Positions 1 through 64,000 of a stretch of 64,000 bases of DNA are shown here, piece by piece (the stretch's first letter is position 1; each line of letters starts with the position of its first letter). The DNA comes from Phycisphaerae bacterium (GTDB lineage: Bacteria > Planctomycetota > Phycisphaerae > Sedimentisphaerales > UBA12454), in contig JBAZHC010000008.1 in the NCBI GenBank assembly GCA_041652575.1, positions 46,022 to 110,021 of the forward strand. Reading direction: 5' to 3'. The position numbers and the translations under genes are program-made. The notes under the pieces are model-generated. The model searched no databases and was not told the origin of the DNA. It worked only from the letters and a program-made list of their open reading frames with translations.

Positions 1-1
1 C

Positions 2-532
2 CGCTTTTACCAAATATTCCCGGTAACTATCGGCAAAAAGTACAGATTTTCGGGCCGATGGAGCGGTAATCTGAATGACCCAAATTCCACTACGCGGCAG
101 AACTGGGTGGAAGTATTGATAGCATTCAGCCTAACCAGTCCTACACCATCAACATGGGGCAGCCCGATCGGTTGTTATATGAAAAAATTCATTGCTATAG
201 GCAGCACAAGCAATTTGAACTTTTCTCCCACTTCCAATGGTATATGGGATTGGGAAGATATAACAGAATCACCGAACATCAGCCCTTATGCACCTCCGGC
301 CAATGATGAGTTTACCGCTACCGCACCTTATATGGTTGTGGCTTTTAACCTGAACGGTGCAAAAAGCGGCGGGTTAATAAAATCATGGCTGGATAATATA
401 AGCGTCAACGAGAAAACATGCTCCGATTTAGATGTCACCGGCGACTGCCAGCTGAACTGGCAGGATATTGGAGAACTCGCAGACAAGTGGCTGACCTGCT
501 ATAGAACGCCTGAGGCCGAATGTTGGCAGTAA
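2..532 (+). CDS. Partial (5'-truncated) secreted protein with C-terminal dockerin-like module
   Basis: Frame is open from base 2 (RFYQIFPVTIGKKYRFSGRW...) through the track ORF 107-532. C-terminus CSDLDVTGDCQLNWQDIGELADKWLTC...CWQ resembles a single EF-hand dockerin-like repeat. Confidence 0.75.
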   Translation, partial: RFYQIFPVTIGKKYRFSGRWSGNLNDPNSTTRQNWVEVLIAFSLTSPTPSTWGSPIGCYMKKFIAIGSTSNLNFSPTSNGIWDWEDITESPNISPYAPPANDEFTATAPYMVVAFNLNGAKSGGLIKSWLDNISVNEKTCSDLDVTGDCQLNWQDIGELADKWLTCYRTPEAECWQ

Positions 533-572
533 ATAGTAAAGTATAATGTGCAATACACCGCATCTTAGCTTG

Positions 573-606
573 AACCGGCGATGCATAAAACATCGCCGGT
601 TTTTTT
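573..606 (+). terminator. Intrinsic terminator
   Basis: Perfect 11-bp stem AACCGGCGATG (573-583) / CATCGCCGGTT (591-601), 7-nt loop, followed by a T run; lies between convergent genes. Confidence 0.85.
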
Positions 607-3600
607 ATTGAGCAATTTTCACGGTAAATTCATAATCGCCGGATGGGACTTCATACAAAATATAACCCCCCTGCTTTTTAAGAAATTCGGCACCATCAGT
701 GATAACATCTTTTTTATCTTCAGCAGGAATGTAAACAATGGCTGATGTATTTGCCGGAATTGATATTTTCAGCCTAAACAAACCATTTTTTATTTTCCAA
801 TCTGAAACAATTTTACCATAGATGGAATCATAAGAAGTTTTTGCCCAGGAAAGTTTTCCGCCGGGTTGAGGATTGATAATTATTTTTTTAAAGCCGGGGC
901 CGTCTGATTTTATCCCGCCGATATTTTCAAACATCCATTGGCCGATACTGCCAAAGGCATAATGTGAAAAAGAATTCATCCTCGCGACCTGAAAACCCTT
1001 GTCAGGTGTCCAGCCGTCCCAGCGTTCCCAGATACTTGTCGCACCATTTTTAATCGAAAAGCCCCACGATGGATAAGTATCGTTGTGAAAAAGTTTATAA
1101 GCGATATCATTTCGGCCGATTTGGGCAAGAGCAAGCATTAAATCCTTTGTACCGACAAATCCGGTAGATAAATGCCAATCGCGGGCTTTAATACGTTCGA
1201 CAAGATGTTCTGCCGCTTTTGAACGAACTGGTTCATCGAGCAAATCAAATGAAATCGCAATCGCATAAGCAGTCTGAGTATCACTTTCAATTTTGCCATT
1301 TGAGTCAACATACGCTTTATTAAAAGAAGCTTTAATCTTTTCAAACAACGCCTCAAATTCTTTCGCATCGCCGGTCTTGCCGAGAGCTTTCGCGGCCTGC
1401 GCAGTTAATTTCGTACTGTGCGCGAAATACGCGGTATAAATAACATCCTTTGAGGTTTCGGCATTAAGATTGAGATGGTCGCCATAGCAGAAATATTTTT
1501 TCGGCGGAAGCATCTCTTCCGTACTGCGGTTTTTACAAAATTCTACAAACTTTTTCATCGACGGGTAAGCCTGCTTCAGCAGTTTTTTATCGTCATAGAC
1601 GGAATATATCGTCCATGGGCATATAACACCCGCATCGGCCCAGGCGGGGCCGGCGTCCGAAGATGCCAATTTAAAGGGAGCGACTTTTGGAAACTGGCCG
1701 TCCTTTCGCTGAGAGTCCCGCAAATCAGTGAGCCATTTTTCGTAAAAGGCCTGGACATCGGAATTCATACAGGCAGTATAAACATAAACCTGCGCATCTC
1801 CCGTCCAGCCCATTCTTTCGTTGCGCTGGGGACAATCGGTTGGAACATCGAAAAAGTTGGCACGCTGGGTCTGGCAGATATTTCGATAAAGCTGATTTGC
1901 GTTCTTATCGCTGCATTCGAACGAACCGGCGACAGGAGTCGCGGAAGTCAATTCAATGCCGATAACTGTGTCAAGGTCTGGTTTGCCGGGAAAACCTGTA
2001 ATTTCGACATACTGAAAACCATGATAAGTAAACTGCGGCTGGAAAATTTCAGTGCCTTTCCCTCTGCAGATATAAATATCCGTAACGCGGGCATTGCGAA
2101 GATTCTCCGTATAGGCCGTACCATCAGGATTCAGGCGTTCGGAAAAACGTAATGTAATTGTATCACCGGCGACAGCGTTTGTTACTTTCAATCTAACGAC
2201 ACCGGCAAAATTCGTACCCATATCGTAAACATAAACACCCTTGCGCGGCTGATTAACAGAGAGCGGTTTAATCTCCTGAAACTTTTGGACTGTTACGCCG
2301 GGATATGATTGAACTATCGCAGAAACTGATTTTGTTACATCAACCTTTTGCCAATTGTCAGAATTAAAACTCGGCTCAACCCAGCCGGGCATTTCCTTTC
2401 GCCCGTCATAAGTCTGCCCTTCCAAAATATCGGCCAATCGAATAGGACCTGTCGAAGCTTTCCACTCCGAACCAGTTGCAAAAGTTTGAGTAGTACCATC
2501 GGTATATTCAACGCATAATTGAGCCAGTAGTCTCGGATTTTTTCCGTAATGATTTCTGGCATTGCTCCAGCCAAGATAGCCCGCATACCAGCCGTCGGCA
2601 AGAATGGCTCCAACGGCATTATCGCCCTGCCGCAGCATTTGAGTAACATCATAAGTGTTGTAGTAAACACGTGTTACGTAATCAGTCCAGCCGGGAGTAA
2701 AAAAGTCCTGTCCCACCTGTTCGCCATTGAGATATATCTGATACAGGCCAATCGCCGATGCGTAAACTGTGGCACGTTTTATAGGTTTTGTTATCTTAAA
2801 ATCATTACGCAAATATGCAGGCGGCGGAAGAATCCACTGTTTTTTGTCAAATTTTCCCCAGGGAGCCGAACCATAAGGAATTAAACTCGTCCTGTCTGTT
2901 GTCCATGTCGAATCAATTGGAACAATAATGGCGGGTTTGCTCTGGAATTCGAAAATAACTTTGCCGATGACGCAGAACTGTTTCACACTTTCGGCTTCGA
3001 TTGTTATTACGTTGTCTCCATCAATAAGTTTCCCAAGAATATTAAGGGAATGGGCGGATTTAAAATCTTCGATTTGTGATATTTTCTGATTGTTGACCCA
3101 AACAACTGCCCTGCCGTCAATGGCAAGGCGAATTTTAGCGACTTTGAATTGTGAAAGCTCATCAACCTTTATAATCTTTTTCAGGAAATATTTCTGGATT
3201 CCCGCTTTCGCGGGAATGGCATTACAAACCCAATTGCAGTCATTAAAAGTTTCGGGCTGACTGTCGTTATCCTGCTGGTAGATATTTTCAGGACGGTTAT
3301 CAAAGCCTATCCATTGAGCTTTCCAATCGTTCTTATGCAATAACCCCATCAACCAGAAAGCAGGCGGCGACCAGGCAGATACATTTCCATTTGCGTCCCA
3401 AACCCTTAATTTCCAAAAGTACTGCATCTGCGATTTCAAAGACTTTCCTCTATATTCAATGCAGGCTGTTTCACTGCTTTCGGTTTTTCCTGAGTTCCAA
3501 AGGTCGGCTTCGTTCGCATCCAGTTTTTGACGGCTCGAAGCAGCGAATATCTGCCAGGCAGTTTGTTTCTGGCCACGATGAGAGGACGTAACAATCCAGC

Positions 3601-3748
3601 TTAAACAAGGGTTTGGCCGGTCAATTCCCAAAGGATTTGTTTTGTATTCACAGCGAAGGTACCCGGCATTTAACCGGCAATTTTGCGCCGACAGACAGGA
3701 TGAACAGATTAAAAAAATTAAGATTTGATAAATAATTTTCGATTTCAT
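605..3748 (-). CDS. Alpha-L-rhamnosidase, GH78 family, secreted
   Basis: 1047 aa with signal peptide. N-terminal LRCEYKTNPLGID...LSW module, PTDCPQRNERMGWTGDAQ catalytic motif, C-terminal ATSIWERWD...MNSFSHYAFG. Confidence 0.93.
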   Translation of the reverse strand: MKSKIIYQILIFLICSSCLSAQNCRLNAGYLRCEYKTNPLGIDRPNPCLSWIVTSSHRGQKQTAWQIFAASSRQKLDANEADLWNSGKTESSETACIEYRGKSLKSQMQYFWKLRVWDANGNVSAWSPPAFWLMGLLHKNDWKAQWIGFDNRPENIYQQDNDSQPETFNDCNWVCNAIPAKAGIQKYFLKKIIKVDELSQFKVAKIRLAIDGRAVVWVNNQKISQIEDFKSAHSLNILGKLIDGDNVITIEAESVKQFCVIGKVIFEFQSKPAIIVPIDSTWTTDRTSLIPYGSAPWGKFDKKQWILPPPAYLRNDFKITKPIKRATVYASAIGLYQIYLNGEQVGQDFFTPGWTDYVTRVYYNTYDVTQMLRQGDNAVGAILADGWYAGYLGWSNARNHYGKNPRLLAQLCVEYTDGTTQTFATGSEWKASTGPIRLADILEGQTYDGRKEMPGWVEPSFNSDNWQKVDVTKSVSAIVQSYPGVTVQKFQEIKPLSVNQPRKGVYVYDMGTNFAGVVRLKVTNAVAGDTITLRFSERLNPDGTAYTENLRNARVTDIYICRGKGTEIFQPQFTYHGFQYVEITGFPGKPDLDTVIGIELTSATPVAGSFECSDKNANQLYRNICQTQRANFFDVPTDCPQRNERMGWTGDAQVYVYTACMNSDVQAFYEKWLTDLRDSQRKDGQFPKVAPFKLASSDAGPAWADAGVICPWTIYSVYDDKKLLKQAYPSMKKFVEFCKNRSTEEMLPPKKYFCYGDHLNLNAETSKDVIYTAYFAHSTKLTAQAAKALGKTGDAKEFEALFEKIKASFNKAYVDSNGKIESDTQTAYAIAISFDLLDEPVRSKAAEHLVERIKARDWHLSTGFVGTKDLMLALAQIGRNDIAYKLFHNDTYPSWGFSIKNGATSIWERWDGWTPDKGFQVARMNSFSHYAFGSIGQWMFENIGGIKSDGPGFKKIIINPQPGGKLSWAKTSYDSIYGKIVSDWKIKNGLFRLKISIPANTSAIVYIPAEDKKDVITDGAEFLKKQGGYILYEVPSGDYEFTVKIAQ

Positions 3749-3926
3749 AAATCTTCTTTCTCTAAACGCCTGATTCGATTTTACGCATCATTATAACCCT
3801 GTCAAGAAAAAGAGTTTAGGAACATTTTTTGCACTAAATGGACTTTATTGCTGCGCGATATTGTCTTGAAATTTGTGGCAATTTTGCGGATAATACTGTA
3901 TTGTCTATAATCAAGGAAGTATGTGC

Positions 3927-5798
3927 ATGAACAAGAAATCATTATCAAGCCGGAATGTTTGTTTTATCATTTTGCTTGCCATGCTCATATTTGCCTGTGC
4001 GCCGGACACAAAAGCAACCGATATGACCATAAGCAGTTTCATCCCCGCGAATAATTCGATTGAAATATGCGCAGATACGAAACTCTGGATAACCTTTACA
4101 ACTGTTCCTGCCGTTGCAACCAGCGGCAATCTCCAGATATGTAAAGTGTCAGACGATTCCGTTGTTTATCAGCTTGACCTGCAGACGTTGCCCTATGATA
4201 TTCATGGCTGGATTGCAACAGGCTGGCCTTACCAGATAAACTTGAATGGGTTAACATTAAACTACGTTCCTTTTGCCGTGAGCGGTAATACATTGGAGAT
4301 TTATCCATCAACGCGATTAGAATACAACACCTCCTATTATGTAAAAATTACCGCCGGTTTCTGCACCGATTCCGGCAGCAATACTTCGCCGGCGATAACC
4401 GACAATACAACGTGGAGATTTACGACCAAAGCGTCAACACCAGCGGCTGACCGCAATTACATAGTAGCTCTTGATGGAACCGGGGATTTTTGTACTCTGC
4501 AGGGTGCTACGGATGCTGCGGCTGATAACGACCCATGCCGAACAGTTATAGGAATAAAAAACGGCACCTATAGAGAAATAGTTCATATACCGGCCAGCAA
4601 GACAAATATAACCTGGATCGGAGAAAATAAAGATGCGACGATTGTGGCTGGATATAACCGCGAATTATTTAATCCCGGCAGTGATTACCGAATGATGGTT
4701 AAGGCTTTCGGCAGTGGATTCAGAATGTATAATTTAACGCTTCAGAATACGGCACCTGATAATTCGGGTCAGGCTGAAACAATAACACCAGCAGCGCTGA
4801 AGTGCGTCGCCAATAACTGCAAGTTCCTGAGCTATCAGGATACACTGCTTATCAAAGCAGGAGGACAGGTATATTTCAAGGATTGTTTTATCCAGGGCGA
4901 TACGGACTTTATCTGGGGATACGGTACGGCTTATTTTGACAAATGTCAGATGAATGAAGTAACTTCAAACGCATATATAATGCAGCCAAGAACACCGGAT
5001 GGCGTTAACGGCTTTTTCCTTGTGGATTGCAATTTGACTGTACCAAGAGGGGTTAGGAATTGCTATTTTGGACGATTGTTCGATGGCCACGGCTACGCTC
5101 AAGTCGTAATGCTGAATTGCGCTTACCCAGGCTCAATTTTTTACCCGGTAGGGTGGTATCAAAATACATTGACTGACCTTACTAACCTGAGACTATGGGA
5201 GTATAAGTCAGTAGATATATACACCGGCGAACCGGCGAACATAGCATCCAGACTTACGCCCGGTACAAGACAACTTACTGATGCCGAGGCGATAACGTGG
5301 AGAGATGTGAATAATGTTTTTTCTGCAAATCCATGGAATCCCAAATCGCTTGAGCCTCCTACGGCTTCCTGGCTGCCTGTGCCGGCAGACGGAGCAGCCG
5401 ATATTAATTCGGCAGGTATATCGCTTACATGGACAACCGGCGCAACAGCCGTATCTCATAGAGTATATTTCGGAACAACTAACCCGCCGGAATTTGTTAC
5501 GGAACAGACGGGTACATCTATGGCGACAGGAGCAATGTCTCTGGACACGACTTATTACTGGCGGGTCGATGAGAAAAACACGGCCGGCGTTACAACAGGA
5601 GCCGTCTGGAGCTTTACAACACAAAAATACGTCTGTAACGGCCCGATGCCTTTTGACCTGAATGGCGATTGCCAGGTAAATTTATTCGATTATATTATTA
5701 TGGCAAATGCATGGGCAGGCGACTGGCTCGATATGCAGCAATTGGCGGAAAACTGGCTTATGTGCAATCGAAATCCTTCAGGCCAGTGCTGGCAATGA
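3927..5798 (+). CDS. Pectinesterase-like protein (CE8) with N-terminal Ig-like domain and C-terminal dockerin-like module
   Basis: GDFCTLQGA, IKNGTYRE, YQDTL and GDTDFIWG motifs; tail FDLNGDCQVNLFD...WLMCNRNPSGQCWQ. Start at 3927 is preferred over 3921 because AAGGA (3913-3917) is 9 nt upstream. Confidence 0.85.
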   Translation: MNKKSLSSRNVCFIILLAMLIFACAPDTKATDMTISSFIPANNSIEICADTKLWITFTTVPAVATSGNLQICKVSDDSVVYQLDLQTLPYDIHGWIATGWPYQINLNGLTLNYVPFAVSGNTLEIYPSTRLEYNTSYYVKITAGFCTDSGSNTSPAITDNTTWRFTTKASTPAADRNYIVALDGTGDFCTLQGATDAAADNDPCRTVIGIKNGTYREIVHIPASKTNITWIGENKDATIVAGYNRELFNPGSDYRMMVKAFGSGFRMYNLTLQNTAPDNSGQAETITPAALKCVANNCKFLSYQDTLLIKAGGQVYFKDCFIQGDTDFIWGYGTAYFDKCQMNEVTSNAYIMQPRTPDGVNGFFLVDCNLTVPRGVRNCYFGRLFDGHGYAQVVMLNCAYPGSIFYPVGWYQNTLTDLTNLRLWEYKSVDIYTGEPANIASRLTPGTRQLTDAEAITWRDVNNVFSANPWNPKSLEPPTASWLPVPADGAADINSAGISLTWTTGATAVSHRVYFGTTNPPEFVTEQTGTSMATGAMSLDTTYYWRVDEKNTAGVTTGAVWSFTTQKYVCNGPMPFDLNGDCQVNLFDYIIMANAWAGDWLDMQQLAENWLMCNRNPSGQCWQ

Positions 5799-5901
5799 GA
5801 AAAAATACGGTTGCAAACCGGTATTTGATTTATTAATTTGTTTATGTAAAAAATCTGACATTTGACCCGCCTGCGGCAGGCAAGTTTGAAAGGATTCAAA
5901 A

Positions 5902-8001
5902 ATGACGCGAATTACACTTTTCCTGAGCATCATTGTACTTTTTACAAATAACATCTTTGGAGATGTCGAATATAAAAAATCCTCGTTTATCGTAAGCTCG
6001 CCGTATTTAAAACAACCCCTCTTAATAGGCAATGAAAAGTTTCCAATATGCTTAGAGACTAAACAGGGGAAATTCTATCTGAAAGATATGCCGGTAACTA
6101 TGTTCAGCTCGGCGGACGGTTTCACCGCAGACTGGTCATTTGAGGGCGGGAAAAAAATAACAGTTAATTTCGCGAAAGAATATGATTCGTATCGAATAGA
6201 CCTGAAAGCGGCTGGTTTTAAGGATATCGTTCAATGGGGCTTTTCAATCGATGCCGCCGGCGATGAATATTTTACCGGTCTTATGGAGCGCGTTGTTGAC
6301 GGCGCCCAGAAGCTTTCGTGGGAACCGGGGATAAAAGAAGCTATGAACCTTCGGGGACAGTATATCACAATGATAGTCAAGCCGACCGTTTCACTATATT
6401 GTCCATTCTATATATCGTCACGAAACTACAGCCTGTTTGTCGAAGGAACATGGCCGGGCACTTATGATTTCTGCAAATCAGAGCCTGGTCTTGTACTAAT
6501 CAGCTTCGAGGGACCAAATATATCGATGATTCTTAACACGGCTGATAATCCCGCTGAACTGGTAAAGGCACATTCACTTTATGTGGGGCCGACAATACTT
6601 CCGCCAAAATGGATATTCAGGCCCTGGCGGTGGAGAGATAATCATACCAACAGGGAAACCTATTATGACGGCACTAAAGTTACCGCTCCTTATAACAGCG
6701 AAGTGGTTGAAGATATACTGATGATGAAGGCATTTGATATTCCGATGAGCATATACTGGGTCGACAGGCCCTGGGCTATCGGGCCGGATGGATACAGCGA
6801 TTTTGAATGGGACCCGAACCGGCTCCCGAACGCACCGGAAATGATTAAGTGGCTGGACAGCAAAAACATCAACTTCGTATTGTGGATTGGGCCGTGGGTT
6901 ATGGGAGATATGGCAAAAGAGGCTGTTGAAAAAGGTTTTGATGCTAAAGGACAACTTAGCGAGCCTCGCGATAAACTGGTTCGCGTGCTTATCGATTTTA
7001 CAAATCCCGCGGCAGTAAAATGGTGGCAGGAGAAAGGCATCGCGAAAGTTCTTAACCAGGGCGTAAAGGGATTCAAACTTGACCGAGCCGAACAACTCGT
7101 GCCGAACGATTATGAAAATAAGGGTTTTGACGGCAGGACATCGAGAGAATACCACAATGATTATCCGGTTATGTACACAAAGGCCACCCACGACATCTGC
7201 AAGGAGATATGTGGAAACGACTTCGTAGCAATGCCGCGAGCCGGTTATACCAACAGCAGCCGATATGCCGTGTTCTGGGGCGGCGACATCGGGGCCGGCA
7301 CCAAAGACAAAAAAACCGTACCGGAAGCGCTTCGAGCCGCAATTATAGCTTTGCAGAAATCCGCTATAATCGGATTCCCTATATGGGGGTCGGATACGGG
7401 CGGATATACCAAAATCAGCGACCATGAAGTGACGGCAAGATGGCTGGGGTTCAGTTGTTTTTGTCCAATAATGGAAGTGGGACCGATGGAAGACAAAGGG
7501 CTGTGGGATCTTATAGAGGAGCCGCACTACGATAAACAACTTATCGCGATATGGAGACTCTATTCGAAAATTCATGAAGAACTTGCTGATTATTCATTCA
7601 GGCTCGCGAAAGCAGCGGCCCGAAAAGGTATGCCAATGGCAAGGCCGCTTTTCCTGGCTTATCCCGACCAGCCGCAGGCATGGAACGACTGGCAGACATA
7701 TATGTACGGGCCGGATATTCTTGTCTCGGCTATCTGGGAAAAGGGGAAAACGCAGCATACGTTATATCTGCCCGCAGGCGAAAAATGGGTCGATGCGTGG
7801 GATAAGAATAAAATCTATACCGGCGGTCAAAGTATTACTGTAGATGCCCCGCTTTATAAGATGCCGATCTTTATACGCCAGGGTTCCGCAATTAATATGG
7901 GCGACCTTAATGCTCTTTATAAAGAGTCACTTAAGATTGCCGCAAAAAAACCTAACCTTAAGAAACTGCAAAAAGCTGAGTTTTCTAAAAAGAAAAAATA
8001 G
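5902..8001 (+). CDS. Glycoside hydrolase family 31 (alpha-glucosidase/xylosidase-like), secreted
   Basis: GFKLDRAE nucleophile region, WGGD, GSDTGGY acid/base region, RWLGFSCFCPIM, YMYGPDILV, and WVDAWD...APLYKMPIFIRQG. Confidence 0.9.
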   Translation: MTRITLFLSIIVLFTNNIFGDVEYKKSSFIVSSPYLKQPLLIGNEKFPICLETKQGKFYLKDMPVTMFSSADGFTADWSFEGGKKITVNFAKEYDSYRIDLKAAGFKDIVQWGFSIDAAGDEYFTGLMERVVDGAQKLSWEPGIKEAMNLRGQYITMIVKPTVSLYCPFYISSRNYSLFVEGTWPGTYDFCKSEPGLVLISFEGPNISMILNTADNPAELVKAHSLYVGPTILPPKWIFRPWRWRDNHTNRETYYDGTKVTAPYNSEVVEDILMMKAFDIPMSIYWVDRPWAIGPDGYSDFEWDPNRLPNAPEMIKWLDSKNINFVLWIGPWVMGDMAKEAVEKGFDAKGQLSEPRDKLVRVLIDFTNPAAVKWWQEKGIAKVLNQGVKGFKLDRAEQLVPNDYENKGFDGRTSREYHNDYPVMYTKATHDICKEICGNDFVAMPRAGYTNSSRYAVFWGGDIGAGTKDKKTVPEALRAAIIALQKSAIIGFPIWGSDTGGYTKISDHEVTARWLGFSCFCPIMEVGPMEDKGLWDLIEEPHYDKQLIAIWRLYSKIHEELADYSFRLAKAAARKGMPMARPLFLAYPDQPQAWNDWQTYMYGPDILVSAIWEKGKTQHTLYLPAGEKWVDAWDKNKIYTGGQSITVDAPLYKMPIFIRQGSAINMGDLNALYKESLKIAAKKPNLKKLQKAEFSKKKK

Positions 8002-8087
8002 CGGAGACAATTAAACCTTTTTCAGCAAACAAATATTGCCGAATTTAAGTATATATAATGAGATAAGTTATATATAAGGGGGCAAAT

Positions 8088-9047
8088 ATGAAAACGGTTC
8101 GGTCATTGGCTGTTTTATCGCTTGCCGCGGTATTCGTATGTATCATTTTATTCACAGCCTGCAAAGACACCGGGCAAACCGCCCCAAAACCGACTTCCAG
8201 CAAGGAGAAAACAATGTATAAAAAACTTACTCCGCCAGAAGAAAGGGTAATTGTCCATAAAGGCACCGAAATGCCGTTTACCGGCAAATATAACGACTTC
8301 TTTGAAAAAGGCCTATACACCTGCAAAAGATGCGGGTTTCCATTATTCGAATCCAATTCGAAATTCAAATCCGAATGCGGCTGGCCGAGCTTCGACGACC
8401 AAATACCCGGTGCGGTAATATCGCAGCGGGACGCTGACGGCGCACGAACGGAAAATTTATGTGCAAGCTGCGGAGCGCATCTCGGACACGTTTTTAAAGG
8501 TGAAGGCTATACAGAAAAAAATATACGGTTCTGCATCAATTCAATCTCGATGAATTTCGTACCAAACGGTCAGAGAGCAATCTTCGCCGGCGGCTGTTTC
8601 TGGGGAGTGGAATATCATTTCAAAAACGCACCGGGCGTTATATCCGTCACGTCAGGTTACACAGGCGGCCATACTGAAAAATCAACTTACGAACAGGTCT
8701 GCAGCGGCAAAACAGGGCACGCTGAAGCTGTTGAAATTGTTTATGATGCAAATAAAACCAACTTCGAAAATTTAGCGAAACTATTTTTTGAGATACATGA
8801 TTTTACTCAGTTAAACCGGCAGGGACCTGATGTCGGAGAACAATACCGAAGCGGAATTTATTATTTCAATGATGAACAAAAGAAAACCGCTGAGAAATTA
8901 GTTCAGATACTAAAAGAAAAAGGATATGACGTAAAAACTGAGATTGCCCCGGCAGGTACATTTTGGCCTGCCGAGCAATACCATCAGGATTATTATGAAA
9001 AAACCGGCAAAACGCCCTACTGCCATATATACAAAAAAATCTTTTAA
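8088..9047 (+). CDS. msrAB: Peptide methionine sulfoxide reductase, MsrB-MsrA fusion, probable lipoprotein
   Basis: MsrB motifs CKRC, CGWPSF, CASCGAHLGHVF, RFCINS are followed by MsrA motifs FAGGCFWG, GYTGG, AEQYHQDYY. Lipobox-like FTAC. Confidence 0.95.
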   Translation: MKTVRSLAVLSLAAVFVCIILFTACKDTGQTAPKPTSSKEKTMYKKLTPPEERVIVHKGTEMPFTGKYNDFFEKGLYTCKRCGFPLFESNSKFKSECGWPSFDDQIPGAVISQRDADGARTENLCASCGAHLGHVFKGEGYTEKNIRFCINSISMNFVPNGQRAIFAGGCFWGVEYHFKNAPGVISVTSGYTGGHTEKSTYEQVCSGKTGHAEAVEIVYDANKTNFENLAKLFFEIHDFTQLNRQGPDVGEQYRSGIYYFNDEQKKTAEKLVQILKEKGYDVKTEIAPAGTFWPAEQYHQDYYEKTGKTPYCHIYKKIF

Positions 9048-9075
9048 TTCTTTACGTGCAAGAATCACAAAATTT

Positions 9076-10629
9076 TTATTTTATTTTTTGTTTTTCAAGT
9101 TTCCATTTCCACGCGGTTGACCAATCAAGTTTGTAGATTTCCACAGGTCCATACTGCTCATTGTAAAATTCATGCACCTTAGTACCAAAATATTTGCATA
9201 AATTATCGGTAACAAGATATGAACGAAAGGCCGGCATTTTGTTCGGCAACTTATGAAGTCCTAAAGACGGACCGTTAACCCAGGATGTTCTGATAGCATA
9301 ATCGAACGATTGCGAGTAAGCCCACTGGAACGCATCCTTAAGCTTCACTTCATCATATGTCTGTAGATATGGACCGTATATATACCTGTCATGGCCGACC
9401 CAGAAAACAGGTTCTGCATGTACCAGAGATTTAGGTCCGACAACTTTGACCACTTCATCAACAACATAATTAAAATCGGCATTTCGCTGAAAATACAGCA
9501 TAAGTATAATCGGAACCAGCGAAGAAAAAATGTATATTGATATCACAGCAGGATTAAATATGTAACGTATCCATCCAATATTTAAAATGTCAATTTTATT
9601 CATACGAAAAACAAACCTGACTATCAGAATGCTGAAAAAAGGCAGCACCGCAACAAGGTAACATGCCATAGCATCGACACTCATTGGCAGCAGGCTTAAT
9701 GGATAAATAATAACGATAGTCGCTGCAAGTTTGTCCTCATCAGTGGATTTCCACCAAGCCGACAGCCATGCTGCAAATACAACTAAAGCAACAGGAATTC
9801 CAACCGGCAATCTAAGAAAACTCTTCCATCGTACCATCTCTCTTGCTAACATAGAACCGTATATAGCCCCACCATGCATCTGCCCAAAAAAACTTACGCT
9901 TGGCTGACTGGAAGCCCAAAAAGCATAAATTGCATAAGGCAGAAAAAACAAAATAAAACCTGCCAATGCCCATAATATAAGTTTAAATAAATGCGGTTTT
10001 TCCTTCCAAATTATCCAGCTAATACTGATAGCGGCTACGATGAGTAAACCATTCGGGTGTGACAGAGAAGCAAGAGCAGCGAATATCCCAACAAAAAAAG
10101 CTGTCCATGCCCGCTGCTGACGAAAATATGAAATAAGCAGCCATAAGAAAACTAAAGCAAAAGCGACATAATATATCTCGGGGCGGCAGCGGCGAGAAGT
10201 TACCCAGAACCAGGGGTTTATAATTGTAGCCAGGCACACAAAAAAACTTTGTTTGTCTCCAAAAAAATACTCCACAACGTGATACAACGCAATTACAGCT
10301 AAAACCCCAAATAACAGTGACGGCAATCGTGAAATAACAATGCTATAGCCTGTAATTTTAAATACTCCTGCACAAATGATGGGTAATACAACCCGAGGCT
10401 GCACAAAATAGACTTCCATCCCTCCGAAGTTGTGTATAAATGGTTGCCGTAATACACCTTTTTGGGCTAATTCGTAACCAATTGAAGCATCCCATGCCTC
10501 ATCTATGTAAATTCGCGGCACAGAGTTGAGATAAAATATGCCCAGGAAAAATTGAATAAAGCATAGTGAGAAAATATGTAAGAAACGAACCCTTCCAGCA
10601 GTCAGCCTGTTTGAATAAGATGTAGCCAA
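9076..10629 (-). CDS. Multi-TM GT-C fold glycosyltransferase (ArnT/PMT-like, GT39/GT83)
   Basis: Early DE motif (IYIDEAW), SRLPSLL, RPE motif, many hydrophobic segments. TTG start with GAGGA upstream. Visibly AT-rich. Confidence 0.75.
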   Translation of the reverse strand: MATSYSNRLTAGRVRFLHIFSLCFIQFFLGIFYLNSVPRIYIDEAWDASIGYELAQKGVLRQPFIHNFGGMEVYFVQPRVVLPIICAGVFKITGYSIVISRLPSLLFGVLAVIALYHVVEYFFGDKQSFFVCLATIINPWFWVTSRRCRPEIYYVAFALVFLWLLISYFRQQRAWTAFFVGIFAALASLSHPNGLLIVAAISISWIIWKEKPHLFKLILWALAGFILFFLPYAIYAFWASSQPSVSFFGQMHGGAIYGSMLAREMVRWKSFLRLPVGIPVALVVFAAWLSAWWKSTDEDKLAATIVIIYPLSLLPMSVDAMACYLVAVLPFFSILIVRFVFRMNKIDILNIGWIRYIFNPAVISIYIFSSLVPIILMLYFQRNADFNYVVDEVVKVVGPKSLVHAEPVFWVGHDRYIYGPYLQTYDEVKLKDAFQWAYSQSFDYAIRTSWVNGPSLGLHKLPNKMPAFRSYLVTDNLCKYFGTKVHEFYNEQYGPVEIYKLDWSTAWKWKLEKQKIK

Positions 10630-10820
10630 TTAAAACATCCTCTATTATTTAAAACAAAGTAATCCTTATTGCGTCTCTTTTAGAAACCAGCCAAACAACT
10701 TTGGTATTTTATCATATCTGGATAGAATTAGAAAGCTTTTTTCGATGGAAAGGCATAAGCCATAAAATGCCTTACTGTCACCTTTATAAGAAAATATTTT
10801 AATCCTTAACCGCATTCCAA

Positions 10821-11627
10821 TTATGCACATAAAGATTTGAAAGTTTTTATTGACTGCTCGGCGGCGGTTTGAGAATCCGGCCATGGCAATGCCTCTGCAG
10901 AAAGATAGCCTTTGTAGCCAATATATTTGAGAGCATCGACAGCAGATTTTAAATCAATGTGCCCCGTTCCTGCCGGTTTGCGGTCGCTGTCAACAAAATC
11001 GACATAACCGATATATCCGGCGGCCTGTTTTATGCTCTCGGCAATATTCTTTTCCGCAATATCCATATGAAAAAGGTCTGCGAGTAGTTTTATATTATCG
11101 GCGCCTGCTTTTTTGATAATTTCAATGCCTTCCGCAAGCGTATTTATCACATCGGTGCTTAAATGGCTTAACGGTTCAAAAAGAAGCTCCACATTCCTCT
11201 GTGCAGCATATCGGCCTAATTCATTAAGACTATCAGCAAGCTCAGCCAAAATATCCCCCCTGCTATTATTGCCGATATGACCCTGCATCGAGCCTATTTT
11301 TGCAGGGGCGTTAAAAGGTGCGCCGAAATCAATCATTCTTTTGATAAAATCAATCGCCTTTGCACGGACAGCTTTGTCCGGACTTGTCAATGTAAGATTA
11401 TGCAGTGCTTTACCGGCACCTGTCGGAACGGCAGAGAGAACCAGATTGTTATCGTCGAGAAGACGTTGTAAATATTTTCCGTCAACCTCATCCGCATTCG
11501 TTACACAAAGTTCAATGCCGTCAAAACCGATTTGTTTTGCCTTAGGGATATATATTGAAAGGTCGCCCTGAAAAATGTGTGCTCCCTTTGAGGATTTGAC
11601 CGTAGAAATTGTTACGCTCGATTTCAC
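10821..11627 (-). CDS. Sugar phosphate isomerase/epimerase (xylose isomerase-like TIM barrel, IolO-like)
   Basis: GFDGIEL, LFEPL, LLADLFHM, DSDRKPAGTGHIDL, GYKGYLSAE motifs. Confidence 0.85.
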   Translation of the reverse strand: MKSSVTISTVKSSKGAHIFQGDLSIYIPKAKQIGFDGIELCVTNADEVDGKYLQRLLDDNNLVLSAVPTGAGKALHNLTLTSPDKAVRAKAIDFIKRMIDFGAPFNAPAKIGSMQGHIGNNSRGDILAELADSLNELGRYAAQRNVELLFEPLSHLSTDVINTLAEGIEIIKKAGADNIKLLADLFHMDIAEKNIAESIKQAAGYIGYVDFVDSDRKPAGTGHIDLKSAVDALKYIGYKGYLSAEALPWPDSQTAAEQSIKTFKSLCA

Positions 11628-11655
11628 AGATTGCCCTGTAGCCGGAATTTAGATT

Positions 11656-12819
11656 TTATTGGGAATTAACGAACGGACTGAGTTCTCTAAGGCGGTTGAC
11701 AATTGCCGGCATTTTTTCAATCACAAAATCCACTTCTTCCTCGGTATTGTAGATGCTGAGGCTGAATCTAATCGAGCCGTGAGCGGCGGTAAACGGAACA
11801 CCCATCGCACGCATAACGTGGCTCGGCTCAAGCGCACCAGAAGTGCAGGCAGAACCGCTGCTGGCACAGATTCCGAACTGGTTGAGCAAAAGCAAAATCG
11901 CTTCGCCTTCGATAAACTCGAAACTTATATTGGTAGTATTCGGCAGACGATTAATTTTATCGCCGTTGAGCATAGCACCTGTGCAGCTCTTTAAAAGAGC
12001 GTTTTCGAGCTTGTCGCGAAGTTTTTTAACTTTCGTATTCTCCTGCTTTATAGATTTTGCGGCAAGTTCGGCAGCTTTGCCCAGGGCAACAATACCTGCG
12101 ACATTTTCAGTACCCGCTCTTCTGCTCTTTTCCTGATGGCCCCCGATCATAAAAGGCGAAATCCTTGTGCCCTTCCTGACATAAAGAACACCGACGCCCT
12201 TGGGAGCGTGGAGCTTATGGCCGCTGAGACTAAGCAAATCGATATTGCTCTTACTAAGATTCAATGGAATCTTGCCGATGGCCTGAACAGCATCGGTATG
12301 AAAAACAACGTCTTTCGATTTGACAATCCCAGCGATTTTATCTATTGGAAAAATCACGCCGGTTTCGTTATTTGCATACATTATCGTAACAATCGCGGTA
12401 TCGTCATTGACCTCGGCTTTAAGCTCGTCGAGATTTATTTGCCCTTCCTTATCAACGCCGAGTTCAACCACCTTATAGCCCTGCGACTGTATCTCCCGGC
12501 AGGTCGCAAGAACGGCAGGATGCTCGACGCGGGTTGTAATAATCTTCCTCTTTTCCGGCAGAGCGGCAAGAACGCCTTTTATCGCAGCGTTGTCGCTTTC
12601 TGTGCCGCAGCTTGTGAAAATAATTTCCGAAACGTCGCAGCCAAGAAGATTTGCGATTGTTTCTCTGCTTTGGGCGATATATTTTTCTACCTGACCGCCA
12701 AAGGTGTGCATACTCGATGGATTGCCGTAGAGGTCTGTCAAAAAAGGTTTCATTGCTTCAAAAACTTCCGGGGCGACCTTAGTCGTAGCATTGTTATCAA
12801 AATATATTACTTTCGACAT
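11656..12819 (-). CDS. nifS: Cysteine desulfurase NifS
   Basis: YFDNNATT, MYANNETG, FHTDAVQ, LSGHKLHAPKG (PLP Lys), ASSGSACTS (catalytic Cys); adjacent to nifU. Confidence 0.95.
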   Translation of the reverse strand: MSKVIYFDNNATTKVAPEVFEAMKPFLTDLYGNPSSMHTFGGQVEKYIAQSRETIANLLGCDVSEIIFTSCGTESDNAAIKGVLAALPEKRKIITTRVEHPAVLATCREIQSQGYKVVELGVDKEGQINLDELKAEVNDDTAIVTIMYANNETGVIFPIDKIAGIVKSKDVVFHTDAVQAIGKIPLNLSKSNIDLLSLSGHKLHAPKGVGVLYVRKGTRISPFMIGGHQEKSRRAGTENVAGIVALGKAAELAAKSIKQENTKVKKLRDKLENALLKSCTGAMLNGDKINRLPNTTNISFEFIEGEAILLLLNQFGICASSGSACTSGALEPSHVMRAMGVPFTAAHGSIRFSLSIYNTEEEVDFVIEKMPAIVNRLRELSPFVNSQ

Positions 12820-12829
12820 TTGTGTTTCC

Positions 12830-13678
12830 TTACACTATTTGTTCTTCTACAATAATATCTTCGCTGACAAATTCACGAAGTCTTGCTTCAACAACGTCCT
12901 TTATAGTAAATTCAGCCGTTGGGCACTGCGAACACATACCGCGGAAAGCGACGATAACCTTGCTGCCTTCGACATCGATAAGGTCGATATCTCCGCCGTG
13001 AGTTTTAAGGAGCGGACGAACCTGTTCTGCAATCGTCCGCTGGATGAGCTGGATTTTCTGCAGATTCGTCAATTTTTTCGGATGAGTATGTGTTTCTGTG
13101 ACTTTATCTTTTTTCCCGCAAATCCTGTCAATAATCTGCTGAATTTCGCCGCGGCAGGAGCCGCATCCGCCGCCGGCCTTGCAGTAATTCGTAACCTGCT
13201 CGACTGTGTCGATATCATTTTCAATAATTACTTTTTCAATTTCCTTATCTGTTACGCCGAAGCAGGTACAGACGATTTTGCCTTCGGCTTTTTTGGTCGG
13301 CTTCCCTTTTCCGGTGCGATAATTGGCAATCGCGGCATGGAGAGCTTCCATACCCATAACCGAGCAGTGCATTTTCTGTTCCGGCAGACCGCCAAGCTTG
13401 TCAACAATGTCTTTATTGGTTATTTTCTCGGCCTCGTCGAGAGTAAGACCTTTCACCATTTCAGTCATTACCGAAGATGAAGCGATTGCGCTTGCGCAGC
13501 CGAAAGTTTTAAACTTCACATCGGCGATTCTGCCGTCCTTATCGAGTTTGAAAGTCAGCTTCAGCATATCGCCGCATGCAAGAGAGCCTTCTTCTCCGAC
13601 GCCGTCGGGGTTTTCAATCTCGCCGACATTTTTCGGATAAAGGAAGTACTCCATAACTTTTGGATTATAGTCCCACAT
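12830..13678 (-). CDS. nifU: Fe-S scaffold NifU (three-domain)
   Basis: IscU-like domain (ACGD, FGCASA, KMHCS), central CTCF...NYCKAGGGCGSC [2Fe-2S] domain, C-terminal Nfu domain (GGDI...MCSQCP). Confidence 0.95.
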   Translation of the reverse strand: MWDYNPKVMEYFLYPKNVGEIENPDGVGEEGSLACGDMLKLTFKLDKDGRIADVKFKTFGCASAIASSSVMTEMVKGLTLDEAEKITNKDIVDKLGGLPEQKMHCSVMGMEALHAAIANYRTGKGKPTKKAEGKIVCTCFGVTDKEIEKVIIENDIDTVEQVTNYCKAGGGCGSCRGEIQQIIDRICGKKDKVTETHTHPKKLTNLQKIQLIQRTIAEQVRPLLKTHGGDIDLIDVEGSKVIVAFRGMCSQCPTAEFTIKDVVEARLREFVSEDIIVEEQIV

Positions 13679-13682
13679 ATTT

Positions 13683-13716
13683 TTAGTCCTTAGTTTTGAG
13701 TTTTTAGTTTTGAGTT
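13683..13716 (-). repeat. Heptamer tandem array, 3' arm of inverted pair
   Basis: Minus strand reads AACTCAA AACTAAA AACTCAA AACTAAG GACTAA. It contains the stop of the 106-aa ORF and the AAGGA RBS of nifU. Confidence 0.9.
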
Positions 13717-14010
13717 ATATACAATTACATCATCTTTTATTTTTTTACATTTTAAAATGGTGCACATTACACATACAAAAAAGAGAACACTATAAGCAAT
13801 TACAAAACTTAAAACAGATTGTAAATCTGGAAATTCTTTCTTATTCCACAATGGACTCATCAATATTACAAGATTTAAAATTATAGAAGCAATAACACTG
13901 AATAACCCTTTTGGAATACGACACAATTTAGCTATACAATAAAATAATATACCAAACAAAAGCCATACTATTGTCTGCCCCAACACTTGTGCTGCATAGG
14001 TCATCATCAT
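13690..14010 (-). CDS. Hypothetical small membrane protein (about 3 TM)
   Basis: 106 aa with three hydrophobic stretches. ATG overlaps the stop of the upstream gene (TAATG). Last codons (YNSKLKTQN*) are read through the heptamer array. Confidence 0.6.
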   Translation of the reverse strand: MMMTYAAQVLGQTIVWLLFGILFYCIAKLCRIPKGLFSVIASIILNLVILMSPLWNKKEFPDLQSVLSFVIAYSVLFFVCVMCTILKCKKIKDDVIVYNSKLKTQN

Positions 14011-14372
14011 TAGTTTCCCATCTGCATTTTTTCATTTCCTGTTTTAACAATACTCGTTAATATTTTTATAATTTCTAAAGATTCTTTTAATAAATATTCC
14101 ACACTAACATCACTGCAAATTTTGGCATCCTTAATCAGTCGTAACCAATAATTTGTTTCCCTTGCTTCTTTTGACGCTATACACATCTTTGCATAAAAAT
14201 CCCTTTGACTTTGTCCCGCCAATGCCTCTTCAACATTAGCGCCTATACTCGTCCCTGAACGCAAGAGTTGTTTCGCAATTTCAAAATGTTTTTCGTCTTT
14301 AAGTTGCTGGCAGAACCTAAGTATACTTAACGCGAATTTATAACTTTTTTCTTTAATTATACTCTTTGCCAT
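14010..14372 (-). CDS. Four-helix bundle protein (23S rRNA-IVS protein / TIGR02436-like family)
   Basis: KSYKFAL...QLLRSGTSIGANVEEA...SQRDFYAKMCIASKEARETNYWLRL family signature. Confidence 0.93.
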   Translation of the reverse strand: MAKSIIKEKSYKFALSILRFCQQLKDEKHFEIAKQLLRSGTSIGANVEEALAGQSQRDFYAKMCIASKEARETNYWLRLIKDAKICSDVSVEYLLKESLEIIKILTSIVKTGNEKMQMGN

Positions 14373-14378
14373 ATCGTC

Positions 14379-16612
<2,234 letters not shown>

Positions 16613-16619
16613 ATATTTT

Positions 16620-17519
16620 TTACTTTTTTGGTTTCTTCTGGATATAAACAAGTTCCGGTCTTGACATTGAAACTATAACGCCCGGGGGAACTGAATCCTT
16701 AATCCATACGTTTCCGCTTATTATTGTGCCTTTGCCGATTACCACATCGCCCAGGATTGTAGCCGCGGCATAAATCGTAACGTCATCTTCGATTGTCGGA
16801 TGTCTTTTTACCCCTCGCAGGCTCTGTCCCTTGGCGGGAGCAAGAGCGCCGAGCGTCACGCCCTGATAAATTTTTACGTTATTGCCTATGATGGAAGTTT
16901 CGCCGATGACTATACCGGTGCCGTGGTCGATGAAAAACCTTTCACCGATTTTCGCGCCGGGATGAATGTCAATTCCCGTTTCGTGATGAGTACGTTCGCT
17001 CATTATTCTCGGAATCAGCGGCACATCTTTAAGATAAAGTTCATGCGCAATCCTGTGAGTCGTTATTGCCTTTAGGCCCGGATAGCTTAAAACGATTTCC
17101 TCGAAACTCGATGCCGCAGGGTCGCCGTCAAAAGCCGCCTGGATATCGGTCTTGAGCAGTTTGCGAATTTTCGGAATCTGCGCCAAAAGATGCTCCGTAA
17201 CTTCTTTGGCCATTATATGGCATCCGTCGCTGTTGCACTGTTTCAGTCTGCACTGATGACGAAACGCCCTTTCCACCTGCTCGACGAGCTGATTTTGAAC
17301 CTGGCAGAGAATATCGCCGACTACGAAACTGATATTCGAGCTTGTTATATCTCTGGCCCCTGTATAGCCGGGAAAAATAACTTCCGTAAGCAGGCCGAGT
17401 ATTTCGCGTATCCTGTCCCGCAGAGGCAGATTCGTGGTATCGATAAAATTTATACCGGAATCGTCTTCGTAGGTATCCACAACCGCCTTGACAAATTTTT
17501 TAATTTTATCATTTTCCAT
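16620..17519 (-). CDS. cysE: Serine O-acetyltransferase (EpsC-type long form)
   Basis: GDPAA, SYPGL, HRIAH, TGIDIHPGAKIG, FIDHGTGIVIGET, IYQGVTLG, KRHPTI. ATG at 17519 with GGGGG 5 nt upstream. Confidence 0.93.
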   Translation of the reverse strand: MENDKIKKFVKAVVDTYEDDSGINFIDTTNLPLRDRIREILGLLTEVIFPGYTGARDITSSNISFVVGDILCQVQNQLVEQVERAFRHQCRLKQCNSDGCHIMAKEVTEHLLAQIPKIRKLLKTDIQAAFDGDPAASSFEEIVLSYPGLKAITTHRIAHELYLKDVPLIPRIMSERTHHETGIDIHPGAKIGERFFIDHGTGIVIGETSIIGNNVKIYQGVTLGALAPAKGQSLRGVKRHPTIEDDVTIYAAATILGDVVIGKGTIISGNVWIKDSVPPGVIVSMSRPELVYIQKKPKK

Positions 17520-17521
17520 AT

Positions 17522-17563
17522 TTACCCCCACACCAATGTTTCTGATAAATACTTTGTTTTCAT
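17522..17563 (-). CDS. Putative 13-aa upstream micro-ORF MKTKYLSETLVWG
   Basis: AAGGG-AAAAA-ATG start; reads through the cysE-proximal repeat arm and stops 2 nt before the cysE ATG. Translation is unproven. Confidence 0.3.
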   Translation of the reverse strand: MKTKYLSETLVWG

Positions 17564-17611
17564 TTTTTCCCTTAAAATTTTATCCCCTGCACCGATACAT
17601 TGGTGTGGGGG
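17525..17611. repeat. Perfect 15-bp inverted repeat between cysK and cysE
   Basis: CCCCCACACCAATGT (17525-17539) and ACATTGGTGTGGGGG (17597-17611), 57-nt spacer. A degenerate third copy CCCCTGCACCGAT lies at 17584-17596. Confidence 0.9.
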
Positions 17612-17619
17612 CGTACCTT

Positions 17620-18540
17620 TTACTGAAATAGTTCTGTCGAAATATATCTTTCGCCGGTATCACAGATAATCGTTACTATAACTTTTCCTTTATTTTCTTT
17701 TCTCTTTGCAAGCTGCATAGCGGCGAAAACATTTGCACCGGAACTAATCCCCGCAAGGATGCCTTCTTTTGCGGCAAGCTGCTTTGCCGTTTCGATTGCG
17801 TCTTCATTTGTTACGCAGATAATCTCATCGCATACAGCCCTGTCAAAAACCTTCGGCACGAAGCCAGCGCCTATGCCCTGAATTTTATGCGGGCCGGGTT
17901 TGCCGCCTGAAAGTATCGCCGAATCGGCAGGTTCAACCGCTACAACCTTAACGGACGGCTTATATTTTTTAAGCACCTGCCCGCAGCCGGTAATTGTACC
18001 ACCTGTTCCAACACCGGCAACAAATATATCGACCCCGCCGTCGGTATCATACCAGATTTCCTCGGCCGTGGTCTTGCGGTGTATCTCCGGGTTTGCCGGA
18101 TTATCGAACTGCTGGAGCATAACCATATTGCCGCTATTGCTGACCATTCGCTGGGCATAGGATACAGCCCCTTTCATGCCCTCGGCGGCAGGTGTCAGAA
18201 CAATTTCAGCGCCAAGTATTTTAAGAATTTTTCTTCTTTCGATACTCATTGACTCCGGCATAACCAGCATAAGTTTGTAACCTTTTACCGCGCAGACAAA
18301 AGCAAGACCTATGCCTGTATTACCGCTGGTCGGTTCAACAAGAGTCGTATGCCTGTTGACCCTGCCATCTTTTTCAGCAGCTTCAATCATTGCCAGACCT
18401 ATTCTGTCTTTGACGGAACCGCACGGATTAAAAAACTCCATCTTGCCAAGTATTTGTGCATCAGAAGAACCGAGAGTATTAATCCGCACCAGCGGCGTAT
18501 TGCCAATAGTCTCAGTCAGATTGTTATAAATCTTTGCCAT
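17620..18540 (-). CDS. cysK: Cysteine synthase A
   Basis: TIGNTPLV, EFFNPCGSVKDR (PLP Lys), EPTSGNTGIGLA, GVGTGGT, HKIQGIGAGF, GISSGA, DTGERYIST. Start at MAKIY (18540). Confidence 0.96.
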   Translation of the reverse strand: MAKIYNNLTETIGNTPLVRINTLGSSDAQILGKMEFFNPCGSVKDRIGLAMIEAAEKDGRVNRHTTLVEPTSGNTGIGLAFVCAVKGYKLMLVMPESMSIERRKILKILGAEIVLTPAAEGMKGAVSYAQRMVSNSGNMVMLQQFDNPANPEIHRKTTAEEIWYDTDGGVDIFVAGVGTGGTITGCGQVLKKYKPSVKVVAVEPADSAILSGGKPGPHKIQGIGAGFVPKVFDRAVCDEIICVTNEDAIETAKQLAAKEGILAGISSGANVFAAMQLAKRKENKGKVIVTIICDTGERYISTELFQ

Positions 18541-18558
18541 AATACGCTCCAATCAAAA

Positions 18559-18996
18559 TCAAATCTGATAACTCATACTGCGTTTTTCTTTTTCAGCCAT
18601 TTCGACCAAATCCCGCAGCGTTTTATTTTCCAATACGCCTAATATCGCATCGTTCATCTGAACCCATAAGTTTCTCGTCGCGCAGTCGGCGTGACTTTGG
18701 CAGAGATTTTCATTCTCGACGCATTCGACTGTGAGCACCGGCCCTTCGAGCGTTCTGAAAACGTCGCTTAATTCTATTTCTTCCGGCGGTCTCGAAAGCA
18801 CATAACCGCCATGAGGCCCCCTGATACTCCTGACTAGGCCGGCTGTTTTCAGCATCGATACGAGCTGCTCAAGGTATTTATTGGATATATTCTGACGCTC
18901 TGCTATTACCTTAATCTGCAGCGGACCGGCATTGTGAGCTATCGCAAGCTCCAGTAAAGCCCGCATGCCATATCTTGTTCTTGTTGAAAGCTTCAT
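18559..18996 (-). CDS. Rrf2 family transcriptional regulator (CymR/IscR-like)
   Basis: LSTRTRYGMRALLELA, YLEQL, GLVRSIRGPHGGYVL; three Cys (VEC...LC...DC) in the Fe-S ligand region; heads the cys/nif operon. Confidence 0.93.
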   Translation of the reverse strand: MKLSTRTRYGMRALLELAIAHNAGPLQIKVIAERQNISNKYLEQLVSMLKTAGLVRSIRGPHGGYVLSRPPEEIELSDVFRTLEGPVLTVECVENENLCQSHADCATRNLWVQMNDAILGVLENKTLRDLVEMAEKEKRSMSYQI

Positions 18997-19031
18997 GACT
19001 TTCTCCTAAATTCCTATGGTTTTAGTAGTGT

Positions 19032-19060
19032 ACTATATAAATATTACGAAGTTTTGTCAA
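19032..19060 (-). promoter_or_regulatory. Sigma70-type promoter of the rrf2-cys-nif operon
   Basis: TTGACA (19060-19055), 17-nt spacer, TATAGT (19037-19032). Confidence 0.75.
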
Positions 19061-19131
19061 GAATGTGCATAAAAAAAACAACAAAACAACAAATTTACTC
19101 TATAATATTTAAACCCTTATTTTTTAACTAC

Positions 19132-19160
19132 TTGACACAATTTTACCCCGACAATAGAAT
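19132..19160 (+). promoter_or_regulatory. Sigma70-type promoter for the 19195 gene
   Basis: TTGACA (19132-19137), 17-nt spacer, TAGAAT (19155-19160). Confidence 0.7.
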
Positions 19161-19194
19161 AAACCGGCTTTTTATAGGACAAAAAGAGGTTTCT

Positions 19195-20217
19195 ATGCCA
19201 AAACAATTGCCTGAACCATCTATAGAGCATCTTCAGCGTCTTACCGACGATACAGGCCTGATGCAGCACGCCAAATACATAATACCTGACCGATTGAACG
19301 GCTACTGCACCGACGACAACGCACGGGCTCTTATTGCGGTTACCAAATACCTTAAAAACCACAACGAACCGCGGGCAAGAAGACTATTCGATATATACCT
19401 GGCCTTTCTTTACCATTCCTTAAAACCGGACAAGACTGTTCATAATTTTCTCGACTATAATAGAAACTGGAGAATTGATGAGCCGGAACATGATACGTTA
19501 GGCAGAGCTATCTGGGCGTTCGGCACGGTAATCGCTTCATCCCTGAACGACAATTACCTGCGTTTCGTCAAAGAATTTTTTGGTGATACATCCAACCATA
19601 TTCCATCAATGCCGCTGCGAAGCACGGCCTATTCAATTTTCGGTCTGTATGAATTCCTTACTAAATTTCCCAGGGACAAACACATACTCGACCTGTTAAA
19701 CATCGCCGCCGGCAATATTGCCAAAAATTATAACGACTGCTCGACGCCTAAGTGGGACTGGTTTGAAGAGGTACTCTCTTACGCAAACGCTATCCTGCCC
19801 GCTGCCATGTACACTGCCGGCAGAATACTCGACAACCGGACATATCTTGATATAGCGGAAAAAACCTGTTCTTTCCTGCTGGCAAATACATTCAACGGTA
19901 AACATTTCAGCTTTATAGGTTCCAACGGCTGGTACCCGAAACGCGGCAAACGCGCACAGTTCGACCAGCAGTGCATTGAGGCTTCAACAACTGTCATAAT
20001 GCTCGCAAACGCATACCTGGCGACAAAAGACAAAAAATACCTGACTCTGCAGAGAACGGCCTTTAACTGGTTTCTGGGAGAAAATGACGTACACCAAAGT
20101 CTTTACGATAATGAAACAAAGGGCTGCTGCGATGGCTTAAGCGCAGATGGAATAAATATCAATCAAGGTGCGGAAAGCATAATAAGCTTTCTCCTTGCAC
20201 ATCTATTTCTCCTTTAA
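19195..20217 (+). CDS. Hypothetical (alpha/alpha)6-barrel glycosidase-like protein, resembling the C-terminal domain of GT4-fusion proteins
   Basis: HLQRLTDDTGLMQHA, YCTDDNARAL, WFEEVLSYANA, FDQQCIEA, WFLGEND, CCDGL, NQGAES. AAGAGG RBS precedes ATG 19195. Confidence 0.7.
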   Translation: MPKQLPEPSIEHLQRLTDDTGLMQHAKYIIPDRLNGYCTDDNARALIAVTKYLKNHNEPRARRLFDIYLAFLYHSLKPDKTVHNFLDYNRNWRIDEPEHDTLGRAIWAFGTVIASSLNDNYLRFVKEFFGDTSNHIPSMPLRSTAYSIFGLYEFLTKFPRDKHILDLLNIAAGNIAKNYNDCSTPKWDWFEEVLSYANAILPAAMYTAGRILDNRTYLDIAEKTCSFLLANTFNGKHFSFIGSNGWYPKRGKRAQFDQQCIEASTTVIMLANAYLATKDKKYLTLQRTAFNWFLGENDVHQSLYDNETKGCCDGLSADGININQGAESIISFLLAHLFLL

Positions 20218-20335
20218 AAAAGCCTGTTGTTAAAATTTACAGAGATACTAAAAATTAAACTGCAAGGCCAAAACCAATTAGCAAATTATTTCAGTTGAGT
20301 TTGGAATAGAAAGAAATATAATTATTTCAAATTTA

Positions 20336-20929
20336 GTGAGGAAAATGATGATAAAAAACAAAATAATTATAAGTCTGAGTTGTGTTTTTTTAATTTTTTC
20401 GGCCGGATGCACTATGCCTCTCAACAAAGAAATAGCTTCTGAAGAAGTGATAGGCAAAAGATTCAATGAACAAGGAAAAATCACCGAAGAAATTTTAAAA
20501 AGGGAAATTCACCAAAACTATTATGCAATCATCGGACCTGACGGTCCCGGAAAAAATTATTTTGCATCATATGAATGCTATTTTAAAAATGACAAAATAA
20601 TAAAAAAGATTTCTGACATAGAATTTTACCGGGAAAATGGGAGTTCATATAATATAAAAACACCTGTTCGGCCAGTAACAGGCAGCACTAAATGGGTAGC
20701 AATTCAAGGTGGCTGTCCCACATCACTTCATTTTGCAAATATATATATTATAATTTTCGATAAGAATAAAACTTATAAAATGTTTAAAATTCCTGATTGC
20801 CGCAGAAAAGGTCTCGATGATTTTGAAATAGAATTTAAAGAAGGTAATAAAAAAGCAGTTATAAACACGAAAGATGGCAGAATTGTATTAGACGCTGAAA
20901 AATGTACTTTAGAAAGCGGTCAACAATAA
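20336..20929 (+). CDS. Hypothetical lipoprotein
   Basis: Basic N-terminus, hydrophobic stretch and lipobox FSAGC; strongly AT-rich. The true start may be one of the nearby downstream Met codons. Confidence 0.65.
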   Translation: MRKMMIKNKIIISLSCVFLIFSAGCTMPLNKEIASEEVIGKRFNEQGKITEEILKREIHQNYYAIIGPDGPGKNYFASYECYFKNDKIIKKISDIEFYRENGSSYNIKTPVRPVTGSTKWVAIQGGCPTSLHFANIYIIIFDKNKTYKMFKIPDCRRKGLDDFEIEFKEGNKKAVINTKDGRIVLDAEKCTLESGQQ

Positions 20930-20942
20930 CAAAAGGTATTGA

Positions 20943-21713
20943 ATGAAAATTGCAACTTTTAACGCTAATTCGATAAGGTCACGCGCTCAAATAATCATTG
21001 ATTGGCTGGCGGAAAATAAGCCGGATGTTTTATGCGTGCAGGAGACAAAGGCTCAGGACAAGGATTTTCCAACTGAAGCCTTTGCCAAAACCGGATATGA
21101 ATTCGTCTTCAAAGGCGAGAAAAACTATAACGGCGTGGCAATCTTCAGCAAACACAAAATCACAAAAGCCGAATACGGTCTCGACAGCGAACCCAAAGAC
21201 CCGGCGCGAATGATAAAGGCAAAAACAGCAGGAATCACTATCGTCAATACCTATATCCCGCAGGGATTTGAAATCGAATCGGAAAAATATCAATACAAAC
21301 TCGACTGGCTCAAAAGACTGTTTGAATATTTTAAAAAGCATTTCAAGCCGACAGATAAATTAATATGGACGGGCGATTTCAATATCGCTTATGAAGCAAA
21401 GGATGTTTACGACCCGGTTGCGCTTGACGGGACGGTCTGTTTTAACCGGCAGCTTTCACAGACTTTAAAAGAGTTTATGAAATGGGGCTTTACCGACCTT
21501 TTCAGAAAACATTGCAGTGAACCCGGACAGTTTACTTTCTGGGATTATCGGGAACCAAACGGTTTTAAAAGAAATCATGGCTGGCGGCTCGATTATATAA
21601 TGGGGACAGAACCGATGGAGAAGGCTTGTACGAATTGCTATATTGATAAAAAACCGAGAACGCTTGAAAAGCCCAGCGACCATACCTTCCTCGTCGCTGA
21701 ATTCAGGGACTAA
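20943..21713 (+). CDS. xth: Exodeoxyribonuclease III
   Basis: MKIATFNANSIR, LCVQETK, YNGVAI, GDFNIA, FTFWDYR, GWRLDY, PSDH. Confidence 0.96.
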   Translation: MKIATFNANSIRSRAQIIIDWLAENKPDVLCVQETKAQDKDFPTEAFAKTGYEFVFKGEKNYNGVAIFSKHKITKAEYGLDSEPKDPARMIKAKTAGITIVNTYIPQGFEIESEKYQYKLDWLKRLFEYFKKHFKPTDKLIWTGDFNIAYEAKDVYDPVALDGTVCFNRQLSQTLKEFMKWGFTDLFRKHCSEPGQFTFWDYREPNGFKRNHGWRLDYIMGTEPMEKACTNCYIDKKPRTLEKPSDHTFLVAEFRD

Positions 21714-21741
21714 ACAACTTCCCGGCTTTCAGAAAGCACTT

Positions 21742-21882
21742 TCAATCCGAATCTTTTTTACTTCTCCGTTCGCCGTCGCGTCGCTCAGGCCCGTTATAGC
21801 CAAAGGCAAATTTTCTACGGTCCGAACCTTTACGTTTTTCAGAGTCCCCCTGCTTGTCCTGTTTATTCTTATCAGATGACAT
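21742..21882 (-). CDS. Unannotated 46-aa Arg-rich microprotein with YxGPERR motif
   Basis: Manually translated MSSDKNKQDKQGDSEKRKGSDRRKFAFGYNGPERRDGERRSKKDSD*, with AGGA-TAGAGATT-ATG upstream. It fills the 230-bp gap after the pseudouridine synthase gene. Confidence 0.65.
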   Translation of the reverse strand: MSSDKNKQDKQGDSEKRKGSDRRKFAFGYNGPERRDGERRSKKDSD

Positions 21883-21943
21883 AATCTCTATCCTTTCGCC
21901 TTTTTATTTTATATGTCATATATTTCGACACAAACAGGCCGTT

Positions 21944-22702
21944 TCAATGAGTTTTTCGCCGTTTCGCCTCTGAATTTAGACTTTCAGGCCGGTCTTCCTT
22001 TTTAAGATAATTAACTTCCGCAGCCGTAAGCGGCCTGTAATCGCCCAGAGCCAGACGTTCGAGAGAAATTTTGCCGATATGAGTTCTCTTAATCGATGTT
22101 ACTTTGTAGCCGAATTTGGCCATAATTCTCTGAATCTGCCTGTTAAGACTCTGCCGGACTTTTATTTCGAGCAGCGACTGTTTTTCCGAGGCCTTGAGAA
22201 TCTTCAGCTTTGCAAGCATAGATTTGCCTTCCGCCAGCCAGACGCCCTTTTTGAGCTTTTCTATCGCATCCGGCATTATTCTGCCCTTTATTTCCACTAA
22301 ATAGGTTTTTTCAATACCATATCGTGGATGCGTAAGAAGGTTGGCAAGAGCAGAATCATTGGTCAGGATTATCGCCCCTGCAGTATCGGTATCGAGTCTG
22401 CCGACACAGAAAATTCTCTGGTCGCCGCCGATTAAATCGACTGCTTTTCTTCTGCCCGCAGGGTCATAATTTGTGCAGATAACGCTTTTGGGTTTATTTA
22501 GCAGATAATAAACCTTTTTAGCAAAACGCAGTTTTCTGCCTTCAACGGTAATAATATCTTTGTCGGTATCCGCAAAGGCCGGCAAAGTATCAACAGTCCT
22601 GCCGTTGACCTTTACCAGCCCTTCGAGGATAATTTGCTCACATTTCCTGCGCGAATCAATGCCTGCCGCGGCAAGTATCTTATGCAATCGTTCTTTAGTC
22701 AT
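21944..22702 (-). CDS. rRNA pseudouridine synthase (RsuA/RluB family)
   Basis: S4 domain (ERLHKILAAAGIDSRRKCE), LLNKP, VGRLDTDT (catalytic Asp), LLTHPRYGIEKTY. Confidence 0.92.
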   Translation of the reverse strand: MTKERLHKILAAAGIDSRRKCEQIILEGLVKVNGRTVDTLPAFADTDKDIITVEGRKLRFAKKVYYLLNKPKSVICTNYDPAGRRKAVDLIGGDQRIFCVGRLDTDTAGAIILTNDSALANLLTHPRYGIEKTYLVEIKGRIMPDAIEKLKKGVWLAEGKSMLAKLKILKASEKQSLLEIKVRQSLNRQIQRIMAKFGYKVTSIKRTHIGKISLERLALGDYRPLTAAEVNYLKKEDRPESLNSEAKRRKTH

Positions 22703-22713
22703 AGTTGAATTTT

Positions 22714-23394
22714 CTAAGAGTATTTTTTCCTTAATTCTTCAAGAAATTTTGCCGCAGTATCTTTTCCGCCTAATCCGAACGCAAGAGCCAAAGCAAGTAC
22801 AATACCGCCAAGGATAATATTAAAGGTAGCCGATACCAACAGCGGTGCGATACCGAGCTGTTCCAGTGAAATAGTTATCGCAAAGATTATAATAGTCCAT
22901 CGGCTTATACCGGCAAGCAGTTCCGGTTTGGGTAATTTGGCATTGCCCGCGGCCGTGCGAACTATTCCAGATACAAAGCTGGCCAAAAACATCGCGACTA
23001 TCAGAACAAGCAGAGCCGCTATGACCTTCGGGACATAAGCAAACAAGCTTGAAAGAATATCGGAAGCTTTCGGCAGTCCCAGTGCATCGACCGTCATCAC
23101 TAAAACCATAATAATAATCAGCCAGTAAACTATGTTGTCTACAACCTCTCTGGCGGAAATTTCTAAATTCCCTTTCTTAAGAATCTCTGCTATGCCCGCT
23201 TTGTCTGCCAGCGTATCGAACCTTATCGCCTTAAGCAGCCAGTCAACCAATCGTCTGATTGCCTTGGCCACAATCCAGCCTACTATCAGGATTATCAACG
23301 CACCCAGCAGGACAGGAAGATATGCCAGTATTCTGCTCAACATTTGGCGAACCGGCTCTACAATTAGATTGTTCCATTCAATTACAGATAACAT
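22714..23394 (-). CDS. Membrane protein with conserved TM-helix repeats (CmpX / MscS-associated)
   Basis: Repeated YLPVLLGALIILIVGW / YVPKVIAALLVLIVA units, ALAFGLGG C-terminus. GGAGG 8 nt before ATG 23394. Confidence 0.8.
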   Translation of the reverse strand: MLSVIEWNNLIVEPVRQMLSRILAYLPVLLGALIILIVGWIVAKAIRRLVDWLLKAIRFDTLADKAGIAEILKKGNLEISAREVVDNIVYWLIIIMVLVMTVDALGLPKASDILSSLFAYVPKVIAALLVLIVAMFLASFVSGIVRTAAGNAKLPKPELLAGISRWTIIIFAITISLEQLGIAPLLVSATFNIILGGIVLALALAFGLGGKDTAAKFLEELRKKYS

Positions 23395-23630
23395 TTTATG
23401 TACCTCCACAAATTGTTAATACGGAACACTTGCCCTTATATCTTTCAACCCCTTCTTACTCTTCCCGGAAAAATCAGGATGTTTACGTAATATACGAACA
23501 TACGAAAGCTGATATGTCAACTCTATTTCCGGCCATCTGTGGAGGTTGCCGGAAATCCGGCTTAACATAACTATCCCACCTGAAAGATAGTTATGTTTCA
23601 ATGACTTTGAGAATTTAGGCAAGTTTTTAG

Positions 23631-23659
23631 TTGACTAAACAAGGATTTTTGCCGATAAT
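23631..23659 (+). promoter_or_regulatory. Probable sigma70 promoter
   Basis: TTGACT, 17-nt spacer, GATAAT, upstream of the 23727 gene. Confidence 0.5.
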
Positions 23660-23726
23660 TACTATACAGTTTTTGTGTATAAGTACCGAATTTAACTGAA
23701 CTAATATCCATTTCAGGAGATATTAA

Positions 23727-25169
23727 ATGGCAGCTGCTCGTCAGGAACAGGGTAATGTAATGCTTTATACAGCTATTACCTTTGTCGGATTATTCGTTAT
23801 TTCCGCGATTTTAGCGGTTATTTTCTATATCAAATCCGAAGACTGGCGGAACCAATTTGTCACAAGCCAGCAGCAGATGGAAGAGTTTGCCACAACACCG
23901 GAGGTTCAAAATCAAGGTACCATCATCGGCCAGAAAGACCGTCAGACCAGCCGGGTTAAACAACTGATTGGCTATCTCGACACATTGTATAAAATATCTA
24001 CCGGCAGTGAACCGCAGGAGACAAGCGCAGAAGTAAAGTTCGGCGAGCTTGAAACAAAATACAAGGATATCGTCGCGGCCCTTCCAAAAGACTTTGTTAT
24101 TATCGCAGAAGCTAATGACACCAACGGGCCGGGCATCTTCAGAATAGTCGAAATGTATAATAATAAACTCAACCAGAAAGATGAGCTTATCAGTCAGTTA
24201 CATACCCAGCTCAATGATCTCGGCAGTGAATTTGATACGGCCAAAAATGGCGCAGCGGAAAGAGAAGCCCAACTGCTTGTGCAGCTCCGTACCATACGCC
24301 AGGACGCCAACAGCGTTCAGCAGAGCTATAATCAGCTTCGTGACCTTATGGACAAGAAAGCCACCGAACAGGTACAGGCGCTTATGCAGCAGCGGGACGA
24401 GGCGATAACGGAAAAGAACAAAACCAGACAGGAACTGCTCGAAACAATGAGCAAGCTGAGCATTACGCAAAACAGGCTGCAGGATTCTCTTGAAAAACTG
24501 GATGTATTAAAACCCCGGCCCAAGGAAGATATTGCCGCTTACAAGCCGGACGGACATATTATCTCAATCGATATAGCTTCAAATATTGTCTTTATAGACA
24601 TCGGCAGCAACGCGAGGATTTATCCCGGACTGACTTTCTCCGTATATGACAGAAACGCACCAATCCCGACAGACGGCACAAGCAAAGCTGAAATAGAAGT
24701 ATTCAACGTGGACAAAAATACCGCGATGGCAAGGATAAACAGGTCGAGCAAAAAAAATCCTATCTCCGAAGGCGATATAATTATCAATCTAATCTGGGAC
24801 AGCACTGCTGTTAACAGTTTTGTCGTCGCGGGAGATTTCGATTTTGACGGCAACAGTGAAATCGACTCTGACGGCGCAACAAAAGTCAAACAGCTTATCG
24901 AAAACTGGGGCGGAAAAGTCGAAGACACCGTAACTATCGATACAGACTTCGTCATACTCGGCAACCAGCCGCAAGTGAAGAAAAAACCCACCCTCGACGA
25001 AATAGAACTCGACCCGCTGGCTACTGAAAAATATGAAGCGTCACTGAAAGCATCGGAAAAGTATCAGGAAGTTAAAACTCAGGCAAAAGACCTGTTTATT
25101 CCTATTTTCAACCTGAAAAGATTCCTGAACTTTATCGGATACGAATCTCTGGCCACAGGCAAAAAGTAA
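23727..25169 (+). CDS. Membrane-anchored coiled-coil protein with beta-rich domain and C-terminal BRCT-like domain
   Basis: Single N-terminal TM, long Q/E/K-rich helical region, VFIDIG...GLTFSVY beta domain, WGGKVEDTVTIDTDFVILG BRCT-like segment. Confidence 0.7.
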   Translation: MAAARQEQGNVMLYTAITFVGLFVISAILAVIFYIKSEDWRNQFVTSQQQMEEFATTPEVQNQGTIIGQKDRQTSRVKQLIGYLDTLYKISTGSEPQETSAEVKFGELETKYKDIVAALPKDFVIIAEANDTNGPGIFRIVEMYNNKLNQKDELISQLHTQLNDLGSEFDTAKNGAAEREAQLLVQLRTIRQDANSVQQSYNQLRDLMDKKATEQVQALMQQRDEAITEKNKTRQELLETMSKLSITQNRLQDSLEKLDVLKPRPKEDIAAYKPDGHIISIDIASNIVFIDIGSNARIYPGLTFSVYDRNAPIPTDGTSKAEIEVFNVDKNTAMARINRSSKKNPISEGDIIINLIWDSTAVNSFVVAGDFDFDGNSEIDSDGATKVKQLIENWGGKVEDTVTIDTDFVILGNQPQVKKKPTLDEIELDPLATEKYEASLKASEKYQEVKTQAKDLFIPIFNLKRFLNFIGYESLATGKK

Positions 25170-25185
25170 AAGGGCAAAAGAACTA

Positions 25186-25887
25186 TCAAGTGATTTGCTC
25201 CTGCGGCTCAATGCCGATTGAGGCAACGTAAACTTCGCCTGTATATCCAGCCGAGAGCAGGTTCTTGAGACCTTTTTTCGCTGCCGCAAATGTAACCGTC
25301 GCGATTGCCTTTATCGCAGTGCTTAAAGCCTCTCCCGTATCACAGTCAAGACCCGAAGGAATATCAACCGCTATAACCGGTTTATTAAGTGAATTTATCG
25401 AATCGATAAGTTCGGCGAATCCGCCGGCAAGTTCGCCTGTCAAACCTGTTCCGAAAATAGCGTCTATAATCAAATCGCAATCACAAGCGGTAGTTTCAAT
25501 ATCCTTTTTAATATTCGCTGAGGCAGCCTCAAGGCTTTTAACCGTAATTCCCATATTGCAGACAATTTTATAATTTATCTCGGCATCGCCTTTTATTTTC
25601 GACGCCGGCCCGCAAAGACCAATAACCACATTGAAACCAGCATTTTTCAAATGCCGGGCGATTACAAAGCCGTCTCCGCCATTGTTGCCTGTACCGCAAA
25701 AAACGCAGACTTTCGAGCTTTTTCGTTTTTCCAGCTCCGCGATAACAATTCCGCTGCAGCCTCTGCCGGCATTCTCCATAAGCACAACACCGGGCACACC
25801 GGCGGTGTTTATCGCCCAGGCATCAAAATCGCGAACCTGCTGCCGGGTCAAAACCAAATCATTCTGTTTGTCAAATTTCCTTATCAT
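25186..25887 (-). CDS. nnrE: NAD(P)H-hydrate epimerase (YjeF N-terminal domain, stand-alone)
   Basis: LMENAG, CGTGNNGGDG, IIDAIFGTG, AVDIPSG, ATVTF. Start moved to 25887 to avoid overlapping the divergent surE. Confidence 0.92.
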   Translation of the reverse strand: MIRKFDKQNDLVLTRQQVRDFDAWAINTAGVPGVVLMENAGRGCSGIVIAELEKRKSSKVCVFCGTGNNGGDGFVIARHLKNAGFNVVIGLCGPASKIKGDAEINYKIVCNMGITVKSLEAASANIKKDIETTACDCDLIIDAIFGTGLTGELAGGFAELIDSINSLNKPVIAVDIPSGLDCDTGEALSTAIKAIATVTFAAAKKGLKNLLSAGYTGEVYVASIGIEPQEQIT

Positions 25888-25972
25888 ATTATCGATTATA
25901 CCCCTGCTGTACGGAGCGTCAATAAATTGATTTATTGTTGAATATTTGAAGTTTGGCGTTACCATTACAGCT

Positions 25973-26719
25973 ATGAATATCCTGTTGACAAATGACGATG
26001 GAATCCTGGCTCCGGGAATAGCGGCGGCCTATAAAGAGCTTATCAAACTCGGCGATGTAACCGTTGTAGCCCCGTCCGACAGGATGAGCGGCGCAGGGCA
26101 CAGCATTACGGTATTTGAGCCGCTGGCCTGCGAAAAAATAAACATCGAAGACAAATTCAGCGGATACAGCGTAAGCGGCTCGCCGGCAGATTGCGTCAAG
26201 CTCGCTATTATGGAACTATGCCCGAAAAAACCTGACCTTGTCGTCAGCGGAATAAATCACGGCGCAAACGTCGGCATTAATGTCTATTATTCCGGCACGG
26301 TTGCCGCCGCGATGGAAGCGGCGTTTTACAGAATACCGGCTATCGCGTTAAGCGCAGCTCATGAAGAGCCTATAGATTTCAAAAATGCCGCTAAATATTG
26401 CGTCACGGTAATGAATAAACTGCTGCCGGTCAGTTATCCCGGCGTGATAAATATTAATATTCCACGTCTTTCACAGGGCAAGCCGAAAGGCATAAAAATC
26501 GTGCCGCAGTCAACGATGGGTTTTGACGAACACTTTGTAAAACAAAAAAACGATACGGGGCAAACACTATATCAGCTTGCCGGCGGGACTCATCGCGATA
26601 AGGACCTGCCCAGCGATACCCTCGCATTGGATGATGGCTTCATAACCGTTACGGCTCTGGGCTTTGATATGACAGATTATGATGGCATGAAAAAACTTAA
26701 CGAGAAAAACCTGAAGTGA
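25973..26719 (+). CDS. surE: 5'/3'-nucleotidase SurE
   Basis: MNILLTNDDG, SGAGHS, GSPADCV, SGINHGANVG, YSGTVAAAMEA. Confidence 0.96.
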   Translation: MNILLTNDDGILAPGIAAAYKELIKLGDVTVVAPSDRMSGAGHSITVFEPLACEKINIEDKFSGYSVSGSPADCVKLAIMELCPKKPDLVVSGINHGANVGINVYYSGTVAAAMEAAFYRIPAIALSAAHEEPIDFKNAAKYCVTVMNKLLPVSYPGVININIPRLSQGKPKGIKIVPQSTMGFDEHFVKQKNDTGQTLYQLAGGTHRDKDLPSDTLALDDGFITVTALGFDMTDYDGMKKLNEKNLK

Positions 26720-26734
26720 TTTAAGGAAAAAATA

Positions 26735-27025
26735 ATGGCTGCAAAAAAACAATCCCAGATTTGTATAATAACCGTTACCGGCAAAGACAGAGTCGGTATC
26801 ATCGCCAAACTCGCCAACGCTATGGCAAACGCGAATATCAATATCGTCGATGTAAATCAGAAAATTATGGAAAATTACTTCGTTATGACCATGGCCGTCG
26901 ATATCGCAAAGGCGGCAATAACTATTCCGCAAATTCACAGGAAACTGGACAAAATCGGCGAGGAAATGAAGCTTAAAATCACCTTTCAGGATGAAAAAAT
27001 CTTCAAAATGATGCATCGCATCTAA
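26735..27025 (+). CDS. ACT domain protein (UPF0237-like)
   Basis: ITVTGKDRVGIIA, NIVDVNQ, C-terminal IFKMMHRI. Confidence 0.88.
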   Translation: MAAKKQSQICIITVTGKDRVGIIAKLANAMANANINIVDVNQKIMENYFVMTMAVDIAKAAITIPQIHRKLDKIGEEMKLKITFQDEKIFKMMHRI

Positions 27026-27120
27026 TCTTCTTGCAAAACAGGCCTTTGGGCTGTAAAGTAAGCTTTGAAACAGGGTTTCAGATTAGACTGTTTTCGTAAC
27101 ATAATACCAGAAATAGAGTT

Positions 27121-27194
27121 GCGTCCGTAGCTCAATTGGATAGAGTGCCGGCCTACGAAGCCGAAGGTTACAGGTTCGACTCCTGTCGGACGCA
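27121..27194 (+). tRNA. tRNA-Arg (anticodon ACG)
   Basis: Acceptor stem GCGTCCG/CGGACGC, D arm GCTC-AATTGGATA-GAGT, anticodon loop CTACGAA, T arm ACAGG-TTCGACT-CCTGT; CCA not encoded. Confidence 0.97.
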
Positions 27195-27199
27195 TTGTT

Positions 27200-27278
27200 C
27201 TTAGCCACAAAGGCACTAAGACACTAAATTTTTATTTATATTTTTTTTACTTTGTGCCTTTGTGTCTTAGTGGCTAAG
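27200..27278. repeat. Inverted octamer-array element (copy 1, complete)
   Basis: CTTAG CCACAAAG GCACTAAG ACACTAAA, T-rich spacer, CTTTGTGC CTTTGTGT CTTAGTGG CTAAG. Perfect 9-bp terminal IR CTTAGCCAC/GTGGCTAAG. Confidence 0.9.
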
Positions 27279-27294
27279 TTTTTAAGGAAAAACC

Positions 27295-28296
27295 ATGGAA
27301 ACGAAAAAAGATTTCTCAGAACAGATACTTGAAAAAGCGACATCCCTTTTCAAGCACATCGTTCTGCCGGAAGGCGGAGACACAAGAACAATAGAAGCAG
27401 CAAAAAAAATCGCCGACAGGAAAATGGCGAAAATTACCATTCTCGGCGATGAAAAACAAATCGGCGATGTGCTTAAAAGTATGGGGGCAAAAACAAACGA
27501 CATCACAATCATCAATCCAAAAACCAGCAGCAAATTAAAAGACTACGCTGAACAATTTTATCAGCTTCGCAAAAATAAAGGCGTTACGCCGGAAGCAGCC
27601 CTCGAAACAGTAAAAGACGAAGTCTATTTCGGGACAATGATGGTCAAAACCGATGAAGTTGACGGCCTCGTATCCGGTGCGGTACATTCGACACCTGATA
27701 CCGTCCGCCCCGCTCTGCAAATCATTAAAGCTGCCAAAGGTATCGCGACGGTTTCGAGTATGTTCTTTATGACAAACAGCAAAATGACAATTCTATTTGC
27801 AGACTCCGGCCTGAATCAGGACCCTGACGCCGAACAGTTGGCAGATATCGCCATTACAACGGCAAGGACCGCGAAACAGTTCGGAATCGTTCCGAGAATC
27901 GCGATGCTCTCATATTCTACAAAAGGCTCCGCAAAAGGCACAGGCCCGGACAAAATGATAAAGGCAACTGAACTTGCTAAAGCCAAACTTGCCAGTGGGT
28001 TTGACGGCGAATATCAAATCGACGGCGAACTGCAATTCGATTCAGCCTTTGTGCCGAAAGTCGCAGCGAAAAAATGCCCGGACAGTCCCATTAAAGGCCA
28101 GGCCAATGTGTTTATATTCCCGGATTTGGGAGCAGGCAATATCTGTTACAAAATGACGGAAAGACTTGCCGGCCTGAACGCTTACGGCCCAATTTTGCAG
28201 GGAATCGCAAAGCCGGTTAACGATTTATCCCGCGGCTGCAACAGCGATGATATCGTCGCAGCGGCAGCGATAACGGCCATCCAAACCTTAGGATAG
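27295..28296 (+). CDS. pta: Phosphate acetyltransferase
   Basis: IVLPEG, DGLVSGAVHST, RPALQII, FADSG, AMLSYSTKGS, IDGELQFD, FIFPDLGAGNICYK, GPILQG, VNDLSRG. Confidence 0.96.
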   Translation: METKKDFSEQILEKATSLFKHIVLPEGGDTRTIEAAKKIADRKMAKITILGDEKQIGDVLKSMGAKTNDITIINPKTSSKLKDYAEQFYQLRKNKGVTPEAALETVKDEVYFGTMMVKTDEVDGLVSGAVHSTPDTVRPALQIIKAAKGIATVSSMFFMTNSKMTILFADSGLNQDPDAEQLADIAITTARTAKQFGIVPRIAMLSYSTKGSAKGTGPDKMIKATELAKAKLASGFDGEYQIDGELQFDSAFVPKVAAKKCPDSPIKGQANVFIFPDLGAGNICYKMTERLAGLNAYGPILQGIAKPVNDLSRGCNSDDIVAAAAITAIQTLG

Positions 28297-28306
28297 TCTT
28301 TTTATA

Positions 28307-28456
28307 AATCGCTGATTACACGGATTATGCCAAAATAGGAAGCAAAGAAATGAGGAAACAAGGATGCAAGGACCAGTTTCGACCGTTTTCCTTACTTCTA
28401 TACCTCTTTACTTCCTTACTTCATTTTAATCAATGGAATCAGCGTAATCTGTGATT
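28307..28456. repeat. Nested inverted repeat element: nonamer arms outside, octamer arms inside
   Basis: Outer arms AATCGCTGATTACACGGATT (28307-28326) and AATCAATGG AATCAGCGT AATCTGTGA (28428-28454). Inner arms are purine-rich GNAAGGAA-like units (28337-28372) and TTCCTTAC-like units (28388-28422). Confidence 0.85.
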
Positions 28457-28461
28457 AAAAT

Positions 28462-28842
28462 ATGACTCAACAAAAAAGATTTGTTGTTCAAAAGCATACC
28501 AAAGGTAGCGATATACATTGGGATTTGATGATTGAGGATGGCGATAAACTCAAAACCTGGCGGTTGGAAAACCCGCCTGAAAAATTATCAACAGAAAAAA
28601 CCAAAGCAACCCCAATTGACGACCACGACAAAAAATTCCTCACCTATCAGGGCCCTGTCAACAATGGCACAGGAACCGTTGAAATAGTCGATGAAGGATT
28701 TTGCATAATCGAATCTACAAGTGAAAATGAAATGAATATAAATTTTGACGGTAAAAAGCTGAAAAATAAATTTAGACTTTTCTGTCTGACGAATATTTGG
28801 TTCTTTGAGTCAATAACTACTTCGACTTCAAATACTCGTTAA
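28462..28842 (+). CDS. DNA ligase D 3'-phosphoesterase domain protein (stand-alone)
   Basis: FVVQKH, HWDLMIE, LKTWRL, DDHDKKFLTYQG, GTGTVEIVDEG. Confidence 0.88.
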   Translation: MTQQKRFVVQKHTKGSDIHWDLMIEDGDKLKTWRLENPPEKLSTEKTKATPIDDHDKKFLTYQGPVNNGTGTVEIVDEGFCIIESTSENEMNINFDGKKLKNKFRLFCLTNIWFFESITTSTSNTR

Positions 28843-30289
28843 TCGCGGCGGCGGCGGTTCGACCCTGGCCCATAGCTAAAATTACTGTTGCGGCGCCTAA
28901 AACAATATCTCCGCCGGCGTAAACGCCCTCAAGCGAAGTTTTGCAGTTTTCATCAACTATTATATTACCCCACTTGTTCAGCGTCAGTCCGTCTGTTGTC
29001 TGGCCGATTAACGGATTTGCACCGTTGCCGATAGCGACAACCACGGTATCTACATCAATTATAAATTCAGAACCTTCAATCGGAACAGGTCTGCGTCTGC
29101 CTGATGCATCGGGTTCGCCAAGCTCGAATTTCAAACATTCTATTGCCGTTACTACGCCCTCTGCGTTGCCGATAATTTTTTTCGGATTGCGTAAAAGATG
29201 GAATTCAATTCCCTCTTCTTTTGCGTGGTGTACTTCCTCGACTCTTGCAGGCATTTCTTTTTCGCTTCTGCGGTAAACAAGATAGACCTTTTCAGCGCCG
29301 AGCCTTACAGCCGTTCTGGCCGAATCCATCGCGACGTTCCCGCCGCCGACGACCGCGACGCGTTTCGACATTGCGATTGGCGTATCGGCTCCTTTGCCGA
29401 AATCATAAGCACGCATAAGATTCGCTCTTGTCAGATATTCATTGGCGCTGTAAACGCCGACAAGGTGCTCGCCTTCAATGCCCATAAACATCGGCAGTCC
29501 CGCTCCGACGCCGACATAAACGGCATCGAAACCATCTTCTTCAATAAGCTGTTTTATGGTTTTTGTTCTGCCGACGACAAAATTGCGAACTATTTTAACG
29601 CCCATTTTTTCAAGCGTATCTATTTCTTCCTGCACAATCGCCTTTGGCAGACGAAATTCCGGAATGCCGTAAACCATCACGCCGCCGGTCTTGTGAAACG
29701 CCTCGAATACTGTTACATCGTGGCCTGCTCTGCGAACATCTGTAGCGACAACGATTCCGCCGGGGCCTGAACCGATGACGGCAACTTTTTTGCCTGTCGC
29801 CGCGGCAACTGCCGGGCTTGACTGGTCGTGCTGTTTTCTGCCCCAGTCTGAAACAAATCTTTCGAGCCTGCCGATAGAAACTGATTTTTCGACATCCTTG
29901 AATTTTTTGCCGACGGTGCACGGAAGCTGGCACTGAACTTCCTGCGGGCATACTCTTCCGCAAACGGCCGGAAGAAGAGAATTTTCCCTGATTATATCGA
30001 GAGCTTTTTGGAAATTGCCTTCGACTATTTCAGTGATGAACTCTTTTATCTTTATTCTTACCGGGCAGCCTTCGACGCAGGGAGCGTTTTTGCATTGCAG
30101 GCACCGCAGGGCTTCGAGACGAGCCTGGGTTTCTGTATATCCAAGCGCAACCTCGTTGACGTTCTTTCGCCGTTCTACTGAATCCTGCTGCGGCATCGGC
30201 TGGGGCGGGATATTGAACCTGTCGGATGGTTTTAATGTGCCGTCTTTATGTTTTTTCAAAAGCTCATCGAGTAATTGCTGCTGGTTCAA
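28817..30289 (-). CDS. nfnB: NfnB/SudA-type FAD Fe-S subunit (often annotated homotetrameric glutamate synthase small chain)
   Basis: EALRCLQCKNAPCVEGCP, GRVCPQEVQC, VIGSGPGG, YGIPEFRLP, VVGGGNVAMD, AGGDIVLGAATV; downstream of an nfnA-type gene; no gltB in the window. Confidence 0.85.
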   Translation of the reverse strand: MNQQQLLDELLKKHKDGTLKPSDRFNIPPQPMPQQDSVERRKNVNEVALGYTETQARLEALRCLQCKNAPCVEGCPVRIKIKEFITEIVEGNFQKALDIIRENSLLPAVCGRVCPQEVQCQLPCTVGKKFKDVEKSVSIGRLERFVSDWGRKQHDQSSPAVAAATGKKVAVIGSGPGGIVVATDVRRAGHDVTVFEAFHKTGGVMVYGIPEFRLPKAIVQEEIDTLEKMGVKIVRNFVVGRTKTIKQLIEEDGFDAVYVGVGAGLPMFMGIEGEHLVGVYSANEYLTRANLMRAYDFGKGADTPIAMSKRVAVVGGGNVAMDSARTAVRLGAEKVYLVYRRSEKEMPARVEEVHHAKEEGIEFHLLRNPKKIIGNAEGVVTAIECLKFELGEPDASGRRRPVPIEGSEFIIDVDTVVVAIGNGANPLIGQTTDGLTLNKWGNIIVDENCKTSLEGVYAGGDIVLGAATVILAMGQGRTAAAAINEYLKSK

Positions 30290-30300
30290 TTTATTATCCC

Positions 30301-30436
30301 GCCACAGAGTTAAATAATTTATTTTTAGCCACAGAGAACACAGAGTCCACAGAGATAATACTTTTATATACAGTGTAAATCCGTGTTCCGCCGCTGCGGA
30401 ATCCGCGTCTGGAAATCACAGTGAAATTCCGTGTCA
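30301..30436. repeat. Nonamer-array element between nfnA and nfnB
   Basis: GCCACAGAG AACACAGAG TCCACAGAG (30328-30354; extra GCCACAGAG at 30301). Opposite arm has two CAGTG...TCCGTGT units (30371-30386 and 30419-30434, 14/16 identical). Confidence 0.85.
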
Positions 30437-31285
30437 TTTATCCAGTCCGATTTTACATTTATGTTTATATTCTTCCAGTGCCTGGGCTTCCTGTTTTTTA
30501 TAAGCCTGCATACGTTTCATCATCAGGTCGAAATTCACCAGGTGTCCGTCGAACTCAGGCCCGTCGACGCAGACGAATTTTGTTTGCCCGCCGACTTCGA
30601 CTCTGCATCCGCCGCACATTCCCGTTCCGTCAATCATAATCGTATTCAGCGAAACAACTGTCGGCACATCGTATTTTTTCGTAGTAGCACAGCAGAACTT
30701 CATCATTATCGCAGGGCCTATCGCGACAGCAAGGCCGGGCTTTGGCGCTGCCTGGCAGATTTCATCGAGCGGGCCTGTAACAAGCGCCTTTCTGCCGTAA
30801 GAGCCGTCATCGGTAACGATAATAATTTCATCGCTCACAGCTTTAAAATCTTCTTCGAGAATTAAAAGTTCTCTTGTTCTTGCGCCGAGGATGCTGATAA
30901 CTTTATTGCCGGCTTTTTTCATCGCGGTCGCAATCGGCAGCAGCGGAGCGTTTCCGATTCCTCCACCGATGCAAACGACCGTTCCGAATTTTTCAACATG
31001 AGTAGGTTTTCCCAATGGGCCAAGTATATTTTCCACACTGTCGCCGACCTTTAACTGGCCAAGTTCAACTGTACTTTTTCCTACAGCCTGCCAGATAAGA
31101 CGGATTGTACCTTTTTTTGCATCTGCCCCGGCTATGGTCAGAGGAATTCTTTCGCTGTACCCTCCGGCTAAACAGACAATTACAAACTGGCCCGGCCTGG
31201 CAGCCGCAGCAACCAATGGAGCCTCGATATCAGTCATATAGACATTAGGACATAACTGCTTTTTTGACAATAGCTTATGTGACAA
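30434..31285 (-). CDS. nfnA: NfnA/SudB-type FAD/NAD-binding subunit (PyrK-like)
   Basis: RPGQFVIV, ERIPLTI, GPLGKPT, GGGIGNAP, IGPAIMMK, MIDGTGMCGGCR, CVDGPEF. Confidence 0.88.
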   Translation of the reverse strand: MSHKLLSKKQLCPNVYMTDIEAPLVAAAARPGQFVIVCLAGGYSERIPLTIAGADAKKGTIRLIWQAVGKSTVELGQLKVGDSVENILGPLGKPTHVEKFGTVVCIGGGIGNAPLLPIATAMKKAGNKVISILGARTRELLILEEDFKAVSDEIIIVTDDGSYGRKALVTGPLDEICQAAPKPGLAVAIGPAIMMKFCCATTKKYDVPTVVSLNTIMIDGTGMCGGCRVEVGGQTKFVCVDGPEFDGHLVNFDLMMKRMQAYKKQEAQALEEYKHKCKIGLDK

Positions 31286-31456
31286 TTTAGCCGCCTTTCG
31301 CCCAGAATTAGTTTAAGAAGCGGGATTATTGCCGATTTTGGGCAATTGGTCAAGCAATTATACCACCTTTTTCACATCCTAACCTGCTGCAGAAAAAAGC
31401 CTTATTTTTGAGCCATTTTTCGATATTTTAACTTAAAAAATACTGTAAAAAAGTGC

Positions 31457-31485
31457 TTGCCGATTAGAAGTCTTTGCTGTATAGT
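31457..31485 (+). promoter_or_regulatory. Probable sigma70 promoter for HU gene
   Basis: TTGCCG, 17-nt spacer, TATAGT. Confidence 0.5.
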
Positions 31486-31617
31486 GGTTTGCGGTTTTTG
31501 AAACTAATGAATCGTCAGCTTAATATTCGTAAATAAACTTGTTTTAAATTAAGGACTCTTTAAGAGCTTAAAAATAAATATCAATTCCTAATCCTGTCTG
31601 TTGATACGAGGTACACT

Positions 31618-31926
31618 ATGACAACAATAACGAAGAAAGAATTAATTGACCGTATTGCGGAACAAACCCAGGCCAAAAGAGTTGTGGTCAAGCGGGTTGT
31701 TCAGTCGTTTCTCGATGAGATAATTTCAGAGCTCATCAAGAACAACCGTCTTGAATTCCGCGACTTTGGTGTCTTTGAGGTTCGTACCCGCGAAGCGAGG
31801 GTAGCTCAGAATCCCAAAACACTCGAAAGAGTGGAAGTGCCCTCCAAGCGAACTGTAAAGTTCAAAATGGGTCGATTGATGAAGGAGAAGCTCGGCGGTA
31901 AAGTTTCTTCATCTCCGGGTGAATAA
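31618..31926 (+). CDS. HU/IHF family DNA-binding protein
   Basis: TKKELID, RLEFRDFGVF, ARVAQNPKTLERVEVP, VKFKMG. Confidence 0.95.
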   Translation: MTTITKKELIDRIAEQTQAKRVVVKRVVQSFLDEIISELIKNNRLEFRDFGVFEVRTREARVAQNPKTLERVEVPSKRTVKFKMGRLMKEKLGGKVSSSPGE

Positions 31927-32026
31927 AAAATTATAACCGATATATTTCTACACGGTTTAAGATATAATCAGGCCGGCTTTGGTTGGCGGCCTGAAACCGA
32001 AGGGGGCAGTATAAAAAGGAGTTTCT

Positions 32027-32230
32027 ATGGCAGAGGGAGTTGTCAAATGGTTTGACCCAAAAAAGGGTTATGGTTTCATAGACGGCAACGGTCAGCCGGA
32101 TATATTTGTTCATCATACCGGCTTTAAGACCAAGGGCCTTAAAATCCTCAACCAGGGCGATAAAGTCAGCTTTGAAATAGCACAGGGTGAAAAAGGGCCG
32201 CGAGCCGAAGATGTGGCTCTTGTGGAATAA
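32027..32230 (+). CDS. Cold-shock protein
   Basis: GVVKWFDPKKGYGFI (RNP1), DIFVHHT (RNP2), GEKGPRAEDV. Confidence 0.96.
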   Translation: MAEGVVKWFDPKKGYGFIDGNGQPDIFVHHTGFKTKGLKILNQGDKVSFEIAQGEKGPRAEDVALVE

Positions 32231-32346
32231 GTTACAGACGATTGGATAGTTTTGACCCGTACCCGTAAGGGTATTGGGAAAAGTCCGACGGAATAAATTT
32301 TGTTTTATATAAAAGCTCGATTTCCGATATTTAACATCTGAAAGAA

Positions 32347-32997
32347 ATGAGCGAGGAGGAAATGGCATTTGTTGAATCGCAATCCGCTCTGAATTGCAGC
32401 GTGCTTGTACTAAACAAGCATTATATGCCGTTGCGCATCATAGACGTCAAAAGAGCGATGTGCATGCTGTGCAGGGAACTGGCAGAAGTCATATCTTACG
32501 AGCAAGGCCAGTATTACAACTACGATTTCGAAAGCTGGAGAGATATTTGCCAGATAAAAAGGTCCTTTGAGCCAAACGAACATGACTGGATTACTACAGT
32601 TAATTTTTACATAGCCGTACCCAGAATCGTCAGACTGTTGTTCTATGACCGTTTGCCGAGAAACGATGTCAAATTCAACAGGCGCAACATTTTTGCCCGC
32701 GACAGCAACAAATGCCAGTACTGCGGAAAAAAATTCCCGACAAGCGAATTGTCCCTCGACCATATTATACCGAGAAGTATGGGCGGAGGGGCGACATGGG
32801 AAAATCTTGTCTGTGCCTGTACCGATTGTAATGCCAAAAAAGGAGGCAGAACGCCCAGGCAGGCGGGAATGACTCTTGTCAGGCTGCCGGTAAAACCCAA
32901 ACGCAACCCGACTGTTCACCTTCACCTGAGCCATCAAAGATATCATAGCTGGAAGCAGTTCCTCGACCACGCATACTGGTCTGTCGAACTGACATAA
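32347..32997 (+). CDS. HNH endonuclease (McrA-like, widespread chromosomal type)
   Basis: VLVLNKHY, VPRIVRL, FNRRNIFARD, CQYCG, LDHIIPRSMGG, WENLVCAC..CNAKKG. Confidence 0.92.
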   Translation: MSEEEMAFVESQSALNCSVLVLNKHYMPLRIIDVKRAMCMLCRELAEVISYEQGQYYNYDFESWRDICQIKRSFEPNEHDWITTVNFYIAVPRIVRLLFYDRLPRNDVKFNRRNIFARDSNKCQYCGKKFPTSELSLDHIIPRSMGGGATWENLVCACTDCNAKKGGRTPRQAGMTLVRLPVKPKRNPTVHLHLSHQRYHSWKQFLDHAYWSVELT

Positions 32998-33025
32998 AAA
33001 ATATTTTTTCGTAAAAAGGAATTTT

Positions 33026-33643
33026 ATGAAAACACTTCTTTACATAAAAGCCTCCCCAAGAAACGAAAGAAGCCATTCGCATATAACGGCCGAGGCTTTT
33101 TTGTCTGCGTATCGGCAAAAAAATCCTCAGGATAAAATCGTGACAATCGATTTGTTCAGGGAATCATTGCCGGAATTCGATAATTTCGCGGCAGAATCGA
33201 AATACGCAATTATGCACGGCAAAGAAAAAACCGCTGAGCAGTTGAAAAAATGGTCGCAGGTTGAAAAAGTAATCGAACAGTTCAAATCCGCTGACAAATA
33301 TCTCGTATCAACGCCGATGTGGAACTTCGGAATCCCCTATAAACTCAAGCATTATCTCGATATTATCATTCAGCCCGGCTATACATTCACTGTAACAGAC
33401 GCCGGCTATAAAGGCCTTGCCGGCGGAAAACCATTATGCGCAATTTACGCTCGCGGAAGCAGTTATGACGAAAACTCCACGATGGATTTTCAGAAAAAAT
33501 ACCTCGATTTCATCTTTGGCTTCATCGGTTTTACAGACGTAAAATCGATAATCTGTCAGCCTATGCTTCTTGACGAAAAAACTGTAAGCGATGCACAGGC
33601 CAAAGCCGTCAGCCAGGCTGAAACTCTCGCACAAACATTCTAA
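33026..33643 (+). CDS. azoR: FMN-dependent NADH:quinone oxidoreductase / azoreductase
   Basis: LYIKASPR, ADKYLVSTPMWNFGIPYKLKHYLD, GYTF, ARGSSY, FGFIGF. Confidence 0.92.
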   Translation: MKTLLYIKASPRNERSHSHITAEAFLSAYRQKNPQDKIVTIDLFRESLPEFDNFAAESKYAIMHGKEKTAEQLKKWSQVEKVIEQFKSADKYLVSTPMWNFGIPYKLKHYLDIIIQPGYTFTVTDAGYKGLAGGKPLCAIYARGSSYDENSTMDFQKKYLDFIFGFIGFTDVKSIICQPMLLDEKTVSDAQAKAVSQAETLAQTF

Positions 33644-33658
33644 AACCAGGATTTGTTT

Positions 33659-34678
33659 TTAAACATCCCTGCCGATAGCCTGCGCTATGGCTTTAAGCTG
33701 TGGCATAAGTTCCGAAAGAGTTGCGGGAGTAATTGATTGCGCCCCGTCGCTCAATGCGTGTTCAGGGTCGGGGTGACACTCGATAAGCAAACCGTCAGCG
33801 CCTGCCGCTACTGCCGCCCTGCACATCGCCGGCACAAGATGCGCATGACCTGTTCCGTGCGACGGGTCAACAACTACAGGCAGATGCGTCTTGTCTTTAA
33901 GCTCCGGCACAATCGCCAGCGCAAGAGTATTGCGGACATATTCCTCATAAGTTCTTATTCCTCTTTCGCAGAGAATAACCTGAGAGTTCCCCGCGTTGAT
34001 TATATACTCTGCGGCAAGTAAAAATTCATCGAGTTGAGCGCTCATCCCGCGTTTTAACAGCACCGGCTTTTTGACTTTTCCCAGCGCCTCGAGCAGCGGA
34101 TAATGCTGCATATTTCTGGCGCCGATTTGCAGAACATCTACATATTCAGCGACAATATCAATATGTTCGACCGCAACAACTTCTGTAATCACAGCAAGAC
34201 CGGTTTGCTTTTTAGCTTTTGCGAGAATTTTAAGTCCTTCCACGCCCAGTCCCTGAAAGCTGTAAGGACTCGTTCGCGGCTTGAATGCCCCCGCCCGAAG
34301 CCCGATACAGCCGGCAGCAGCGACTTTTTCAGCAGTCTGCATAAGCTGTTTTTCATTTTCGACAGAACACGGCCCTGCTATTACGCCTATTTTTTTACCT
34401 CCCATAGGAAAAGCATTTGCGCCGATTTTTATTTGTGAATATTCCCTTTTAACTTCTCTTGAGGCGATTTTATATGGCGCAAGTATCGGCACAATGCGTT
34501 CGACATTCGGAGCATTCTCAATTGCTCCTTTGTCAACCATCCGTTTGTCGCCAAGACAGGCTATAACCGTCCTGTTTGTGCCGACTATTATATGTTCTTT
34601 TAAGCCGAATTCATTTACCAGTTCCACGACATGTCGAACATCCTGCTCAGTTGCGACTGGTTTCATTACAATTATCAT
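33659..34678 (-). CDS. aroF: DAHP synthase, class I-beta with N-terminal regulatory domain
   Basis: IAGPCSVE, GAFKPRTSPYSFQGLG, QIGARNMQ, LLKRG, LCERGIRT, VDPSHG. Confidence 0.95.
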   Translation of the reverse strand: MIIVMKPVATEQDVRHVVELVNEFGLKEHIIVGTNRTVIACLGDKRMVDKGAIENAPNVERIVPILAPYKIASREVKREYSQIKIGANAFPMGGKKIGVIAGPCSVENEKQLMQTAEKVAAAGCIGLRAGAFKPRTSPYSFQGLGVEGLKILAKAKKQTGLAVITEVVAVEHIDIVAEYVDVLQIGARNMQHYPLLEALGKVKKPVLLKRGMSAQLDEFLLAAEYIINAGNSQVILCERGIRTYEEYVRNTLALAIVPELKDKTHLPVVVDPSHGTGHAHLVPAMCRAAVAAGADGLLIECHPDPEHALSDGAQSITPATLSELMPQLKAIAQAIGRDV

Positions 34679-35547
34679 TTTTTGTCTCCCATAACGGCCT
34701 TAAAAGCCTGCGGCAGATAATCCATAATATCCGTCGCGATTAAACTTATCTGACATTTCTCTTCCGCCGCCAAATCGCCGGCAAGACCGTGAACATAAAC
34801 TCCCGACACCGAAGCGTCAAAATTATCGAATCCCTGTCCGCACATCGCGGCAATTATTCCCGTAAGCACATCGCCGGCCCCCGCCGTCGCCATTCCCGGA
34901 TTGCCTGTAGTGTTAACATAAATTTTTTCAGCATCGGCAACTACCGTTTCGTGTCCTTTCAGCACAACAACAGCCTTGGCCGCTTTAGCAAATTCAGCAG
35001 CTACAGCTCCCCTGTCCACAGGCTCCGGTTTTCGCAAAAGTCCGTCCCAAAGTCTTTTCATTTCGCCCGGATGAGGTGTGAGGATAAGATTTGCTTTATT
35101 AATATCAGGCCAGTTTTTCAAAGCGGCAAGATTATTCAGTCCATCGGCGTCAATCAAAAGTCTCAACCCTTCCAGCCGCAGGAGATTTTCGAGTACTGCT
35201 TTTACGCCATTGGCAACGCCGACGCCCGGCCCAAATGCAACGATATCATTTTCCTCGACAGCTTTCAAAACCGCATCAATTGCTTTTGCACCGATTTTGC
35301 CAGACGAATCTTCAGCCAGAGAAATTGTCGTATAACAGGGTTCGATAGCCGCCACAATCGGCAATATACTTTGCGGCACAGCGACTCTGACAAGGCCGGC
35401 ACCGCTTCGCAGCGCGCTTTTGCCGGCAATTGCCGCAGCACCGCTGAAACCGACACTGCCCGCTATTATGCAAACCTTTCCGAAATCGCCCTTATGAGTA
35501 TCAATCGCTCTTGGTTTTATCTTCGGGATATTTTTTATTATCTGCAT
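34675..35547 (-). CDS. nnrD: ADP-dependent NAD(P)H-hydrate dehydratase (stand-alone)
   Basis: HKGDFG, AGSVGFSGAA, GAGLV, FGPGVG, IDADGL, TPHPGEM, VVLKG, NPGMATAGAGDVLTG. Start at MQIIK (35547). Confidence 0.94.
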   Translation of the reverse strand: MQIIKNIPKIKPRAIDTHKGDFGKVCIIAGSVGFSGAAAIAGKSALRSGAGLVRVAVPQSILPIVAAIEPCYTTISLAEDSSGKIGAKAIDAVLKAVEENDIVAFGPGVGVANGVKAVLENLLRLEGLRLLIDADGLNNLAALKNWPDINKANLILTPHPGEMKRLWDGLLRKPEPVDRGAVAAEFAKAAKAVVVLKGHETVVADAEKIYVNTTGNPGMATAGAGDVLTGIIAAMCGQGFDNFDASVSGVYVHGLAGDLAAEEKCQISLIATDIMDYLPQAFKAVMGDKK

Positions 35548-35567
35548 ATAAACTCCTTTATCGAAAC

Positions 35568-35596
35568 ATTTTACATATAACACAAGGTATGGTCAA
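35568..35596 (-). promoter_or_regulatory. Sigma70-type promoter for nnrD-aroF
   Basis: TTGACC (35596-35591), 17-nt spacer, TAAAAT (35573-35568). Confidence 0.65.
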
Positions 35597-35669
35597 TAAA
35601 AGAATTGACATCAATAGATGAGTTGACATATTGTTTATTTATCTATTCTTAAGATAGAAAGGCTTGACC

Positions 35670-37178
35670 ATGAAACAAAGTTTTGTAACCGTCACTGTTC
35701 TTGTTTTATGCAATTTGGTTTTTGCACAAACCACTTCTATTTTTCCGGCAGACAACGCTAAGCAGGTAAATCCGGACACGCATCTGATGCTTACTTTCCC
35801 CGGTGAGCCAACCTTAGGTGATTCAGGACAGATTCGCATTTATGACGCGGCAGACGACCGGCTTGTTGACGTTCTTGATATGAGCATCCCTGCCGGCCCG
35901 ACAACCAGCGACAAAACCTCTGTACCTTATACCGCAATTCCTTACAAATACGTCTCCGGCCGCTTAACCAATGCCAACACTAAACCGGGAACTCCATCCG
36001 GCACTGCACTCACCACGTCCGACAACTATCAGCTCACGATTATCGGAGGCTTCACCGACGCGTTTCACTTTTATCCGGTGATAATCCACGGTAGCGTGGC
36101 GACGATATATCCTCATAATAATCTTCTGGATTACAATAAAACATATTACGTACAGATTGACCCCGCAGTACTGACCCTAAGCGATGGCACTTTCTCCGGA
36201 ATCACAGGGAAAACAGGATGGACCTTCACAACGAAAAAAACACCACCATTAAAAAATAAACAGCGGCTCGTAGTCTCCGGCGAGGGCAAAGGTGATTTCA
36301 GCACCGTGCAGGGAGCGATAGATTTTCTCCCCGATAAAAATCCCAAACGTGTAACAATATTTATCAAAAACGGCACGTATGAGGAAATAGTATATTTTCG
36401 CAATAAGACAAACATCACCTTCCTCGGCCAGGATAGGAATAAAACTATAGTATGTTATGCCAATAATGAAGTCTTCAACCCGCATCCGTCAAATGTAGCC
36501 ACCAACGAGTGGCCGGGCACTTTCCCTTCCCGCCGTGCTGCGTTCATGGGAGATAATTCAAAAGGCATTCACCTGATAAATTTCACTATCAAAAACTTAA
36601 CGCGAGGTCAGGCCGAAGGTCTGCTTTTGATGGGCGAGCAAAATATCGTCAGCAATGTTAATATTGTAGGTTCAGGTGACGCCTTGCAGGTCAACGGCTC
36701 GGTTTACCTGACCGACTGCAAAATTACAGGCGATGGAGATATAATCCTCGGCCGCGGGCCTGCGTTCTTCAATAACTGCGAACTCATTTCAACCGGCGGC
36801 ACCTTTATGTGGATTCGCAACACAGCCGCTAACCACGGCAATGTCTTTTTGAATTGCAGGTTTCAAACTTTAAATGGACGCGAAACTGAAATCGCCCGTG
36901 CGCCCACCAATAAAGGCAATAATTACCCATACTGCGAAGCGGTATTAATAAACTGTGCCCTTTCAGGCATCAGCCCTGTCGGCTGGGGCCCTGTGGGCGG
37001 CGATACGTCGAATGTCCATTATTGGGAATGCAACAGCACTGATTTCGATGGTAAACCAATTGATGTGAGCCGGCGCAGCGGCGTTTCCAGACAATTGGAT
37101 AAAAAGAAAGACGCCGAGATAATCAAAAATTACAGTAATCCGGCTTATGTACTGGGCGGCTGGAAACCGAAGTTTTAA
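35670..37178 (+). CDS. Pectinesterase-like protein (CE8) with Ig-like N-terminal domain, no dockerin tail
   Basis: Signal peptide; GKGDFSTVQGAID, IKNGTYEE, GQAEG, GDGDIILG; colinear with the 3927-5798 paralog. Confidence 0.82.
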   Translation: MKQSFVTVTVLVLCNLVFAQTTSIFPADNAKQVNPDTHLMLTFPGEPTLGDSGQIRIYDAADDRLVDVLDMSIPAGPTTSDKTSVPYTAIPYKYVSGRLTNANTKPGTPSGTALTTSDNYQLTIIGGFTDAFHFYPVIIHGSVATIYPHNNLLDYNKTYYVQIDPAVLTLSDGTFSGITGKTGWTFTTKKTPPLKNKQRLVVSGEGKGDFSTVQGAIDFLPDKNPKRVTIFIKNGTYEEIVYFRNKTNITFLGQDRNKTIVCYANNEVFNPHPSNVATNEWPGTFPSRRAAFMGDNSKGIHLINFTIKNLTRGQAEGLLLMGEQNIVSNVNIVGSGDALQVNGSVYLTDCKITGDGDIILGRGPAFFNNCELISTGGTFMWIRNTAANHGNVFLNCRFQTLNGRETEIARAPTNKGNNYPYCEAVLINCALSGISPVGWGPVGGDTSNVHYWECNSTDFDGKPIDVSRRSGVSRQLDKKKDAEIIKNYSNPAYVLGGWKPKF

Positions 37179-37198
37179 TCGTCGCAGCCGGCTTTAGC
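37177..37198. repeat. Left direct repeat (att-like): displaced copy of the tsaD 3' end
   Basis: AATCGTCGCAGCCGGCTTTAGC is 21/22 identical to 38185-38206. On the minus strand it encodes AKAGCD(D)* like the tsaD C-terminus. Confidence 0.88.
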
Positions 37199-37226
37199 TT
37201 TAAGTTGAAAATTGGTTAATAAAGAT

Positions 37227-37254
37227 TTGACAAGTAAACGGAAAGTTTTATACT
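37227..37254 (+). promoter_or_regulatory. Sigma70-type promoter upstream of attI-like site (Pc-like)
   Basis: TTGACA (37227-37232), 16-nt spacer, TATACT (37249-37254). Confidence 0.7.
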
Positions 37255-37334
37255 TCTTAAAGAGACAACTTTTGAGGAAATAATGCAATTGGAGTTGTGG
37301 AAGAAAAACCCGAAAGTGGGTTTATCTGGAAATC

Positions 37335-37353
37335 ATATAAACATAAGTTAGGC
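37335..37353 (+). other. attI-like recombination site
   Basis: ATATAAA-CATAA-GTTAGGC: perfect GTTRRRY core with a 5-nt spacer, resembling class 1 attI CCCTAAA-ACAAA-GTTRRRY; 35 nt before the cassette ATG. Confidence 0.5.
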
Positions 37354-37388
37354 CAGTAACATTTCGCAAATACTGATGGAGGTGGGTC

Positions 37389-38039
37389 ATGGGATTAGTA
37401 GAACTGAAAGATGAATATCAAGTCCTCCGAGAAGAAATGCTTCATCGTTTTGAAAAATTGTATGATGTGGAGAAGTATGGAGTTGGTAGTATCCTAGCCT
37501 TGATTGGCTTTAGCGATACCCTCCATTGTGAGAAAATAATCATCTTGATAGTGCTCGAATCCTTGATCCTCATCCTCGGCATATTCGTTATGAATGAATT
37601 CATGATGATTTATCGGCTTGGCACATACATAGCGATTTTCAGCGAAGGTAAGGATGCGAATTCTGCCAAGTGGATTCGAATAAGTCGTCGAGGCCATGAC
37701 TGCTTACAGGCTATCAACGGCAACTTGCCAAAATTCAAGTTGAAAGTGGGGTTTCCATTTACATACGGATGGGGTTCTGATTCTGCGCAATTTGCTATCG
37801 CATTACTTGTTCTGCTGATGGCAAGCTGGGGGAGCTGGTTGGTTACGCGACCAGCATTTAACTGGCAAATCATTTTCCCTATTCTACCGCTTATAGGAAT
37901 TCTCTTTAATGTGCTATGGTTGGTTTGGGGGGTAAAAAAATACCGAAAGACAACAGAAGAGAATTGGATGAAAATCCAAAAGGCATGGGGGACCACCACC
38001 TTTCCTGACCCTTATGAGAATACAACGAACACGAAATAA
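37389..38039 (+). CDS. Hypothetical multi-TM protein (putative gene-cassette ORF)
   Basis: 216 aa, GGAGGTGG RBS, N-terminal EYQVLREEM helix followed by about 4 hydrophobic segments. Stop TAA lies inside the TAAC of the attC-like site. Confidence 0.8.
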   Translation: MGLVELKDEYQVLREEMLHRFEKLYDVEKYGVGSILALIGFSDTLHCEKIIILIVLESLILILGIFVMNEFMMIYRLGTYIAIFSEGKDANSAKWIRISRRGHDCLQAINGNLPKFKLKVGFPFTYGWGSDSAQFAIALLVLLMASWGSWLVTRPAFNWQIIFPILPLIGILFNVLWLVWGVKKYRKTTEENWMKIQKAWGTTTFPDPYENTTNTK

Positions 38040-38099
38040 CTTAACCATTGCACTGAAGCCAAGCTGCAAAATCGCGGCTGGTTTAGCTCCTCGTTAGCA
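38034..38099 (+). other. Degenerate attC-like site
   Basis: AAATAAC...TTGCAC...AGCC...GGCT...TTAGC-TCCTC-GTTAGCA, 66 nt, with TAAC/GTTA ends and an imperfect central stem. L-box pairing is poor. Confidence 0.45.
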
Positions 38100-38154
38100 T
38101 CTTTACCAAAAATATGAGGAAGGGATAATAGCACACCTATCCGCCGACAAATCA

Positions 38155-38173
38155 TTAGTCTTTGGTTTTGAGT
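38155..38173. repeat. Solo heptamer-array arm
   Basis: TTAGTCTTTGGTTTTGAGT is 17/19 identical to 13683-13701 (TTAGTCCTTAGTTTTGAGT). Confidence 0.55.
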
Positions 38174-38182
38174 GCCTATCTT

Positions 38183-39217
38183 TCAATCATCGCAGCCGGC
38201 TTTAGCCTCAATTGTCATATCGGCGAAAAGGCCTGCTTTGTATTTATGAAAGCCGAGCGAAGCTATCATAACTGCGTTATCCGTACAGTATTTTTTAGGC
38301 GCAACCAGCAGTGTTCTGCCGGTTTGCTGAGTCATTTTTTCAAGTTCGTTTCTTAAAAGCGTATTGGCCGCGACTCCGCCGCCGAGCAGAATTGTTTTCG
38401 CTCCGATTCTATCGGCAGCCATTTCAGCTTTCCCAACGAGAACATCTATAACAGCCGCCTGGAACGACGCGGCGATATCAGCGATTTCCTTTGGGTTCAT
38501 CTTTTCGATGCGATTTCCCCCCTTCATATCCTTGCCGCAGCAATGATAAAGAACCGCTGTCTTTAAACCGCTGAACGAGAAATCGAGCGAATCCTTCGCA
38601 AGCATCGTTCTGGGGAATTTAATCGCGGCAGGATTGCCGTCTTTTGCGGCCTTTTCAATACTCGGCCCGCCGGGGTATGGCAGATTTAAAATCGACGCGA
38701 CTTTGTCGAATGCTTCGCCCGCCGCATCGTCAATAGTCGAGCCGAGCAGATGAAGATCGAGAATATTTTTGCACTCATACAAACTCGTATGCCCGCCGGA
38801 AACAACCAGCGCAACGGCAGGAAGCTGTAAGTTCTGTTCATCCATCATTGCCGATTGAAGATGAGCGTGTATGTGATTTATCGCAATCAGCGGTTTTTCC
38901 AAAGCAATCGCAAGTGTCTTCGCGGCAGTCAGTCCGACGATAAGCGCAACGGCAAGCCCCGGCTGATTGGCGACAGCTACCGCATCAATCGAATCCTTAT
39001 CGAGTCCCGACTGTTTAATCGCCTGTTCTACAATCGGATAAATTTTTTCAATATGAGCCCGCGACGCGATTTCAGGCACAACACCGCCGTATTTCTGGTG
39101 AAGCTCTATTTGCGAAGAAATGACATTTGACAGTACTTCTGACCCATTGCGTACCATCGCCGCGGCAGTTTCATCGCAGCTTGTTTCTATACCGAGAATA
39201 TTAATGTCAGATTTCAT
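38183..39217 (-). CDS. tsaD: tRNA N6-threonylcarbamoyladenosine synthesis protein TsaD
   Basis: ILGIETSCDETAAA, YGGVVPEIASRAH, NHIHAH, VSGGHT, DDAAGEAFDK, YPGGP, FSFSGLKTA, GGGVAAN, CTDNAVMIA. Confidence 0.97.
   Translation of the reverse strand: MKSDINILGIETSCDETAAAMVRNGSEVLSNVISSQIELHQKYGGVVPEIASRAHIEKIYPIVEQAIKQSGLDKDSIDAVAVANQPGLAVALIVGLTAAKTLAIALEKPLIAINHIHAHLQSAMMDEQNLQLPAVALVVSGGHTSLYECKNILDLHLLGSTIDDAAGEAFDKVASILNLPYPGGPSIEKAAKDGNPAAIKFPRTMLAKDSLDFSFSGLKTAVLYHCCGKDMKGGNRIEKMNPKEIADIAASFQAAVIDVLVGKAEMAADRIGAKTILLGGGVAANTLLRNELEKMTQQTGRTLLVAPKKYCTDNAVMIASLGFHKYKAGLFADMTIEAKAGCDD
38185..38206. repeat. Right direct repeat (att-like), within the tsaD 3' end
   Basis: AATCATCGCAGCCGGCTTTAGC; see 37177-37198. 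Confidence 0.88.
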
Positions 39218-39278
39218 CTGGCCAAATGATAATGAATTGCACCGGATATGTCAATTTAACTGGAAAATAAAATACAGG

Positions 39279-39734
39279 CTAAAGGCCAAGGATCTCCTTG
39301 CAGAAATCGGGAAACTTCGCCAAAAGATATTCCTTTTCCATCTCCATTCTTTCCTGCGGTAAATGCCTGTCAAAAAGACAGACGAAATACTCCCTGTCTG
39401 TCTCGTACTTATCCTGTCTTGAAATTGTGCCGCCTCTGTTAATAACCTGCCCGTCATGAAACTTCAGGGCGATATTAAGTTTATCTCCTTCTTTAAATGC
39501 CAACCCCTGCGGGTTAATATCCGGAATGAAAAACCTGACAGCCTTTGCTGAAAGGCCTACCACCTGCAGCCGCATACCCACAATCGCCGGAGCCGCCGCC
39601 AGCGGATAAGCTATCCTGCGGCACTGACGCCTGTCGTCGGTTTGTCTTCTATCGGCCTTGCGATTGTTAGTCTCAACATCCTGCGGATTCTCTCTCCGCT
39701 GACCTTTTCTTCTATCTATGCCGTCCCATTTCAT
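39279..39734 (-). CDS. Hypothetical protein, PilZ-like (N-terminal DRR/RxxxR repeats)
   Basis: DRRKGQRR...DRRQTDDRRQCRRI followed by a beta-rich domain. Confidence 0.6.
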   Translation of the reverse strand: MKWDGIDRRKGQRRENPQDVETNNRKADRRQTDDRRQCRRIAYPLAAAPAIVGMRLQVVGLSAKAVRFFIPDINPQGLAFKEGDKLNIALKFHDGQVINRGGTISRQDKYETDREYFVCLFDRHLPQERMEMEKEYLLAKFPDFCKEILGL

Positions 39735-39757
39735 AAGATTACCTCCTTACTTTAATT

Positions 39758-40708
39758 TTAAGGCTGCCGTTTCGCTTTTACAAGTATAAAAATCTGCCGC
39801 AATATACTTTTAATGACTCTAATAGGCGTAAACCTCAGGGGTATCAGTTCTGCCTGAACAAGCCCTATACGCCCCCTTATCGGCAAAGAATCGCCGACAA
39901 TTTGAATATTTTTTTTATCCCTACAGCCAAAACTTATTTTTTCAGCAGTTCTGATTAAAGGCAGTTGCTCAGGAGCCAATCCTATTAAATCACAACATAT
40001 AACCTCTGCGGCCATTGGGTCAACAGACCCAATCAGCCAGCCGAACTGTTTCGGATTTCCCCTTATCGGCCCGGGACCTTCCATTGCTGCAATACCATCA
40101 ATAATTGTCAAAACAGGATTAAGCAGTTTATAAATATCTATAAGCATTGTGCAAAAATCGTCAAAATTTGCCCCTTTTTTGTAATGCCATACTGCTTTTG
40201 CTTTGCCGCTTACACAGCCGAACATATTTTTAACGGCAATTGTCGCGACAAGCTGTTGATGAGTTTTCAGTTTCGGCAGGTTTATAATTTTATCGGCTTC
40301 GAGCGCATATCGGCTGATACCCACGCGGGTTCGACAGGTTTCGAGCCTGCGTTTGACAGGTTCGTCAAGCTGCCTTATGGGAACGCCGAGTTTTTTTAAA
40401 GGTTCGACAATACCGATTGCTTCTGCGCAGGTCTGTGTATTTGCCCATGCGGGCGAATCGGCAACAAACGGCCTGACGCCATAATCGAGAAGAATTTTCG
40501 CAAGTTCGATAATTACGGCAGGGTCGGTCTGCGTGGCACAACTCGCAGGTCTGGGCGCTATCATATTGGGCTTTATAAGAACGCTGTCGCCTTTGCTTAT
40601 TAGAGATTCGATGCCCCCGTGAAACTCAAAATGCTTCAGCAACGCCGCCCGTACCTTTTCAGGCTCATAATCGCTGCATTTAGTAAGTGAAACTTTTGTC
40701 TGTGCCAT
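39758..40708 (-). CDS. DUF362 domain protein
   Basis: VLIKPN, TDP, INLPKLKTH, TIAVKNMFG, IIDGIAAMEGPGP, DPMAA. Confidence 0.88.
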   Translation of the reverse strand: MAQTKVSLTKCSDYEPEKVRAALLKHFEFHGGIESLISKGDSVLIKPNMIAPRPASCATQTDPAVIIELAKILLDYGVRPFVADSPAWANTQTCAEAIGIVEPLKKLGVPIRQLDEPVKRRLETCRTRVGISRYALEADKIINLPKLKTHQQLVATIAVKNMFGCVSGKAKAVWHYKKGANFDDFCTMLIDIYKLLNPVLTIIDGIAAMEGPGPIRGNPKQFGWLIGSVDPMAAEVICCDLIGLAPEQLPLIRTAEKISFGCRDKKNIQIVGDSLPIRGRIGLVQAELIPLRFTPIRVIKSILRQIFILVKAKRQP

Positions 40709-40805
40709 TCTGCGTTAAGATTTTAACATCATCTCCGTTTTTTTCAAGAAATTGTTTGCAGGTTTGCTTTACCAGTCAGGCTCGTCAGGTTATAATGTAT
40801 TGCGA

Positions 40806-41897
40806 ATGAAAGAACTTTTGAAAAAACTTATTCGGGCAAAATCAACGACCGAGACCGGCGAAGTCAAATGCGCCAAAGTTCTGGCCGACTTTTTCAAGGC
40901 AGCCGGTTTAAAGCCGCGAGTCAATGTCTGGGACAAAAACCGCGCAAATGTTACCGTCAGACTTAAATCCGCGGACAAAAAACCCGGATTACTGTTTGTC
41001 AGCCATCTCGATGTCGTACCGGCCGAAACCAACTCTTTGTTTCAGCCTGTCGAGCGGAATGGCAAAATCTTCGGCAGAGGCGCCTGCGATATGAAAGGCG
41101 GAATCGCCTCTGCAGCATCGGCCATCGTCGAAATATTTAAATCCGGGATTAAATTACAGGGCGATGTAATATTTTCCGCAACGGCCGGCGAGGAAACAGA
41201 CAGTGCAGGTATAAAAAAAATTACAAAATCTTTCAAGAATAAAAATCTTTGCGGAATAATCGTTCCCGAACCGACCGATTTTGACCTTGTTACAGCTCAT
41301 CGCGGACTTCTGTGGCTTGAAATTATTACAAAAGGCAAATCCGCACACAGCTCAATGCCATATCTCGGAATAAACGCGATAGACTCGATGAGAATGTTTC
41401 TCGACAAACTCGACGATTTCAAAATTATCGGCACAAACAAACTGCTCGGCAAAGCATCTTTGAGCGTAAACAAAATCAACGGCGGCACTGCATCCAATAT
41501 CGTACCTGATTTATGTTCTGTCCAGATTGATATTCGAACAATCCCCGGCCAAAACATTCAAAAGATTGTCGGCGATCTCAACAAAATACTTGCCCGGCTC
41601 TCGAAACAGAATCCGCAGTTCCGGGCCGAGCTGAATATTCTTCGCGATTCCGGTTCAATGCAAACCAGCGAAAAAACGGAATTTGTAAAGCAATTAAAAC
41701 ATCTTTTAAAAACAGAGCCTAAGCCTGTGCCTTTTACAACAGATGCGCCATATCTGGTCACATTAAAAACACCGATAGTTATTTTCGGCCCGGGCGAGCC
41801 TTCGCTTTGCCACAAACCAAACGAACATATCAAAATTAAAGATTTGCAAAAAGCGAAAGATTGCTACAGGAAGATTGTTCTGCATTTTGTCGGTTAA
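40806..41897 (+). CDS. M20 family metallopeptidase (ArgE/DapE-like)
   Basis: SHLDVVP, GRGACDMKGG, AGEE, PEPT, GKSAHSS, GGTASNIVP, FGPGE, CHKPNE. Start at MKELL (40806). Confidence 0.9.
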   Translation: MKELLKKLIRAKSTTETGEVKCAKVLADFFKAAGLKPRVNVWDKNRANVTVRLKSADKKPGLLFVSHLDVVPAETNSLFQPVERNGKIFGRGACDMKGGIASAASAIVEIFKSGIKLQGDVIFSATAGEETDSAGIKKITKSFKNKNLCGIIVPEPTDFDLVTAHRGLLWLEIITKGKSAHSSMPYLGINAIDSMRMFLDKLDDFKIIGTNKLLGKASLSVNKINGGTASNIVPDLCSVQIDIRTIPGQNIQKIVGDLNKILARLSKQNPQFRAELNILRDSGSMQTSEKTEFVKQLKHLLKTEPKPVPFTTDAPYLVTLKTPIVIFGPGEPSLCHKPNEHIKIKDLQKAKDCYRKIVLHFVG

Positions 41898-41980
41898 CTT
41901 TCGTTCGCTCAAAATTAAACTGCAACGGAAAACTCATATATCCTTGCCCTTCCGGACCGAATCATTCGCAATACTCTAAA

Positions 41981-43150
41981 CTACTTTTGCGGCCCAAAAT
42001 CCTTCAATTGAGGAAAGACGGCATGAGGTTCTGTTTGATACCAGAAAGCCACAGATGAAATATTGTCCTCCAAAGGCTGATATATCCCGTTTTCTTTCCA
42101 GCCGAGCGCCTGAATTGTAACTTTCAGTTCTTTTTCAAATCTGATTGGATCGGTAATATGCCAGCGGTATAATCCGAATTTGACACCTGCAATTTCACCA
42201 TCGGTCAGACTTTTACCTTTCGGATATATTACCTGATTAAGACCGGTGTAAGGCGTATTAAACACCTTATATTCTCTTTTATCCGGGGCATCGGCTCTTG
42301 GTCCTTCGAAATTATATGAGCCGCAAAAATAGTCTTCTGTGCCTGTGCCGCAGATTGTCGGGTAAGCTTTGTCGCCGTCAAAGTAGAATTTAATTTCACC
42401 CTCGCCCCACCAGCCGTTGCTTTTAGTCTCCCAGCACATATAAGTTCCAGCGTATTGGCCTTTTCCTTTTATACCGTCAATTATTGTATAAACCTGTTTA
42501 CGGGGGAGCGGATTTACACTCCTAAACTGAGCGTGCAGATATGCTGCGTCTTTCGGCACTTTTGCAAGTACATAATCAATCTGATAATACAGTGTCATTT
42601 TCCTGGAGTCTATATTTGTCATAGTGATTTTTGCGCTTTTACGGAATGGCATCGTCCAGTAACAATTAAAACCGCTTCCCGGATTCACGCAGACCGGCAG
42701 AGATGAAAACTGCATATACTGTCCCAAACCGGCGGCAAAGAAATCGCCGACCGGACATTCGATGGAAGGCGTTTCTTCGCCATCCCAATAAACACGCAAA
42801 ATATTAAGACGATTGTTTCCCGTAGGCGTCATCCAGATATGTTGAATCGCACCGGGGCCTTTTATATCGGCCATAACAAATGTCTGGTTCGGCTCAATAT
42901 GAACGTACGGATTGACTTTCCATCCCGTGCCAAGCTCGCTTGATGCGTGAGCGGCAGAACCTTTTTCCTGCGGAGTTGCCCCGCCTTTGCCCTTTTCACC
43001 GGTAATGTTCTCAGGACTTATAGAACGCGTTTTAGCATCAGACATTAATGGCAGGTTCCCGAGATTCACCGTCAGACCGTCAAAACCTGCAGCCATTACA
43101 CTTGCTCCAAGAATAAAGACAATAATCGTTTTAAAATAATTTCCACGCAT
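41981..43150 (-). CDS. Glycoside hydrolase family 172 / DUF2961 protein, secreted
   Basis: RSISPENITGEKGKGG, GPGAIQHIWMT, YWDGEETPS, PVGDFF, WWGEGE, GTGTEDYF, YRWHITDPIRF, SSVAFWYQ. Start at MRGNY (43150) with signal peptide. Confidence 0.88.
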   Translation of the reverse strand: MRGNYFKTIIVFILGASVMAAGFDGLTVNLGNLPLMSDAKTRSISPENITGEKGKGGATPQEKGSAAHASSELGTGWKVNPYVHIEPNQTFVMADIKGPGAIQHIWMTPTGNNRLNILRVYWDGEETPSIECPVGDFFAAGLGQYMQFSSLPVCVNPGSGFNCYWTMPFRKSAKITMTNIDSRKMTLYYQIDYVLAKVPKDAAYLHAQFRSVNPLPRKQVYTIIDGIKGKGQYAGTYMCWETKSNGWWGEGEIKFYFDGDKAYPTICGTGTEDYFCGSYNFEGPRADAPDKREYKVFNTPYTGLNQVIYPKGKSLTDGEIAGVKFGLYRWHITDPIRFEKELKVTIQALGWKENGIYQPLEDNISSVAFWYQTEPHAVFPQLKDFGPQK

Positions 43151-43176
43151 TGAATTTACTATTCTCCGAATAAATT

Positions 43177-44583
43177 TTACGCGATTGTTTCTTCCAGTTT
43201 CGCGAGAATATCCTGCCCTTTTCCCACCTTGTTGCCGTTGGGACTTTGCCAGTTGACTGAAGAATTGTTTTTGAGAATCTCCTCTACTTTTCTGCACGCA
43301 AGAATAACCGTAGCGTGATTTTTATTGCCCATCAGTCTGCCGATTTCCGGGAACGACATATCCGTATACTTTCTGGCCAGATACATACTAAAAGACCGGG
43401 CAAGACTTACGGTCCTGTCTTTTTTGGAAGAATGTACGTCGGCCGGCGTGATGCCGAAGAACGTCGTAACTGCCGCTTCGATATCTGAAATATGAACAAT
43501 CGGGTCTGTTCTCGAAATATGTTCGGCAAGAACCTGCCTCGCCATTTCAGGTGAAATCTTCTCATTGCACAGCGATGAATAGGCGATAAGCTTTAAGATA
43601 GCTCCTTCCAGTTCCCTTATATTCGAGCGGATATTCTCAGCGATATAGCTGACAACCTTATCCGGAAGCTCTTTATTCATTGCCGCTGCCTTTTGACAGA
43701 TAATTTTGCAGCGTGTCTTAACGTCCGGCGGTTCTACTTTTACCACCATTCCAGATACGAATCTGTTTACCAGACTTTCGCATAGCTGGCCTATCATTTT
43801 CGGATGGGCGTCCGAGACCAGCACTACTTTTTTGCCCGCCATATTTATCGTATTAAACGTATGCAGGAATTCTTCCTGCGTTGATGGTTTGCTGGCCAGG
43901 AAGTGTATATCGTCAATAGCCAACAAATCCATTTGCCGGTATCGCCTCCTGAAAGCATCCAGCTTCTTGGTCTTCAAGGCCAGCACAAACTGATTGGTAA
44001 AGTCCTCCGCTGACACATATAGCCAATTGGCTGTGGGCCGGGTCCGGCTCATCATATTGCAAATCCCTTGCATCAGATGCGTCTTACCAAGGCCATATCC
44101 TCCATGAATAAACAGCGGATTGAACGGACTTACTTCTTCAGATACTAAACTTACCGCTGCGTTGTAGGCCAATTGATTGGATGGTCCTACAACAAACGAT
44201 TCGAGCGTCATCTTCAGCGAACGTCCCGTTATCTGCCGGTCGCTTATTCTGCTTCGAGTCGTTTTATTCTGAGCCTTCTGAACAAGTTCTGCCTGACAAT
44301 CGAGCTGCGTTCGTCTCTGATTGCCGCACAGTTCGGGCTCAATATTAAAAGTAATTTTTTTCACGGAACCGGTAATTGTTTCAACAGCCGCCGTTATATC
44401 GGATAAAAAATGGCTCTCTATCCAGCTCCCGACAAAAGGATTTGGAACGCCTATTTTTAAATAATCATCCGCTATCGTAAATCTGGTCGAATTCCTGAAC
44501 CAGACACGATACTTCTGCTGACCTACTTTTTCAGCGAGAAGCTGGTTGATTGCGGTTATCTCATCCTTGATTATTGTCTGCAT
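43177..44583 (-). CDS. dnaA: Chromosomal replication initiator DnaA
   Basis: FVVGPSN, NPLFIHGGYGLGKTHL (Walker A), LLAIDDI (Walker B), QEEFLHTFN, NIRELEGA, domain IV SFPEIG...NHATVI. Confidence 0.97.
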   Translation of the reverse strand: MQTIIKDEITAINQLLAEKVGQQKYRVWFRNSTRFTIADDYLKIGVPNPFVGSWIESHFLSDITAAVETITGSVKKITFNIEPELCGNQRRTQLDCQAELVQKAQNKTTRSRISDRQITGRSLKMTLESFVVGPSNQLAYNAAVSLVSEEVSPFNPLFIHGGYGLGKTHLMQGICNMMSRTRPTANWLYVSAEDFTNQFVLALKTKKLDAFRRRYRQMDLLAIDDIHFLASKPSTQEEFLHTFNTINMAGKKVVLVSDAHPKMIGQLCESLVNRFVSGMVVKVEPPDVKTRCKIICQKAAAMNKELPDKVVSYIAENIRSNIRELEGAILKLIAYSSLCNEKISPEMARQVLAEHISRTDPIVHISDIEAAVTTFFGITPADVHSSKKDRTVSLARSFSMYLARKYTDMSFPEIGRLMGNKNHATVILACRKVEEILKNNSSVNWQSPNGNKVGKGQDILAKLEETIA

Positions 44584-44680
44584 ATAAAACTTCTGTTATG
44601 AAACTATATATTATAAATAAAATACTTGTCTGAATATACGTCTTTGTCTTTAGTAAATCAATGCAGTTTTGTCAAAATTC

Positions 44681-44790
44681 TTTTCCACTGCACAGATAAT
44701 TCTTAAACACAAAACGTTGTGAGAAAAAAAATTTTGTTTTGAACAGGTTTTACACAGCCCTAAACTGCTTTGTGGAAAAAATGTGGATGA
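44681..44790. promoter_or_regulatory. DnaA-box cluster upstream of dnaA (candidate oriC / autoregulatory region)
   Basis: TTTTACACA (44748-44756) and TGTGGAAAA (44771-44779) match TTWTNCACA. One-mismatch boxes at 44681-44689, 44718-44726 and 44782-44790. AT-rich flanks. Confidence 0.65.
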
Positions 44791-44826
44791 TAATTTAATT
44801 ATTAGCTGATTTAAAAAATGTTTATT

Positions 44827-46197
44827 TTAGTTTTTTTGGAGAATCGCGGCATAAGCACCGTCGCAATCGTAAGTTCCGGCAGAGGGAAGGAATATTTTTT
44901 CTTTTTCGAGCGAAAATTCAGGTTTTTGTCTGATAAAATTATTCACAACATCGATATTTTCCTGATTTAATATGCTGCAGGTGCTGTAACAGATTTTACC
45001 ACCCTCTGTTACAATCGAAGAAGCAAACTCAAGCAGCTCAACCTGGGTTTTTGCAAGTTCTTCAATTCGTTTTTCATTTAACCGAAGCCGTACTTCAGGT
45101 CTTTTCGCCAATACGCCTGTATTCGAGCATGGAACATCGAGCAATACCGCGTCCGCCGAAGCAGGCTGGCAGGCTTCTTTAAGAAAATCATCGTAACCTA
45201 ATACTTTTACGGATGTTACCCCGAGCCTTTGAATATTTTCGCCAATCCTGGTCAATCTTGAATTATCTTTATCTGTTGCAACTATAACACCTTTGTCACA
45301 AGTAAGTTCCGCTATTTGAGTCGTCTTTGTACCGGGCGCGGCACAAATATCCAATATCTTCCAGCCGGACTGCGGATTTAACAAAGTAACAATGGAAGAT
45401 GACGTTGCATCCTGTATTGTAAAAAGACCTTCTTTAAAGGCCTTAAGTTCAGCAATATTGCCTGACTTGTTTATCCTGACCATCTTATATTGTTCAGCAA
45501 AATCACAATCTACCCCCTGGCTTATCAGGATTTCAAAAAGTTCTATTGCGGTTAATTTAAGTCTGTTGGGTCTTGCATAAACTGAAGGTCTGCGATTTGA
45601 CGCGAAACAAATATTTTTTGTCTGCTCGAAATCGAACTGGCCGAGCCACTGCTCGACGAGCCATAAAGGCAGTGAAAACGCACTGCTCAGATATTCGGCT
45701 TTTTTCTTATTTACGTCCGGCAGGATATCGATATTAAATTCACAGCCGATGGTCGGACTTAACGGCAGAGTTTTTCGTGAATCAGCCTTGCCTAAATCCG
45801 CTGATTTGTTTTTTATTGAAGCGCAAACTTTTCGCAGTACCGCATTTATAAAGCCCGCTGCTTTTTTCGAGCTGATTTTCTTCGCCAGGTCAACTGCTTC
45901 GTTGACAATGGCATAATCAGCCTGACTGGTAAAAACAAGCTCATAAACAGCAATTCTCAAACAATTAAGAATCTTTGTCGGAATATTCTTTATGGGCTGA
46001 ACTGAACTTTGTGCGATGAGATTATTAATAAACCCATAATTTCTTATTACGCCGAATGTGATATCAACAAGAGCTGCGCGATTCTGTGTTTTATCGCCGA
46101 ACTTTTCGACAAGCTCAGCACAGTTATACTCTGACACCTTAAAATTATTTAAAACTTCCCACGCAGTTCGCCGCGGACTAAATTGAGGAGCTTTCAT
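44827..46197 (-). CDS. rsmB: 16S rRNA m5C967 methyltransferase with NusB-like N-domain
   Basis: AIVNEAV...GFINAVLR, TIQD, DICAAPGTKT, DVPCSNTG, YSTCS. Confidence 0.94.
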   Translation of the reverse strand: MKAPQFSPRRTAWEVLNNFKVSEYNCAELVEKFGDKTQNRAALVDITFGVIRNYGFINNLIAQSSVQPIKNIPTKILNCLRIAVYELVFTSQADYAIVNEAVDLAKKISSKKAAGFINAVLRKVCASIKNKSADLGKADSRKTLPLSPTIGCEFNIDILPDVNKKKAEYLSSAFSLPLWLVEQWLGQFDFEQTKNICFASNRRPSVYARPNRLKLTAIELFEILISQGVDCDFAEQYKMVRINKSGNIAELKAFKEGLFTIQDATSSSIVTLLNPQSGWKILDICAAPGTKTTQIAELTCDKGVIVATDKDNSRLTRIGENIQRLGVTSVKVLGYDDFLKEACQPASADAVLLDVPCSNTGVLAKRPEVRLRLNEKRIEELAKTQVELLEFASSIVTEGGKICYSTCSILNQENIDVVNNFIRQKPEFSLEKEKIFLPSAGTYDCDGAYAAILQKN

Positions 46198-47153
46198 TAC
46201 CCGTTTTCCTCAAGGGGCACAAAAAAATCACCTGCCCCGCTTCCCCTGCCGTTTAAAAACGACTTAAAATCCATTATTTTCCCGCCATGCGGTTTAATTT
46301 CCAATATCTTTATACTGCCCGTTCCGCAGGCAATATTAAATTCTGCGTCAACCAGCCCCGCCCGGTCGTGTTTTGCATGTTCATCCGTAACTATTGTTTT
46401 TGATATCGCCGCCGGGCACTTTTTGCCGTTTTGAGCGGAAACAAAACACGCCGCAGCCCCCGGCCAGGGACAAAGCCCTCTTACCTTATTATGTATCTGC
46501 CTGGCCGATAATGTAAAGTCAATTCTGCCATCGCTTTTTTTCAGTTTCGGGGCCGACGTCGCCAGTGAATTATCCTGTTTGGCATAAACAGCGGTACCGG
46601 CCTGGATTTTATCGATTGTTTCAATCAGCAGAGGCGCCGCAACTTTCGCGAGGGCGTCATGAACAATGTCGGCTGAGTCATCATCTGCAATTTTCATTTT
46701 AGCCTGCGCCAGCATCTCGCCCGCGTCCATCTTCTGGGCCAGTGTGATAATTGTTACGCCGGTTTCTGTTTCGCCGTTGATAATCGCCCAGTTAATTGGA
46801 GCGGCGCCGCGGAATTTGGGCAGCAATGAACCGTGAACGTTTATCGCGCCTTTGGGAGGAATATTTATAATGTCAGGTGAAATCTTCTGGCCGAATGCGA
46901 TGACAACAAGCAAATCGGGAGCAAGTTTTTTAACAAGCCCTGTGCCTTCGGCGCTGTTTATATCCTCAATGGCGGTAAACGGTATATTATTCTGCTGTGC
47001 CCGCTGCGCGACATCATTGGCCCGCAATTTTCTGCCCCTGCCGGCCTGTTTATCCGGATGAGTTATAATATGCAAAAGCTGATGATTCGATGCTTTTAAG
47101 GCATTTAAGGAATCAACCCCAAACTGACCGCAACCACAATAAACTATTTTCAT
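46197..47153 (-). CDS. fmt: Methionyl-tRNA formyltransferase
   Basis: THPDKQAGRG, VVIAFGQ, NVHGSLLPKFRGAAPI, GVTI, MDAG, LCPWP. Confidence 0.96.
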   Translation of the reverse strand: MKIVYCGCGQFGVDSLNALKASNHQLLHIITHPDKQAGRGRKLRANDVAQRAQQNNIPFTAIEDINSAEGTGLVKKLAPDLLVVIAFGQKISPDIINIPPKGAINVHGSLLPKFRGAAPINWAIINGETETGVTIITLAQKMDAGEMLAQAKMKIADDDSADIVHDALAKVAAPLLIETIDKIQAGTAVYAKQDNSLATSAPKLKKSDGRIDFTLSARQIHNKVRGLCPWPGAAACFVSAQNGKKCPAAISKTIVTDEHAKHDRAGLVDAEFNIACGTGSIKILEIKPHGGKIMDFKSFLNGRGSGAGDFFVPLEENG

Positions 47154-47680
47154 TTTTTCTGCTGCTCGTAATCTTTGCGAAGTTGTCTGAGCTTCCTGCG
47201 GGCAGCAATCTTCGCAACCGTAGAGAGCTTATCTGCTATAAGGGTTCCATCGAGATGGTCGCATTCGTGCTGAAATATCCTCGCAAGATGACCCTGGCAC
47301 TCTTCTGTAAATTCTTTGCCGTCAAGTCCCTGTGCTTTTATCGAACATTTCGAATATCGCTTAATACTGCCCCAGACACCCGGCAGAGACAAACAGCCTT
47401 CTTCATTTGCCACAAGATTGCCGGAAGACGTAAGCATTGGGTTTATATAAACCTTCGCGTTTTCTTTGGTGCCGTCCGGAGAAGCCACAAAAATTCTCAA
47501 TCCCACTCCCGCCTGCGGCCCGGCAAGCCCGACGCCTTTATGCTCAACCATTATATCTTTCATTTTTTCCGCAAGGGCGCAGATAGCATCGTCAATCTTC
47601 TCTATCGGCTCGGCCCTTCGCAAAAGCACCGGCATCGGCCATCGGGTAATGCAGCATTTCTTAACGTCATCAATCGTCAT
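47150..47680 (-). CDS. def: Peptide deformylase
   Basis: GVGLAGPQ, EGCLS, QHECDHLDG. Confidence 0.96.
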   Translation of the reverse strand: MTIDDVKKCCITRWPMPVLLRRAEPIEKIDDAICALAEKMKDIMVEHKGVGLAGPQAGVGLRIFVASPDGTKENAKVYINPMLTSSGNLVANEEGCLSLPGVWGSIKRYSKCSIKAQGLDGKEFTEECQGHLARIFQHECDHLDGTLIADKLSTVAKIAARRKLRQLRKDYEQQKK

Positions 47681-48435
47681 CAGCCGCTCCTGTCTGACGT
47701 ATCGTCAAATTCATCGCCTTTAAACGTATGACCGAGATAGCTCTTGCGGACAAGTTCGTTTTTGACTATCTCCGCGGGACTGCCCTCGGCAATAACCCTG
47801 CCGTGGTCGATTATGTACGCCTTGTCGGAAACCTCAAGTGTCCGTTCGACATTATGGTCTGTTATAAGGATACTTACTCCCGACGCGACCAGCCTGTGAA
47901 TTTCACCCTGCAATTCTTCGACGGCTATCGGGTCAACGCCGCTGAATGGCTCATCGAGAAGAATCAAAGACGGATTTGTAATCATCGCTCTGGCAATCTC
48001 AAGTTTTCTTCGTTCGCCGCCGGAAAGAAGCCTTGCGTGACTGTTGGCGACTTCCTCAAGCGCGAAACGCTGGATAAGTTCCTCGGCTCTGCGCTTCCGC
48101 TCTATAGCTGTCAGCGACATCGTTTCGAGTATCGCCAGCAGATTATCGCGAACACTGAGCCGCTGAAAAACGCTCGGCTCCTGTGAAAGATAGCCCATGC
48201 CCATACGGGCGCGTTTATACATCGGCAGAGTGGTAATATCCGAACCTTCAAAAACTACCGTTCCGCCTTCAGGCGTAATCATACCCATAACCATTCGGAA
48301 CGAGGTTGTCTTTCCGGCTCCATTTCTGCCGAGCAGGCCGACGATACTTCGCTGCTCAACGGTAATGGATACCTGGTTGACAACGGTTCTGCCGGAATAC
48401 TTCTTTACCAGACCATGTGTTTCGAGAAGAATCAT
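47680..48435 (-). CDS. lptB: LPS export ABC transporter ATP-binding protein
   Basis: GLLGRNGAGKTT, GYLSQEPSVF, LSGGERRKLEIAR, LLDEPFSGVDP, ITDHNV. Confidence 0.95.
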   Translation of the reverse strand: MILLETHGLVKKYSGRTVVNQVSITVEQRSIVGLLGRNGAGKTTSFRMVMGMITPEGGTVVFEGSDITTLPMYKRARMGMGYLSQEPSVFQRLSVRDNLLAILETMSLTAIERKRRAEELIQRFALEEVANSHARLLSGGERRKLEIARAMITNPSLILLDEPFSGVDPIAVEELQGEIHRLVASGVSILITDHNVERTLEVSDKAYIIDHGRVIAEGSPAEIVKNELVRKSYLGHTFKGDEFDDTSDRSG

Positions 48436-48515
48436 ATCTACCAAATTTTGCCTCCATATTTTTCAGCCGTCTATTATAACAGGCTTATCGAAGTCTGAAA
48501 ACCTTCTTTTAAGGA

Positions 48516-49439
48516 TTATTGCCGGTCTGAATCCATACATTTAAGGGTCAATAAATTCACCTCCGGCCTGCAAAAAAACCGTACCATAACCCTGCCGGAC
48601 GTCCCTACGCCGGCGGAGGTAAATCCCGTCATATTTTTATACTGCCATCGGCCTTTTGCAAGGCTCTGGGGCACTTTTGCGCCTTTTATCAGGGCTTTCC
48701 CTCCCGGCAAACACACCTGACCGCCGTGAGTATGGCCGCTGATATAGAGATTGTAACCCAGTCTCTGGGCCTGCTTGTAGAGCTGCGGGCTGTGCGACAG
48801 CATAATTTTAAATTGTTCGGCAGGTATGCCCGCCGAAGCCTGCTGCATATCGGCCGCGTCGAAGACATAACAATCATCTACGCCTGCAAGGTAAATTTTA
48901 TCTCCGCCGCGATCGAGAACGGTATTCTCGTTCAAAAGCACACAAACACCGAGACTTTGGAGAAATTGAGCCATTTCATAGTGGTCATGATTGCCGAGGA
49001 CGCCGAATATTTTGTCTGTTTTGATATTACTGATAATTCTTTTCATCTCTGTTTTTGTCTTCTCGATGTCGTATCTCTCATAAAGACTGTAATCTCCGCC
49101 GAGAATGCAATAATCGCATTCGATATCTTTTATATAATCGATTATCTTATCGACAAGTCCGTCAAAACATTCGATATGTACATCGGATATCAGCAGGATA
49201 CGGCAATTATCTAACCCCTTCGGCAGATTCTGCAATTCAATAACTTCATTGGTCATAGCAAGGGCTTTTGCGTTAACAAGGCCCCGCTGCCCAAGACCGG
49301 TTGCTTTCAGAAGCAGATGTATCAGGGGCGACCACGTGCGGACCTGTCTGAGCCTTCTGAAAAAGCCGTGTTTTGAATACCTTCCCTCCTTTTTTCTGTA
49401 TTCTTCAACAAAATTTCTATTGGGATGTATTTTTTTCAT
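48516..49439 (-). CDS. Metallophosphoesterase (YkuE/YaeI-like)
   Basis: ISDVH, GGDY, GNHD, SHSP, SGHTHGGQ. Confidence 0.9.
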   Translation of the reverse strand: MKKIHPNRNFVEEYRKKEGRYSKHGFFRRLRQVRTWSPLIHLLLKATGLGQRGLVNAKALAMTNEVIELQNLPKGLDNCRILLISDVHIECFDGLVDKIIDYIKDIECDYCILGGDYSLYERYDIEKTKTEMKRIISNIKTDKIFGVLGNHDHYEMAQFLQSLGVCVLLNENTVLDRGGDKIYLAGVDDCYVFDAADMQQASAGIPAEQFKIMLSHSPQLYKQAQRLGYNLYISGHTHGGQVCLPGGKALIKGAKVPQSLAKGRWQYKNMTGFTSAGVGTSGRVMVRFFCRPEVNLLTLKCMDSDRQ

Positions 49440-49564
49440 ACTGGTCGGTTCGCAAAAATCCGTAAAAACAACGTTGACTATTTGCTTGTCTTATATTTAA
49501 ATAATAACCTTAAAGTATCGAATAGTCCAGATGAAAGGTTTTTGCTTTTAAAGGAAAAGAAACC

Positions 49565-50497
49565 ATGAGTAGAACTGTATTATTTTTACTTGTACTCGCC
49601 GCCATATTATTCACCGTTGAAACCGCCCGCTCTCAGGAGCCGGTTGTTCCATCGCAGCCTCAGCAGCCGCAGGGAATCGCTGTGCCGCAGGACCCGAATT
49701 ATGTGGTTATGGTTCTCGACGGCAATGAACTGACTATCGGCAAGGCAAAGTTTTTCACGCCTGATTTTGATTACGCTACACTGGAAAATGTTGCCGATTT
49801 CTGGCTTAATACCCAGCTTCTTTACGAAGAAGCCGTAAAAAGAGGTATCGATAAAGACCCCAAAGCCAAATTTCTTGCCGATATCAGCTATAAAAAAGTA
49901 ATTGCCGGCGAACTGATTGAAAAAAGCAGAAGTACGGTAAAAATCAGCGATGAACAGGTAAAAAAATATTACGAAGATAACAAGGAAACAGACCCCGGTT
50001 TCAGGGAGCCAAACTATTTGAGTTTCTCACATATAACAGTTGAAACTCTCGAACAGGCTCAGGAGGCGCTTAAAAGAATAAACAGCGGCGAAGAAATCAA
50101 CGAACTCGCAAAGTCATTATCTGTCGCCGGAGACGCTAAAAAAGGCGGCCGACTTACTAAATCTACCGAACTGAACATTCAAACCCACTTTGGACAGGAA
50201 TTGCTCGACGCACTGCTTAAAGCTTCCGAAGGAGATATCGTAGGGCCGGTAAAAGGCAAAAATGGAAAATATGAAATCGCCAGGCACGAAGGGAAAAGAG
50301 CATCGCGTATAATGGAATTTGACAAGGTTAAGGATCGGATAAAGGCAAAGCTCGAAGGTCAGGCCAAAAACAAAGCCGTTGAAGACCTGATACAAAGCCT
50401 GAAGGAAAAAGCCAAACAGAGATACAAAAAGATGGGCATCTTAAGCGAAAAAGATAATGCAGAAAATGTGAATGAAAAATCTGAAAAGAAAAAATAA
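49565..50497 (+). CDS. Parvulin/PpiC-type peptidyl-prolyl isomerase-like chaperone (PrsA/SurA-like), secreted
   Basis: Signal peptide; SHITVET...ELAKSLS...KGGRL...GDIVGPV parvulin-like region flanked by helical domains. Confidence 0.8.
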   Translation: MSRTVLFLLVLAAILFTVETARSQEPVVPSQPQQPQGIAVPQDPNYVVMVLDGNELTIGKAKFFTPDFDYATLENVADFWLNTQLLYEEAVKRGIDKDPKAKFLADISYKKVIAGELIEKSRSTVKISDEQVKKYYEDNKETDPGFREPNYLSFSHITVETLEQAQEALKRINSGEEINELAKSLSVAGDAKKGGRLTKSTELNIQTHFGQELLDALLKASEGDIVGPVKGKNGKYEIARHEGKRASRIMEFDKVKDRIKAKLEGQAKNKAVEDLIQSLKEKAKQRYKKMGILSEKDNAENVNEKSEKKK

Positions 50498-50598
50498 TTA
50501 ATTATTGACAGCTTTTTTTAAAAGCGTTAACATAACTATAGGTAATTAAAAGGTTGCTTTAAAGACAAAACTTTTTGTCATCCACAAAGCAACCTTTT

Positions 50599-51975
50599 TC
50601 ATTTTCTAAAAAACCCCGGAAGGAAACGCACACTCTCTTTGATTCTTCGCAGCCATATTTTCAAATGCGCGGCAGCTTTAATAATCGTCAGCCCTGAAAT
50701 GGCATTGGCTCCTGTATCTAATGCCGCCAGTACATCGAAAACTTTTTCCGGTTTTCCCATATCGAGATAAACCAGCAATACGCCTTTGACAAGCTCCCAA
50801 TTCGATGGAGCCAGTTCAAGTACATAATCGAGGAATTGTATGGCGTCATCCTGTTCGCCGCGCATAGTGAGCGATTTGGCCAGATGGAGATAATTTAACG
50901 CGTTTGTCGGTTCAAGTTCTGAAACTCTTAGAAAACAATGAGTCGCATAGTCGGTCTGACCCAGTTCCATCATAATTACGCCTATCGCATCGAGAATCTC
51001 CGGCTGGCTGATATCAAGCTCAAGCTCGGCGGCAAGCAGTGAAAACGCCTCATCCCTCTCCGACTGCGCAAGTGCAAGCTGCGCAAGCCGAAATCTCGGA
51101 CCGGCCGTATTTCTGTCAATCCTTATTGCCTGAAGATATAGTTTCGCCGCTTCTTTTATTCTGCCGGCATTCAGCTCTATCTCGCCGAGATAAAATAATG
51201 CCTGCGCCGATTCCGGCTCTACTTCCAGTATCCTGCGGAACTTCTCAGCGGCAGAAACAATATCGCCGCAGTGAAGAAGAAACAAACCGAAATCAAATAT
51301 AACCTCTTTGTCGCCGGGATTTTTCCTGAGTTCCGCGATAAAATGCTGCCACGCCATATCCTTATCGCCGAGATTCCAGTACCCCTGCGCAATGTGATAA
51401 TTAATTTGCGGATGGTTCGGCTCGAGAGAAGCGGTCTTTTCCCAGCACCACACGGCCTTTTTAAAATTGCCCTGAATGAAAAATGAATTGCCTATATTAT
51501 AAAAACAAAGCGGACAGGCGTCGTTTATCTGTTGAGCAAGGTAAAACATATGCTCGGCCATCTCGTAATTGCTCATCTCGGTATAAGTGATTATCCTGTT
51601 GCAGTAGCCCGGTTCGAAATCGGGGTCGATTTTTTCAATCTGTTCAAATAGATTCAGCGCCAAATCGTACTGACCTGTGCGGGTATAATCGATCGCAAGA
51701 CAGTTCAGCGTTTCAATATCATCAGGATTCATATTTAACGCCAACTTGTATTCTTCTATCGCGTAGTCAAACCTCTCCATCGCATCGAGCGTAAGAGCCT
51801 TATTGAAATGCCATCTGTCATTGGCCGGGTTGATATCGATTGCCTCGTTCATCGCCGAAAGGGCCTCGTTCATTCGGCCTTCTTCGTAAAGCTCATAGGC
51901 CTTTATGGCCTTTTGCTCAGCCTGGTCCCATGAGTTGAACTGGTCGAACTGTTCAAACCCGCTGTCAGAATTCAT
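50599..51975 (-). CDS. Tetratricopeptide repeat protein
   Basis: Many ~34-aa repeats (e.g. A..INP.N...WHFNKAL, LNMNPDD.ETLNCLA, LEPNH...YHIA). Confidence 0.9.
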   Translation of the reverse strand: MNSDSGFEQFDQFNSWDQAEQKAIKAYELYEEGRMNEALSAMNEAIDINPANDRWHFNKALTLDAMERFDYAIEEYKLALNMNPDDIETLNCLAIDYTRTGQYDLALNLFEQIEKIDPDFEPGYCNRIITYTEMSNYEMAEHMFYLAQQINDACPLCFYNIGNSFFIQGNFKKAVWCWEKTASLEPNHPQINYHIAQGYWNLGDKDMAWQHFIAELRKNPGDKEVIFDFGLFLLHCGDIVSAAEKFRRILEVEPESAQALFYLGEIELNAGRIKEAAKLYLQAIRIDRNTAGPRFRLAQLALAQSERDEAFSLLAAELELDISQPEILDAIGVIMMELGQTDYATHCFLRVSELEPTNALNYLHLAKSLTMRGEQDDAIQFLDYVLELAPSNWELVKGVLLVYLDMGKPEKVFDVLAALDTGANAISGLTIIKAAAHLKIWLRRIKESVRFLPGFFRK

Positions 51976-52235
51976 ATAATCTCCCTATAAATCTATAGTT
52001 ATCCGCAATTCAAATCGGCACAAATAACCGGTCTGCTTAGTCCGAAAAATGCCTCTTTCGAAAATTTACAAAAAACAGGTAATTTATGTGGAAATTAACC
52101 CCCTAAGTCTTTAAAATATGGCAGGTTAGCGGAAAAATCTCAATCTATGCTTATCTGCCTGCGTCATTGGCCGCTGCCTTTTTCTGGAAAATACTTGTTT
52201 TTGGTCTTATAATGCTTGTGGAATTTTCAGGTTTA

Positions 52236-52250
52236 TCCGCCGATGGCGGA
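52236..52250. repeat. Mini-hairpin TCCGCC-GAT-GGCGGA (REP-like)
   Basis: Perfect 6-bp GC stem with 3-nt loop upstream of the ribH RBS; related sequences at 30387, 38140 and 57941. Confidence 0.5.
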
Positions 52251-52273
52251 ATTACAATAAGGAGTAATCGATT

Positions 52274-52738
52274 ATGATAAAACAGATACAGGGAAAACTT
52301 ACTGCCGAAAAGGCGAAATTCGCGATAGTTGTAAGCCGCTTCAACGAGTTTATCACTTCCAAACTTCTCGCGGGCGCCATCGATGCCCTGCAGAGGCACG
52401 GCGCTGAAGACGAGCAGATTACAGTTGTCTGGGTTCCCGGCTCTATAGAAATCACACCAGCTGCCAAGAAGCTCGCTGCCGGCGGAAAATTCGATGCCGT
52501 TATTTGCATCGGCGCAATTATCCGAGGCCAGACGAATCACTACGAATATGTCGGCCAGCAGGTAAGCCGCGGCGTCAGTCAGATTAACTACGACACCGGG
52601 ATACCGACTATTTTCGGTGTCCTGACCTGTGACACAATAGAGCAGGCGATAGAACGGGCCGGCACCAAGGCCGGCAACGCCGGCGCAACTGCCGCTGTCA
52701 GCGCGATGGAAATGGTAAACGTGCTCTGTCAAATATAA
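52274..52738 (+). CDS. ribH: 6,7-dimethyl-8-ribityllumazine synthase
   Basis: [49 protein letters not shown]. Confidence 0.96.
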
Positions 52739-52756
52739 ACAGAAATAAGAATACTT

Positions 52757-53197
52757 ATGCCTACAACCGATAGAAGAACCAGGGCAAGAGAGCTTGCAAT
52801 GCAGGCTATCTGCCAATTGGACGTTCAGGGCGATGCGGTGCTGAATATGCTCGGCCGTTTCTTTGCCGAAAATACCGATGACCCCGCGACACGGGAACTG
52901 GCTGAGAAATGGGCGAAAGGCGTATGGAAATCCATAACTGAATGCGATAGTCTTATTTCCGTCGCCGCCGTCAAGTGGGAGCTATCGAGATTAAATCAGG
53001 TCGACAGAAGTATTTTGCGGCTTGGGGCATATCAGTTAAAATACTGCCCGGATATACCGGCCAAAGTGGTGATTAACGAGGCGATAGAGCTTGCAAAAAA
53101 GTTCAGCGCCGAAGCGTCACCGGCATTTGTTAATGGTGTTATGGACGCAATCTATAAAAAATTGAAGATGGATTCGGAAAACAAATGCGAAAAATAG
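52757..53197 (+). CDS. nusB: Transcription antitermination factor NusB
   Basis: RTRARELAMQA, WELSRL..VDRSILRL, VVINEAIELAKKFS, FVNGVMD. Confidence 0.95.
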   Translation: MPTTDRRTRARELAMQAICQLDVQGDAVLNMLGRFFAENTDDPATRELAEKWAKGVWKSITECDSLISVAAVKWELSRLNQVDRSILRLGAYQLKYCPDIPAKVVINEAIELAKKFSAEASPAFVNGVMDAIYKKLKMDSENKCEK

Positions 53198-54030
53198 TAA
53201 TGCTCAACCAGAAAGGCGGCGTAGGCAAGACAACTTCTGTTGTCAACATCGCTGCCGCTCTCGCCCAAAGCGGCGCAAAGGTCGCTGTTGCCGACTTTGA
53301 CCCGCAGGCGCATCTTACGATACACCTCGGCGTCGAGCCTGACAGCGTCGAACTCGGCACTTACAGGGTTCTTAGCGGTTCCGCTGATTTTGACCAGGCT
53401 CTTATCAAAGTCCGACCTAACCTGTTTCTGCTCGGATCTAATATCCACCTCGTCGGAGCCGAAAGCGAGCTGGTCAGCGTCGTCGGCAGGGAAATCATCT
53501 TTCGCGAAGCGGTTTCCAAATCGAAGCAGAATTTCGACTATCTGATTATTGACTGCCCTCCTTCGCTAAGCCTTTTGACGCTTAACGCCCTTGCCGCCGC
53601 TGAAGAAGTAATTATTCCTCTCCAGCCGCATTTCCTGGCGCTTCAGGGACTGGGTAAACTCCTGCAAACCGTAACTCTCGTCAGCAGACGGATAAATCCC
53701 TCGTTGCGGGTAAGCGGAATACTCCTGTGTATGTTCGACAGCAGAACGTCCCTGTCGGAAGAAATTAAAAATGATATCGACAAATTTCTCGACAGCGCAA
53801 GAGAGACGGACCTGCCCTGGAACAAGGCACGGATAATCCCTGTTTTCGTACGAAGAAATATTAAGCTGGCAGAGGCTCCCAGTTACGGCAAAACTATCTT
53901 TGAGTATGAACCTGAATGTAACGGCTCAAAAGATTATCAAATGATTGCCGATTATCTTCGCAATGGCGCTGTACCGGCCGCCGAACCGAAGCAGAATACC
54001 GTCGAAATTTCCAGCCAAACGCCTCAATAA
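53185..54030 (+). CDS. ParA/Soj family ATPase
   Basis: NQKGGVGKTT, DFDPQAHLT, IIDCPPSL, IIPLQPHFLALQG, RRNIKLAEAPSYG. Confidence 0.93.
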   Translation: MRKIVMLNQKGGVGKTTSVVNIAAALAQSGAKVAVADFDPQAHLTIHLGVEPDSVELGTYRVLSGSADFDQALIKVRPNLFLLGSNIHLVGAESELVSVVGREIIFREAVSKSKQNFDYLIIDCPPSLSLLTLNALAAAEEVIIPLQPHFLALQGLGKLLQTVTLVSRRINPSLRVSGILLCMFDSRTSLSEEIKNDIDKFLDSARETDLPWNKARIIPVFVRRNIKLAEAPSYGKTIFEYEPECNGSKDYQMIADYLRNGAVPAAEPKQNTVEISSQTPQ

Positions 54031-54050
54031 CGGTTTCGCCACATCCGACT

Positions 54051-54776
54051 ATGAGAACTTTAAGATTTCTTTGTGATACGATAAATCAAAATACTGATGC
54101 GGTCCTCGCTGATACGCAGTTCAGACATCTTACGAAGGTTCTTCGCCTGAAAAACGGCGATTCTGTCGAGCTTTTCGACGGCAAAGGCGCACTCGCTCAG
54201 GCGGTTATTAAAAAAATCGAAAAAAATCACGCCGTACTGACCGTTAAAGATGTCAAAAACTACTCAAAACCTCAGCGAAATAGAATCATAATAGCCTCAA
54301 GCATCGCCAAAGGAGAGCGTTTCGAGCTGCTTGTCGCCAAATGCACGGAATTAGGCGTTGACAGAATCGTGCCGGTTATTTTCGAAAGAACCGTAAAGCA
54401 GGCACTGCAGCATAAACGGCTCGAAACAATCGCTGCCGAATCGACAAAACAGTGCCAGAGATTATTTCTGCCCGTAATCGACGAGCCGATGGATTTTAAG
54501 GAAATAATTAAAAAGTTAAAAACTGAATATCCCAACGCTAAAATTGTCTTTGGTTCTTTAACAGAAGGCGCCGAATCAATTATAAATTTTGATTTTGGCT
54601 CAAATGATTGTTTTGCCTTCATCGGGCCTGAAGGCGGCCTGACCGACGCTGAAGAAAATATGCTTAAGGAAATTAATGCGCAAGCCGTCAAACTTACGGA
54701 TACAATATTAAGAATTGAAACAGCCGCAATCGTATTTGCCGCCTGTTTAACCGCTAAAAGAGATTTTGGAAAATAA
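54051..54776 (+). CDS. rsmE: 16S rRNA m3U1498 methyltransferase
   Basis: HLTKVLRL, ELFDG, KCTELGV, ESTKQC, FIGPEGG, ILRIETAA. Confidence 0.95.
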   Translation: MRTLRFLCDTINQNTDAVLADTQFRHLTKVLRLKNGDSVELFDGKGALAQAVIKKIEKNHAVLTVKDVKNYSKPQRNRIIIASSIAKGERFELLVAKCTELGVDRIVPVIFERTVKQALQHKRLETIAAESTKQCQRLFLPVIDEPMDFKEIIKKLKTEYPNAKIVFGSLTEGAESIINFDFGSNDCFAFIGPEGGLTDAEENMLKEINAQAVKLTDTILRIETAAIVFAACLTAKRDFGK

Positions 54777-56442
54777 TATGACTGAACAAAATAATAAGCT
54801 TCTGCTGACAATCGCTGTTATGGCATTTGCATCTGTTATGTCCTTTTGGGCCCTTTCTGGCGGCCCGCTGGACAACCACGAATGTCTCGTATCGGTAACA
54901 GCAAGGGAAATGCTCGCAAATAACAACTGGATTGTCCCGACATTCAACGATGAAATCCGTCTCCAAAAGACCCCGCTTAACTACTGGCTTGTCGCCTCTG
55001 TCGCGAAAATAACCGGCAGCGTAAATGAGTTCTCCGCCCGCCTGCCAAGTGCCGTATTTGCGATTCTATCCGCCGCGGCCATTTTGTATTTCACTTCGCA
55101 ATGGCTGGCCTTTCCAATCGCGATATTATCGACTGCCCTATGGATATCGACGCTGGGCTTTATCAGGTATTCGCATAACGGCCGGCCTGAAATGACGCTT
55201 TGCGCACTAATTATGATTTCAATGTTAAGTTTTTACTCCGCGATGAAAACACAGTCTCGCCGCCGCCAGGTTTCATATATGCTCGTATTCTGGCTCAGTT
55301 TCTCCCTTGCGATGCTCGCAAAAGGTCCTGCCCCGCTGGCTCTTGTCGTACCGCCGATTTTCTTTTACTTCGCCGTATTTCGGCAGTGGGGCAAATTAAA
55401 ATTCACTCTGCCGATAATTGGTACGATTTTATTCCTGCTCATCGTTCTTCCCTGGCCCATAATCGCCTTTGAAAGAACTACCGGCAGCCTGTCTTTCTGG
55501 AAAAGAGAATTTATCGACCGCTTTCTGGGCGATTACGCCGCGGGCCGCAAACCATTCTGGTACTATCTGCAGGTCGTATTTTTATTTACCGCCCCGTTTT
55601 CCGCTTTCGTGCCTTATATAGTTGCGGCGCCTTTTTATTCCGTCTGGGAGAAAAAAAGGCCTCTCATGTGGTATTTATGGCTTTGGTTTGTCGTACAGAT
55701 TGTGGTAATGAGCATTTCGGGCGGCAAACGTCAGCACTATATTCTCCCTGCTATGCCGGCTTTCAGTATTTTAGCCGCGATTTGCCTGTACGATATGATA
55801 TTCGAACAGACAGCATTTAAGCTTAAGCAGGTTAAATCGCTTTTCATCGGTCATATAATCGTCATCGCCGCGGGCGTAATCGGACTTCTATACTGGGCGC
55901 TTACAAAAGAAAAGGCATTCATTTGGCCTTCGATTCATATTGCGATGATGATTTCCATTATGCTTGGGCTTGTAGTTGTCCTGTTCTTGCAAAAGCATAA
56001 AATCGCGGCGACCGCATTGCTTTTTGCCGGCTACGGCGCAATAGTAATGACGGTTTTCATTTATTTCCTGCTTCCGCTGGACTACAATAATCCATCGAGA
56101 ATTTTCTCTCTCGAAATCGGCAGAACCGTCCCCTCCGATGAAAAACTCATCGCCTACCGCAGTGCCTCCGCTCGTACGATTCATTACGCAGGCAGAACTA
56201 TTCCTGAAATTGCCGATTTCGATGAACTTTATAACAGGTACCTGCAGGGCCAGTGGATTATAGCCACAGGCAAAAGCTATGAGGAATTAGTTAAGGACGG
56301 CAGATTTAATACTGTCTTTTACAGACCCGTTGCAGAGCGTTCCGGCTCAAACGATATCGGGGGAGCGCTTCTTCATAACTCTACCGGGCCTGATGTGATT
56401 AAGGCACAAGAGAACGCAGAAATTCCATCTCCTGCTCGTTAA
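54766..56442 (+). CDS. ArnT-like GT-C glycosyltransferase (GT83/GT39)
   Basis: DNHE...AREM, RLQKTPL.YW, FSARLPSA, LAKGP, PWP, KPFWYY, KRQHYILP. The start may be ATG 54778. Confidence 0.9.
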   Translation: MENNMTEQNNKLLLTIAVMAFASVMSFWALSGGPLDNHECLVSVTAREMLANNNWIVPTFNDEIRLQKTPLNYWLVASVAKITGSVNEFSARLPSAVFAILSAAAILYFTSQWLAFPIAILSTALWISTLGFIRYSHNGRPEMTLCALIMISMLSFYSAMKTQSRRRQVSYMLVFWLSFSLAMLAKGPAPLALVVPPIFFYFAVFRQWGKLKFTLPIIGTILFLLIVLPWPIIAFERTTGSLSFWKREFIDRFLGDYAAGRKPFWYYLQVVFLFTAPFSAFVPYIVAAPFYSVWEKKRPLMWYLWLWFVVQIVVMSISGGKRQHYILPAMPAFSILAAICLYDMIFEQTAFKLKQVKSLFIGHIIVIAAGVIGLLYWALTKEKAFIWPSIHIAMMISIMLGLVVVLFLQKHKIAATALLFAGYGAIVMTVFIYFLLPLDYNNPSRIFSLEIGRTVPSDEKLIAYRSASARTIHYAGRTIPEIADFDELYNRYLQGQWIIATGKSYEELVKDGRFNTVFYRPVAERSGSNDIGGALLHNSTGPDVIKAQENAEIPSPAR

Positions 56443-56950
56443 GCGGCTGTCCTTTTAACTGTTTGATTTTTTCCACAGTCTTGTCGAGATTAAAACCGCC
56501 CGACTTCAGCATCCATACCGCCGCAAGATACGAAACTCTTTTCTTGCCGGTATTGTCGTGCAAAAGTACGGGAATATTGGCTCTTTCGTCCATTATCTCC
56601 AGAAATTTGCCAGATGTTTCCAAATCGGGAATACCGTCATCCGCAACGTCTTTATCTATCGGAAGCTCTATATATGTTACGCCGTGGCTTTTCATCCAGG
56701 CCACTTCTTCATTGTGCCAGTTCTGTTCACGATGTTCGTCCGTCTTGCGTACATTTACGAATGCGGCAATGTGATACTTATATAAAAGACGTGTATAATC
56801 CATACCCCGCGGCTGGCCGCTCGTATAAAGAACTCCCGGCTTTATCACCTGAAAATTCTTTATATAAAAATGTTTTACAAGCACTACCGCCAAAAGGACT
56901 ATTGCCGCTATCCATAACCATCCAATAACAGGATTTTTCTTTTTCGCCAT
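56399..56950 (-). CDS. Membrane-anchored dual-specificity/tyrosine phosphatase-like protein lacking the catalytic Cys
   Basis: NFQVIKPGVLYTSGQP and FVNVR are typical of the family. The P-loop reads VLLHDNTGKKRVS instead of HCxxGxxR. Confidence 0.8.
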   Translation of the reverse strand: MAKKKNPVIGWLWIAAIVLLAVVLVKHFYIKNFQVIKPGVLYTSGQPRGMDYTRLLYKYHIAAFVNVRKTDEHREQNWHNEEVAWMKSHGVTYIELPIDKDVADDGIPDLETSGKFLEIMDERANIPVLLHDNTGKKRVSYLAAVWMLKSGGFNLDKTVEKIKQLKGQPLNEQEMEFLRSLVP

Positions 56951-56962
56951 TTTTTATCTGCC

Positions 56963-57922
56963 TTACTTTCTATAAACATTTCTGACCGCGTAGATTTTTC
57001 GGTCGGTCGCTTCGAAATACACCCTGCTTATCAGTTCGCCCAGGAGGCCGGTTGAAATAAAAATCAAACCCATAAGTAAAAGAACTATCCCTGCCGCGGC
57101 TAACGGTCCGTGAGCATCGAGTATCGGCACATTAAAATAAAGCTTGTCAAAAAGCACATAAGCCAAAATAAGACCGGAAATCACGAGACAGTAAAACGCG
57201 GCCTTGCCGAAGAAATGCAGCGGCCGGGTGATATAACCCAGAAGAAAACGAAGGGTAATCAAATCGAACGCCACTCTGAACGTTCGTGATATGCCGTAAT
57301 TGCTCTTGCCTGCCGGTCTTTCAATGTTCTTAATCGGAATTTCAATAATCCTTGCACCGCTGGAGGAAACAAGGGCAGGAATAAATCGGTGCATCTCGCC
57401 GTAGAGTCTCAGGTCGTCGATTATCTGCCGCCGGTAAGCCTTGAAGGTTGTGCCGAAATCGTGAATATCCACGCCGCTGACCTTTGAGGCCATCCAGTTG
57501 GCGGCCCTGCTCGGAATTTTTCGCATAATAAGATTATCGACCCGTTTTTCCCGCCAGCCGCTTACGACGTCGTAGCCTTGCTCTATCTTCACCAGGAAAT
57601 TCGGTATCTCTTCCGGCAGATGCTGCAGGTCGCCGTCCATACTTATTATCACTTCGCCGCAGGTATGGTCGAACCCTGCCGCCAAAGCGGGCGTCTGCCC
57701 GAAATTTCTCCGCAATTCTACCGCTACTACATGCTCGTCCTTTTCGGCGATGCTCTTCAGCTTTTCCATCGTCGTATCGCTGCTGCCGTCGTCGACAAGC
57801 ACAAGCTCGTAACTTCCGCCCGTTTGTTTCATCACCTTTGTAAGCCGTTCGTAAAGTTCCTGCACTACGGACTGTTCGTTATACAAAGGAACTACTATCG
57901 AATATTTCACACTCTCAGCCAT
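56963..57922 (-). CDS. GT2 polyprenol-phosphate glycosyltransferase (ArnC/DPM-like)
   Basis: IVVPLYNE, VDDGSSD, RNFGQ, MDGDLQH, DFGTTFKAYRR, HRFIPAL, two C-terminal TM helices. Start at MAESV (57922). Confidence 0.92.
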   Translation of the reverse strand: MAESVKYSIVVPLYNEQSVVQELYERLTKVMKQTGGSYELVLVDDGSSDTTMEKLKSIAEKDEHVVAVELRRNFGQTPALAAGFDHTCGEVIISMDGDLQHLPEEIPNFLVKIEQGYDVVSGWREKRVDNLIMRKIPSRAANWMASKVSGVDIHDFGTTFKAYRRQIIDDLRLYGEMHRFIPALVSSSGARIIEIPIKNIERPAGKSNYGISRTFRVAFDLITLRFLLGYITRPLHFFGKAAFYCLVISGLILAYVLFDKLYFNVPILDAHGPLAAAGIVLLLMGLIFISTGLLGELISRVYFEATDRKIYAVRNVYRK

Positions 57923-57940
57923 TTCTATTCCCTTTACATA

Positions 57941-58013
57941 TCCGCCATGGCCCAAAGGCACTAATTTTTTATTTATATTTTTTTCTTAGTGTCTTAGTGC
58001 CTTAGTGGCTAAA
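57941..58013. repeat. Inverted octamer-array element (copy 2, left arm degenerate)
   Basis: CAAAGGCACTAA, spacer T6-ATTTATA-T7 (almost identical to the copy 1 spacer), CTTAGTGT CTTAGTGC CTTAGTGG CTA. The TAG stop of the upstream gene lies in the terminus. Confidence 0.85.
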
Positions 58014-58851
58014 TTTTACCATAATGCACAAGTTCAATTCCTGCTTCGGATAGAATCTGTTTCGTCGCCGATTCGCAGAGCCATTTAAGTTCGACCTGAC
58101 GCTGTTCGACAAGACGAGTATTCACAAGACCTTCCGGATAACCCGGATGCGTCATAACTTCAGCTGTTCCGCCGAATTGCGTCTTGCCGATTTCGGCCCA
58201 GAACTCTTTGTCGATTCTGCCCGTATGGGCCAGACCGAAGAAAATATCATTCTTTATAAAACGGCTGTCTATCTTCTGACAGTTTACCGCCATTTGCCTT
58301 ACCATAAAAGCGCGAATTTTATCTTTCATACCGACCTGCGGCCAATTACCGCAGCAGACTGTCTCCGGCTCCCACGGCCACCGAATAGCGCCTATCTTAA
58401 AATTCTCCGCCAGGGAGCATACTATCTTATATATTGGCCCAAAGCAGTGAAAGTGTTTATGCGAATCCAGATGAGTTGGCTTTACGCCTCTTTTTATGAC
58501 CGATTCAACCTGTGCCGTAAGTTCAATTTCGACAGCCTTGCGGATTTTTTCGCTAATAAACGTTTTAATTGCGAGCTTCGATGGCGAATATTTAAATTTG
58601 CCGTCTTCCCCAAGCAGAACATCTACTTTCGAGTCTGTGGAAACGGGCTTGCCTTCGAGGACATTCAAATGCACCCCTACTCCGAGACTCGGCATCTTTT
58701 TAGCCATTGCTACCGCCTCATCCGACCCGGGCATATTGGCCATAATTGTAGCGCTGGTAAGCACTCCGCCGCAGTGTGCCTCGGCGATGGCTTTATTAAC
58801 GCCTTCGCAAAGTCCGAAGTCGTCCGCGTTTATAATCATTTTTGCCGTCAT
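58009..58851 (-). CDS. ChbG/HpnK (YdjC) family deacetylase
   Basis: IINADDFGL, GVLTSATIMAN, GVHLN, HLDSHKH, EVMTHPG. Start at MTAKM (58851). Confidence 0.92.
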   Translation of the reverse strand: MTAKMIINADDFGLCEGVNKAIAEAHCGGVLTSATIMANMPGSDEAVAMAKKMPSLGVGVHLNVLEGKPVSTDSKVDVLLGEDGKFKYSPSKLAIKTFISEKIRKAVEIELTAQVESVIKRGVKPTHLDSHKHFHCFGPIYKIVCSLAENFKIGAIRWPWEPETVCCGNWPQVGMKDKIRAFMVRQMAVNCQKIDSRFIKNDIFFGLAHTGRIDKEFWAEIGKTQFGGTAEVMTHPGYPEGLVNTRLVEQRQVELKWLCESATKQILSEAGIELVHYGKI

Positions 58852-58966
58852 AAGAGGGTAAAGTTTACGTCTCAAACGCCTTAAGGTCAATTAATTTAAC
58901 AAAAAGAAGGGGCTGGACTATTTTTGTTGCAAAAACTCGTAATTTAACGAAAATATTGCAAATATT

Positions 58967-60562
58967 ATGGTTTTTATTCTTCACAGATACATTTTTAGGG
59001 AATTGTTCAAGGTCTTTGCCCTTTCGGCGATGGCCCTTGGCGTTATCATGAGTCTGGGCAGTCTTTTGCGGCCCGTTCAGGAATATGGCGTTGGTCCTCG
59101 CCAGGTATTCGACCTGCTATGTTATTTTCTCCCGATAACGATGACATTTGTCCTGCCCGTTGCCGCCCTTTTCGCAACTTCCCTTGTGTACGGAAGAATT
59201 GCCGCCGACAACGAGTTCGACGCCTGCAAGGCAAGCGGAATAAGTCCTTCGATGCTTTTTTATCCCGCTCTTGTACTGGCGATTATAATTTCCATAGCCA
59301 ACTTACTGTTAAGTTTTCACGTCGTGCCCGCTTATGTCCAGCGAGCCGAAGCGGCCATGAAAGCCGATGCCAAGCAGATATTATTTCGAAATATCCAGCG
59401 GCAGGGTTACTATTCTCTGCCCGGCAGTCAATTCAGAATCTACGCCGACGCCGTCGACATCAAAAACTCCGGCCTGTTGGGCGTGGTAATTATTGACACC
59501 AGCAAAGACAAAGAAAAAAAACTTATCACCGCTGAATCCGCGACGGTAAATTTTGACAATACCGCCAAAACCAATGAGGTAAAGGTTTACGCCAAAAACG
59601 CTTTTCAGTTTGACGAGCAGGGTGGAATATTCGTCAAGGCGATTTCTGTGCTCGGCGACTTCCAGGCGCTTATGGGCGACGACGTAAAATTCCGGAAAAT
59701 AGAGCAGATGAACGCCATCAAGCTTTCACCTATGACTTACTATCCGATAGCTGTCTGCGCTTGGAACGCGTACGAACGGCTGACTACCGAAATGCTGTAT
59801 AAGGAAATAAAAAACGCTCTTAACGCCAAAACCGATAACTTTTACCAGTTGCATAACGACAATGCCCTGATTCGGTTTACCGGCGAAAAATGCCTGCTTA
59901 ATAGCGAACAGGACAACATAGAGCTTACCGGGAAAATCGTACTGTTTGAATACGACAAAAGCAGTGGTGAGCTTACAAGGAGCTATCGCGGCGAAAAACT
60001 CACCCTTCAGCTCTCCGCCGAAACCCAAACCAGGCCCAGTACGAAAATCGTACTTACACTTCCAAATGCAATCTGGCTCGACCGCGGCGTGGAATTTATA
60101 AAGCCCCGCTACTCGGCAAAGGAACTTGCCCTGCCGGATTCCATTGCTTCAAAACTCGGAGAAGACGTTATTACCACTGCCCAGGCCCACAGTTATATTA
60201 CCGCCCCATCGTCGAGGCTTGAAGAGCTTATCAAAGAAATGAAACGTAAAATCCGTGTAACGCTTTTCGAAATCAAGGCCGAAATTCATTCGAGACTCGT
60301 CTTTGGCATAGGCTGCATAACATTGATACTTATCGGCACTGAGCTTGGAATTATATTCAAAGGCGGGCATCTCCTGACTGCTTTCGGAATCAGTTCTATC
60401 CCCGCCGCCGCGCTGCTTGTCTTTATTATGGCCGGAAAAAACATAACGACAAATCAAAATTCTTCGGCAGGCGCCGATTTCGGCGTCTCGTTTATGTGGA
60501 CAGGACTGCTGATTCTGTCTATCTTCGCCGTTGTGTTTTACAGGAAATTATTAAAAAATTAA
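58967..60562 (+). CDS. lptF: LptF/LptG family permease (LptF-like)
   Basis: ILHRYIFREL, YGRIAADNEFDACKASGIS, periplasmic beta domain, EIHSR, C-terminal TMs; first of a tandem pair. Confidence 0.85.
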   Translation: MVFILHRYIFRELFKVFALSAMALGVIMSLGSLLRPVQEYGVGPRQVFDLLCYFLPITMTFVLPVAALFATSLVYGRIAADNEFDACKASGISPSMLFYPALVLAIIISIANLLLSFHVVPAYVQRAEAAMKADAKQILFRNIQRQGYYSLPGSQFRIYADAVDIKNSGLLGVVIIDTSKDKEKKLITAESATVNFDNTAKTNEVKVYAKNAFQFDEQGGIFVKAISVLGDFQALMGDDVKFRKIEQMNAIKLSPMTYYPIAVCAWNAYERLTTEMLYKEIKNALNAKTDNFYQLHNDNALIRFTGEKCLLNSEQDNIELTGKIVLFEYDKSSGELTRSYRGEKLTLQLSAETQTRPSTKIVLTLPNAIWLDRGVEFIKPRYSAKELALPDSIASKLGEDVITTAQAHSYITAPSSRLEELIKEMKRKIRVTLFEIKAEIHSRLVFGIGCITLILIGTELGIIFKGGHLLTAFGISSIPAAALLVFIMAGKNITTNQNSSAGADFGVSFMWTGLLILSIFAVVFYRKLLKN

Positions 60563-60565
60563 AAT

Positions 60566-61669
60566 ATGAAGACCCTTGATAAATATGTAATGAAAAACTT
60601 TCTCACAGGTTATCTGATTGCTTTCCTTGTGCTGATGGGGCTGCGCATAATGATAGACCTGTTCGTCAATGTCGACGAATTTACGGAAAATGCGCAGCTT
60701 ACATCCGTTCAGGTGCTGACAAATATCACGTCATATTACGGCAGATACAGTTTTCTGTACTTTCGTGACTTTGCCGGAATGATTACTGTCGTCGCGGCAG
60801 TGTTCTCGCTTGGAAAAATGACAAAAAACAACGAGCTGGTGGCCATAATGGCTTCCGGCGTAAGTCTCAAGCGGATGATAACACCTATTCTGGTTTTATC
60901 TCTTGCCTTCGCCGGCCTGCACGTAATCGACGAGGAACTTCTTATACCGCCGATGGCCGACAAACTTGTCCGCTCGCACGACGCTCTTGACGCGACTCTT
61001 TCTTATGATATGTGGTTCATCGGCGACAGCAGCGGCAACCTGTTCTGCTCCCCACAGTTCAAGGTACAGGACGGCATCATTATAAATCCGACAATAATAA
61101 CAAGAACCAGGAAGGGAAATTCCATACTCTGGGATGTTACAGGCATAATCAAAGCCGATTCCGCTCGTTACGACGATAATAAAAATTCATGGATTCTGGA
61201 TAACGGCGTGTTTCTGGCTGTATCGCAGAAGCTTGCCGACAAATCCTACCAAACGATAAAAACCTGTCCAAGCGACCTCACCCCGAAAGATATCCCCGTA
61301 AGGCGAAAATCAGCGCACATGGACCTGCTCAGTTCTTACGACCTTATAAAACTCGCCAGGCAGAGTCCCAAAGACCTCGCAAGACTCTACGCGCAGAAAA
61401 ACTTCCGTTTAACAGACCCCATAATAAATCTCATTATGCTTATGATTTCTCTGCCAGTACTTGTCTGCAGAGACCCGAAAAGTCTCAAATCTGCTGTCTT
61501 TATAAGTTTCGCCCTGACGGGCACCTGCTATATCCTGACTTTCGTAAGCAAAATCTTCGCCTCGGAAATAACTATAGCCGGCAGGGTTATGCCCGAATTG
61601 TGGGCCTGGCTGCCGATTTTCATCTTTCTGCCGATAGCCTTTATCGAGCTGGATTCAATGAAAACATAA
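60566..61669 (+). CDS. lptG: LptF/LptG family permease (LptG-like)
   Basis: TLDKYV, KNNELVAIMASGVSLKR, ADSARYD, WAWLP. Confidence 0.87.
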   Translation: MKTLDKYVMKNFLTGYLIAFLVLMGLRIMIDLFVNVDEFTENAQLTSVQVLTNITSYYGRYSFLYFRDFAGMITVVAAVFSLGKMTKNNELVAIMASGVSLKRMITPILVLSLAFAGLHVIDEELLIPPMADKLVRSHDALDATLSYDMWFIGDSSGNLFCSPQFKVQDGIIINPTIITRTRKGNSILWDVTGIIKADSARYDDNKNSWILDNGVFLAVSQKLADKSYQTIKTCPSDLTPKDIPVRRKSAHMDLLSSYDLIKLARQSPKDLARLYAQKNFRLTDPIINLIMLMISLPVLVCRDPKSLKSAVFISFALTGTCYILTFVSKIFASEITIAGRVMPELWAWLPIFIFLPIAFIELDSMKT

Positions 61670-61716
61670 AAGCCGCCAAAAAAAAATTGCATTTTAAATT
61701 TTTAATTCTAAATTAT

Positions 61717-61743
61717 CTTAGTGTCTTTGTGCCTTAGTGGCTA
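61717..61743. repeat. Solo octamer-array arm (copy 3)
   Basis: CTTAGTGT CTTTGTGC CTTAGTGG CTA directly before the TAAGGA RBS; no left arm seen. Confidence 0.8.
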
Positions 61744-61759
61744 TTTAAGGATATAAAAA

Positions 61760-62956
61760 ATGACAGAATTTAAAATAGAACCGGCTGAACGTATTAAAAG
61801 ACTGCCGCCTTATCTTTTTGGAAGACTTAACGCTCTTAAGCTCGCCAAAAGACAGCAGCAAATCGACATTATCGACCTCGGTATGGGAAATCCCTCCGAC
61901 CCCACTCCGCAGGTAATCGTTGACAAGCTTTGCGAAGCCGCCCGCGACCCCCGCAATCAGCGGTACAGCTCCAGCAGAGGCATCTTTAATCTCAGAAGAG
62001 AAGTCGCTATTAAATATGCCAAACAGTATAACGTCGAACTCGACCCAAATACCGAAGTCCTCGCCTGTATCGGCTCAAAGGAAGGTTTTAGTCATTTGTG
62101 TCTTGCGATGCTCGGTCCCGGAGATACGGCTCTCGTCGCTGACCCGGCGTTTCCAATCCATATTTACGCCGTTGCTCTTGCCGGCGCAAACGTCGTTACT
62201 GTACCGCTCGGCAATACACAGGATTCGCTGAAAAATATTCAGGAAACCTGCGAAAAACTTTATCCACGTCCGAAGATGATGATTTTGAACTTTCCGCATA
62301 ATCCAACGGCAATGACTGTTGATGACATAAGTTATTTTGAAACTGTTGTCGATATCGCAAAAAGACTCAATATCGCTGTCATTCACGACTTCGCCTATGG
62401 CGATACCTGCTTTGACGGCTACAAGGCTCCGAGTTTCCTTTCTGCAAAAGGCGCAAAGGACGTAGGTGTAGAATTTTCCACTTTGAGCAAGGCCTACAAT
62501 ATGGCCGGCTGGCGAATAGGCTTCGCAACCGGAAACAAGCAGATGATTGAAGCCCTTGCGACTATTAAGGGTTATTATGATTACGGCATTTTCCAGGCCA
62601 TTCAGATTGCAAGTATTATCGCGATGAGGCAATGCGAAAACGATACAGTTGAGCAGAACAAAAAATATCAGTTCCGCAGGGATGTCGTCTGCGACTGCCT
62701 TGCGAAAGTCGGCTGGCAGGTCGAAAAACCTCGCGCCTCGATGTTCGTCTGGGCAAGAGTTCCAGATGACCAGTTAAAAGGCAAAGGCACTATTGATTTC
62801 GCGATGGATTTGATTGAAAACGCAAACGTCGTCGTTTCGCCCGGCAGAGCCTTTGGCGAAAATGGCGAAGGGTATATGCGAATAGCTCTTGTCGAAAATG
62901 AAAACCGTATGCGGCAAGCCTTCCGCAACATCAAAAAATACATCCAAAAAGGATAA
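61760..62956 (+). CDS. Class I/II PLP aminotransferase (AlaC / LL-DAP aminotransferase-like)
   Basis: LPPYLF, DLGMGNP, GSKEG, NFPHNPT, HDFAY, TLSKAYNMAGWRIG (PLP Lys), GEGYMRIAL. Confidence 0.93.
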   Translation: MTEFKIEPAERIKRLPPYLFGRLNALKLAKRQQQIDIIDLGMGNPSDPTPQVIVDKLCEAARDPRNQRYSSSRGIFNLRREVAIKYAKQYNVELDPNTEVLACIGSKEGFSHLCLAMLGPGDTALVADPAFPIHIYAVALAGANVVTVPLGNTQDSLKNIQETCEKLYPRPKMMILNFPHNPTAMTVDDISYFETVVDIAKRLNIAVIHDFAYGDTCFDGYKAPSFLSAKGAKDVGVEFSTLSKAYNMAGWRIGFATGNKQMIEALATIKGYYDYGIFQAIQIASIIAMRQCENDTVEQNKKYQFRRDVVCDCLAKVGWQVEKPRASMFVWARVPDDQLKGKGTIDFAMDLIENANVVVSPGRAFGENGEGYMRIALVENENRMRQAFRNIKKYIQKG

Positions 62957-62962
62957 AAATCG

Positions 62963-63032
62963 GTTAGCCCCGCCAACATTTTGGCGGGGTTTTAAATAAT
63001 ATTTAGCCCCCGGTTTCACCGGGGGTTTTTTA
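62963..63032. terminator. Tandem hairpins / probable bidirectional terminator
   Basis: CCCCGCCAA-CATT-TTGGCGGGG and CCCCCGGT-TTC-ACCGGGGG, each preceded by TTAG and followed by T runs; between convergent genes. Confidence 0.75.
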
Positions 63033-63999
63033 TAATTTCCCCGTTTTCAAATAAAACCTTTATTGCTGCCGAATTGTTAAGTTCATTAGCTTCAGCAATA
63101 CTGCTGTCCGTATCAAGAACAACGGTAAATTGATTTATGCCTCCTTCAATCGCAAAAGGTGAACTTTGCTCATTCCAAAACTCGCCCGGCTTGATTGGCC
63201 CTGCGCCGTGGCTGCCGGTTTGCGGCTTGCCGAAAAGATTCTGATTTTCTTTCGGGTCTCCCTTGTAAAAATTCATTCTGAATGCAGGGGCGGTCGCAGT
63301 TCCGTGATTTCCGATTTTCGCCGTTACCGTATATAATCCCCCTGCCGGATAAGGCTGGATACTGAATTCTTCAATATAAACATCTAAGTCTTTACTTCCA
63401 CTACTGACTGATTTCGAGACATTTGATGTAATAGTTGAAATATCCGGCACTTTTTCCGCAGAACCTTTTTGAGCAAAATATATACCGCCAAAGCCGCTAC
63501 CGCCGTTGGCCGGATAAAAGCTCAAATGAAGCCAGCCTTCTTTCTGATAAGTAAAGGTTCTGGTAAAATCGCCGCTGCCGCGTTTTATTACAGGGCCTTG
63601 CTGGCTGTCAATTTCGCCGTTAGTAGCGTAAATATGGAGCATCGCCTCATCGGCGGAAGACAAATCATATTTTCCTTTTACCGTATAAGTTTGACCGGTT
63701 TCAATTTTATCTGTGCTGCCGAGAACTTCAGTAATTTCGATTGAATCGCCTTCTAAAAATGACTGTTTTGTTATTTCAAAGTCGATTGAATATAACCGTA
63801 CATCCGCCTCTATTTTACCGAATGAAATCAGCTTTTCATCTTTATCAAAAACAAAAAGCTGGTTCGTAATTATTTTGTCTTTATCCCAGATAGTCGCCTG
63901 ATATTTATAACGTATTGATTGGTTGCCGTTAGCGTCAATTATCGGCTCGCCCCATTCGATAGTTTTTCTTTGGGTAATATCCCTGTAATTATGCTTAAA
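63016..63999 (-). CDS. Partial (5'-truncated) hypothetical multidomain protein with C-terminal CARDB-like domain
   Basis: Manual reading shows the frame stays open from the window end to 63016. C-terminal DLDVY...VTAKIGNHG...IAEANELNN is CARDB-like. Confidence 0.75.
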   Translation of the reverse strand, partial: FKHNYRDITQRKTIEWGEPIIDANGNQSIRYKYQATIWDKDKIITNQLFVFDKDEKLISFGKIEADVRLYSIDFEITKQSFLEGDSIEITEVLGSTDKIETGQTYTVKGKYDLSSADEAMLHIYATNGEIDSQQGPVIKRGSGDFTRTFTYQKEGWLHLSFYPANGGSGFGGIYFAQKGSAEKVPDISTITSNVSKSVSSGSKDLDVYIEEFSIQPYPAGGLYTVTAKIGNHGTATAPAFRMNFYKGDPKENQNLFGKPQTGSHGAGPIKPGEFWNEQSSPFAIEGGINQFTVVLDTDSSIAEANELNNSAAIKVLFENGEIIKNPR

Positions 64000-64000
64000 A

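What the first reader, a model, noticed from the sequence alone, without database searches (positions are those of the whole stretch)
27200..27278. Empty inverted octamer-array element after tRNA-Arg, with homologous copies at 57941 and 61717
Three NCAC(A/T)AAG units face three inverted units across a T-rich spacer, with a perfect terminal IR CTTAGCCAC/GTGGCTAAG. The copy at 57941-58013 shares even the spacer (T5-6 ATTTATA T7-8), so the copies are homologous rather than convergent. Unit order is shuffled between arms and copies, as expected from slippage or conversion. It starts 5 nt after the tRNA and ends just before the pta RBS. Inference: a cargo-less derivative of the same kind of element as the four-helix-bundle cassette.
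Basis: partly seen in the sequence, partly recalled or inferred. Interest (0 to 1): 0.65.

Follow-up and report, generated by a model that had tools for sequence, protein, structure and literature searches.

The report
Gene-less copy of nuclease-cassette repeat
The 79-base mirror-image repeat after tRNA-Arg is a gene-less copy of a small, apparently undescribed repeat element that occurs in many bacterial phyla and sometimes carries one tiny nuclease gene; at this site its arms have stayed nearly unchanged across five species and it probably ends the tRNA transcript.

Summary
Window 27200-27278 holds two inverted arms around a 21-nt T-rich spacer. Each arm is three tandem octamers (CTTNGTGY) ending in GTGGCTAAG.

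- **Abundance.** It is one of about 93 such loci in this 2.98-Mb genome (33 two-armed, about 60 single arms).
- **Distribution.** The exact arm pattern occurs in most genomes of the same family and in none of 16 genomes from sister families. It is patchy across the phylum. It was found on at least 120 contigs from roughly ten other phyla, where chance predicts about one.
- **Cargo.** In relatives and in other phyla the same arms bracket a ~130-aa GxxExxY (PD-(D/E)XK, PF13366) gene. These genes form one well-supported clade, and other GxxExxY clades carry other arm "dialects".
- **History.** The copy at 57941 is an insertion found only in this genome among the eight with this junction. The copy at 27200 is shared by five species. 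Its arms vary at 6 of 54 columns, against 86% of 4-fold sites in pta.
- **Local role.** It folds at -28 kcal/mol and is followed by T5. All four elements that abut tRNA 3' ends have such a T-run.
- **Unexplained.** The variable positions of the two arms avoid being complementary (z = -7).

How the element moves is not shown.

The parts
27120..27195 (+). tRNA-Arg (anticodon ACG). The element starts 4 nt after its 3' end.
   Evidence: ARAGORN; Rfam tRNA, 66.9 bits. A promoter-like site TTCAGA-17-CATAAT lies at 27077-27105.
27200..27228 (.). Left arm: CTTAG + CCAC AAAG GCAC TAAG ACAC TAAA. This is the reverse complement of three CTTNGTGN octamers plus the GTGGCTAAG terminus.
   Evidence: It is nearly invariant in the orthologous copies of G001, G003, G006 and G008.
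27229..27249 (.). AT-rich spacer TTTTTATTTATATTTTTTTTA, which forms the hairpin loop.
   Evidence: It has diverged almost beyond alignment among the five orthologous copies, while the arms have not.
27250..27278 (.). Right arm: CTTTGTGC CTTTGTGT CTTAGTGG + CTAAG.
   Evidence: It pairs with the left arm in a -28.3 kcal/mol hairpin with single-base mismatches at the variable positions.
27279..27283 (+). T5 run directly after the hairpin on the strand on which tRNA-Arg is transcribed.
   Evidence: A T-run is present in all five orthologous copies. All 4 elements that abut tRNA 3' ends have T5-6 on the exit side.
27284..27297 (+). AAGGA ribosome-binding site (27284-27288) and the pta start codon (27295-27297).
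   Evidence: The 333-aa ORF aligns with Pta orthologues.
57950..58011 (.). Second copy: a degenerate two-unit left arm, the spacer, and a full right arm CTTAGTGT CTTAGTGC CTTAGTGG CTA. Among the eight genus genomes that keep this gene junction, only this one has it. On the minus strand its terminal TAG is the stop codon of the deacetylase-like gene, which lost 3 codons.
61717..61743 (+). Single arm CTTAGTGT CTTTGTGC CTTAGTGG CTA, 17 nt upstream of an aminotransferase start codon. Other species carry other arm dialects, or nothing, at this junction.

Best explanation
**Shown: what the element is.**
- The element is a gene-less, two-armed copy of a widespread family of small palindromic cassette elements.
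- Each arm is three tandem octamers, (CACNAAGR)3 on one side and (CTTNGTGY)3 on the other, with GCCAC/GTGGC termini.
- Gene-bearing members carry, exactly between the arms, one ~130-aa GxxExxY protein (PD-(D/E)XK nuclease superfamily). All of these belong to one clade.
- Other GxxExxY clades carry other arm 'dialects'.
- Copies are gained and lost at orthologous sites.

**Inferred: how the family spreads.**
- The arms are the recognition sites of the cassette's own nuclease.
- Gene-less copies behave like non-autonomous partners, as REPINs do with RAYT. They are mobilised in trans or left behind when the gene is lost.

**This copy: what is shown and what is inferred.**
- Inferred: it entered the tRNA-Arg/pta junction in an ancestor of five sampled species.
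- Shown: its arms have changed little since then.
- Inferred: the arms are kept by selection. On the transcript it forms an imperfect 29-position hairpin followed by U5, and most likely ends or processes the tRNA-Arg transcript ahead of pta.
For: **Family and cargo.**
- This genome holds 126 arms: 33 two-armed and 60 single-arm loci.
- The exact 27-nt pattern was found on at least 120 contigs from many phyla, against about 1 expected.
- In 6 of 120 such loci, and in G014, G015, G022 and G024, a PF13366/TIGR04256 gene sits exactly between the arms. It always reads from the CACNAAG arm to the CTTNGTG arm.
- These genes form one clade with 100/100 support. Arm dialect tracks the protein tree: 23 changes against 44.7 when shuffled.

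**Gain and loss.**
- Among the eight genus genomes that keep that junction, the 57941 copy is present only in G000, and the ancestral junction can be read.
- The tRNA-Arg/pta element is present in 5 species and absent in G005 and G010. This fits one gain on the Pta tree.
- Distribution across the phylum is patchy: 17 of 301 genomes, with up to 76 arms in one genome.

**Constraint in place.**
- 6 of 54 arm columns vary, against 87 of 101 4-fold sites and 85 of 558 codon positions 1+2.
- G006 has a paired CCGC/GCGG change. G003 has a change that gives G.U on the transcribed strand only.

**Terminator role.**
- The fold is -28.3 kcal/mol, z = -4.4.
- T5 follows the hairpin in all five orthologues.
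- 4 of 4 elements that abut tRNA 3' ends have T5-6 on the exit side, against 12 of 66 flanks overall.
Against: **Against mobilisation by a cognate nuclease.**
- No gene of the cognate nuclease clade is in this 97%-complete assembly; the best match is 45% identical.
- The number of GxxExxY genes does not track the number of octamer arms across relatives. G019 has 15 arms and no PF13366 hit.
- No two copies in this genome are near-identical, so there is no sign of recent spread here.
- No target-site duplication could be defined.
- Linkage alone could explain why arms and genes co-vary.

**Against a general terminator role.**
- Genome-wide, exit flanks are no richer in T-runs than other flanks (6 of 33 each).
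- Elements sit equally in tandem, convergent and divergent junctions (19, 7 and 7).
- The tool's strict terminator scan does not call this hairpin, because the loop is too long.
- No transcript data could be obtained.
Confidence: 0.65

Rival explanations
1. Same identity, but no function for the host. The copy would be a tolerated remnant of selfish DNA, and its constancy across species would come from something other than selection for a host role.
For: - Elements occur in all gene orientations at the proportions expected for random intergenic insertion.
- Single arms decay. The G008 arm at the 61717 junction is degenerate.
- G019 keeps only an 11-nt footprint of a cassette.
- Junctions are occupied by different dialects in different species.
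Against: - Arms vary at 11% of columns while 4-fold sites vary at 86% and the spacer is scrambled.
- The variable positions are also inherited unchanged. This argues against overwriting by other copies.
- A compensatory pair change keeps the terminal stem.
Confidence: 0.2
2. A REP/REPIN element mobilised by a RAYT (Y1 HUH transposase).
For: - It is a short extragenic palindromic doublet in high copy, and doublets are better kept than singlets. These are the features of REPINs (PMC3116915).
- The genome does encode six Y1_Tnp-like genes.
Against: - The Y1_Tnp genes are flanked by a different, GC-rich hairpin repeat (for example TTTAGCCCCCACCCCTGCGGTGGGGGCTAAA), not by octamer arms.
- Octamer arms instead bracket GxxExxY genes.
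- Each arm is a tandem array, not itself a palindrome.
Confidence: 0.06
3. A host-evolved regulatory or structural site unrelated to mobile DNA. Candidates are an operator array for a transcription factor, a promoter element, or a lineage-specific terminator motif.
For: - Many arms end 15-25 nt before start codons.
- Elements next to tRNA genes look like terminators.
- The arms are conserved within the family.
Against: - The same 27-nt arm occurs in about ten other phyla and brackets a gene of its own.
- Within the phylum it is patchy.
- It is found in convergent junctions, where a promoter makes no sense, and in divergent ones, where a terminator makes none.
- One insertion is specific to this genome and cut into a coding region.
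Confidence: 0.05
4. The arms act mainly at the RNA level, as a processing stem that insulates whatever lies between them (a gene, an RNA or nothing). This would resemble the RNase III stems around ORF-bearing intervening sequences of 23S rRNA. Spread would occur by recombination between arms and not through the nuclease.
For: - Gene-bearing copies place the arms directly around the ORF. The last unit of the 5' arm (AAAGG) serves as the ribosome-binding site.
- GxxExxY and 23S_rRNA_IVP genes occur as separate inserts in one operon.
- The G003 change keeps pairing only on the transcribed strand.
Against: - This does not explain why the arm sequence, and not only the pairing, is kept across phyla.
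- It does not explain why the variable positions avoid pairing.
- RNase III cutting could not be tested.
Confidence: 0.15

Closest known systems
REPINs and their RAYT genes (Bertels & Rainey 2011, PMC3116915)
   Same: - Both are short extragenic repeats arranged as inverted doublets that form hairpins.
- Both have many gene-less copies and few copies that flank a single small gene.
- In both, doublets are better preserved than singlets.
- In both, each gene lineage has its own repeat type.
- Both are inherited vertically over long periods.
   Different: - The associated gene is a PD-(D/E)XK GxxExxY protein, not a Y1 HUH transposase.
- Each arm is a tandem array of three octamers, not a palindrome.
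- The same arm sequence spans many phyla.
- The RAYT genes of this genome have their own, different repeats.
ORF-bearing intervening sequences of 23S rRNA (for example the Coxiella burnetii IVS with S23p, PMC4990558, abstract seen)
   Same: - Both are small selfish inserts with one short ORF between inverted repeats.
- Both are tolerated inside a transcript.
- Genes of that family (PF05635) occur as similar cassettes in this window and next to a GxxExxY cassette.
   Different: - This element is not in rRNA.
- This copy has no ORF.
- The cargo of octamer arms is GxxExxY, not the four-helix-bundle protein.
- RNase III excision was not tested.
Correia elements / bacterial MITEs
   Same: - Both are about 70-150 bp and have terminal inverted repeats.
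- Both are intergenic and often sit at gene ends.
- Both can supply terminators or processing sites.
(These features of Correia elements and MITEs are from my own knowledge.)
   Different: - No DDE transposase parent was found.
- No target duplication could be defined.
- The arms are tandem octamers with fixed and free positions.
Integron attC sites
   Same: - Both are imperfect palindromes that sit tightly between ORFs.
- In both, unpaired bases could matter for recognition of a folded strand.
(These features of attC sites are from my own knowledge.)
   Different: - The termini are GCCAC/GTGGC, not the RYYYAAC/GTTRRRY core sites.
- The copies are scattered among housekeeping genes and not gathered in an array next to an integrase. 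I did not search for an integrase.

Membership tests
Octamer-armed GxxExxY cassette family (not found described) | Arm made of three tandem CTTNGTGY octamers ending in GTGGC | tested here: met
Octamer-armed GxxExxY cassette family (not found described) | Two arms in inverted orientation around a short spacer or a gene | tested here: met
   There are 33 such loci in the genome and 95 distinct ones across all sequence held.
Octamer-armed GxxExxY cassette family (not found described) | The same arms bracket a GxxExxY gene of one clade elsewhere | tested here: met
   The clade has 100/100 support.
Octamer-armed GxxExxY cassette family (not found described) | Presence or absence differs at orthologous sites | tested here: met
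Octamer-armed GxxExxY cassette family (not found described) | Cognate nuclease gene present in the same genome | tested here: not met
   tblastn gives a best match of 45% identity, and all hits belong to other clades. The assembly is 97% complete.
REP/REPIN-RAYT | Extragenic inverted doublets that form hairpins, in high copy | tested here: met
REP/REPIN-RAYT | The repeat flanks a RAYT (Y1_Tnp) gene | tested here: not met
   There are six Y1_Tnp hits. Those with recognisable flanking repeats carry a different, GC-rich hairpin repeat, and none has octamer arms next to it.
MITE | Terminal inverted repeats plus a target-site duplication | tested here: inconclusive
   Inverted termini are present. 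At the one insertion with a readable ancestral site (57941) no duplication could be defined.
Intrinsic (rho-independent) terminator | Stable stem-loop directly followed by a U-tract on the transcribed strand | tested here: inconclusive
   At this locus the fold is -28.3 kcal/mol and T5 follows, and 4 of 4 tRNA-adjacent elements have T5-6. However, the loop is 21-29 nt, the strict scan does not call it, and there is no enrichment of T-runs genome-wide.
ORF-bearing 23S rRNA intervening sequence | Inserted in helix 25 or 45 of 23S rRNA and excised by RNase III | tested here: not met
   The element lies between tRNA-Arg and pta. RNase III excision is not testable with these tools.
Any Rfam family | Match at or above the family's gathering score | tested here: not met
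   Only sub-threshold matches to hairpin (miRNA) models.
Integron attC | R''/R' core sites and a neighbouring integron integrase | not tested
   The termini read GCCAC/GTGGC. I ran no integrase search.

The most novel reading that the evidence does not exclude
The single-base mismatches at every fourth position of the folded element may be actively maintained. They would then be part of what a minimal ~130-aa PD-(D/E)XK nuclease recognises on a folded (hairpin or cruciform) form of the arms. That would define a new, structure-reading class of mobile element that crosses phyla, with gene-less copies recruited as tRNA terminators.
Probability: 0.2. Interest if true: 0.85.

Novelty: new variant of a known kind. 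Interest (0 to 1): 0.62.

Why it matters
- **A possible new small mobile-element type.** If the arms and the GxxExxY gene form one mobile unit, it would be one of the smallest types known. It would use an enzyme class not known to drive this kind of element, and it would be spread over many phyla without, as far as I could find, having been described.
- **Annotation.** It would give a function to a large family annotated only as 'GxxExxY protein'. It would also explain a class of puzzling intergenic repeats in Planctomycetota, Bacteroidota, Desulfobacterota and other phyla.
- **Exaptation.** This copy has arms held nearly constant for as long as it took silent sites to saturate, and it may serve as a tRNA terminator. 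That makes it a concrete case for studying how such DNA is taken into host service.
- **Testability.** A cultured carrier exists (Flavobacterium flevense DSM 1076), so the idea can be tested.

Tried and rejected
**Searches that found nothing.**
- Rfam gave no family, on this region or on three other element regions.
- Literature searches for the arm words, GxxExxY, PF13366 and TIGR04256 found nothing relevant. PDDEXK_3 is listed as 'unknown' in PMC3424549.
- A PDB sequence search with the cognate nuclease gave no match.

**Hypotheses tested and not supported.**
- General terminator: exit flanks are no richer in T-runs than other flanks.
- Promoter: no sigma-70-like site lies inside the element, and some copies sit in convergent junctions.
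- Fixed polarity of the element: the order of the arm units does not go with an A-rich or T-rich spacer.
- RAYT partner: rejected.
- Gene count against arm count across relatives: no relation.
- Recent bursts: no near-identical copies.
- Mismatches as simple avoidance of unstable DNA palindromes: there is no trend with spacer length, and the shortest spacers have the most pairing.
- 57941 as a direct copy of 27200: the spacer and left arm agree, but the right arm matches the complement of the 27200 left arm, and similar spacers recur elsewhere. I left this open.

**Steps that failed or were too small to use.**
- The structure model of the nuclease was poor (pLDDT 41), so I ran no fold search.
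- Looking up identical proteins at several loci to define the element ends returned only one genomic context.
- The same mismatch test on the nonamer dialect had only 2 usable elements.
- On gene-bearing copies the sample was also too small.

Full report
**1. The observation**

Window 27200-27278 reads as follows:
- Left arm: CTTAG CCAC AAAG GCAC TAAG ACAC TAAA.
- Spacer: TTTTTATTTATATTTTTTTTA.
- Right arm: CTTTGTGC CTTTGTGT CTTAGTGG CTAAG.

tRNA-Arg(ACG) ends at 27195. After the element come T5, AAGGA and the pta ATG at 27295. The 57941 copy has a shortened left arm, and 61717 is a single arm.

**2. A genome-wide family**

The window is C8:46022-110021 of a 2.98-Mb, 27-contig, 44.5% G+C assembly. 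With one mismatch allowed per double unit, the genome holds 126 arms: 33 two-armed loci and 60 single arms.

Every arm has the same build:
- It has three units, CTTNGTG followed by T or C, ending in CTTNGTGG C(TA).
- Position 4 of each unit is free. Position 8 is a pyrimidine.
- Spacers are 16-30 nt, AT-rich, often with TATATA.

With tRNAs included, two-armed elements lie in tandem (19), convergent (7) and divergent (7) junctions. These are the proportions expected for random intergenic placement. They usually fill the gap almost completely.

The terminal TAG of TAGCCAC closes an open frame of at least 80 codons at 22 of 62 exact arms. Only 7 such frames run in on the other two frames together. 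So the element very often supplies the stop codon of the gene that reads into it.

**3. Distribution**

- The 27-nt pattern occurs in 21 of 25 genomes of the same family (including this one) and in none of 16 genomes from seven sister families of the order. The reversed control has no matches.
- In an even sample of the phylum, 17 of 301 genomes have it, scattered over families, with up to 76 arms in one genome.
They come from Planctomycetota, Bacteroidota (including cultured Flavobacterium), Acidobacteriota, Desulfobacterota, Nitrospinota, Chloroflexota, Cloacimonadota, WOR-3, Ignavibacteriota and others. My estimate of the chance expectation for that pattern in 596 Gb is about one.
The window's genome is therefore probably from that order of the Phycisphaerae.

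**4. Cargo**

- In 6 of the 120 loci, an ORF lies exactly between a left arm and a right arm. The order is: left arm, a few bases that give a ribosome-binding site, ATG ... stop, then the right arm within 1-5 nt.
- The ORF is a PDDEXK_3 / GxxExxY protein (PF13366 E = 4e-37; TIGR04256 E = 1.7e-39).
- All six ORFs found in about 800 kb were bracketed this way. All read from the CACNAAG arm to the CTTNGTG arm.
- The same is true in family relatives G014, G015, G022 and G024.

**5. Arm dialects go with gene clades**

This genome has ten PF13366 matches, seven of them full length. Their arms are other 'dialects' built to the same grammar: CTCTGTGNN, CTTCGTGNN, AATCCGCG.. and ATTCGTGTT...

I fetched 60 more genes from relatives and built a tree of 74 proteins.
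- The genes with octamer arms form one clade with 100/100 support. It holds sequences from a Desulfobacterales MAG, a Pseudomonadota MAG, Flavobacterium flevense DSM 1076 and four genomes of this family.
- Crude dialect labels need 23 changes on the tree, against 44.7 for shuffled labels (0 of 200 shuffles as low).
- That clade is very abundant and uniform in metagenomes. Of the 8000 candidates scored, 7991 had E <= 1e-10, and the best 120 are 82-87% identical to the query.
- This genome's best match to the clade is only 45% identical. Its roughly 93 octamer loci therefore have no cognate gene in the assembly.
- The number of PF13366 genes does not follow the number of arms across relatives.
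- The co-variation fits recognition of the arms by the encoded protein. Linkage alone could also produce it.

**6. Gain, loss and turnover**

At 57941, seven other species of the genus have the two flanking genes 2-30 nt apart, and the deacetylase-like gene ends ...HYGK(I/L)(D/N)GK*. In this genome the element follows ...HYGKI and gives the TAG, and the old tail GGGAATAGAA ATG follows the element. This is an insertion specific to this lineage that removed three codons. I could not define a target duplication.

At the tRNA-Arg/pta junction:
- G000, G001, G003, G006 and G008 carry the element with the same bases at the free positions, so the copies are orthologous.
- G005 and G010 have a 42-nt AT-rich gap.
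- G004, G007, G012 and G014 have other sequence.
- The Pta tree allows a single gain.

At the 61717 junction, different species carry an octamer arm, a decayed octamer arm, a full nonamer element, a two-unit arm of another dialect, or nothing.

At the site of the G014/G024 gene-bearing cassette, G019 keeps only TAGCCACGAAG. G041 and G022 carry a different octamer (CCTTAC) element.

No two copies in this genome are near-identical. I therefore see old, mostly vertically inherited copies and not a recent burst.

**7. Constraint at this site**

Among the five orthologous copies:

| Sequence class | Variable columns |
|---|---|
| Arms | 6 of 54 |
| 4-fold degenerate sites of pta | 87 of 101 |
| Codon positions 1+2 of pta | 85 of 558 |
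| Spacer | changed almost beyond alignment |

- The free positions are inherited too. This argues against overwriting by other copies.
- G006 changed CCAC to CCGC and GTGG to GCGG together.
- G003 changed only the left side. That still pairs as G.U on the strand that is transcribed with the tRNA.

**8. What it probably does here**

- The + strand RNA folds at -28.3 kcal/mol (z = -4.4). The stem spans 29 positions with single-base mismatches at the variable positions, and UUUUU follows. The - strand folds equally well.
- A promoter-like site lies upstream of the tRNA. There is no room for one between the element and pta.
- Four two-armed elements lie 5-9 nt after tRNA 3' ends, where I estimate about 0.6 would be expected. 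All four have T5-6 on the exit side, against 12 of 66 flanks overall.
- For protein genes there is no such link.
- I infer that this copy serves as the terminator or processing hairpin of tRNA-Arg, with pta expressed by read-through or processing.

**9. An unexplained regularity**

In 95 distinct two-armed elements, the fixed positions of the two arms are complementary as expected. The five variable positions are complementary far less often than chance:

| Set | Watson-Crick pairs observed | Expected | z |
|---|---|---|---|
| All elements | 84 | 158 | -7.2 |
| This genome | 16 | 62 | -6.6 |
| Other genomes | 68 | 96 | -3.6 |

- Forty-four elements have no pair at any of the five positions.
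- At position 8 one arm reads C,T and the other T,C in 31 elements. The orders are the same in 4.
- The depletion shows no trend with spacer length. It is therefore not simply what one expects from instability of short-spacer DNA palindromes.
- It may reflect avoidance of perfect double-stranded RNA, or a fold that is read by a protein. I could not decide between these.

**10. Comparison with known systems**

- **REPIN/RAYT** is the closest working analogue (PMC3116915). Shared features are inverted doublets that form hairpins, many gene-less copies, a few copies flanking one small gene, and singlet decay.
- It is not a member of that family. The six Y1_Tnp genes of this genome are flanked, where a repeat is recognisable, by a separate GC-rich repeat and never by octamer arms. 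Octamer arms go with a PD-(D/E)XK gene.
- It is not an rRNA intervening sequence, although the cassette form resembles ORF-bearing ones (PMC4990558, abstract). A GxxExxY cassette and a 23S_rRNA_IVP cassette can sit in one operon.
- It matches no Rfam family.
- I found no paper that mentions the arm words or treats GxxExxY beyond 'function unknown'.
- Earlier notes of this scan on other genomes reached the same family assignment. I had found the cargo before reading them, and I checked it myself.

**11. Verdict**

| Claim | Status | Rough odds |
|---|---|---|
| Gene-less member of a cross-phylum, apparently undescribed cassette family | Well supported | - |
| The partner nuclease moves it | Inferred | About even |
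| This copy is a tRNA terminator | Inferred | Somewhat less than even |

The maintained mismatches are the most interesting loose end.

Noticed in passing
G000 C4:137952-138383, C14:39531-39968, C3:79461-79910, C11:100848-101219, C15:43846-44103 (outside the window): Y1_Tnp (RAYT-like) genes flanked by a separate GC-rich hairpin repeat, for example TTTAGCCCCCACCCCTGCGGTGGGGGCTAAA. This is a classical REP/RAYT system living beside the octamer family. Both repeat types begin with TTAGCC.
   Followed up: partly
window 57921-58030: The element insertion removed the last three codons of the minus-strand deacetylase-like gene and supplies its TAG stop. The old ribosome-binding site of the next gene survives downstream of the element.
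   Followed up: yes
window 61660-61760 and loci L174-L183: The same gene junction carries, in different species of the genus, an octamer arm, a decayed octamer arm, a full nonamer (CTCTGTGNN) element, a two-unit AAATCYGTG arm, or no array. All arrays end in GTGGCTA, about 15-40 nt before the start codon.
   Followed up: partly
L263 (G041) and L268 (G022), junction orthologous to the G014 cassette: A different palindromic element has four to five-unit arms of GTAAAGAT / TCCTTAC octamers around a GC-rich double hairpin core. It occupies the site where G014 and G024 have a GxxExxY cassette. It resembles the inner arms at window 28307-28456.
   Followed up: no
G000 C11:22150-22530 (outside the window): About 270 nt with no ORF and no Rfam match, bracketed by double arms (a CACAGAG/CACGAAG-type arm plus an octamer arm on each side). 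It could be an unknown RNA or a decayed cassette.
   Followed up: partly
G000 C23:270-648 (outside the window): The xseB gene (75 aa) is bracketed by two complete octamer elements. An ordinary gene can therefore look like a cassette.
   Followed up: partly
L281:1400-3300 (metagenome contig): One operon (AAA ATPase, ParA-like, polysaccharide export) holds both an octamer-armed GxxExxY cassette and a four-helix-bundle (PF05635) cassette with GGACGAAG/CTTCCGTC-type arms, each between two host genes.
   Followed up: partly
G000 C5:77122-77294 (outside the window): A second tRNA-Arg gene followed by an octamer element is 83% identical to window 27119-27290 over 172 nt. A tRNA-plus-element unit is therefore duplicated or convergently built.
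   Followed up: no
G184:C88:45820-45908 (same phylum): A long run of identical CTTGGTGG octamers, at least six in a row plus a further stretch. This array grew by simple tandem expansion, unlike the three-unit arms.
   Followed up: no
window 27077-27105: A promoter-like TTCAGA-17-CATAAT site lies 15 nt upstream of tRNA-Arg. No comparable site lies between the tRNA and pta.
   Followed up: no

Follow-up and report, generated by a model that had tools for sequence, protein, structure and literature searches.

We analysed a 64,000-nt stretch of a contig from a Phycisphaerae bacterium (hereafter the window) and found a foreign insertion of about 1 kb where the ends of tsaD and a convergent CE8 pectinesterase gene overlap (Table 1). 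The insert is 1008 bp long and is placed where the two genes share stop codons; 26 bp of the junction is doubled, and both genes are intact. It comprises a decayed integron front end and a single gene cassette encoding a membrane protein. The front end is the remains of a 'co-oriented' (Treponema-type) integron.

Table 1 Features of the islet and its flanking genes in the window.
Feature	Position	Strand	Remarks
CE8 pectinesterase gene	35664..37178	+	PF01095, E = 3.7e-21; TAA stop at 37176-37178, inside the left repeat copy
Left repeat copy	37173..37198		stub of the tsaD 3′ end; minus strand reads ...AKAGCDD-TAA
Left arm	37199..37263	+	homologue not found; holds sigma70-like promoter
intI 3′ tip remnant	37264..37275	+	GAC AAC TTT TGA (D N F stop)
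attI-type site	37290..37353	+	conserved in 67 loci
Integron-type gene cassette	37348..38093	+	cut between G and TT at both boundaries
orfX	37389..38039	+	216 aa, all-helical membrane protein; only cargo
Decayed attC-like site	38040..38099	+	R″-like CTTAAC right after the stop, imperfect inner stem, R′-like GTTAGCA (38093-38099)
Right arm	38100..38180		homologue not found
Right repeat copy	38181..38206		working tsaD end, stop TGA
tsaD (tRNA N6-adenosine threonylcarbamoyltransferase)	38183..39217	-	intact, 344 aa; PF00814, E = 2.5e-95

The two copies of the direct repeat lie 1008 bp apart. They are identical over 17 nt and agree at 21/22, 24/26 and 27/31 positions as the comparison is lengthened. 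The 22-bp repeat described in a first-pass annotation of this DNA, AATCGTCGCAGCCGGCTTTAGC (37177-37198) and AATCATCGCAGCCGGCTTTAGC (38185-38206) with 21 of 22 positions identical at a distance of about 1 kb, was reproduced. When the window was shuffled 100 times, none of the shuffles contained two matches to the repeat, and the 17-mer, with up to one mismatch allowed, had no occurrence elsewhere in the 2.98-Mb assembly. The repeat is therefore not a dispersed REP, a possibility that the annotation had raised, and a MITE was ruled out on the same count. No match to the 22-mer was found among JGI metagenome contigs. A genome-wide scan for further short flanking repeats was swamped by paralogues and was uninformative.

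The reading of the two copies also held up. The right copy is the true end of tsaD (...EAKAGCDD, stop TGA), and the left copy reads ...KAKAGCDD followed by a TAA that overlaps the pectinesterase gene's own TAA stop. The repeats thus relate to the target as attL and attR would, with the right copy completing the 3′ end of tsaD. The mismatch pattern is likewise att-like, consisting of a 17-nt perfect core with 7/9 matches on one side and, by our own count, about 9/17 on the other. The left-copy alleles (TTAATCGTC with TAA) are of the CE8-overlap type, as in the congener G005, and the right-copy alleles (TCAATCATC with TGA) are of the type seen at tsaD ends in the wider family. Both mismatches within the 26 bp are silent for tsaD, one being a stop-to-stop change and the other a third-position transition. 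Taking the synonymous change as a sign of selection proved to be a weak argument, given that species differ in their tsaD tail (GCED, GSDD, GVDD and TIDN). Compared by eye, the tsaD end here matches those of the species G004 and G023 at 24/26 positions each. Since the 24/26 identity between the two copies is not above this between-species level, their near-identity is no proof of a recent duplication in place.

We searched relatives for an empty site, and a precise one was present in two congeners, G004 and G005. In these genomes CE8 orthologues of 82-83% identity directly abut tsaD, and the CE8 stop overlaps the tsaD stop as it does in the left copy, showing that the segment is an insertion. 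The insert is not common to all relatives: orfX was missing from all 40 that were searched. tsaD was single-copy in 41 of 41 genomes searched, and a recombination tract inside the gene was rejected after a sliding-identity analysis revealed none.

Next to this site, the tsaD-nnrD junction is a recurrent insertion spot in the genus, where the single genes acquired differ from congener to congener. This history would suit a rival explanation in which the left copy is no duplication and is instead the stub of a neighbour's tsaD, imported together with CE8. The integron fragment would then already have lain behind tsaD, and the donor CE8 with 26 nt of tsaD end would have been joined illegitimately to the islet. 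Consistent with such a course, the left copy matches the G004 tsaD end at 24/26 positions (by eye), the same as it matches its own right copy; the gene order past nnrD (nnrD-DAHP synthase) is like that of G011 and unlike that of G004 and G005; and a faint likeness to the ancestral tsaD-nnrD spacer is seen in the bases that follow the right copy. However, two events and an illegitimate join would be needed. The nnrD-CE8 spacing, about 80-85 nt, is equal in this genome and in G005, pointing to a single CE8 insertion inherited by both, and a non-functional stub should decay evenly, yet the identity is 24/26 and then 9/17. We consider this explanation highly unlikely.

Within the islet, the sigma70-like promoter of the left arm (TTGACA at 37227-37232, a 16-nt spacer and TATACT at 37249-37254; 11/12 in the scan) is directed at the cassette. 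The intI tip that follows can be aligned to decayed intI copies at two other loci, L063 and L238, at their ...KSPVDNL-stop ends, and no further intI sequence is left, because a TAA lies two codons upstream of the tip. The intI fragments at these two loci score 132 bits against TIGR02249 over model positions 224-315 of 315, and the window is 81% identical to L063 over 91 nt. In the attI-type site, direct repeats GTTGTGGAAG and GTTTATCTGGAAA flank a hairpin, AAACCCGAAAGTGGGTTT, accompanied by an inverted box, CATATAAAC. The site ends with the core GTTAGGC at 37347-37353, which has the GTTRRRY form of the attI cores at which first cassettes start, and it is a candidate attI site. At a further locus, L034, the cassette homology begins exactly at GTTAGGC.

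A structured RNA or riboswitch at this position was rejected, as the upstream conserved block first read as RNA corresponds to conserved coding sequence at the intI 3′ end; Rfam covariance models matched nothing in the window at E ≤ 5, nor did they match the motif in any of 14 sibling loci. For the highly conserved 60-nt site, with its two direct repeats, hairpin and alternative pairings, there is a slight chance of an additional function as an RNA leader that governs expression of the cassette.

The two arms had no homologues in any set searched. At E ≤ 0.05 the left arm matched none of the 66 other attI-motif loci, and the right arm resembled neither the right element of the sibling loci (z 1.06) nor any other locus. 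A circular permutation, which would make the right arm a homologue of the long element's upstream part, was rejected with z below 2. Read from the tsaD stop, the right arm ends in AAGATAGGCAC, which bears a faint likeness to the family-wide tsaD-nnrD spacer AAGGCAC. We found no phage or plasmid similarity for the islet. A viral origin was rejected in particular, the three IMG/VR matches covering the hairpin alone and being due to chance.

The attI-type site was found in 67 loci including the window, mostly in Sedimentisphaerales and other Planctomycetota, and is followed by 51 different first genes. Conservation across the loci stops just past GTT plus four nucleotides, with GTT present at the junction in 59 of 67. 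In 12 of the 67 loci the site is preceded by intI C-terminal remnants, for which TIGR02249 is the best-scoring model. These have the orientation of the cassettes and end 32 or 124 nt upstream of the motif. In sibling loci attC sites come after the cargo. The nearest IntI relatives found belong to Spirochaetes/Treponema, Gemmatimonadota and Synechococcus; none of the 45 relatives fetched carries this attI-type sequence. All intI copies observed adjoining the site are decayed, and an intact integron with this attI was not found. We also looked for an 'empty' platform, with the attI motif joined straight to the right element, and rejected all 102 pattern hits as chance.

The cassette DNA is about 80% homologous to the loci L034 and L035 from GTTAGGCC to ...CTCGTT, and no further. 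In L034 a textbook attC (fold -25.6 kcal/mol, z -6.1) precedes the gene. An orfX homologue, P0003, is followed by a clear attC, in L186 an attC lies 3′ of the cassette, and the orfX relatives elsewhere are attC-bearing cassettes. Integron cassettes are promoterless ORFs between G/TT boundaries that close with an attC, an imperfect palindrome of the form R″-L″...L′-R′. The 60-nt attC-like site of the islet matches the attC of these homologues in position and boxes; its fold is no better than that of shuffled sequences (z +0.96 and -0.1). A SALIN has one attC and a CALIN at least two, both without a nearby integron integrase. With no integrase nearby, the islet would qualify as a SALIN on condition that its decayed attC-like site is taken as an attC. 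A heuristic attC scan detected no attC clusters in the genome. The cargo protein OrfX belongs to no Pfam, NCBIfam, PADLOC or PHROG family, and its relatives amount to 51 cluster representatives among 1.84 billion proteins. Its AF2 model (pLDDT 89) had no fold match in the PDB, and dN/dS was 0.60 against a 72%-identical homologue.

The islet contains no integrase, in agreement with the first-pass annotation: in place of an IntI (TIGR02249) adjoining the array there are only 12 nt of the intI 3′ end. No IntI in the genome reached the 265-bit cut-off, the best match being Xer-like at 86 bits, and none exceeded it in the 18 other genomes with the left motif or the right element. Seven Phage_integrase matches are present in the genome, all away from the islet. 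The genome holds no other copy of the core that would point to a cognate tyrosine or serine recombinase using the same att. Larger islands bounded by tsaD ends and carrying a recombinase had been anticipated; none was present in 18 relatives, up to 20 kb downstream, nor did these 18 contain a second tsaD-end copy indicative of recurrent attB use. Integrase genes in the tsaD flanks were checked by ORF listing in five of the 18. In the sequencing runs, low-depth assembler contigs alone were available; they contained no circle junction, no empty-site junction and no joint across the repeat. Examined for strain polymorphism, the landfill runs X2-X5 matched the flanks at 100% identity and left the islet uncovered, at a depth of 2-4× where gaps of about 0.9-1 kb occur elsewhere too. 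The earlier proposal of site-specific integration is thus upheld as to the insertion and the gene-end repeat and not as to a cognate recombinase or recurrence; as a mechanism it is reasonable. The integron nature of the insert had gone unnoticed in the first-pass annotation.

The best fit is entry by a single crossover through tsaD-end homology, with a recombinase that is lost or trans-acting, or else host recombination, as the agent. Taken as a whole, the reading that an integron relic entered by one reciprocal crossover using tsaD-end homology is our best explanation, and we give it about an even chance of being correct. We infer a circular intermediate, a single crossover and a donor origin of the right-copy alleles. 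The circle, bearing about 26 bp (17 of them perfect) of tsaD 3′-end sequence from a different family member, would have recombined with the chromosome by a reciprocal (Campbell-type) crossover. The resident gene would have received the foreign tsaD tail, with its TGA, and its own tail, with the TAA shared with CE8, would have been left as a stub on the far side. One crossover that swaps the tails would therefore leave both genes whole. The enzyme may have been a site-specific recombinase that is now lost or acts in trans, or host homologous recombination may have operated on minimal-length homology. Expression of the cassette, if any, would come from the islet's own promoter. Beyond the 26 bp, a short stretch of donor-type similarity can be seen that is not significant alone.

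The direct repeat could also have arisen in a one-off illegitimate insertion with a true target duplication, if a break with staggered ends occurred, or replication switched template, at the CE8-tsaD overlap. A random fragment of a decayed integron would have been captured, the 26 bp between the nicks would have been filled in on both sides, and the two mismatches would be later drift. As tsaD is essential, only events duplicating the shared stop region would survive. Such an origin would accord with the uniqueness of the event, which recurs neither in relatives nor in metagenomes nor in the 66 sibling loci; with the arbitrary look of a fragment that keeps four codons of intI, a decayed attC and nothing of the conserved right element; with the silence of both mismatches for tsaD; and with the lack of a recombinase. 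Against it, both mismatches fall within 9 nt at one end, beside the 17-nt perfect block and with weak similarity beyond, in the manner of attL and attR, and the right-copy alleles match family-type tsaD ends, unlike random drift. To our knowledge, a 26-bp duplication also far exceeds those made by known bacterial transposases, and we know of no defined bacterial mechanism of this kind. On balance, an illegitimate insertion appears unlikely.

We further considered that the promoter, attI-type site and cassette form an active, integrase-free mobile unit that a distant IntI or some other recombinase moves in trans and that targets gene 3′ ends. The attI-type site does occur in many unrelated contexts across phyla, usually right behind a co-directional gene. 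A second copy with a different cassette lies on contig C26 of the same genome, and C26 and the genome G054 have motif and cassette in common as one 590-nt block. However, a comparable target repeat was found at none of the 66 sibling attI loci, the tsaD repeat being unique to the window. A 16/16 repeat at locus L062 was rejected as a second target duplication: it is internal to the element, because the same 16-mer recurs in L215 and L231. The lack of an IntI above the cut-off in this genome and in the 18 other carriers of the left motif or right element also argues against such a unit, and decayed sedentary integrons and CALINs are the better interpretation of the sibling loci. We give an active unit a very slight chance. 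Only a slight chance attaches to a self-contained, integrase-free expression module that a trans integrase or host recombination moves across genomes and phyla, and that enters conserved genes at their 3′ ends by bringing along a copy of the target tail. The islet is unable to move by itself; it is a real insertion, yet a relic of a fairly ordinary kind.

The islet offers a clean case, dated by comparison, of a streamlined planctomycete genome gaining one accessory gene with two overlapping genes, one of them essential, unharmed, and the tsaD-nnrD junction represents a natural 'landing pad' in the genus. The analysis is of value mainly for a by-product: a sharply conserved attI-type site that belongs to co-oriented integrons of Sedimentisphaerales and further sediment bacteria. 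Recognition of attI sites is generally difficult. With this one as a probe or primer site, first-position cassettes could be recovered from anoxic sediments and groundwater, and it could help to ask whether platforms with decayed intI still receive cassettes. If the targeting of the tsaD end was driven by a recombinase, a new protein-gene attB would join a short list of known ones; if the integrase-free module were real, integron platforms, beyond their cassettes, would have a new route of spread.

Among known systems, co-oriented ('atypical', Treponema-type) integrons have intI transcribed toward attI and the cassettes (PMC3607928). The 12 sibling loci with an intI C-terminus upstream of the motif on the cassette strand share this layout; in contrast to those integrons, the intI copies beside this attI are all decayed. 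Cassettes or attC sites without an integron integrase are classed as CALIN or SALIN elements, or decayed chromosomal integrons (Cury et al. 2016, PMC4889954; Loot et al., bioRxiv 10.1101/2022.09.11.507474), and integrase-less isolated cassettes and CALINs are common (bioRxiv 10.1101/2022.09.11.507474). Like these, the islet has one cassette with a putative attC-type site, no functional intI nearby and an orphan small-protein cargo, and, as in a minority of CALINs, an intI pseudogene remnant adjoins the array. Unlike them, it keeps an attI-type site and an intI tip, its attC is barely recognisable, and it measures 1 kb in all. It also differs from IntI-mediated cassette insertions at genomic sites in being bracketed by a 26-bp repeat of the neighbouring gene ends.

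CIME relics and pseudo-SCC elements are att-flanked and recombinase-free, and they occupy a housekeeping gene's 3′ end, namely that of fda for ICESt1/3-derived CIMEs and that of rlmH for SCC. The islet resembles them as a short, integrase-free segment with imperfect repeats of about 15-30 bp spanning the last codons of a conserved, intact gene, whereas it has no known cognate integrase or parent, does not recur at tsaD in relatives and carries an integron fragment as cargo. The Macrococcus prophages phiMG1 and phiME1 sit 'between TsaD and ABC transporter' with att sites of 23-32 bp (PMC6008420, Table 3). They share with the islet the tsaD neighbourhood as an attachment region and a similar repeat length; these, however, are 40-50-kb Firmicutes prophages with integrases and unrelated att sites, and the islet is a 1-kb, integrase-less planctomycete relic.

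The 1008-bp islet between the convergent CE8 pectinesterase gene and tsaD is a proven insertion. tsaD was present in one copy in each of the 41 genomes searched. In the congeners G004 and G005, a CE8 orthologue (82-83% identity) abutted tsaD directly with overlapping stops, and the left repeat copy of the window retained exactly this CE8|tsaD stop overlap. orfX, the cargo ORF of the islet, had no match in 40 relatives. The empty site in the two congeners and the lack of orfX in relatives indicate that the islet interior plus one repeat copy was inserted in this lineage. The first-pass annotation had proposed looking for such an empty site, and had allowed that all relatives might share the insert or that the repeat might be a dispersed REP; the empty site exists, and neither of these situations was observed.

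The direct repeat of 22 bp, originally described as lying about 1 kb apart at the tsaD end, was confirmed. X-drop extension yielded 26 nt (24/26 identical, including a 17-nt perfect block), and a repeat finder carried the match to 31 nt (27/31 identical), with a spacing of 1008 bp. The right copy is the genuine tsaD end. On the minus strand, the sequence of the left copy is ...KAKAGCDD-TAA, and this TAA overlaps the TAA that ends the CE8 gene, as first noted. When the window was shuffled 100 times with its dinucleotides preserved, no shuffle contained two repeat matches, and the 17-mer (≤1 mismatch) occurred only at the two repeat positions in the 2.98-Mb, 97%-complete assembly. The repeat is thus neither chance nor a dispersed REP, a source that two genomic copies rule out. 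The genome also contains REP-like palindromic repeats (GTAGGGTGGGCTTTAGCCCACGCG; TTAGCCCCCACCCCTGCGGTGGGGG; a 56-nt TTAGCCCCCGGACC... unit) at sub-kb to several-kb spacing (e.g., C11:100356/100680/101689, C5:34878/35668/39692, C6:90949/94028), with no relation to the tsaD repeat.

Features of the islet, its flanks and the compared loci
Feature	Position	Strand	Description
CE8 pectinesterase gene	35664-37178	convergent to tsaD	PF01095
Left repeat copy	37177-37198		AATCGTCGCAGCCGGCTTTAGC
Insert (with one repeat copy)	37199-38180		
Near-consensus promoter	37227-37254		TTGACA-16-TATACT (11/12)
intI tip remnant	37264-37275		GAC AAC TTT TGA; aligns with VDNL-stop of motif loci L063 and L238
attI-type site	37290-37353		upstream of orfX cassette; sharply conserved across loci
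Predicted orfX cassette	37348-38093		
orfX	37389-38039		cargo ORF, 216 aa
Right repeat copy	38185-38206		AATCATCGCAGCCGGCTTTAGC
tsaD	38183-39217	minus	PF00814, E 2.5e-95; ends ...EAKAGCDD, TGA
tsaD-nnrD junction region, window	34675-39217		compared with loci L036, L037, L038, L040 and L042
Junction insert, own genome, G004, G005			CE8; G004 with an extra 173-aa ORF
Junction insert, congener G011			convergent SAM-methyltransferase
Junction insert, congener G009			about 730 nt, no long ORF
Junction insert, congener G010			about 115 nt
Empty-site junction, G004			AAGTTTTAATCATCGCAGCCGGCTTTTGC...
Empty-site junction, G005			AAATTTTAATCGTCAGAGCCGGCTTTGGC...
attC of L034 (contig of closest orfX homologue)			GCCCAAC...GTTTTCAGC...GCTGAAAAC...GTTAGGC

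We compared sequencing runs as Logan contigs, which drop rare variants. Only one run, which also contains the entire region and is probably that of the source sample, had islet 31-mers. In landfill runs, the flanking genes were 100% identical at a depth of only 2-4x and the islet was left uncovered (X2 gap 37132-38461); because other places show gaps of about 0.9-1 kb too, its absence there is not significant. Neither the joined empty-site sequence (...GAAGTTTTAATC[G/A]TCGCAGCCGGCTTTAGCCTCAATTGTCAT...) nor the circle junction (...GCCTATCTTTCAATCATCGCAGCCGGCTTTAGCTTTAAGTTGAAA...) was seen across the repeat in run contigs, where rare variants are lost.

Family-wide, tsaD (TGA) is followed after about 10 nt by nnrD, encoding NAD(P)H-hydrate dehydratase. 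Within the genus, this junction carries differing single inserts, indicating that single accessory genes have repeatedly landed in the 3' flank of tsaD. These variable inserts support the idea of a hot spot, but those other than the islet showed no repeat, and the stretches read contained no integrase. In Macrococcus, two prophages have their attachment site 'between TsaD and ABC transporter' (PMC6008420, Table 3); we found no published case of an element integrated into the coding end of tsaD.

We then characterized the cargo. Among 5.8 billion proteins, orfX had one close relative, P0002 (69% by BLASTP, 72% by phmmer), with a dN/dS of 0.60 between the two genes, and the family comprised 51 cluster representatives among 1.84 billion proteins. 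Pfam, NCBIfam, PHROG and PADLOC offered no family for it. AlphaFold confidently predicted an all-helical membrane bundle (pLDDT 89), for which the PDB held no fold match. DNA homology between the islet and L034, the metagenome contig encoding P0002, started exactly at GTTAGGCC and stopped at ...CTCGTT; in L034, the GTTAGGC at the start of this homology forms the R' box of a textbook attC (-25.6 kcal/mol, z -6.1). The gene for P0003, a more distant relative, lies among small co-directional ORFs, one HicB-like; a clear attC comes after it, with an R'' that overlaps the stop codon. From these homology limits and the attC of P0003, the orfX cargo is probably an integron-type gene cassette. Its own 60-nt 3' site has an R''-like CTTAAC straight after the stop and an R'-like GTTAGCA, and is decayed or atypical, since its fold was no better than those of shuffles. 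The start of L034 (positions 1-30) resembles a tRNA 3' end (GGTTCAATTCCCTGCACCGCCACCA), and the first cassette ORF follows some 200 nt later; the contig end truncates this tRNA-like sequence, so that ARAGORN cannot call it.

The attI-type site upstream of the cassette was shared by 67 loci. Conservation ran from GTGTTATCTGG to GTTAGGC and collapsed within 4 bases after GTT, which was present at the junction in 59 of the 67. The first downstream ORFs fell into 51 unrelated clusters among 64, including SET, FRG, HEAT-repeat, N6-methylase and HlyD-like proteins; in one locus, the second cargo gene encodes an Mrr nuclease. Canonical attC sites lay 3' of the cargo in sibling loci (e.g., CTCTAACAAGGCGCTCCACCGGACG...GCCGACGGTGAGCTTGATAGTTAGGC). 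The motif consists of a GTT(T)ATCTGG box in two direct copies, one inverted CCATATAAAC box and a GTTAGGC core, a layout that recalls the DR1/DR2/L/R organisation of attI1 and serves as a lead. No Rfam family matched it. The motif also occurred in two order-level relatives, in 52 JGI metagenome contigs and, by exact-pattern scan, in 14 GTDB species representatives (two matching the hairpin only); the rest of these 14 were mostly Sedimentisphaerales or other Planctomycetota, with Desulfomonilaceae, a deltaproteobacterium and Ca. Tariuqbacter.

A second copy in the same genome lies on contig C26 (635-1117), where the motif (39/46 identical) precedes a 136-aa Zn-ribbon ORF. This 4.7-kb contig is broken at both ends, which suggests strain variation. 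Genome G054 (L054/L066) carries the same block, 82% identical over about 590 nt, followed by a true attC and a conserved right element. The latter, downstream of the cargo in 16/67 motif loci and also seen in L058, L061, L066, L070 and L075-L081, has the sequence GGTAGAGGTGTCGATAGAGAAATATGAAAAGACCGCTATGCAATGG, lies directly after R' of the last attC, reaches about 130 nt in some loci, and was confined to Planctomycetota among the GTDB genomes scanned. It probably derives from the sequence that originally flanked attI on the right.

Several further observations concern this site, whose sequence hardly varies among loci. In the window (37304-37346) and all motif loci, two mutually exclusive hairpins with GGGTTT in common are possible (AAACCCGAAAGTGGGTTT vs GGTTTATCTGG-AAA-CCATATAAACA), and might have a role in ssDNA folding or as an RNA leader. 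In five loci (L194, L197, L201, L228, L234), a palindrome of 85 nt that resembles attC directly precedes the motif and recurs downstream of the first cassette(s). The GTT of the motif's first direct repeat seems to serve as its R', suggesting that recombination can also occur at this upstream GTT. An exact 16-mer, CAGCACGGCGAGAAGG, occurs once upstream of the site and once downstream of the first cassette in L062 (-122/+1564) and in L215 and L231 (-237/+673); this recurrence makes it element-internal and rules it out as a second target repeat in L062. Arrays of about 18-nt iteron-like units (GGCATTGTAAGCTTACATC...) with the palindrome TGTAAGCTTACA lie 150-330 nt upstream of the site in several loci (L055, L062, L203). 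Metagenome contig L215 also carries, about 1 kb downstream of the motif (1524-1573), a match to the Rfam Acido-Lenti-1 RNA at 36.9 bits (E 3.6e-05), 0.1 bit below the gathering score of 37.

IntI inserts cassettes at attI, attC or genomic sites without target duplication (bioRxiv 10.1101/2022.09.11.507474), so integron chemistry accounts for the islet interior and not for the outer repeat; among the 67 loci, only the window was flanked by a repeat of neighbouring-gene sequence. As aligned, this repeat has the anatomy of an attL/attR pair: the core is perfect over 17 nt, identity towards CE8 is 7/9, and the other side is weakly similar to tsaD (about 9/17), the latter, like some other comparisons, judged by eye on alignments. 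The left-copy alleles (TTAATCGTC, TAA) are of the CE8-overlap type and identical to G005, and the right-copy alleles (TCAATCATC, TGA) are the type across the family (G023, G020, G014, G022 and others). After the right copy, AAGATAGGCAC bears a faint likeness to the family-wide tsaD-nnrD spacer AAGGCAC. The simplest reading would be one reciprocal crossover inside the 17-nt core, between the chromosome and a circular molecule already bearing a tsaD tail from another family member. Either a dedicated recombinase or the host's homologous recombination, acting on 26 bp of homology, may have made it. Against the former, the islet encodes no integrase, as the first-pass annotation stated, the genome has no further copy of the core, and the 22-mer had no match in JGI metagenome contigs; nor did 18 relatives have a tsaD-end repeat up to 20 kb downstream of tsaD, where a search for larger islands had been proposed. 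The original reading as an integration relic is partly supported. A plain staggered cut duplicating the target is argued against by the clustering of both mismatches at one end and by the length, 26 bp being far beyond known transposase duplications. Thirdly, the left stub may have come in with CE8, but this needs more events and leaves unexplained why 26 nt were kept when the next 17 decayed. The similarity of the copies tells little about age, because 24/26 equals the between-species identity of the same tsaD segment.

Traces of an integrase were found at the motif loci. In 12 of 67, the motif strand encoded, directly 5' of the motif, a decayed C-terminus (...40 residues, then a stop) that ended 32 or 124 nt before the hairpin. 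These termini scored best to the integron-integrase model TIGR02249; a 96-aa fragment matched positions 224-315 of 315 at 132 bits, nearly twice its XerC score. Their closest relatives were from Spirochaetes/Treponema, Gemmatimonadota and Synechococcus. In the window, the alignment to VDNL-stop and a TAA two codons upstream indicate that the last intI codons alone survive, preceded by 65 nt without homologues that carry the promoter. From its composition, the islet is a fossil mini-integron with a promoter, the tip of intI, an attI-type site, a single cassette, a worn attC-like site and 81 nt with no homologue found. No IntI above the family cut-off was found in its genome or in 18 others with the left motif or right element, and a heuristic scan of its genome found no attC clusters.

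Beyond the islet itself, the main gain is a conserved attI-type site for co-oriented integrons of Sedimentisphaerales and related groups. Overall, the islet belongs to a known kind of element and is not a new class: a decayed integron, or SALIN-like relic, that sits at the 3' end of a gene between att-like repeats. In Treponema, intI has the atypical layout of being transcribed toward attI and the cassettes (PMC3607928), and the 12 motif loci with an intI remnant show the same layout, the remnant reading toward attI and the cassettes.

Follow-up and report, generated by a model that had tools for sequence, protein, structure and literature searches.

An integrase-less islet at the 3' end of tsaD in a Phycisphaerae genome and the attI-like conserved element it carries

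A short islet between a pectinesterase gene and tsaD in a Phycisphaerae genome is probably the remnant of an integron platform without an integrase, which today serves as an expression unit. Recombination would depend on the arrival of a compatible integron integrase (IntI). From left to right it consists of a direct repeat, a gene-less unit with a promoter and an attI-type site, a single gene cassette, a segment of 87 nt and the second copy of the direct repeat. The preliminary description had already read the locus as integron material; this reading was largely right and is placed here on stronger grounds. The interest of the locus lies mainly in the conserved and mostly orphan family of attI sites that it exposes, referred to below as the conserved element (CE).

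The window, i.e. the whole stretch of 64,000 nucleotides that was analyzed, represents contig C8 of a 97%-complete genome bin of 2.98 Mb from a groundwater metagenome. The intergenic region of about 1 kb between the pectinesterase gene and tsaD contains one convincing ORF (37389..38039). The features of the locus are the following (a dot stands where no strand is assigned):

35664..37178, + strand: pectinesterase gene
37173..37203, strand '.': left direct repeat, the displaced original 3' end of tsaD, whose stop overlaps the pectinesterase stop
37205..37347, + strand: gene-less unit with promoter and attI-homologous element, starting G|TTGAAAATTGG and ending ...CATAAG|TT
37227..37254, + strand: sigma-70-like, Pc-like promoter TTGACA-16-TATACT (11/12), putative, by sequence match
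37269..37353, + strand: attI-homologous conserved element (CE), assigned by homology to CE copies that are intI-linked in other genomes
first part of 37269..37353, + strand: upstream CE box CTTTTGAGGAAATAAT, altered in the window
following the CTTTTGAGGAAATAAT box, + strand: first CE repeat GGAGT-TGTGGAAG, degenerate, with a 4-nt deletion
37305-37323: small CE hairpin
37322-37331: second CE repeat TTATCTGGAA
between the second repeat and the core: CE segment ATCATATAAACA
37347-37353, + strand: CE core GTTAGGC, preceded by ATCATATAAACATAA
37348..38093, + strand: gene cassette of 746 nt with a 5' UTR containing GGAGG, ORF216 and an attC-like 3' region
37378-37382, + strand: Shine-Dalgarno sequence GGAGG
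37389..38039, + strand: ORF216, predicted membrane protein with four long helices
38039..38099, + strand: attC-like site ACTTAAC ... GTTAGCA, aligned with GCCTAAC...CTCGTT of contig L028
38094..38180, strand '.': 87-nt segment from the cassette end to the right repeat, unlike the L028 flank
38181..38211, strand '.': right direct repeat, the 3' end of tsaD now in use
38183..39217, - strand: tsaD (TsaD Pfam E = 2.5e-95)

The islet had been described as flanked by att sites. It is bracketed by direct repeats of 31 nt, 27 of which are identical, at a spacing of 1008. Both copies encode, on the reverse strand, the TsaD C-terminus (...AKAGCDD-stop). In the syntenic regions of two genomes of the same genus (G004 and G005), the stops of the pectinesterase gene and tsaD overlap and no insert is present, i.e. 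the whole 1008 bp is missing, beyond the cassette itself. From these empty sites and the flanking tsaD-end repeats it follows that the islet is an insertion of 1008 bp. The event gave a second copy of the tsaD end without disrupting the gene. Direct repeats of a target gene end and an empty site in relatives are the marks of an att-flanked island; a cognate integrase that would act on the repeats in trans, or a related att site, was not found in this genome. The 17-nt core of the repeats has no other copy in the genome, where only chance-like matches with two mismatches occur. Likewise, no sequence similar to the 87-nt segment at 38094..38180 is found elsewhere in the genome, and an Rfam search of 36500-39000 (E <= 10) returned only a chance microRNA match. 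Both islet junctions are spanned with 0 differences by an independently assembled Logan contig of the source sample. In Logan contigs of a landfill sample, the islet flanks are present at 2.6x and fragmentary. Excision joints of the islet were not seen in the assembled Logan contigs, nor was polymorphism in those of the source sample.

Integron chemistry does not explain how the islet entered tsaD: a GTT is missing from the repeat core, and insertion by IntI does not duplicate the target. The islet may have arrived as a small circle with a mimic of the tsaD end that was integrated via some recombinase. Alternatively, homology-anchored illegitimate recombination could have taken it from a donor that carried the module downstream of its own tsaD. 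The duplication of the tsaD end, with 27/31 identical positions, fits both routes. At other CE loci, a search for gene-end duplications gave only one doubtful case of 35 nt (L099).

The left part of the islet is formed by the gene-less unit of 143 nt, which has G|TT at both ends. Its start, G|TTGAAAATTGG, lies at 37204, one base past the left repeat, and the sequence GTTGAAAATTG occurs a single time within the window, at this position. Equivalent gene-less units in arrays elsewhere begin G|TTGAATAGCGAATTGAGAA directly after a canonical attC. The near-consensus promoter of the preliminary description is present in this unit at 37227-37254, scores 11/12 and is oriented toward the cassette. Seven matches of this quality occur in the 64-kb window, compared to 1.5 expected in random sequence of the same composition. 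This promoter would start transcription through the attI block and constitutively express ORF216 from its own Shine-Dalgarno sequence.

The cassette proposed at about 37348-38093 was supported by alignment with its nearest relative. A homolog with about 70% protein identity to ORF216 is present on the short metagenomic contigs L028 and L029. The DNA homology between the window and these contigs starts exactly at GTTAGGCCAG (G|TTAGGC) and ends at ...CTCG|TT, whereas the flanks are unrelated. The 5' breakpoint in L028 coincides with the final heptamer of a textbook attC (GCCCAAC...GTTAGGC) that belongs to the upstream ORF and whose bottom strand folds with -23.4 kcal/mol (z = -6.0). Two independent contexts with G|TT breakpoints on both sides are as predicted for an integron cassette at 37348-38093: the same G|TT-bounded unit is found in different surroundings. 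The comparison with L028 also shows that the ORF216 unit moved without the CE, with the breakpoint at G|TT. Downstream of P0003, a more distant homolog of ORF216 (43% identity), lies GTCTAAC...GTTAGGC, and the P0003 stop codon falls within R''. The question whether homologs of the ORF are ever cassette-borne is thus answered by the L028 copy and by P0003.

As had been described, ORF216 begins 35 nt past GTTAGGC (37389..38039). It has no match above cut-off in Pfam, NCBIfam or PADLOC. The family is rare: a library of 1.84 billion sequences, clustered at 50% identity, contains 51 representatives with E <= 0.001. A word-based homology search gave one close relative only, and a search of genome contigs by means of the protein alignment gave no match. 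The AlphaFold2 model (pLDDT 87.5) has four long helices, and no PDB entry was matched by Foldseek with E < 0.5.

The 3' end of the cassette is less clear. The stop codon (TAA, 38037-38039) is indeed embedded in the TAAC noted in the preliminary description, and GTTA follows 53 nt after TAAC, with GTTAGCA at 38093-38099. The imperfect 66-nt palindrome TAAC...GTTA, on the other hand, did not hold up as a hairpin: its DNA fold (-6.2/-6.7 kcal/mol, z = +0.38/+0.49) is on neither strand better than that of shuffled sequences, and restoring the R' of the circular form does not improve it. The inverse core is better placed one step further to the right, as ACTTAAC at 38039-45, which corresponds to GCCTAAC in L028. 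This R'' fits RYYYAAC, while the present R', GTTAGCA, fits GTTRRRY at 5/7 positions only; R'' and R' are complementary at 4-5 of the 7 positions. The site at 38039-38099 fails a strict R''/R' filter. The attC-like sequence is kept in the L028 ortholog, and the hairpin is weak in both. Our scan of the examined loci yielded only 6 distinct candidate attC-like sites, not all of which are real attC. Because 6 candidates are too few to train a covariance model, folding statistics and breakpoints were used in its place.

The attI-like motif ATATAAA-CATAA-GTTAGGC had been noted as a resemblance. It turned out to be the 3' end of a conserved element that is found between intI and the first cassette elsewhere. 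This element came to light when the left portion of the islet matched, over 30 nt, a second contig of the same bin (C26), where another CE copy precedes an unrelated ORF; in an empty-site search for this copy, synteny was not conserved in the relatives. In C26 and in another genome (G054), the CE and the gene that follows it have been co-inherited. The homology of the window copy to the CE spans about 37269 to 37353. Its second repeat and core are identical to the CE consensus at 25/26 positions, and the third repeat and intI are absent. The heptamer GTTAGGC occurs just twice on the window's + strand, once as the CE core at 37347-37353, and the degenerate motif GTTRRRY matches 80 times in the window.

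The CE consensus is GTGTTATCTGGAAGCAA-ACCCGAAAGCGGGT-TATCTGGAAACCATATAAACA-NNN-GTTRGGC. Among 156 unique copies from many phyla, the conserved length is about 70-85 nt. Conservation stops just past GTTRGGC, and from 11 nt onward the composition is random. The segment CATATAAACA is followed by GAA-GTT-AGGC, with the GTT at a fixed offset in 129 of the 156 copies. The 145 ORFs downstream of the CE fall into 141 clusters and all have the same orientation as the CE, which always lies upstream, 7-52 nt before the ORF start. A pattern of 38 nt, with up to three mismatches allowed, was found in 18 of the 301 genomes of the order, and in none with the reversed control. An exact 26/27-mer of the CE was found in 20 metagenome-assembled genomes, which represent at least 8 phylum-level lineages; the genomes with the 27-mer are labeled Acidobacteriota, Sumerlaeota, Nitrospiraceae, Pirellulales, Sedimentisphaerales, Zixibacteria, Neomarinimicrobiota, Eubacteriales and others. 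The exact 26-mer is also present in at least 120 metagenome contigs, and viral contigs gave 0 matches.

On at least 15 contigs, CE-ORF-attC units are arranged in tandem, which suggests that the attI unit can itself act as a gene-less cassette or landing pad. Canonical attC sites follow CE-adjacent ORFs in three contigs (L107, L113 and L098). With our own crude R''/R' filter, an attC was detected for only 2-4 of 31 CE-adjacent ORFs. The CE itself lacks consensus sigma-70 hexamers and has no Rfam match. It is not a canonical attC either, as its arms have GTT...AAC polarity and no significant fold. A general link of CE modules to tRNA genes was ruled out as well, since it applies to only 2 of 120 contigs.

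The assignment of the CE as an attI rests on its position relative to integrases. At no fewer than 17 loci, an intI gene or a C-terminal remnant of it lies directly upstream of the CE on the same strand. The distance from the end of intI is 127 nt to the hairpin and 136-140 nt to the second repeat. An acidobacterial contig (L107) encodes an integron integrase in two frames (TIGR02249, 151.7 + 305.4 bits) on the strand of the CE, with 127 nt from its end to the CE hairpin. Another contig (L114) encodes a complete IntI, after which comes a diverged site built in the same way. C-terminal remnants of IntI are found at the fixed distance in L113/L120, L112, L049, L095, L116 and L117, and in L101 a remnant ends just 35 nt before the CE. 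Between the intI stop and G|TT, three direct repeats TTAT(G/C)(C/T)GGAA...ATAA (TTATSYGGAA) are located. Because intI or its remnants lie upstream at a fixed distance on the same strand, the CE is taken to be the attI region of "inverted" integrons. Integrons with an integrase oriented like the cassettes have been noted as a group, including those of Treponema (Cury et al. 2016, PMC4889954). By homology and position, the window copy is thus a cassette insertion site that ends in a GTTRRRY core, as expected of an attI. Most copies are not accompanied by an integrase: among 59 metagenome contigs with enough upstream sequence, 10 have IntI remnants and 49 have nothing recognizable there.

Within the order, integron integrases above the TIGR02249 cut-off are found in 10 of 301 genomes, and the CE is adjacent to none of these 10 genes. 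The idea that the CE is the attI of the classical integrons of the order was rejected, as it is absent from all 17 IntI loci checked. One genome of the same genus (G009) has an IntI together with a toxin-antitoxin cassette, an attC (GCGCTAAC...GTTAGGC) and an attI that differs from the CE.

In the islet itself there is no room for an intI, as had been stated, and none lies adjacent, as it would in a complete integron. The preliminary description suggested searching the genome for intI and similar attC sites; neither was found. The 97%-complete genome contains no integron integrase (best TIGR02249 match 86 bits, cut-off 265), and all TIGR02249 matches in it are Xer-like or phage-type. A scan of the whole genome for canonical attC hairpins gave only a tRNA and two unconvincing sites. 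A working capture platform that relies on an IntI from another locus of this genome is therefore not supported. As the genome contains no recombination enzyme for the unit, the unit is static as long as no other element brings in a compatible IntI, and the site is presumably inert in this genome. An incoming cognate IntI could insert further cassettes at G|TT (37347/37348) or excise the present one.

Several other readings of the locus were weighed against a remnant of an integron platform. That the CE might be mainly a portable expression leader (promoter or 5' UTR), traveling with or between cassettes, and not a recombination site, is unlikely. Its constant place shortly before the start of an ORF in the same orientation would suit a leader, as would the small conserved hairpin, its recurrence ahead of each ORF in tandem arrays, its joint inheritance with the downstream gene in C26 and G054, and the lack of a clear attC after most CE-adjacent ORFs. 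A leader does not account, however, for conservation that ends exactly past GTTRGGC and gives way to 141 unrelated cargo families, for an ORF216 unit that moved without the CE with its breakpoint at G|TT, for the fixed distance past intI stops, or for CE units in arrays that start at the G|TT of the preceding attC; nor does the CE offer sigma-70 consensus hexamers, an Rfam match or a significant fold. The two roles, leader and recombination site, are not mutually exclusive.

The proposal that the locus is an active satellite, i.e. a landing pad of attI and promoter loaded by an IntI encoded elsewhere, is distinctly improbable here: this genome has neither an IntI nor another attC, the window CE has lost part of one repeat box, and the attC of the cassette is weak. 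The relic acting as an expression unit fits better, even though orphan CE copies are the rule (49/59 contigs without an upstream intI remnant), the cargo differs at almost every copy and a genome of the same genus (G009) does contain an integron. The near-identity of the CE across phyla also counts for a satellite, as it argues for continuing selection on the site. A different origin, in which an integrase placed a single cassette at a random secondary site (the attG/SALIN route) and the likeness to attI is coincidental, has known precedents, since IntI inserts cassettes at genomic GWT sites and expression follows where the landing site is close to a promoter (Loot et al., bioRxiv 10.1101/2022.09.11.507474). 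It is very improbable for this locus, because the 85 nt before the cassette match the conserved intI-linked block and so are not random host DNA. Moreover, the full 1008 bp, beyond the cassette, is missing at the empty sites, and an IntI insertion makes no target duplication of 31 nt. Short motifs such as GTTRRRY (80 in the window) and TAAC are common enough that a fortuitous set of motifs between two genes, or an artifact of assembly, had to be considered as well. The probability of such an explanation is negligible, and it was ruled out by the empty sites in relatives, the independent contig that spans the islet, and the 38-nt pattern that is conserved across phyla and has 0 matches in the reversed control.

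A reading of wider scope concerns the attI-type block as such. Possibly, although this is doubtful, it is a mobile integrase-free landing pad: a G|TT-bounded, gene-less unit that spreads across phyla and usually lies apart from intI. Such a unit could seed new insertion points, including tandem attI-cassette-attC arrays, with rare IntI carriers acting in trans, and the islet in the window would be one such satellite, parked in tsaD. Some observations sit less well with an integron remnant, which remains the preferred reading. The attC-like site of the cassette has no significant hairpin, tandem CE copies are not predicted by a single attI per integron, the CE is beside none of the 10 IntI genes of the order above the cut-off, and most CE-adjacent ORFs elsewhere have no attC that the filter detects.

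Among known systems, the closest is integrase-less integron material of the CALIN/SALIN type, which likewise comprises cassette material without a nearby intI (Cury et al. 2016, PMC4889954; Loot et al., bioRxiv 10.1101/2022.09.11.507474). Most CALINs, like the window locus, have no recognizable intI pseudogene alongside. CALIN and SALIN are, however, defined by attC alone, whereas the window locus is best supported by its attI-type site and promoter and its candidate attC is weak. For a CALIN, two or more attC sites with no intI nearby are required, and the islet has at most one candidate; the definition of SALIN excludes another att site nearby, whereas an attI-type site is adjacent here (bioRxiv 10.1101/2022.09.11.507474). 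The inverted integrons, such as those of Treponema (Cury et al. 2016), have the same geometry as L107, L114 and the loci with remnants, in which the CE lies past the intI stop and is followed by cassettes with attC; the window differs in having no intI at all. Gene-less cassettes resemble the 143-nt unit, which is likewise bounded by G|TT and has equivalents that alternate with ORF cassettes in arrays, although the recombination site at its 3' end is an attI-like block and not a palindrome of the attC type. Finally, integrase-less att-flanked islands, whether cis-mobilizable or decayed, share with the islet the small insert, the imperfect duplication of a housekeeping gene 3' end, the intact gene and the empty site in relatives. 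In contrast to them, the islet carries integron material as cargo, and its cognate integrase or a related att site was not found in the genome.

Outside the clinical classes, the attI sites of most integrons are not known (Cury et al. 2016, PMC4889954), and integrase-less integron material is therefore recognized only via attC. The CE provides a searchable attI family of about 70-140 nt, with three repeat boxes and a GTTRGGC core, in inverted-orientation integrons of many phyla. It also reveals a pattern of orphaning, in which most copies stand alone or beside a truncated intI and nearly each of them precedes a different gene. The islet adds a dated example, as one copy came in a 1-kb insertion together with a promoter and relatives keep the empty site. 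A literature search found no paper containing the CE sequence, and neither the near-identity of an attI block across phyla nor its mostly orphan state is described in the searchable literature. If the site is active, it would offer a handle on cassette expression and exchange in integrase-less genomes, and an attI-based class would join CALIN and SALIN.

The attI1 site of class 1 integrons consists of a simple site and the direct repeats DR1 and DR2, which are bound by IntI1. Both attI1 and the CE have repeated boxes upstream of a GTTRRRY core where the variable cassettes begin. They share no sequence homology beyond the core, and their position relative to intI differs. The last ~16 nt of the CE resemble what we take to be the AAACAAAGTTAGGC of attI1, and the three TTATSYGGAA repeats are presumably reminiscent of its accessory IntI-binding repeats.

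The region downstream of tsaD, where the window carries its 1008-bp islet, is a variable spot genus-wide, as seen in a comparison of window positions 34675-39217 with loci L011-L022. In G002, the NAD(P)HX dehydratase gene follows tsaD directly, and gaps of 100-940 nt are found downstream of tsaD in G010, G007, G009 and G011. A convergent pectinesterase gene is located beside tsaD in G004, G005, G008 and the genome of the window. In G008 (L022, contig C235, about 252-348), the stops of pectinesterase and tsaD are separated by a 95-nt filler made up of a pair of GC-rich hairpins similar to each other (GGGCAGACACATGGGTCTGCCCC / GGGGCGAACCCATGTGTTCGCCC). The filler resembles a palindromic repeat element of small size.

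Homologues of ORF216, the predicted membrane protein gene of the window cassette, are found in other surroundings. At L028, the two-cassette block with the ORF216 ortholog lies directly downstream of an apparent tRNA 3' end (GGTTCAATTCCCTGCACCGCCACCA) and is bordered by imperfect repeats (block surroundings: 1-110 and 1760-1815), in which CGTGCTAAT occurs twice, each time preceded by CTCGTT. A homologue with 37% identity from another family of the same order (L009, G050:C31, 887-2148) comes after a HicB/HicA-like pair; neither the attI-homologous conserved element (CE) nor a clear attC is present at this locus.

The second CE copy of the bin is located on contig C26 of G000 (L037, 575-1165), between the 3' end of a DEAD-box helicase gene and an rluA-like gene, and precedes an unrelated Cys-rich ORF of 136 aa. 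This CE-plus-gene block is shared by genome G054 (L045) with 82% identity over 597 nt. C26 also carries a second rluA paralogue and may therefore stem from another strain within the bin. L099, from a Sedimentisphaerales MAG, may represent a second repeat-flanked module: in minus orientation, an imperfect direct repeat of 35 nt (1234-1268 / 2920-2954, 28/35 identical) encloses a CE and a 453-aa ORF. There is no obvious gene end from which this repeat could originate.

A classical integron is present in the genus of the window (L081, G009:C111). Its integrase gene intI scores 420 bits and contains one in-frame TGA, its attI reads ...TTTGCAAGTTAGGAATC, and its first cassette, an antitoxin/toxin pair, is followed by an attC of 117 nt (GCGCTAAC...GTTAGGC). 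On two contigs of one Acidobacteriota MAG (L107, L114), both integrase genes adjoining a CE-type attI are interrupted near residue 128 and continue in a different reading frame, which could reflect a homopolymer assembly error, decay or a shared frameshift. Among the metagenome loci with an exact-match CE and intI left (L131, L133, L146, L153, L159, L160, L180, L188, L200), intI is never complete: what is left is in every case a C-terminal stub, 18-90 aa long, that stops 136-140 nt upstream of the second repeat box of the CE. A promoter or binding site that is still required may lie within the part of intI that is kept.

Cassette arrays of several contigs contain repeated attI-like sites. Gene-less CE units alternate with ORF cassettes in tandem at L104, L134, L143, L170, L181, L206, L232, L236 and the following locus:

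L061 / L108 (G295:C89): tandem CE array

The gene-less CE unit in these arrays begins G|TTGAATAGCGAATTGAGAA, and the ORF cassettes terminate in canonical attC sites (GCCCAAC...).
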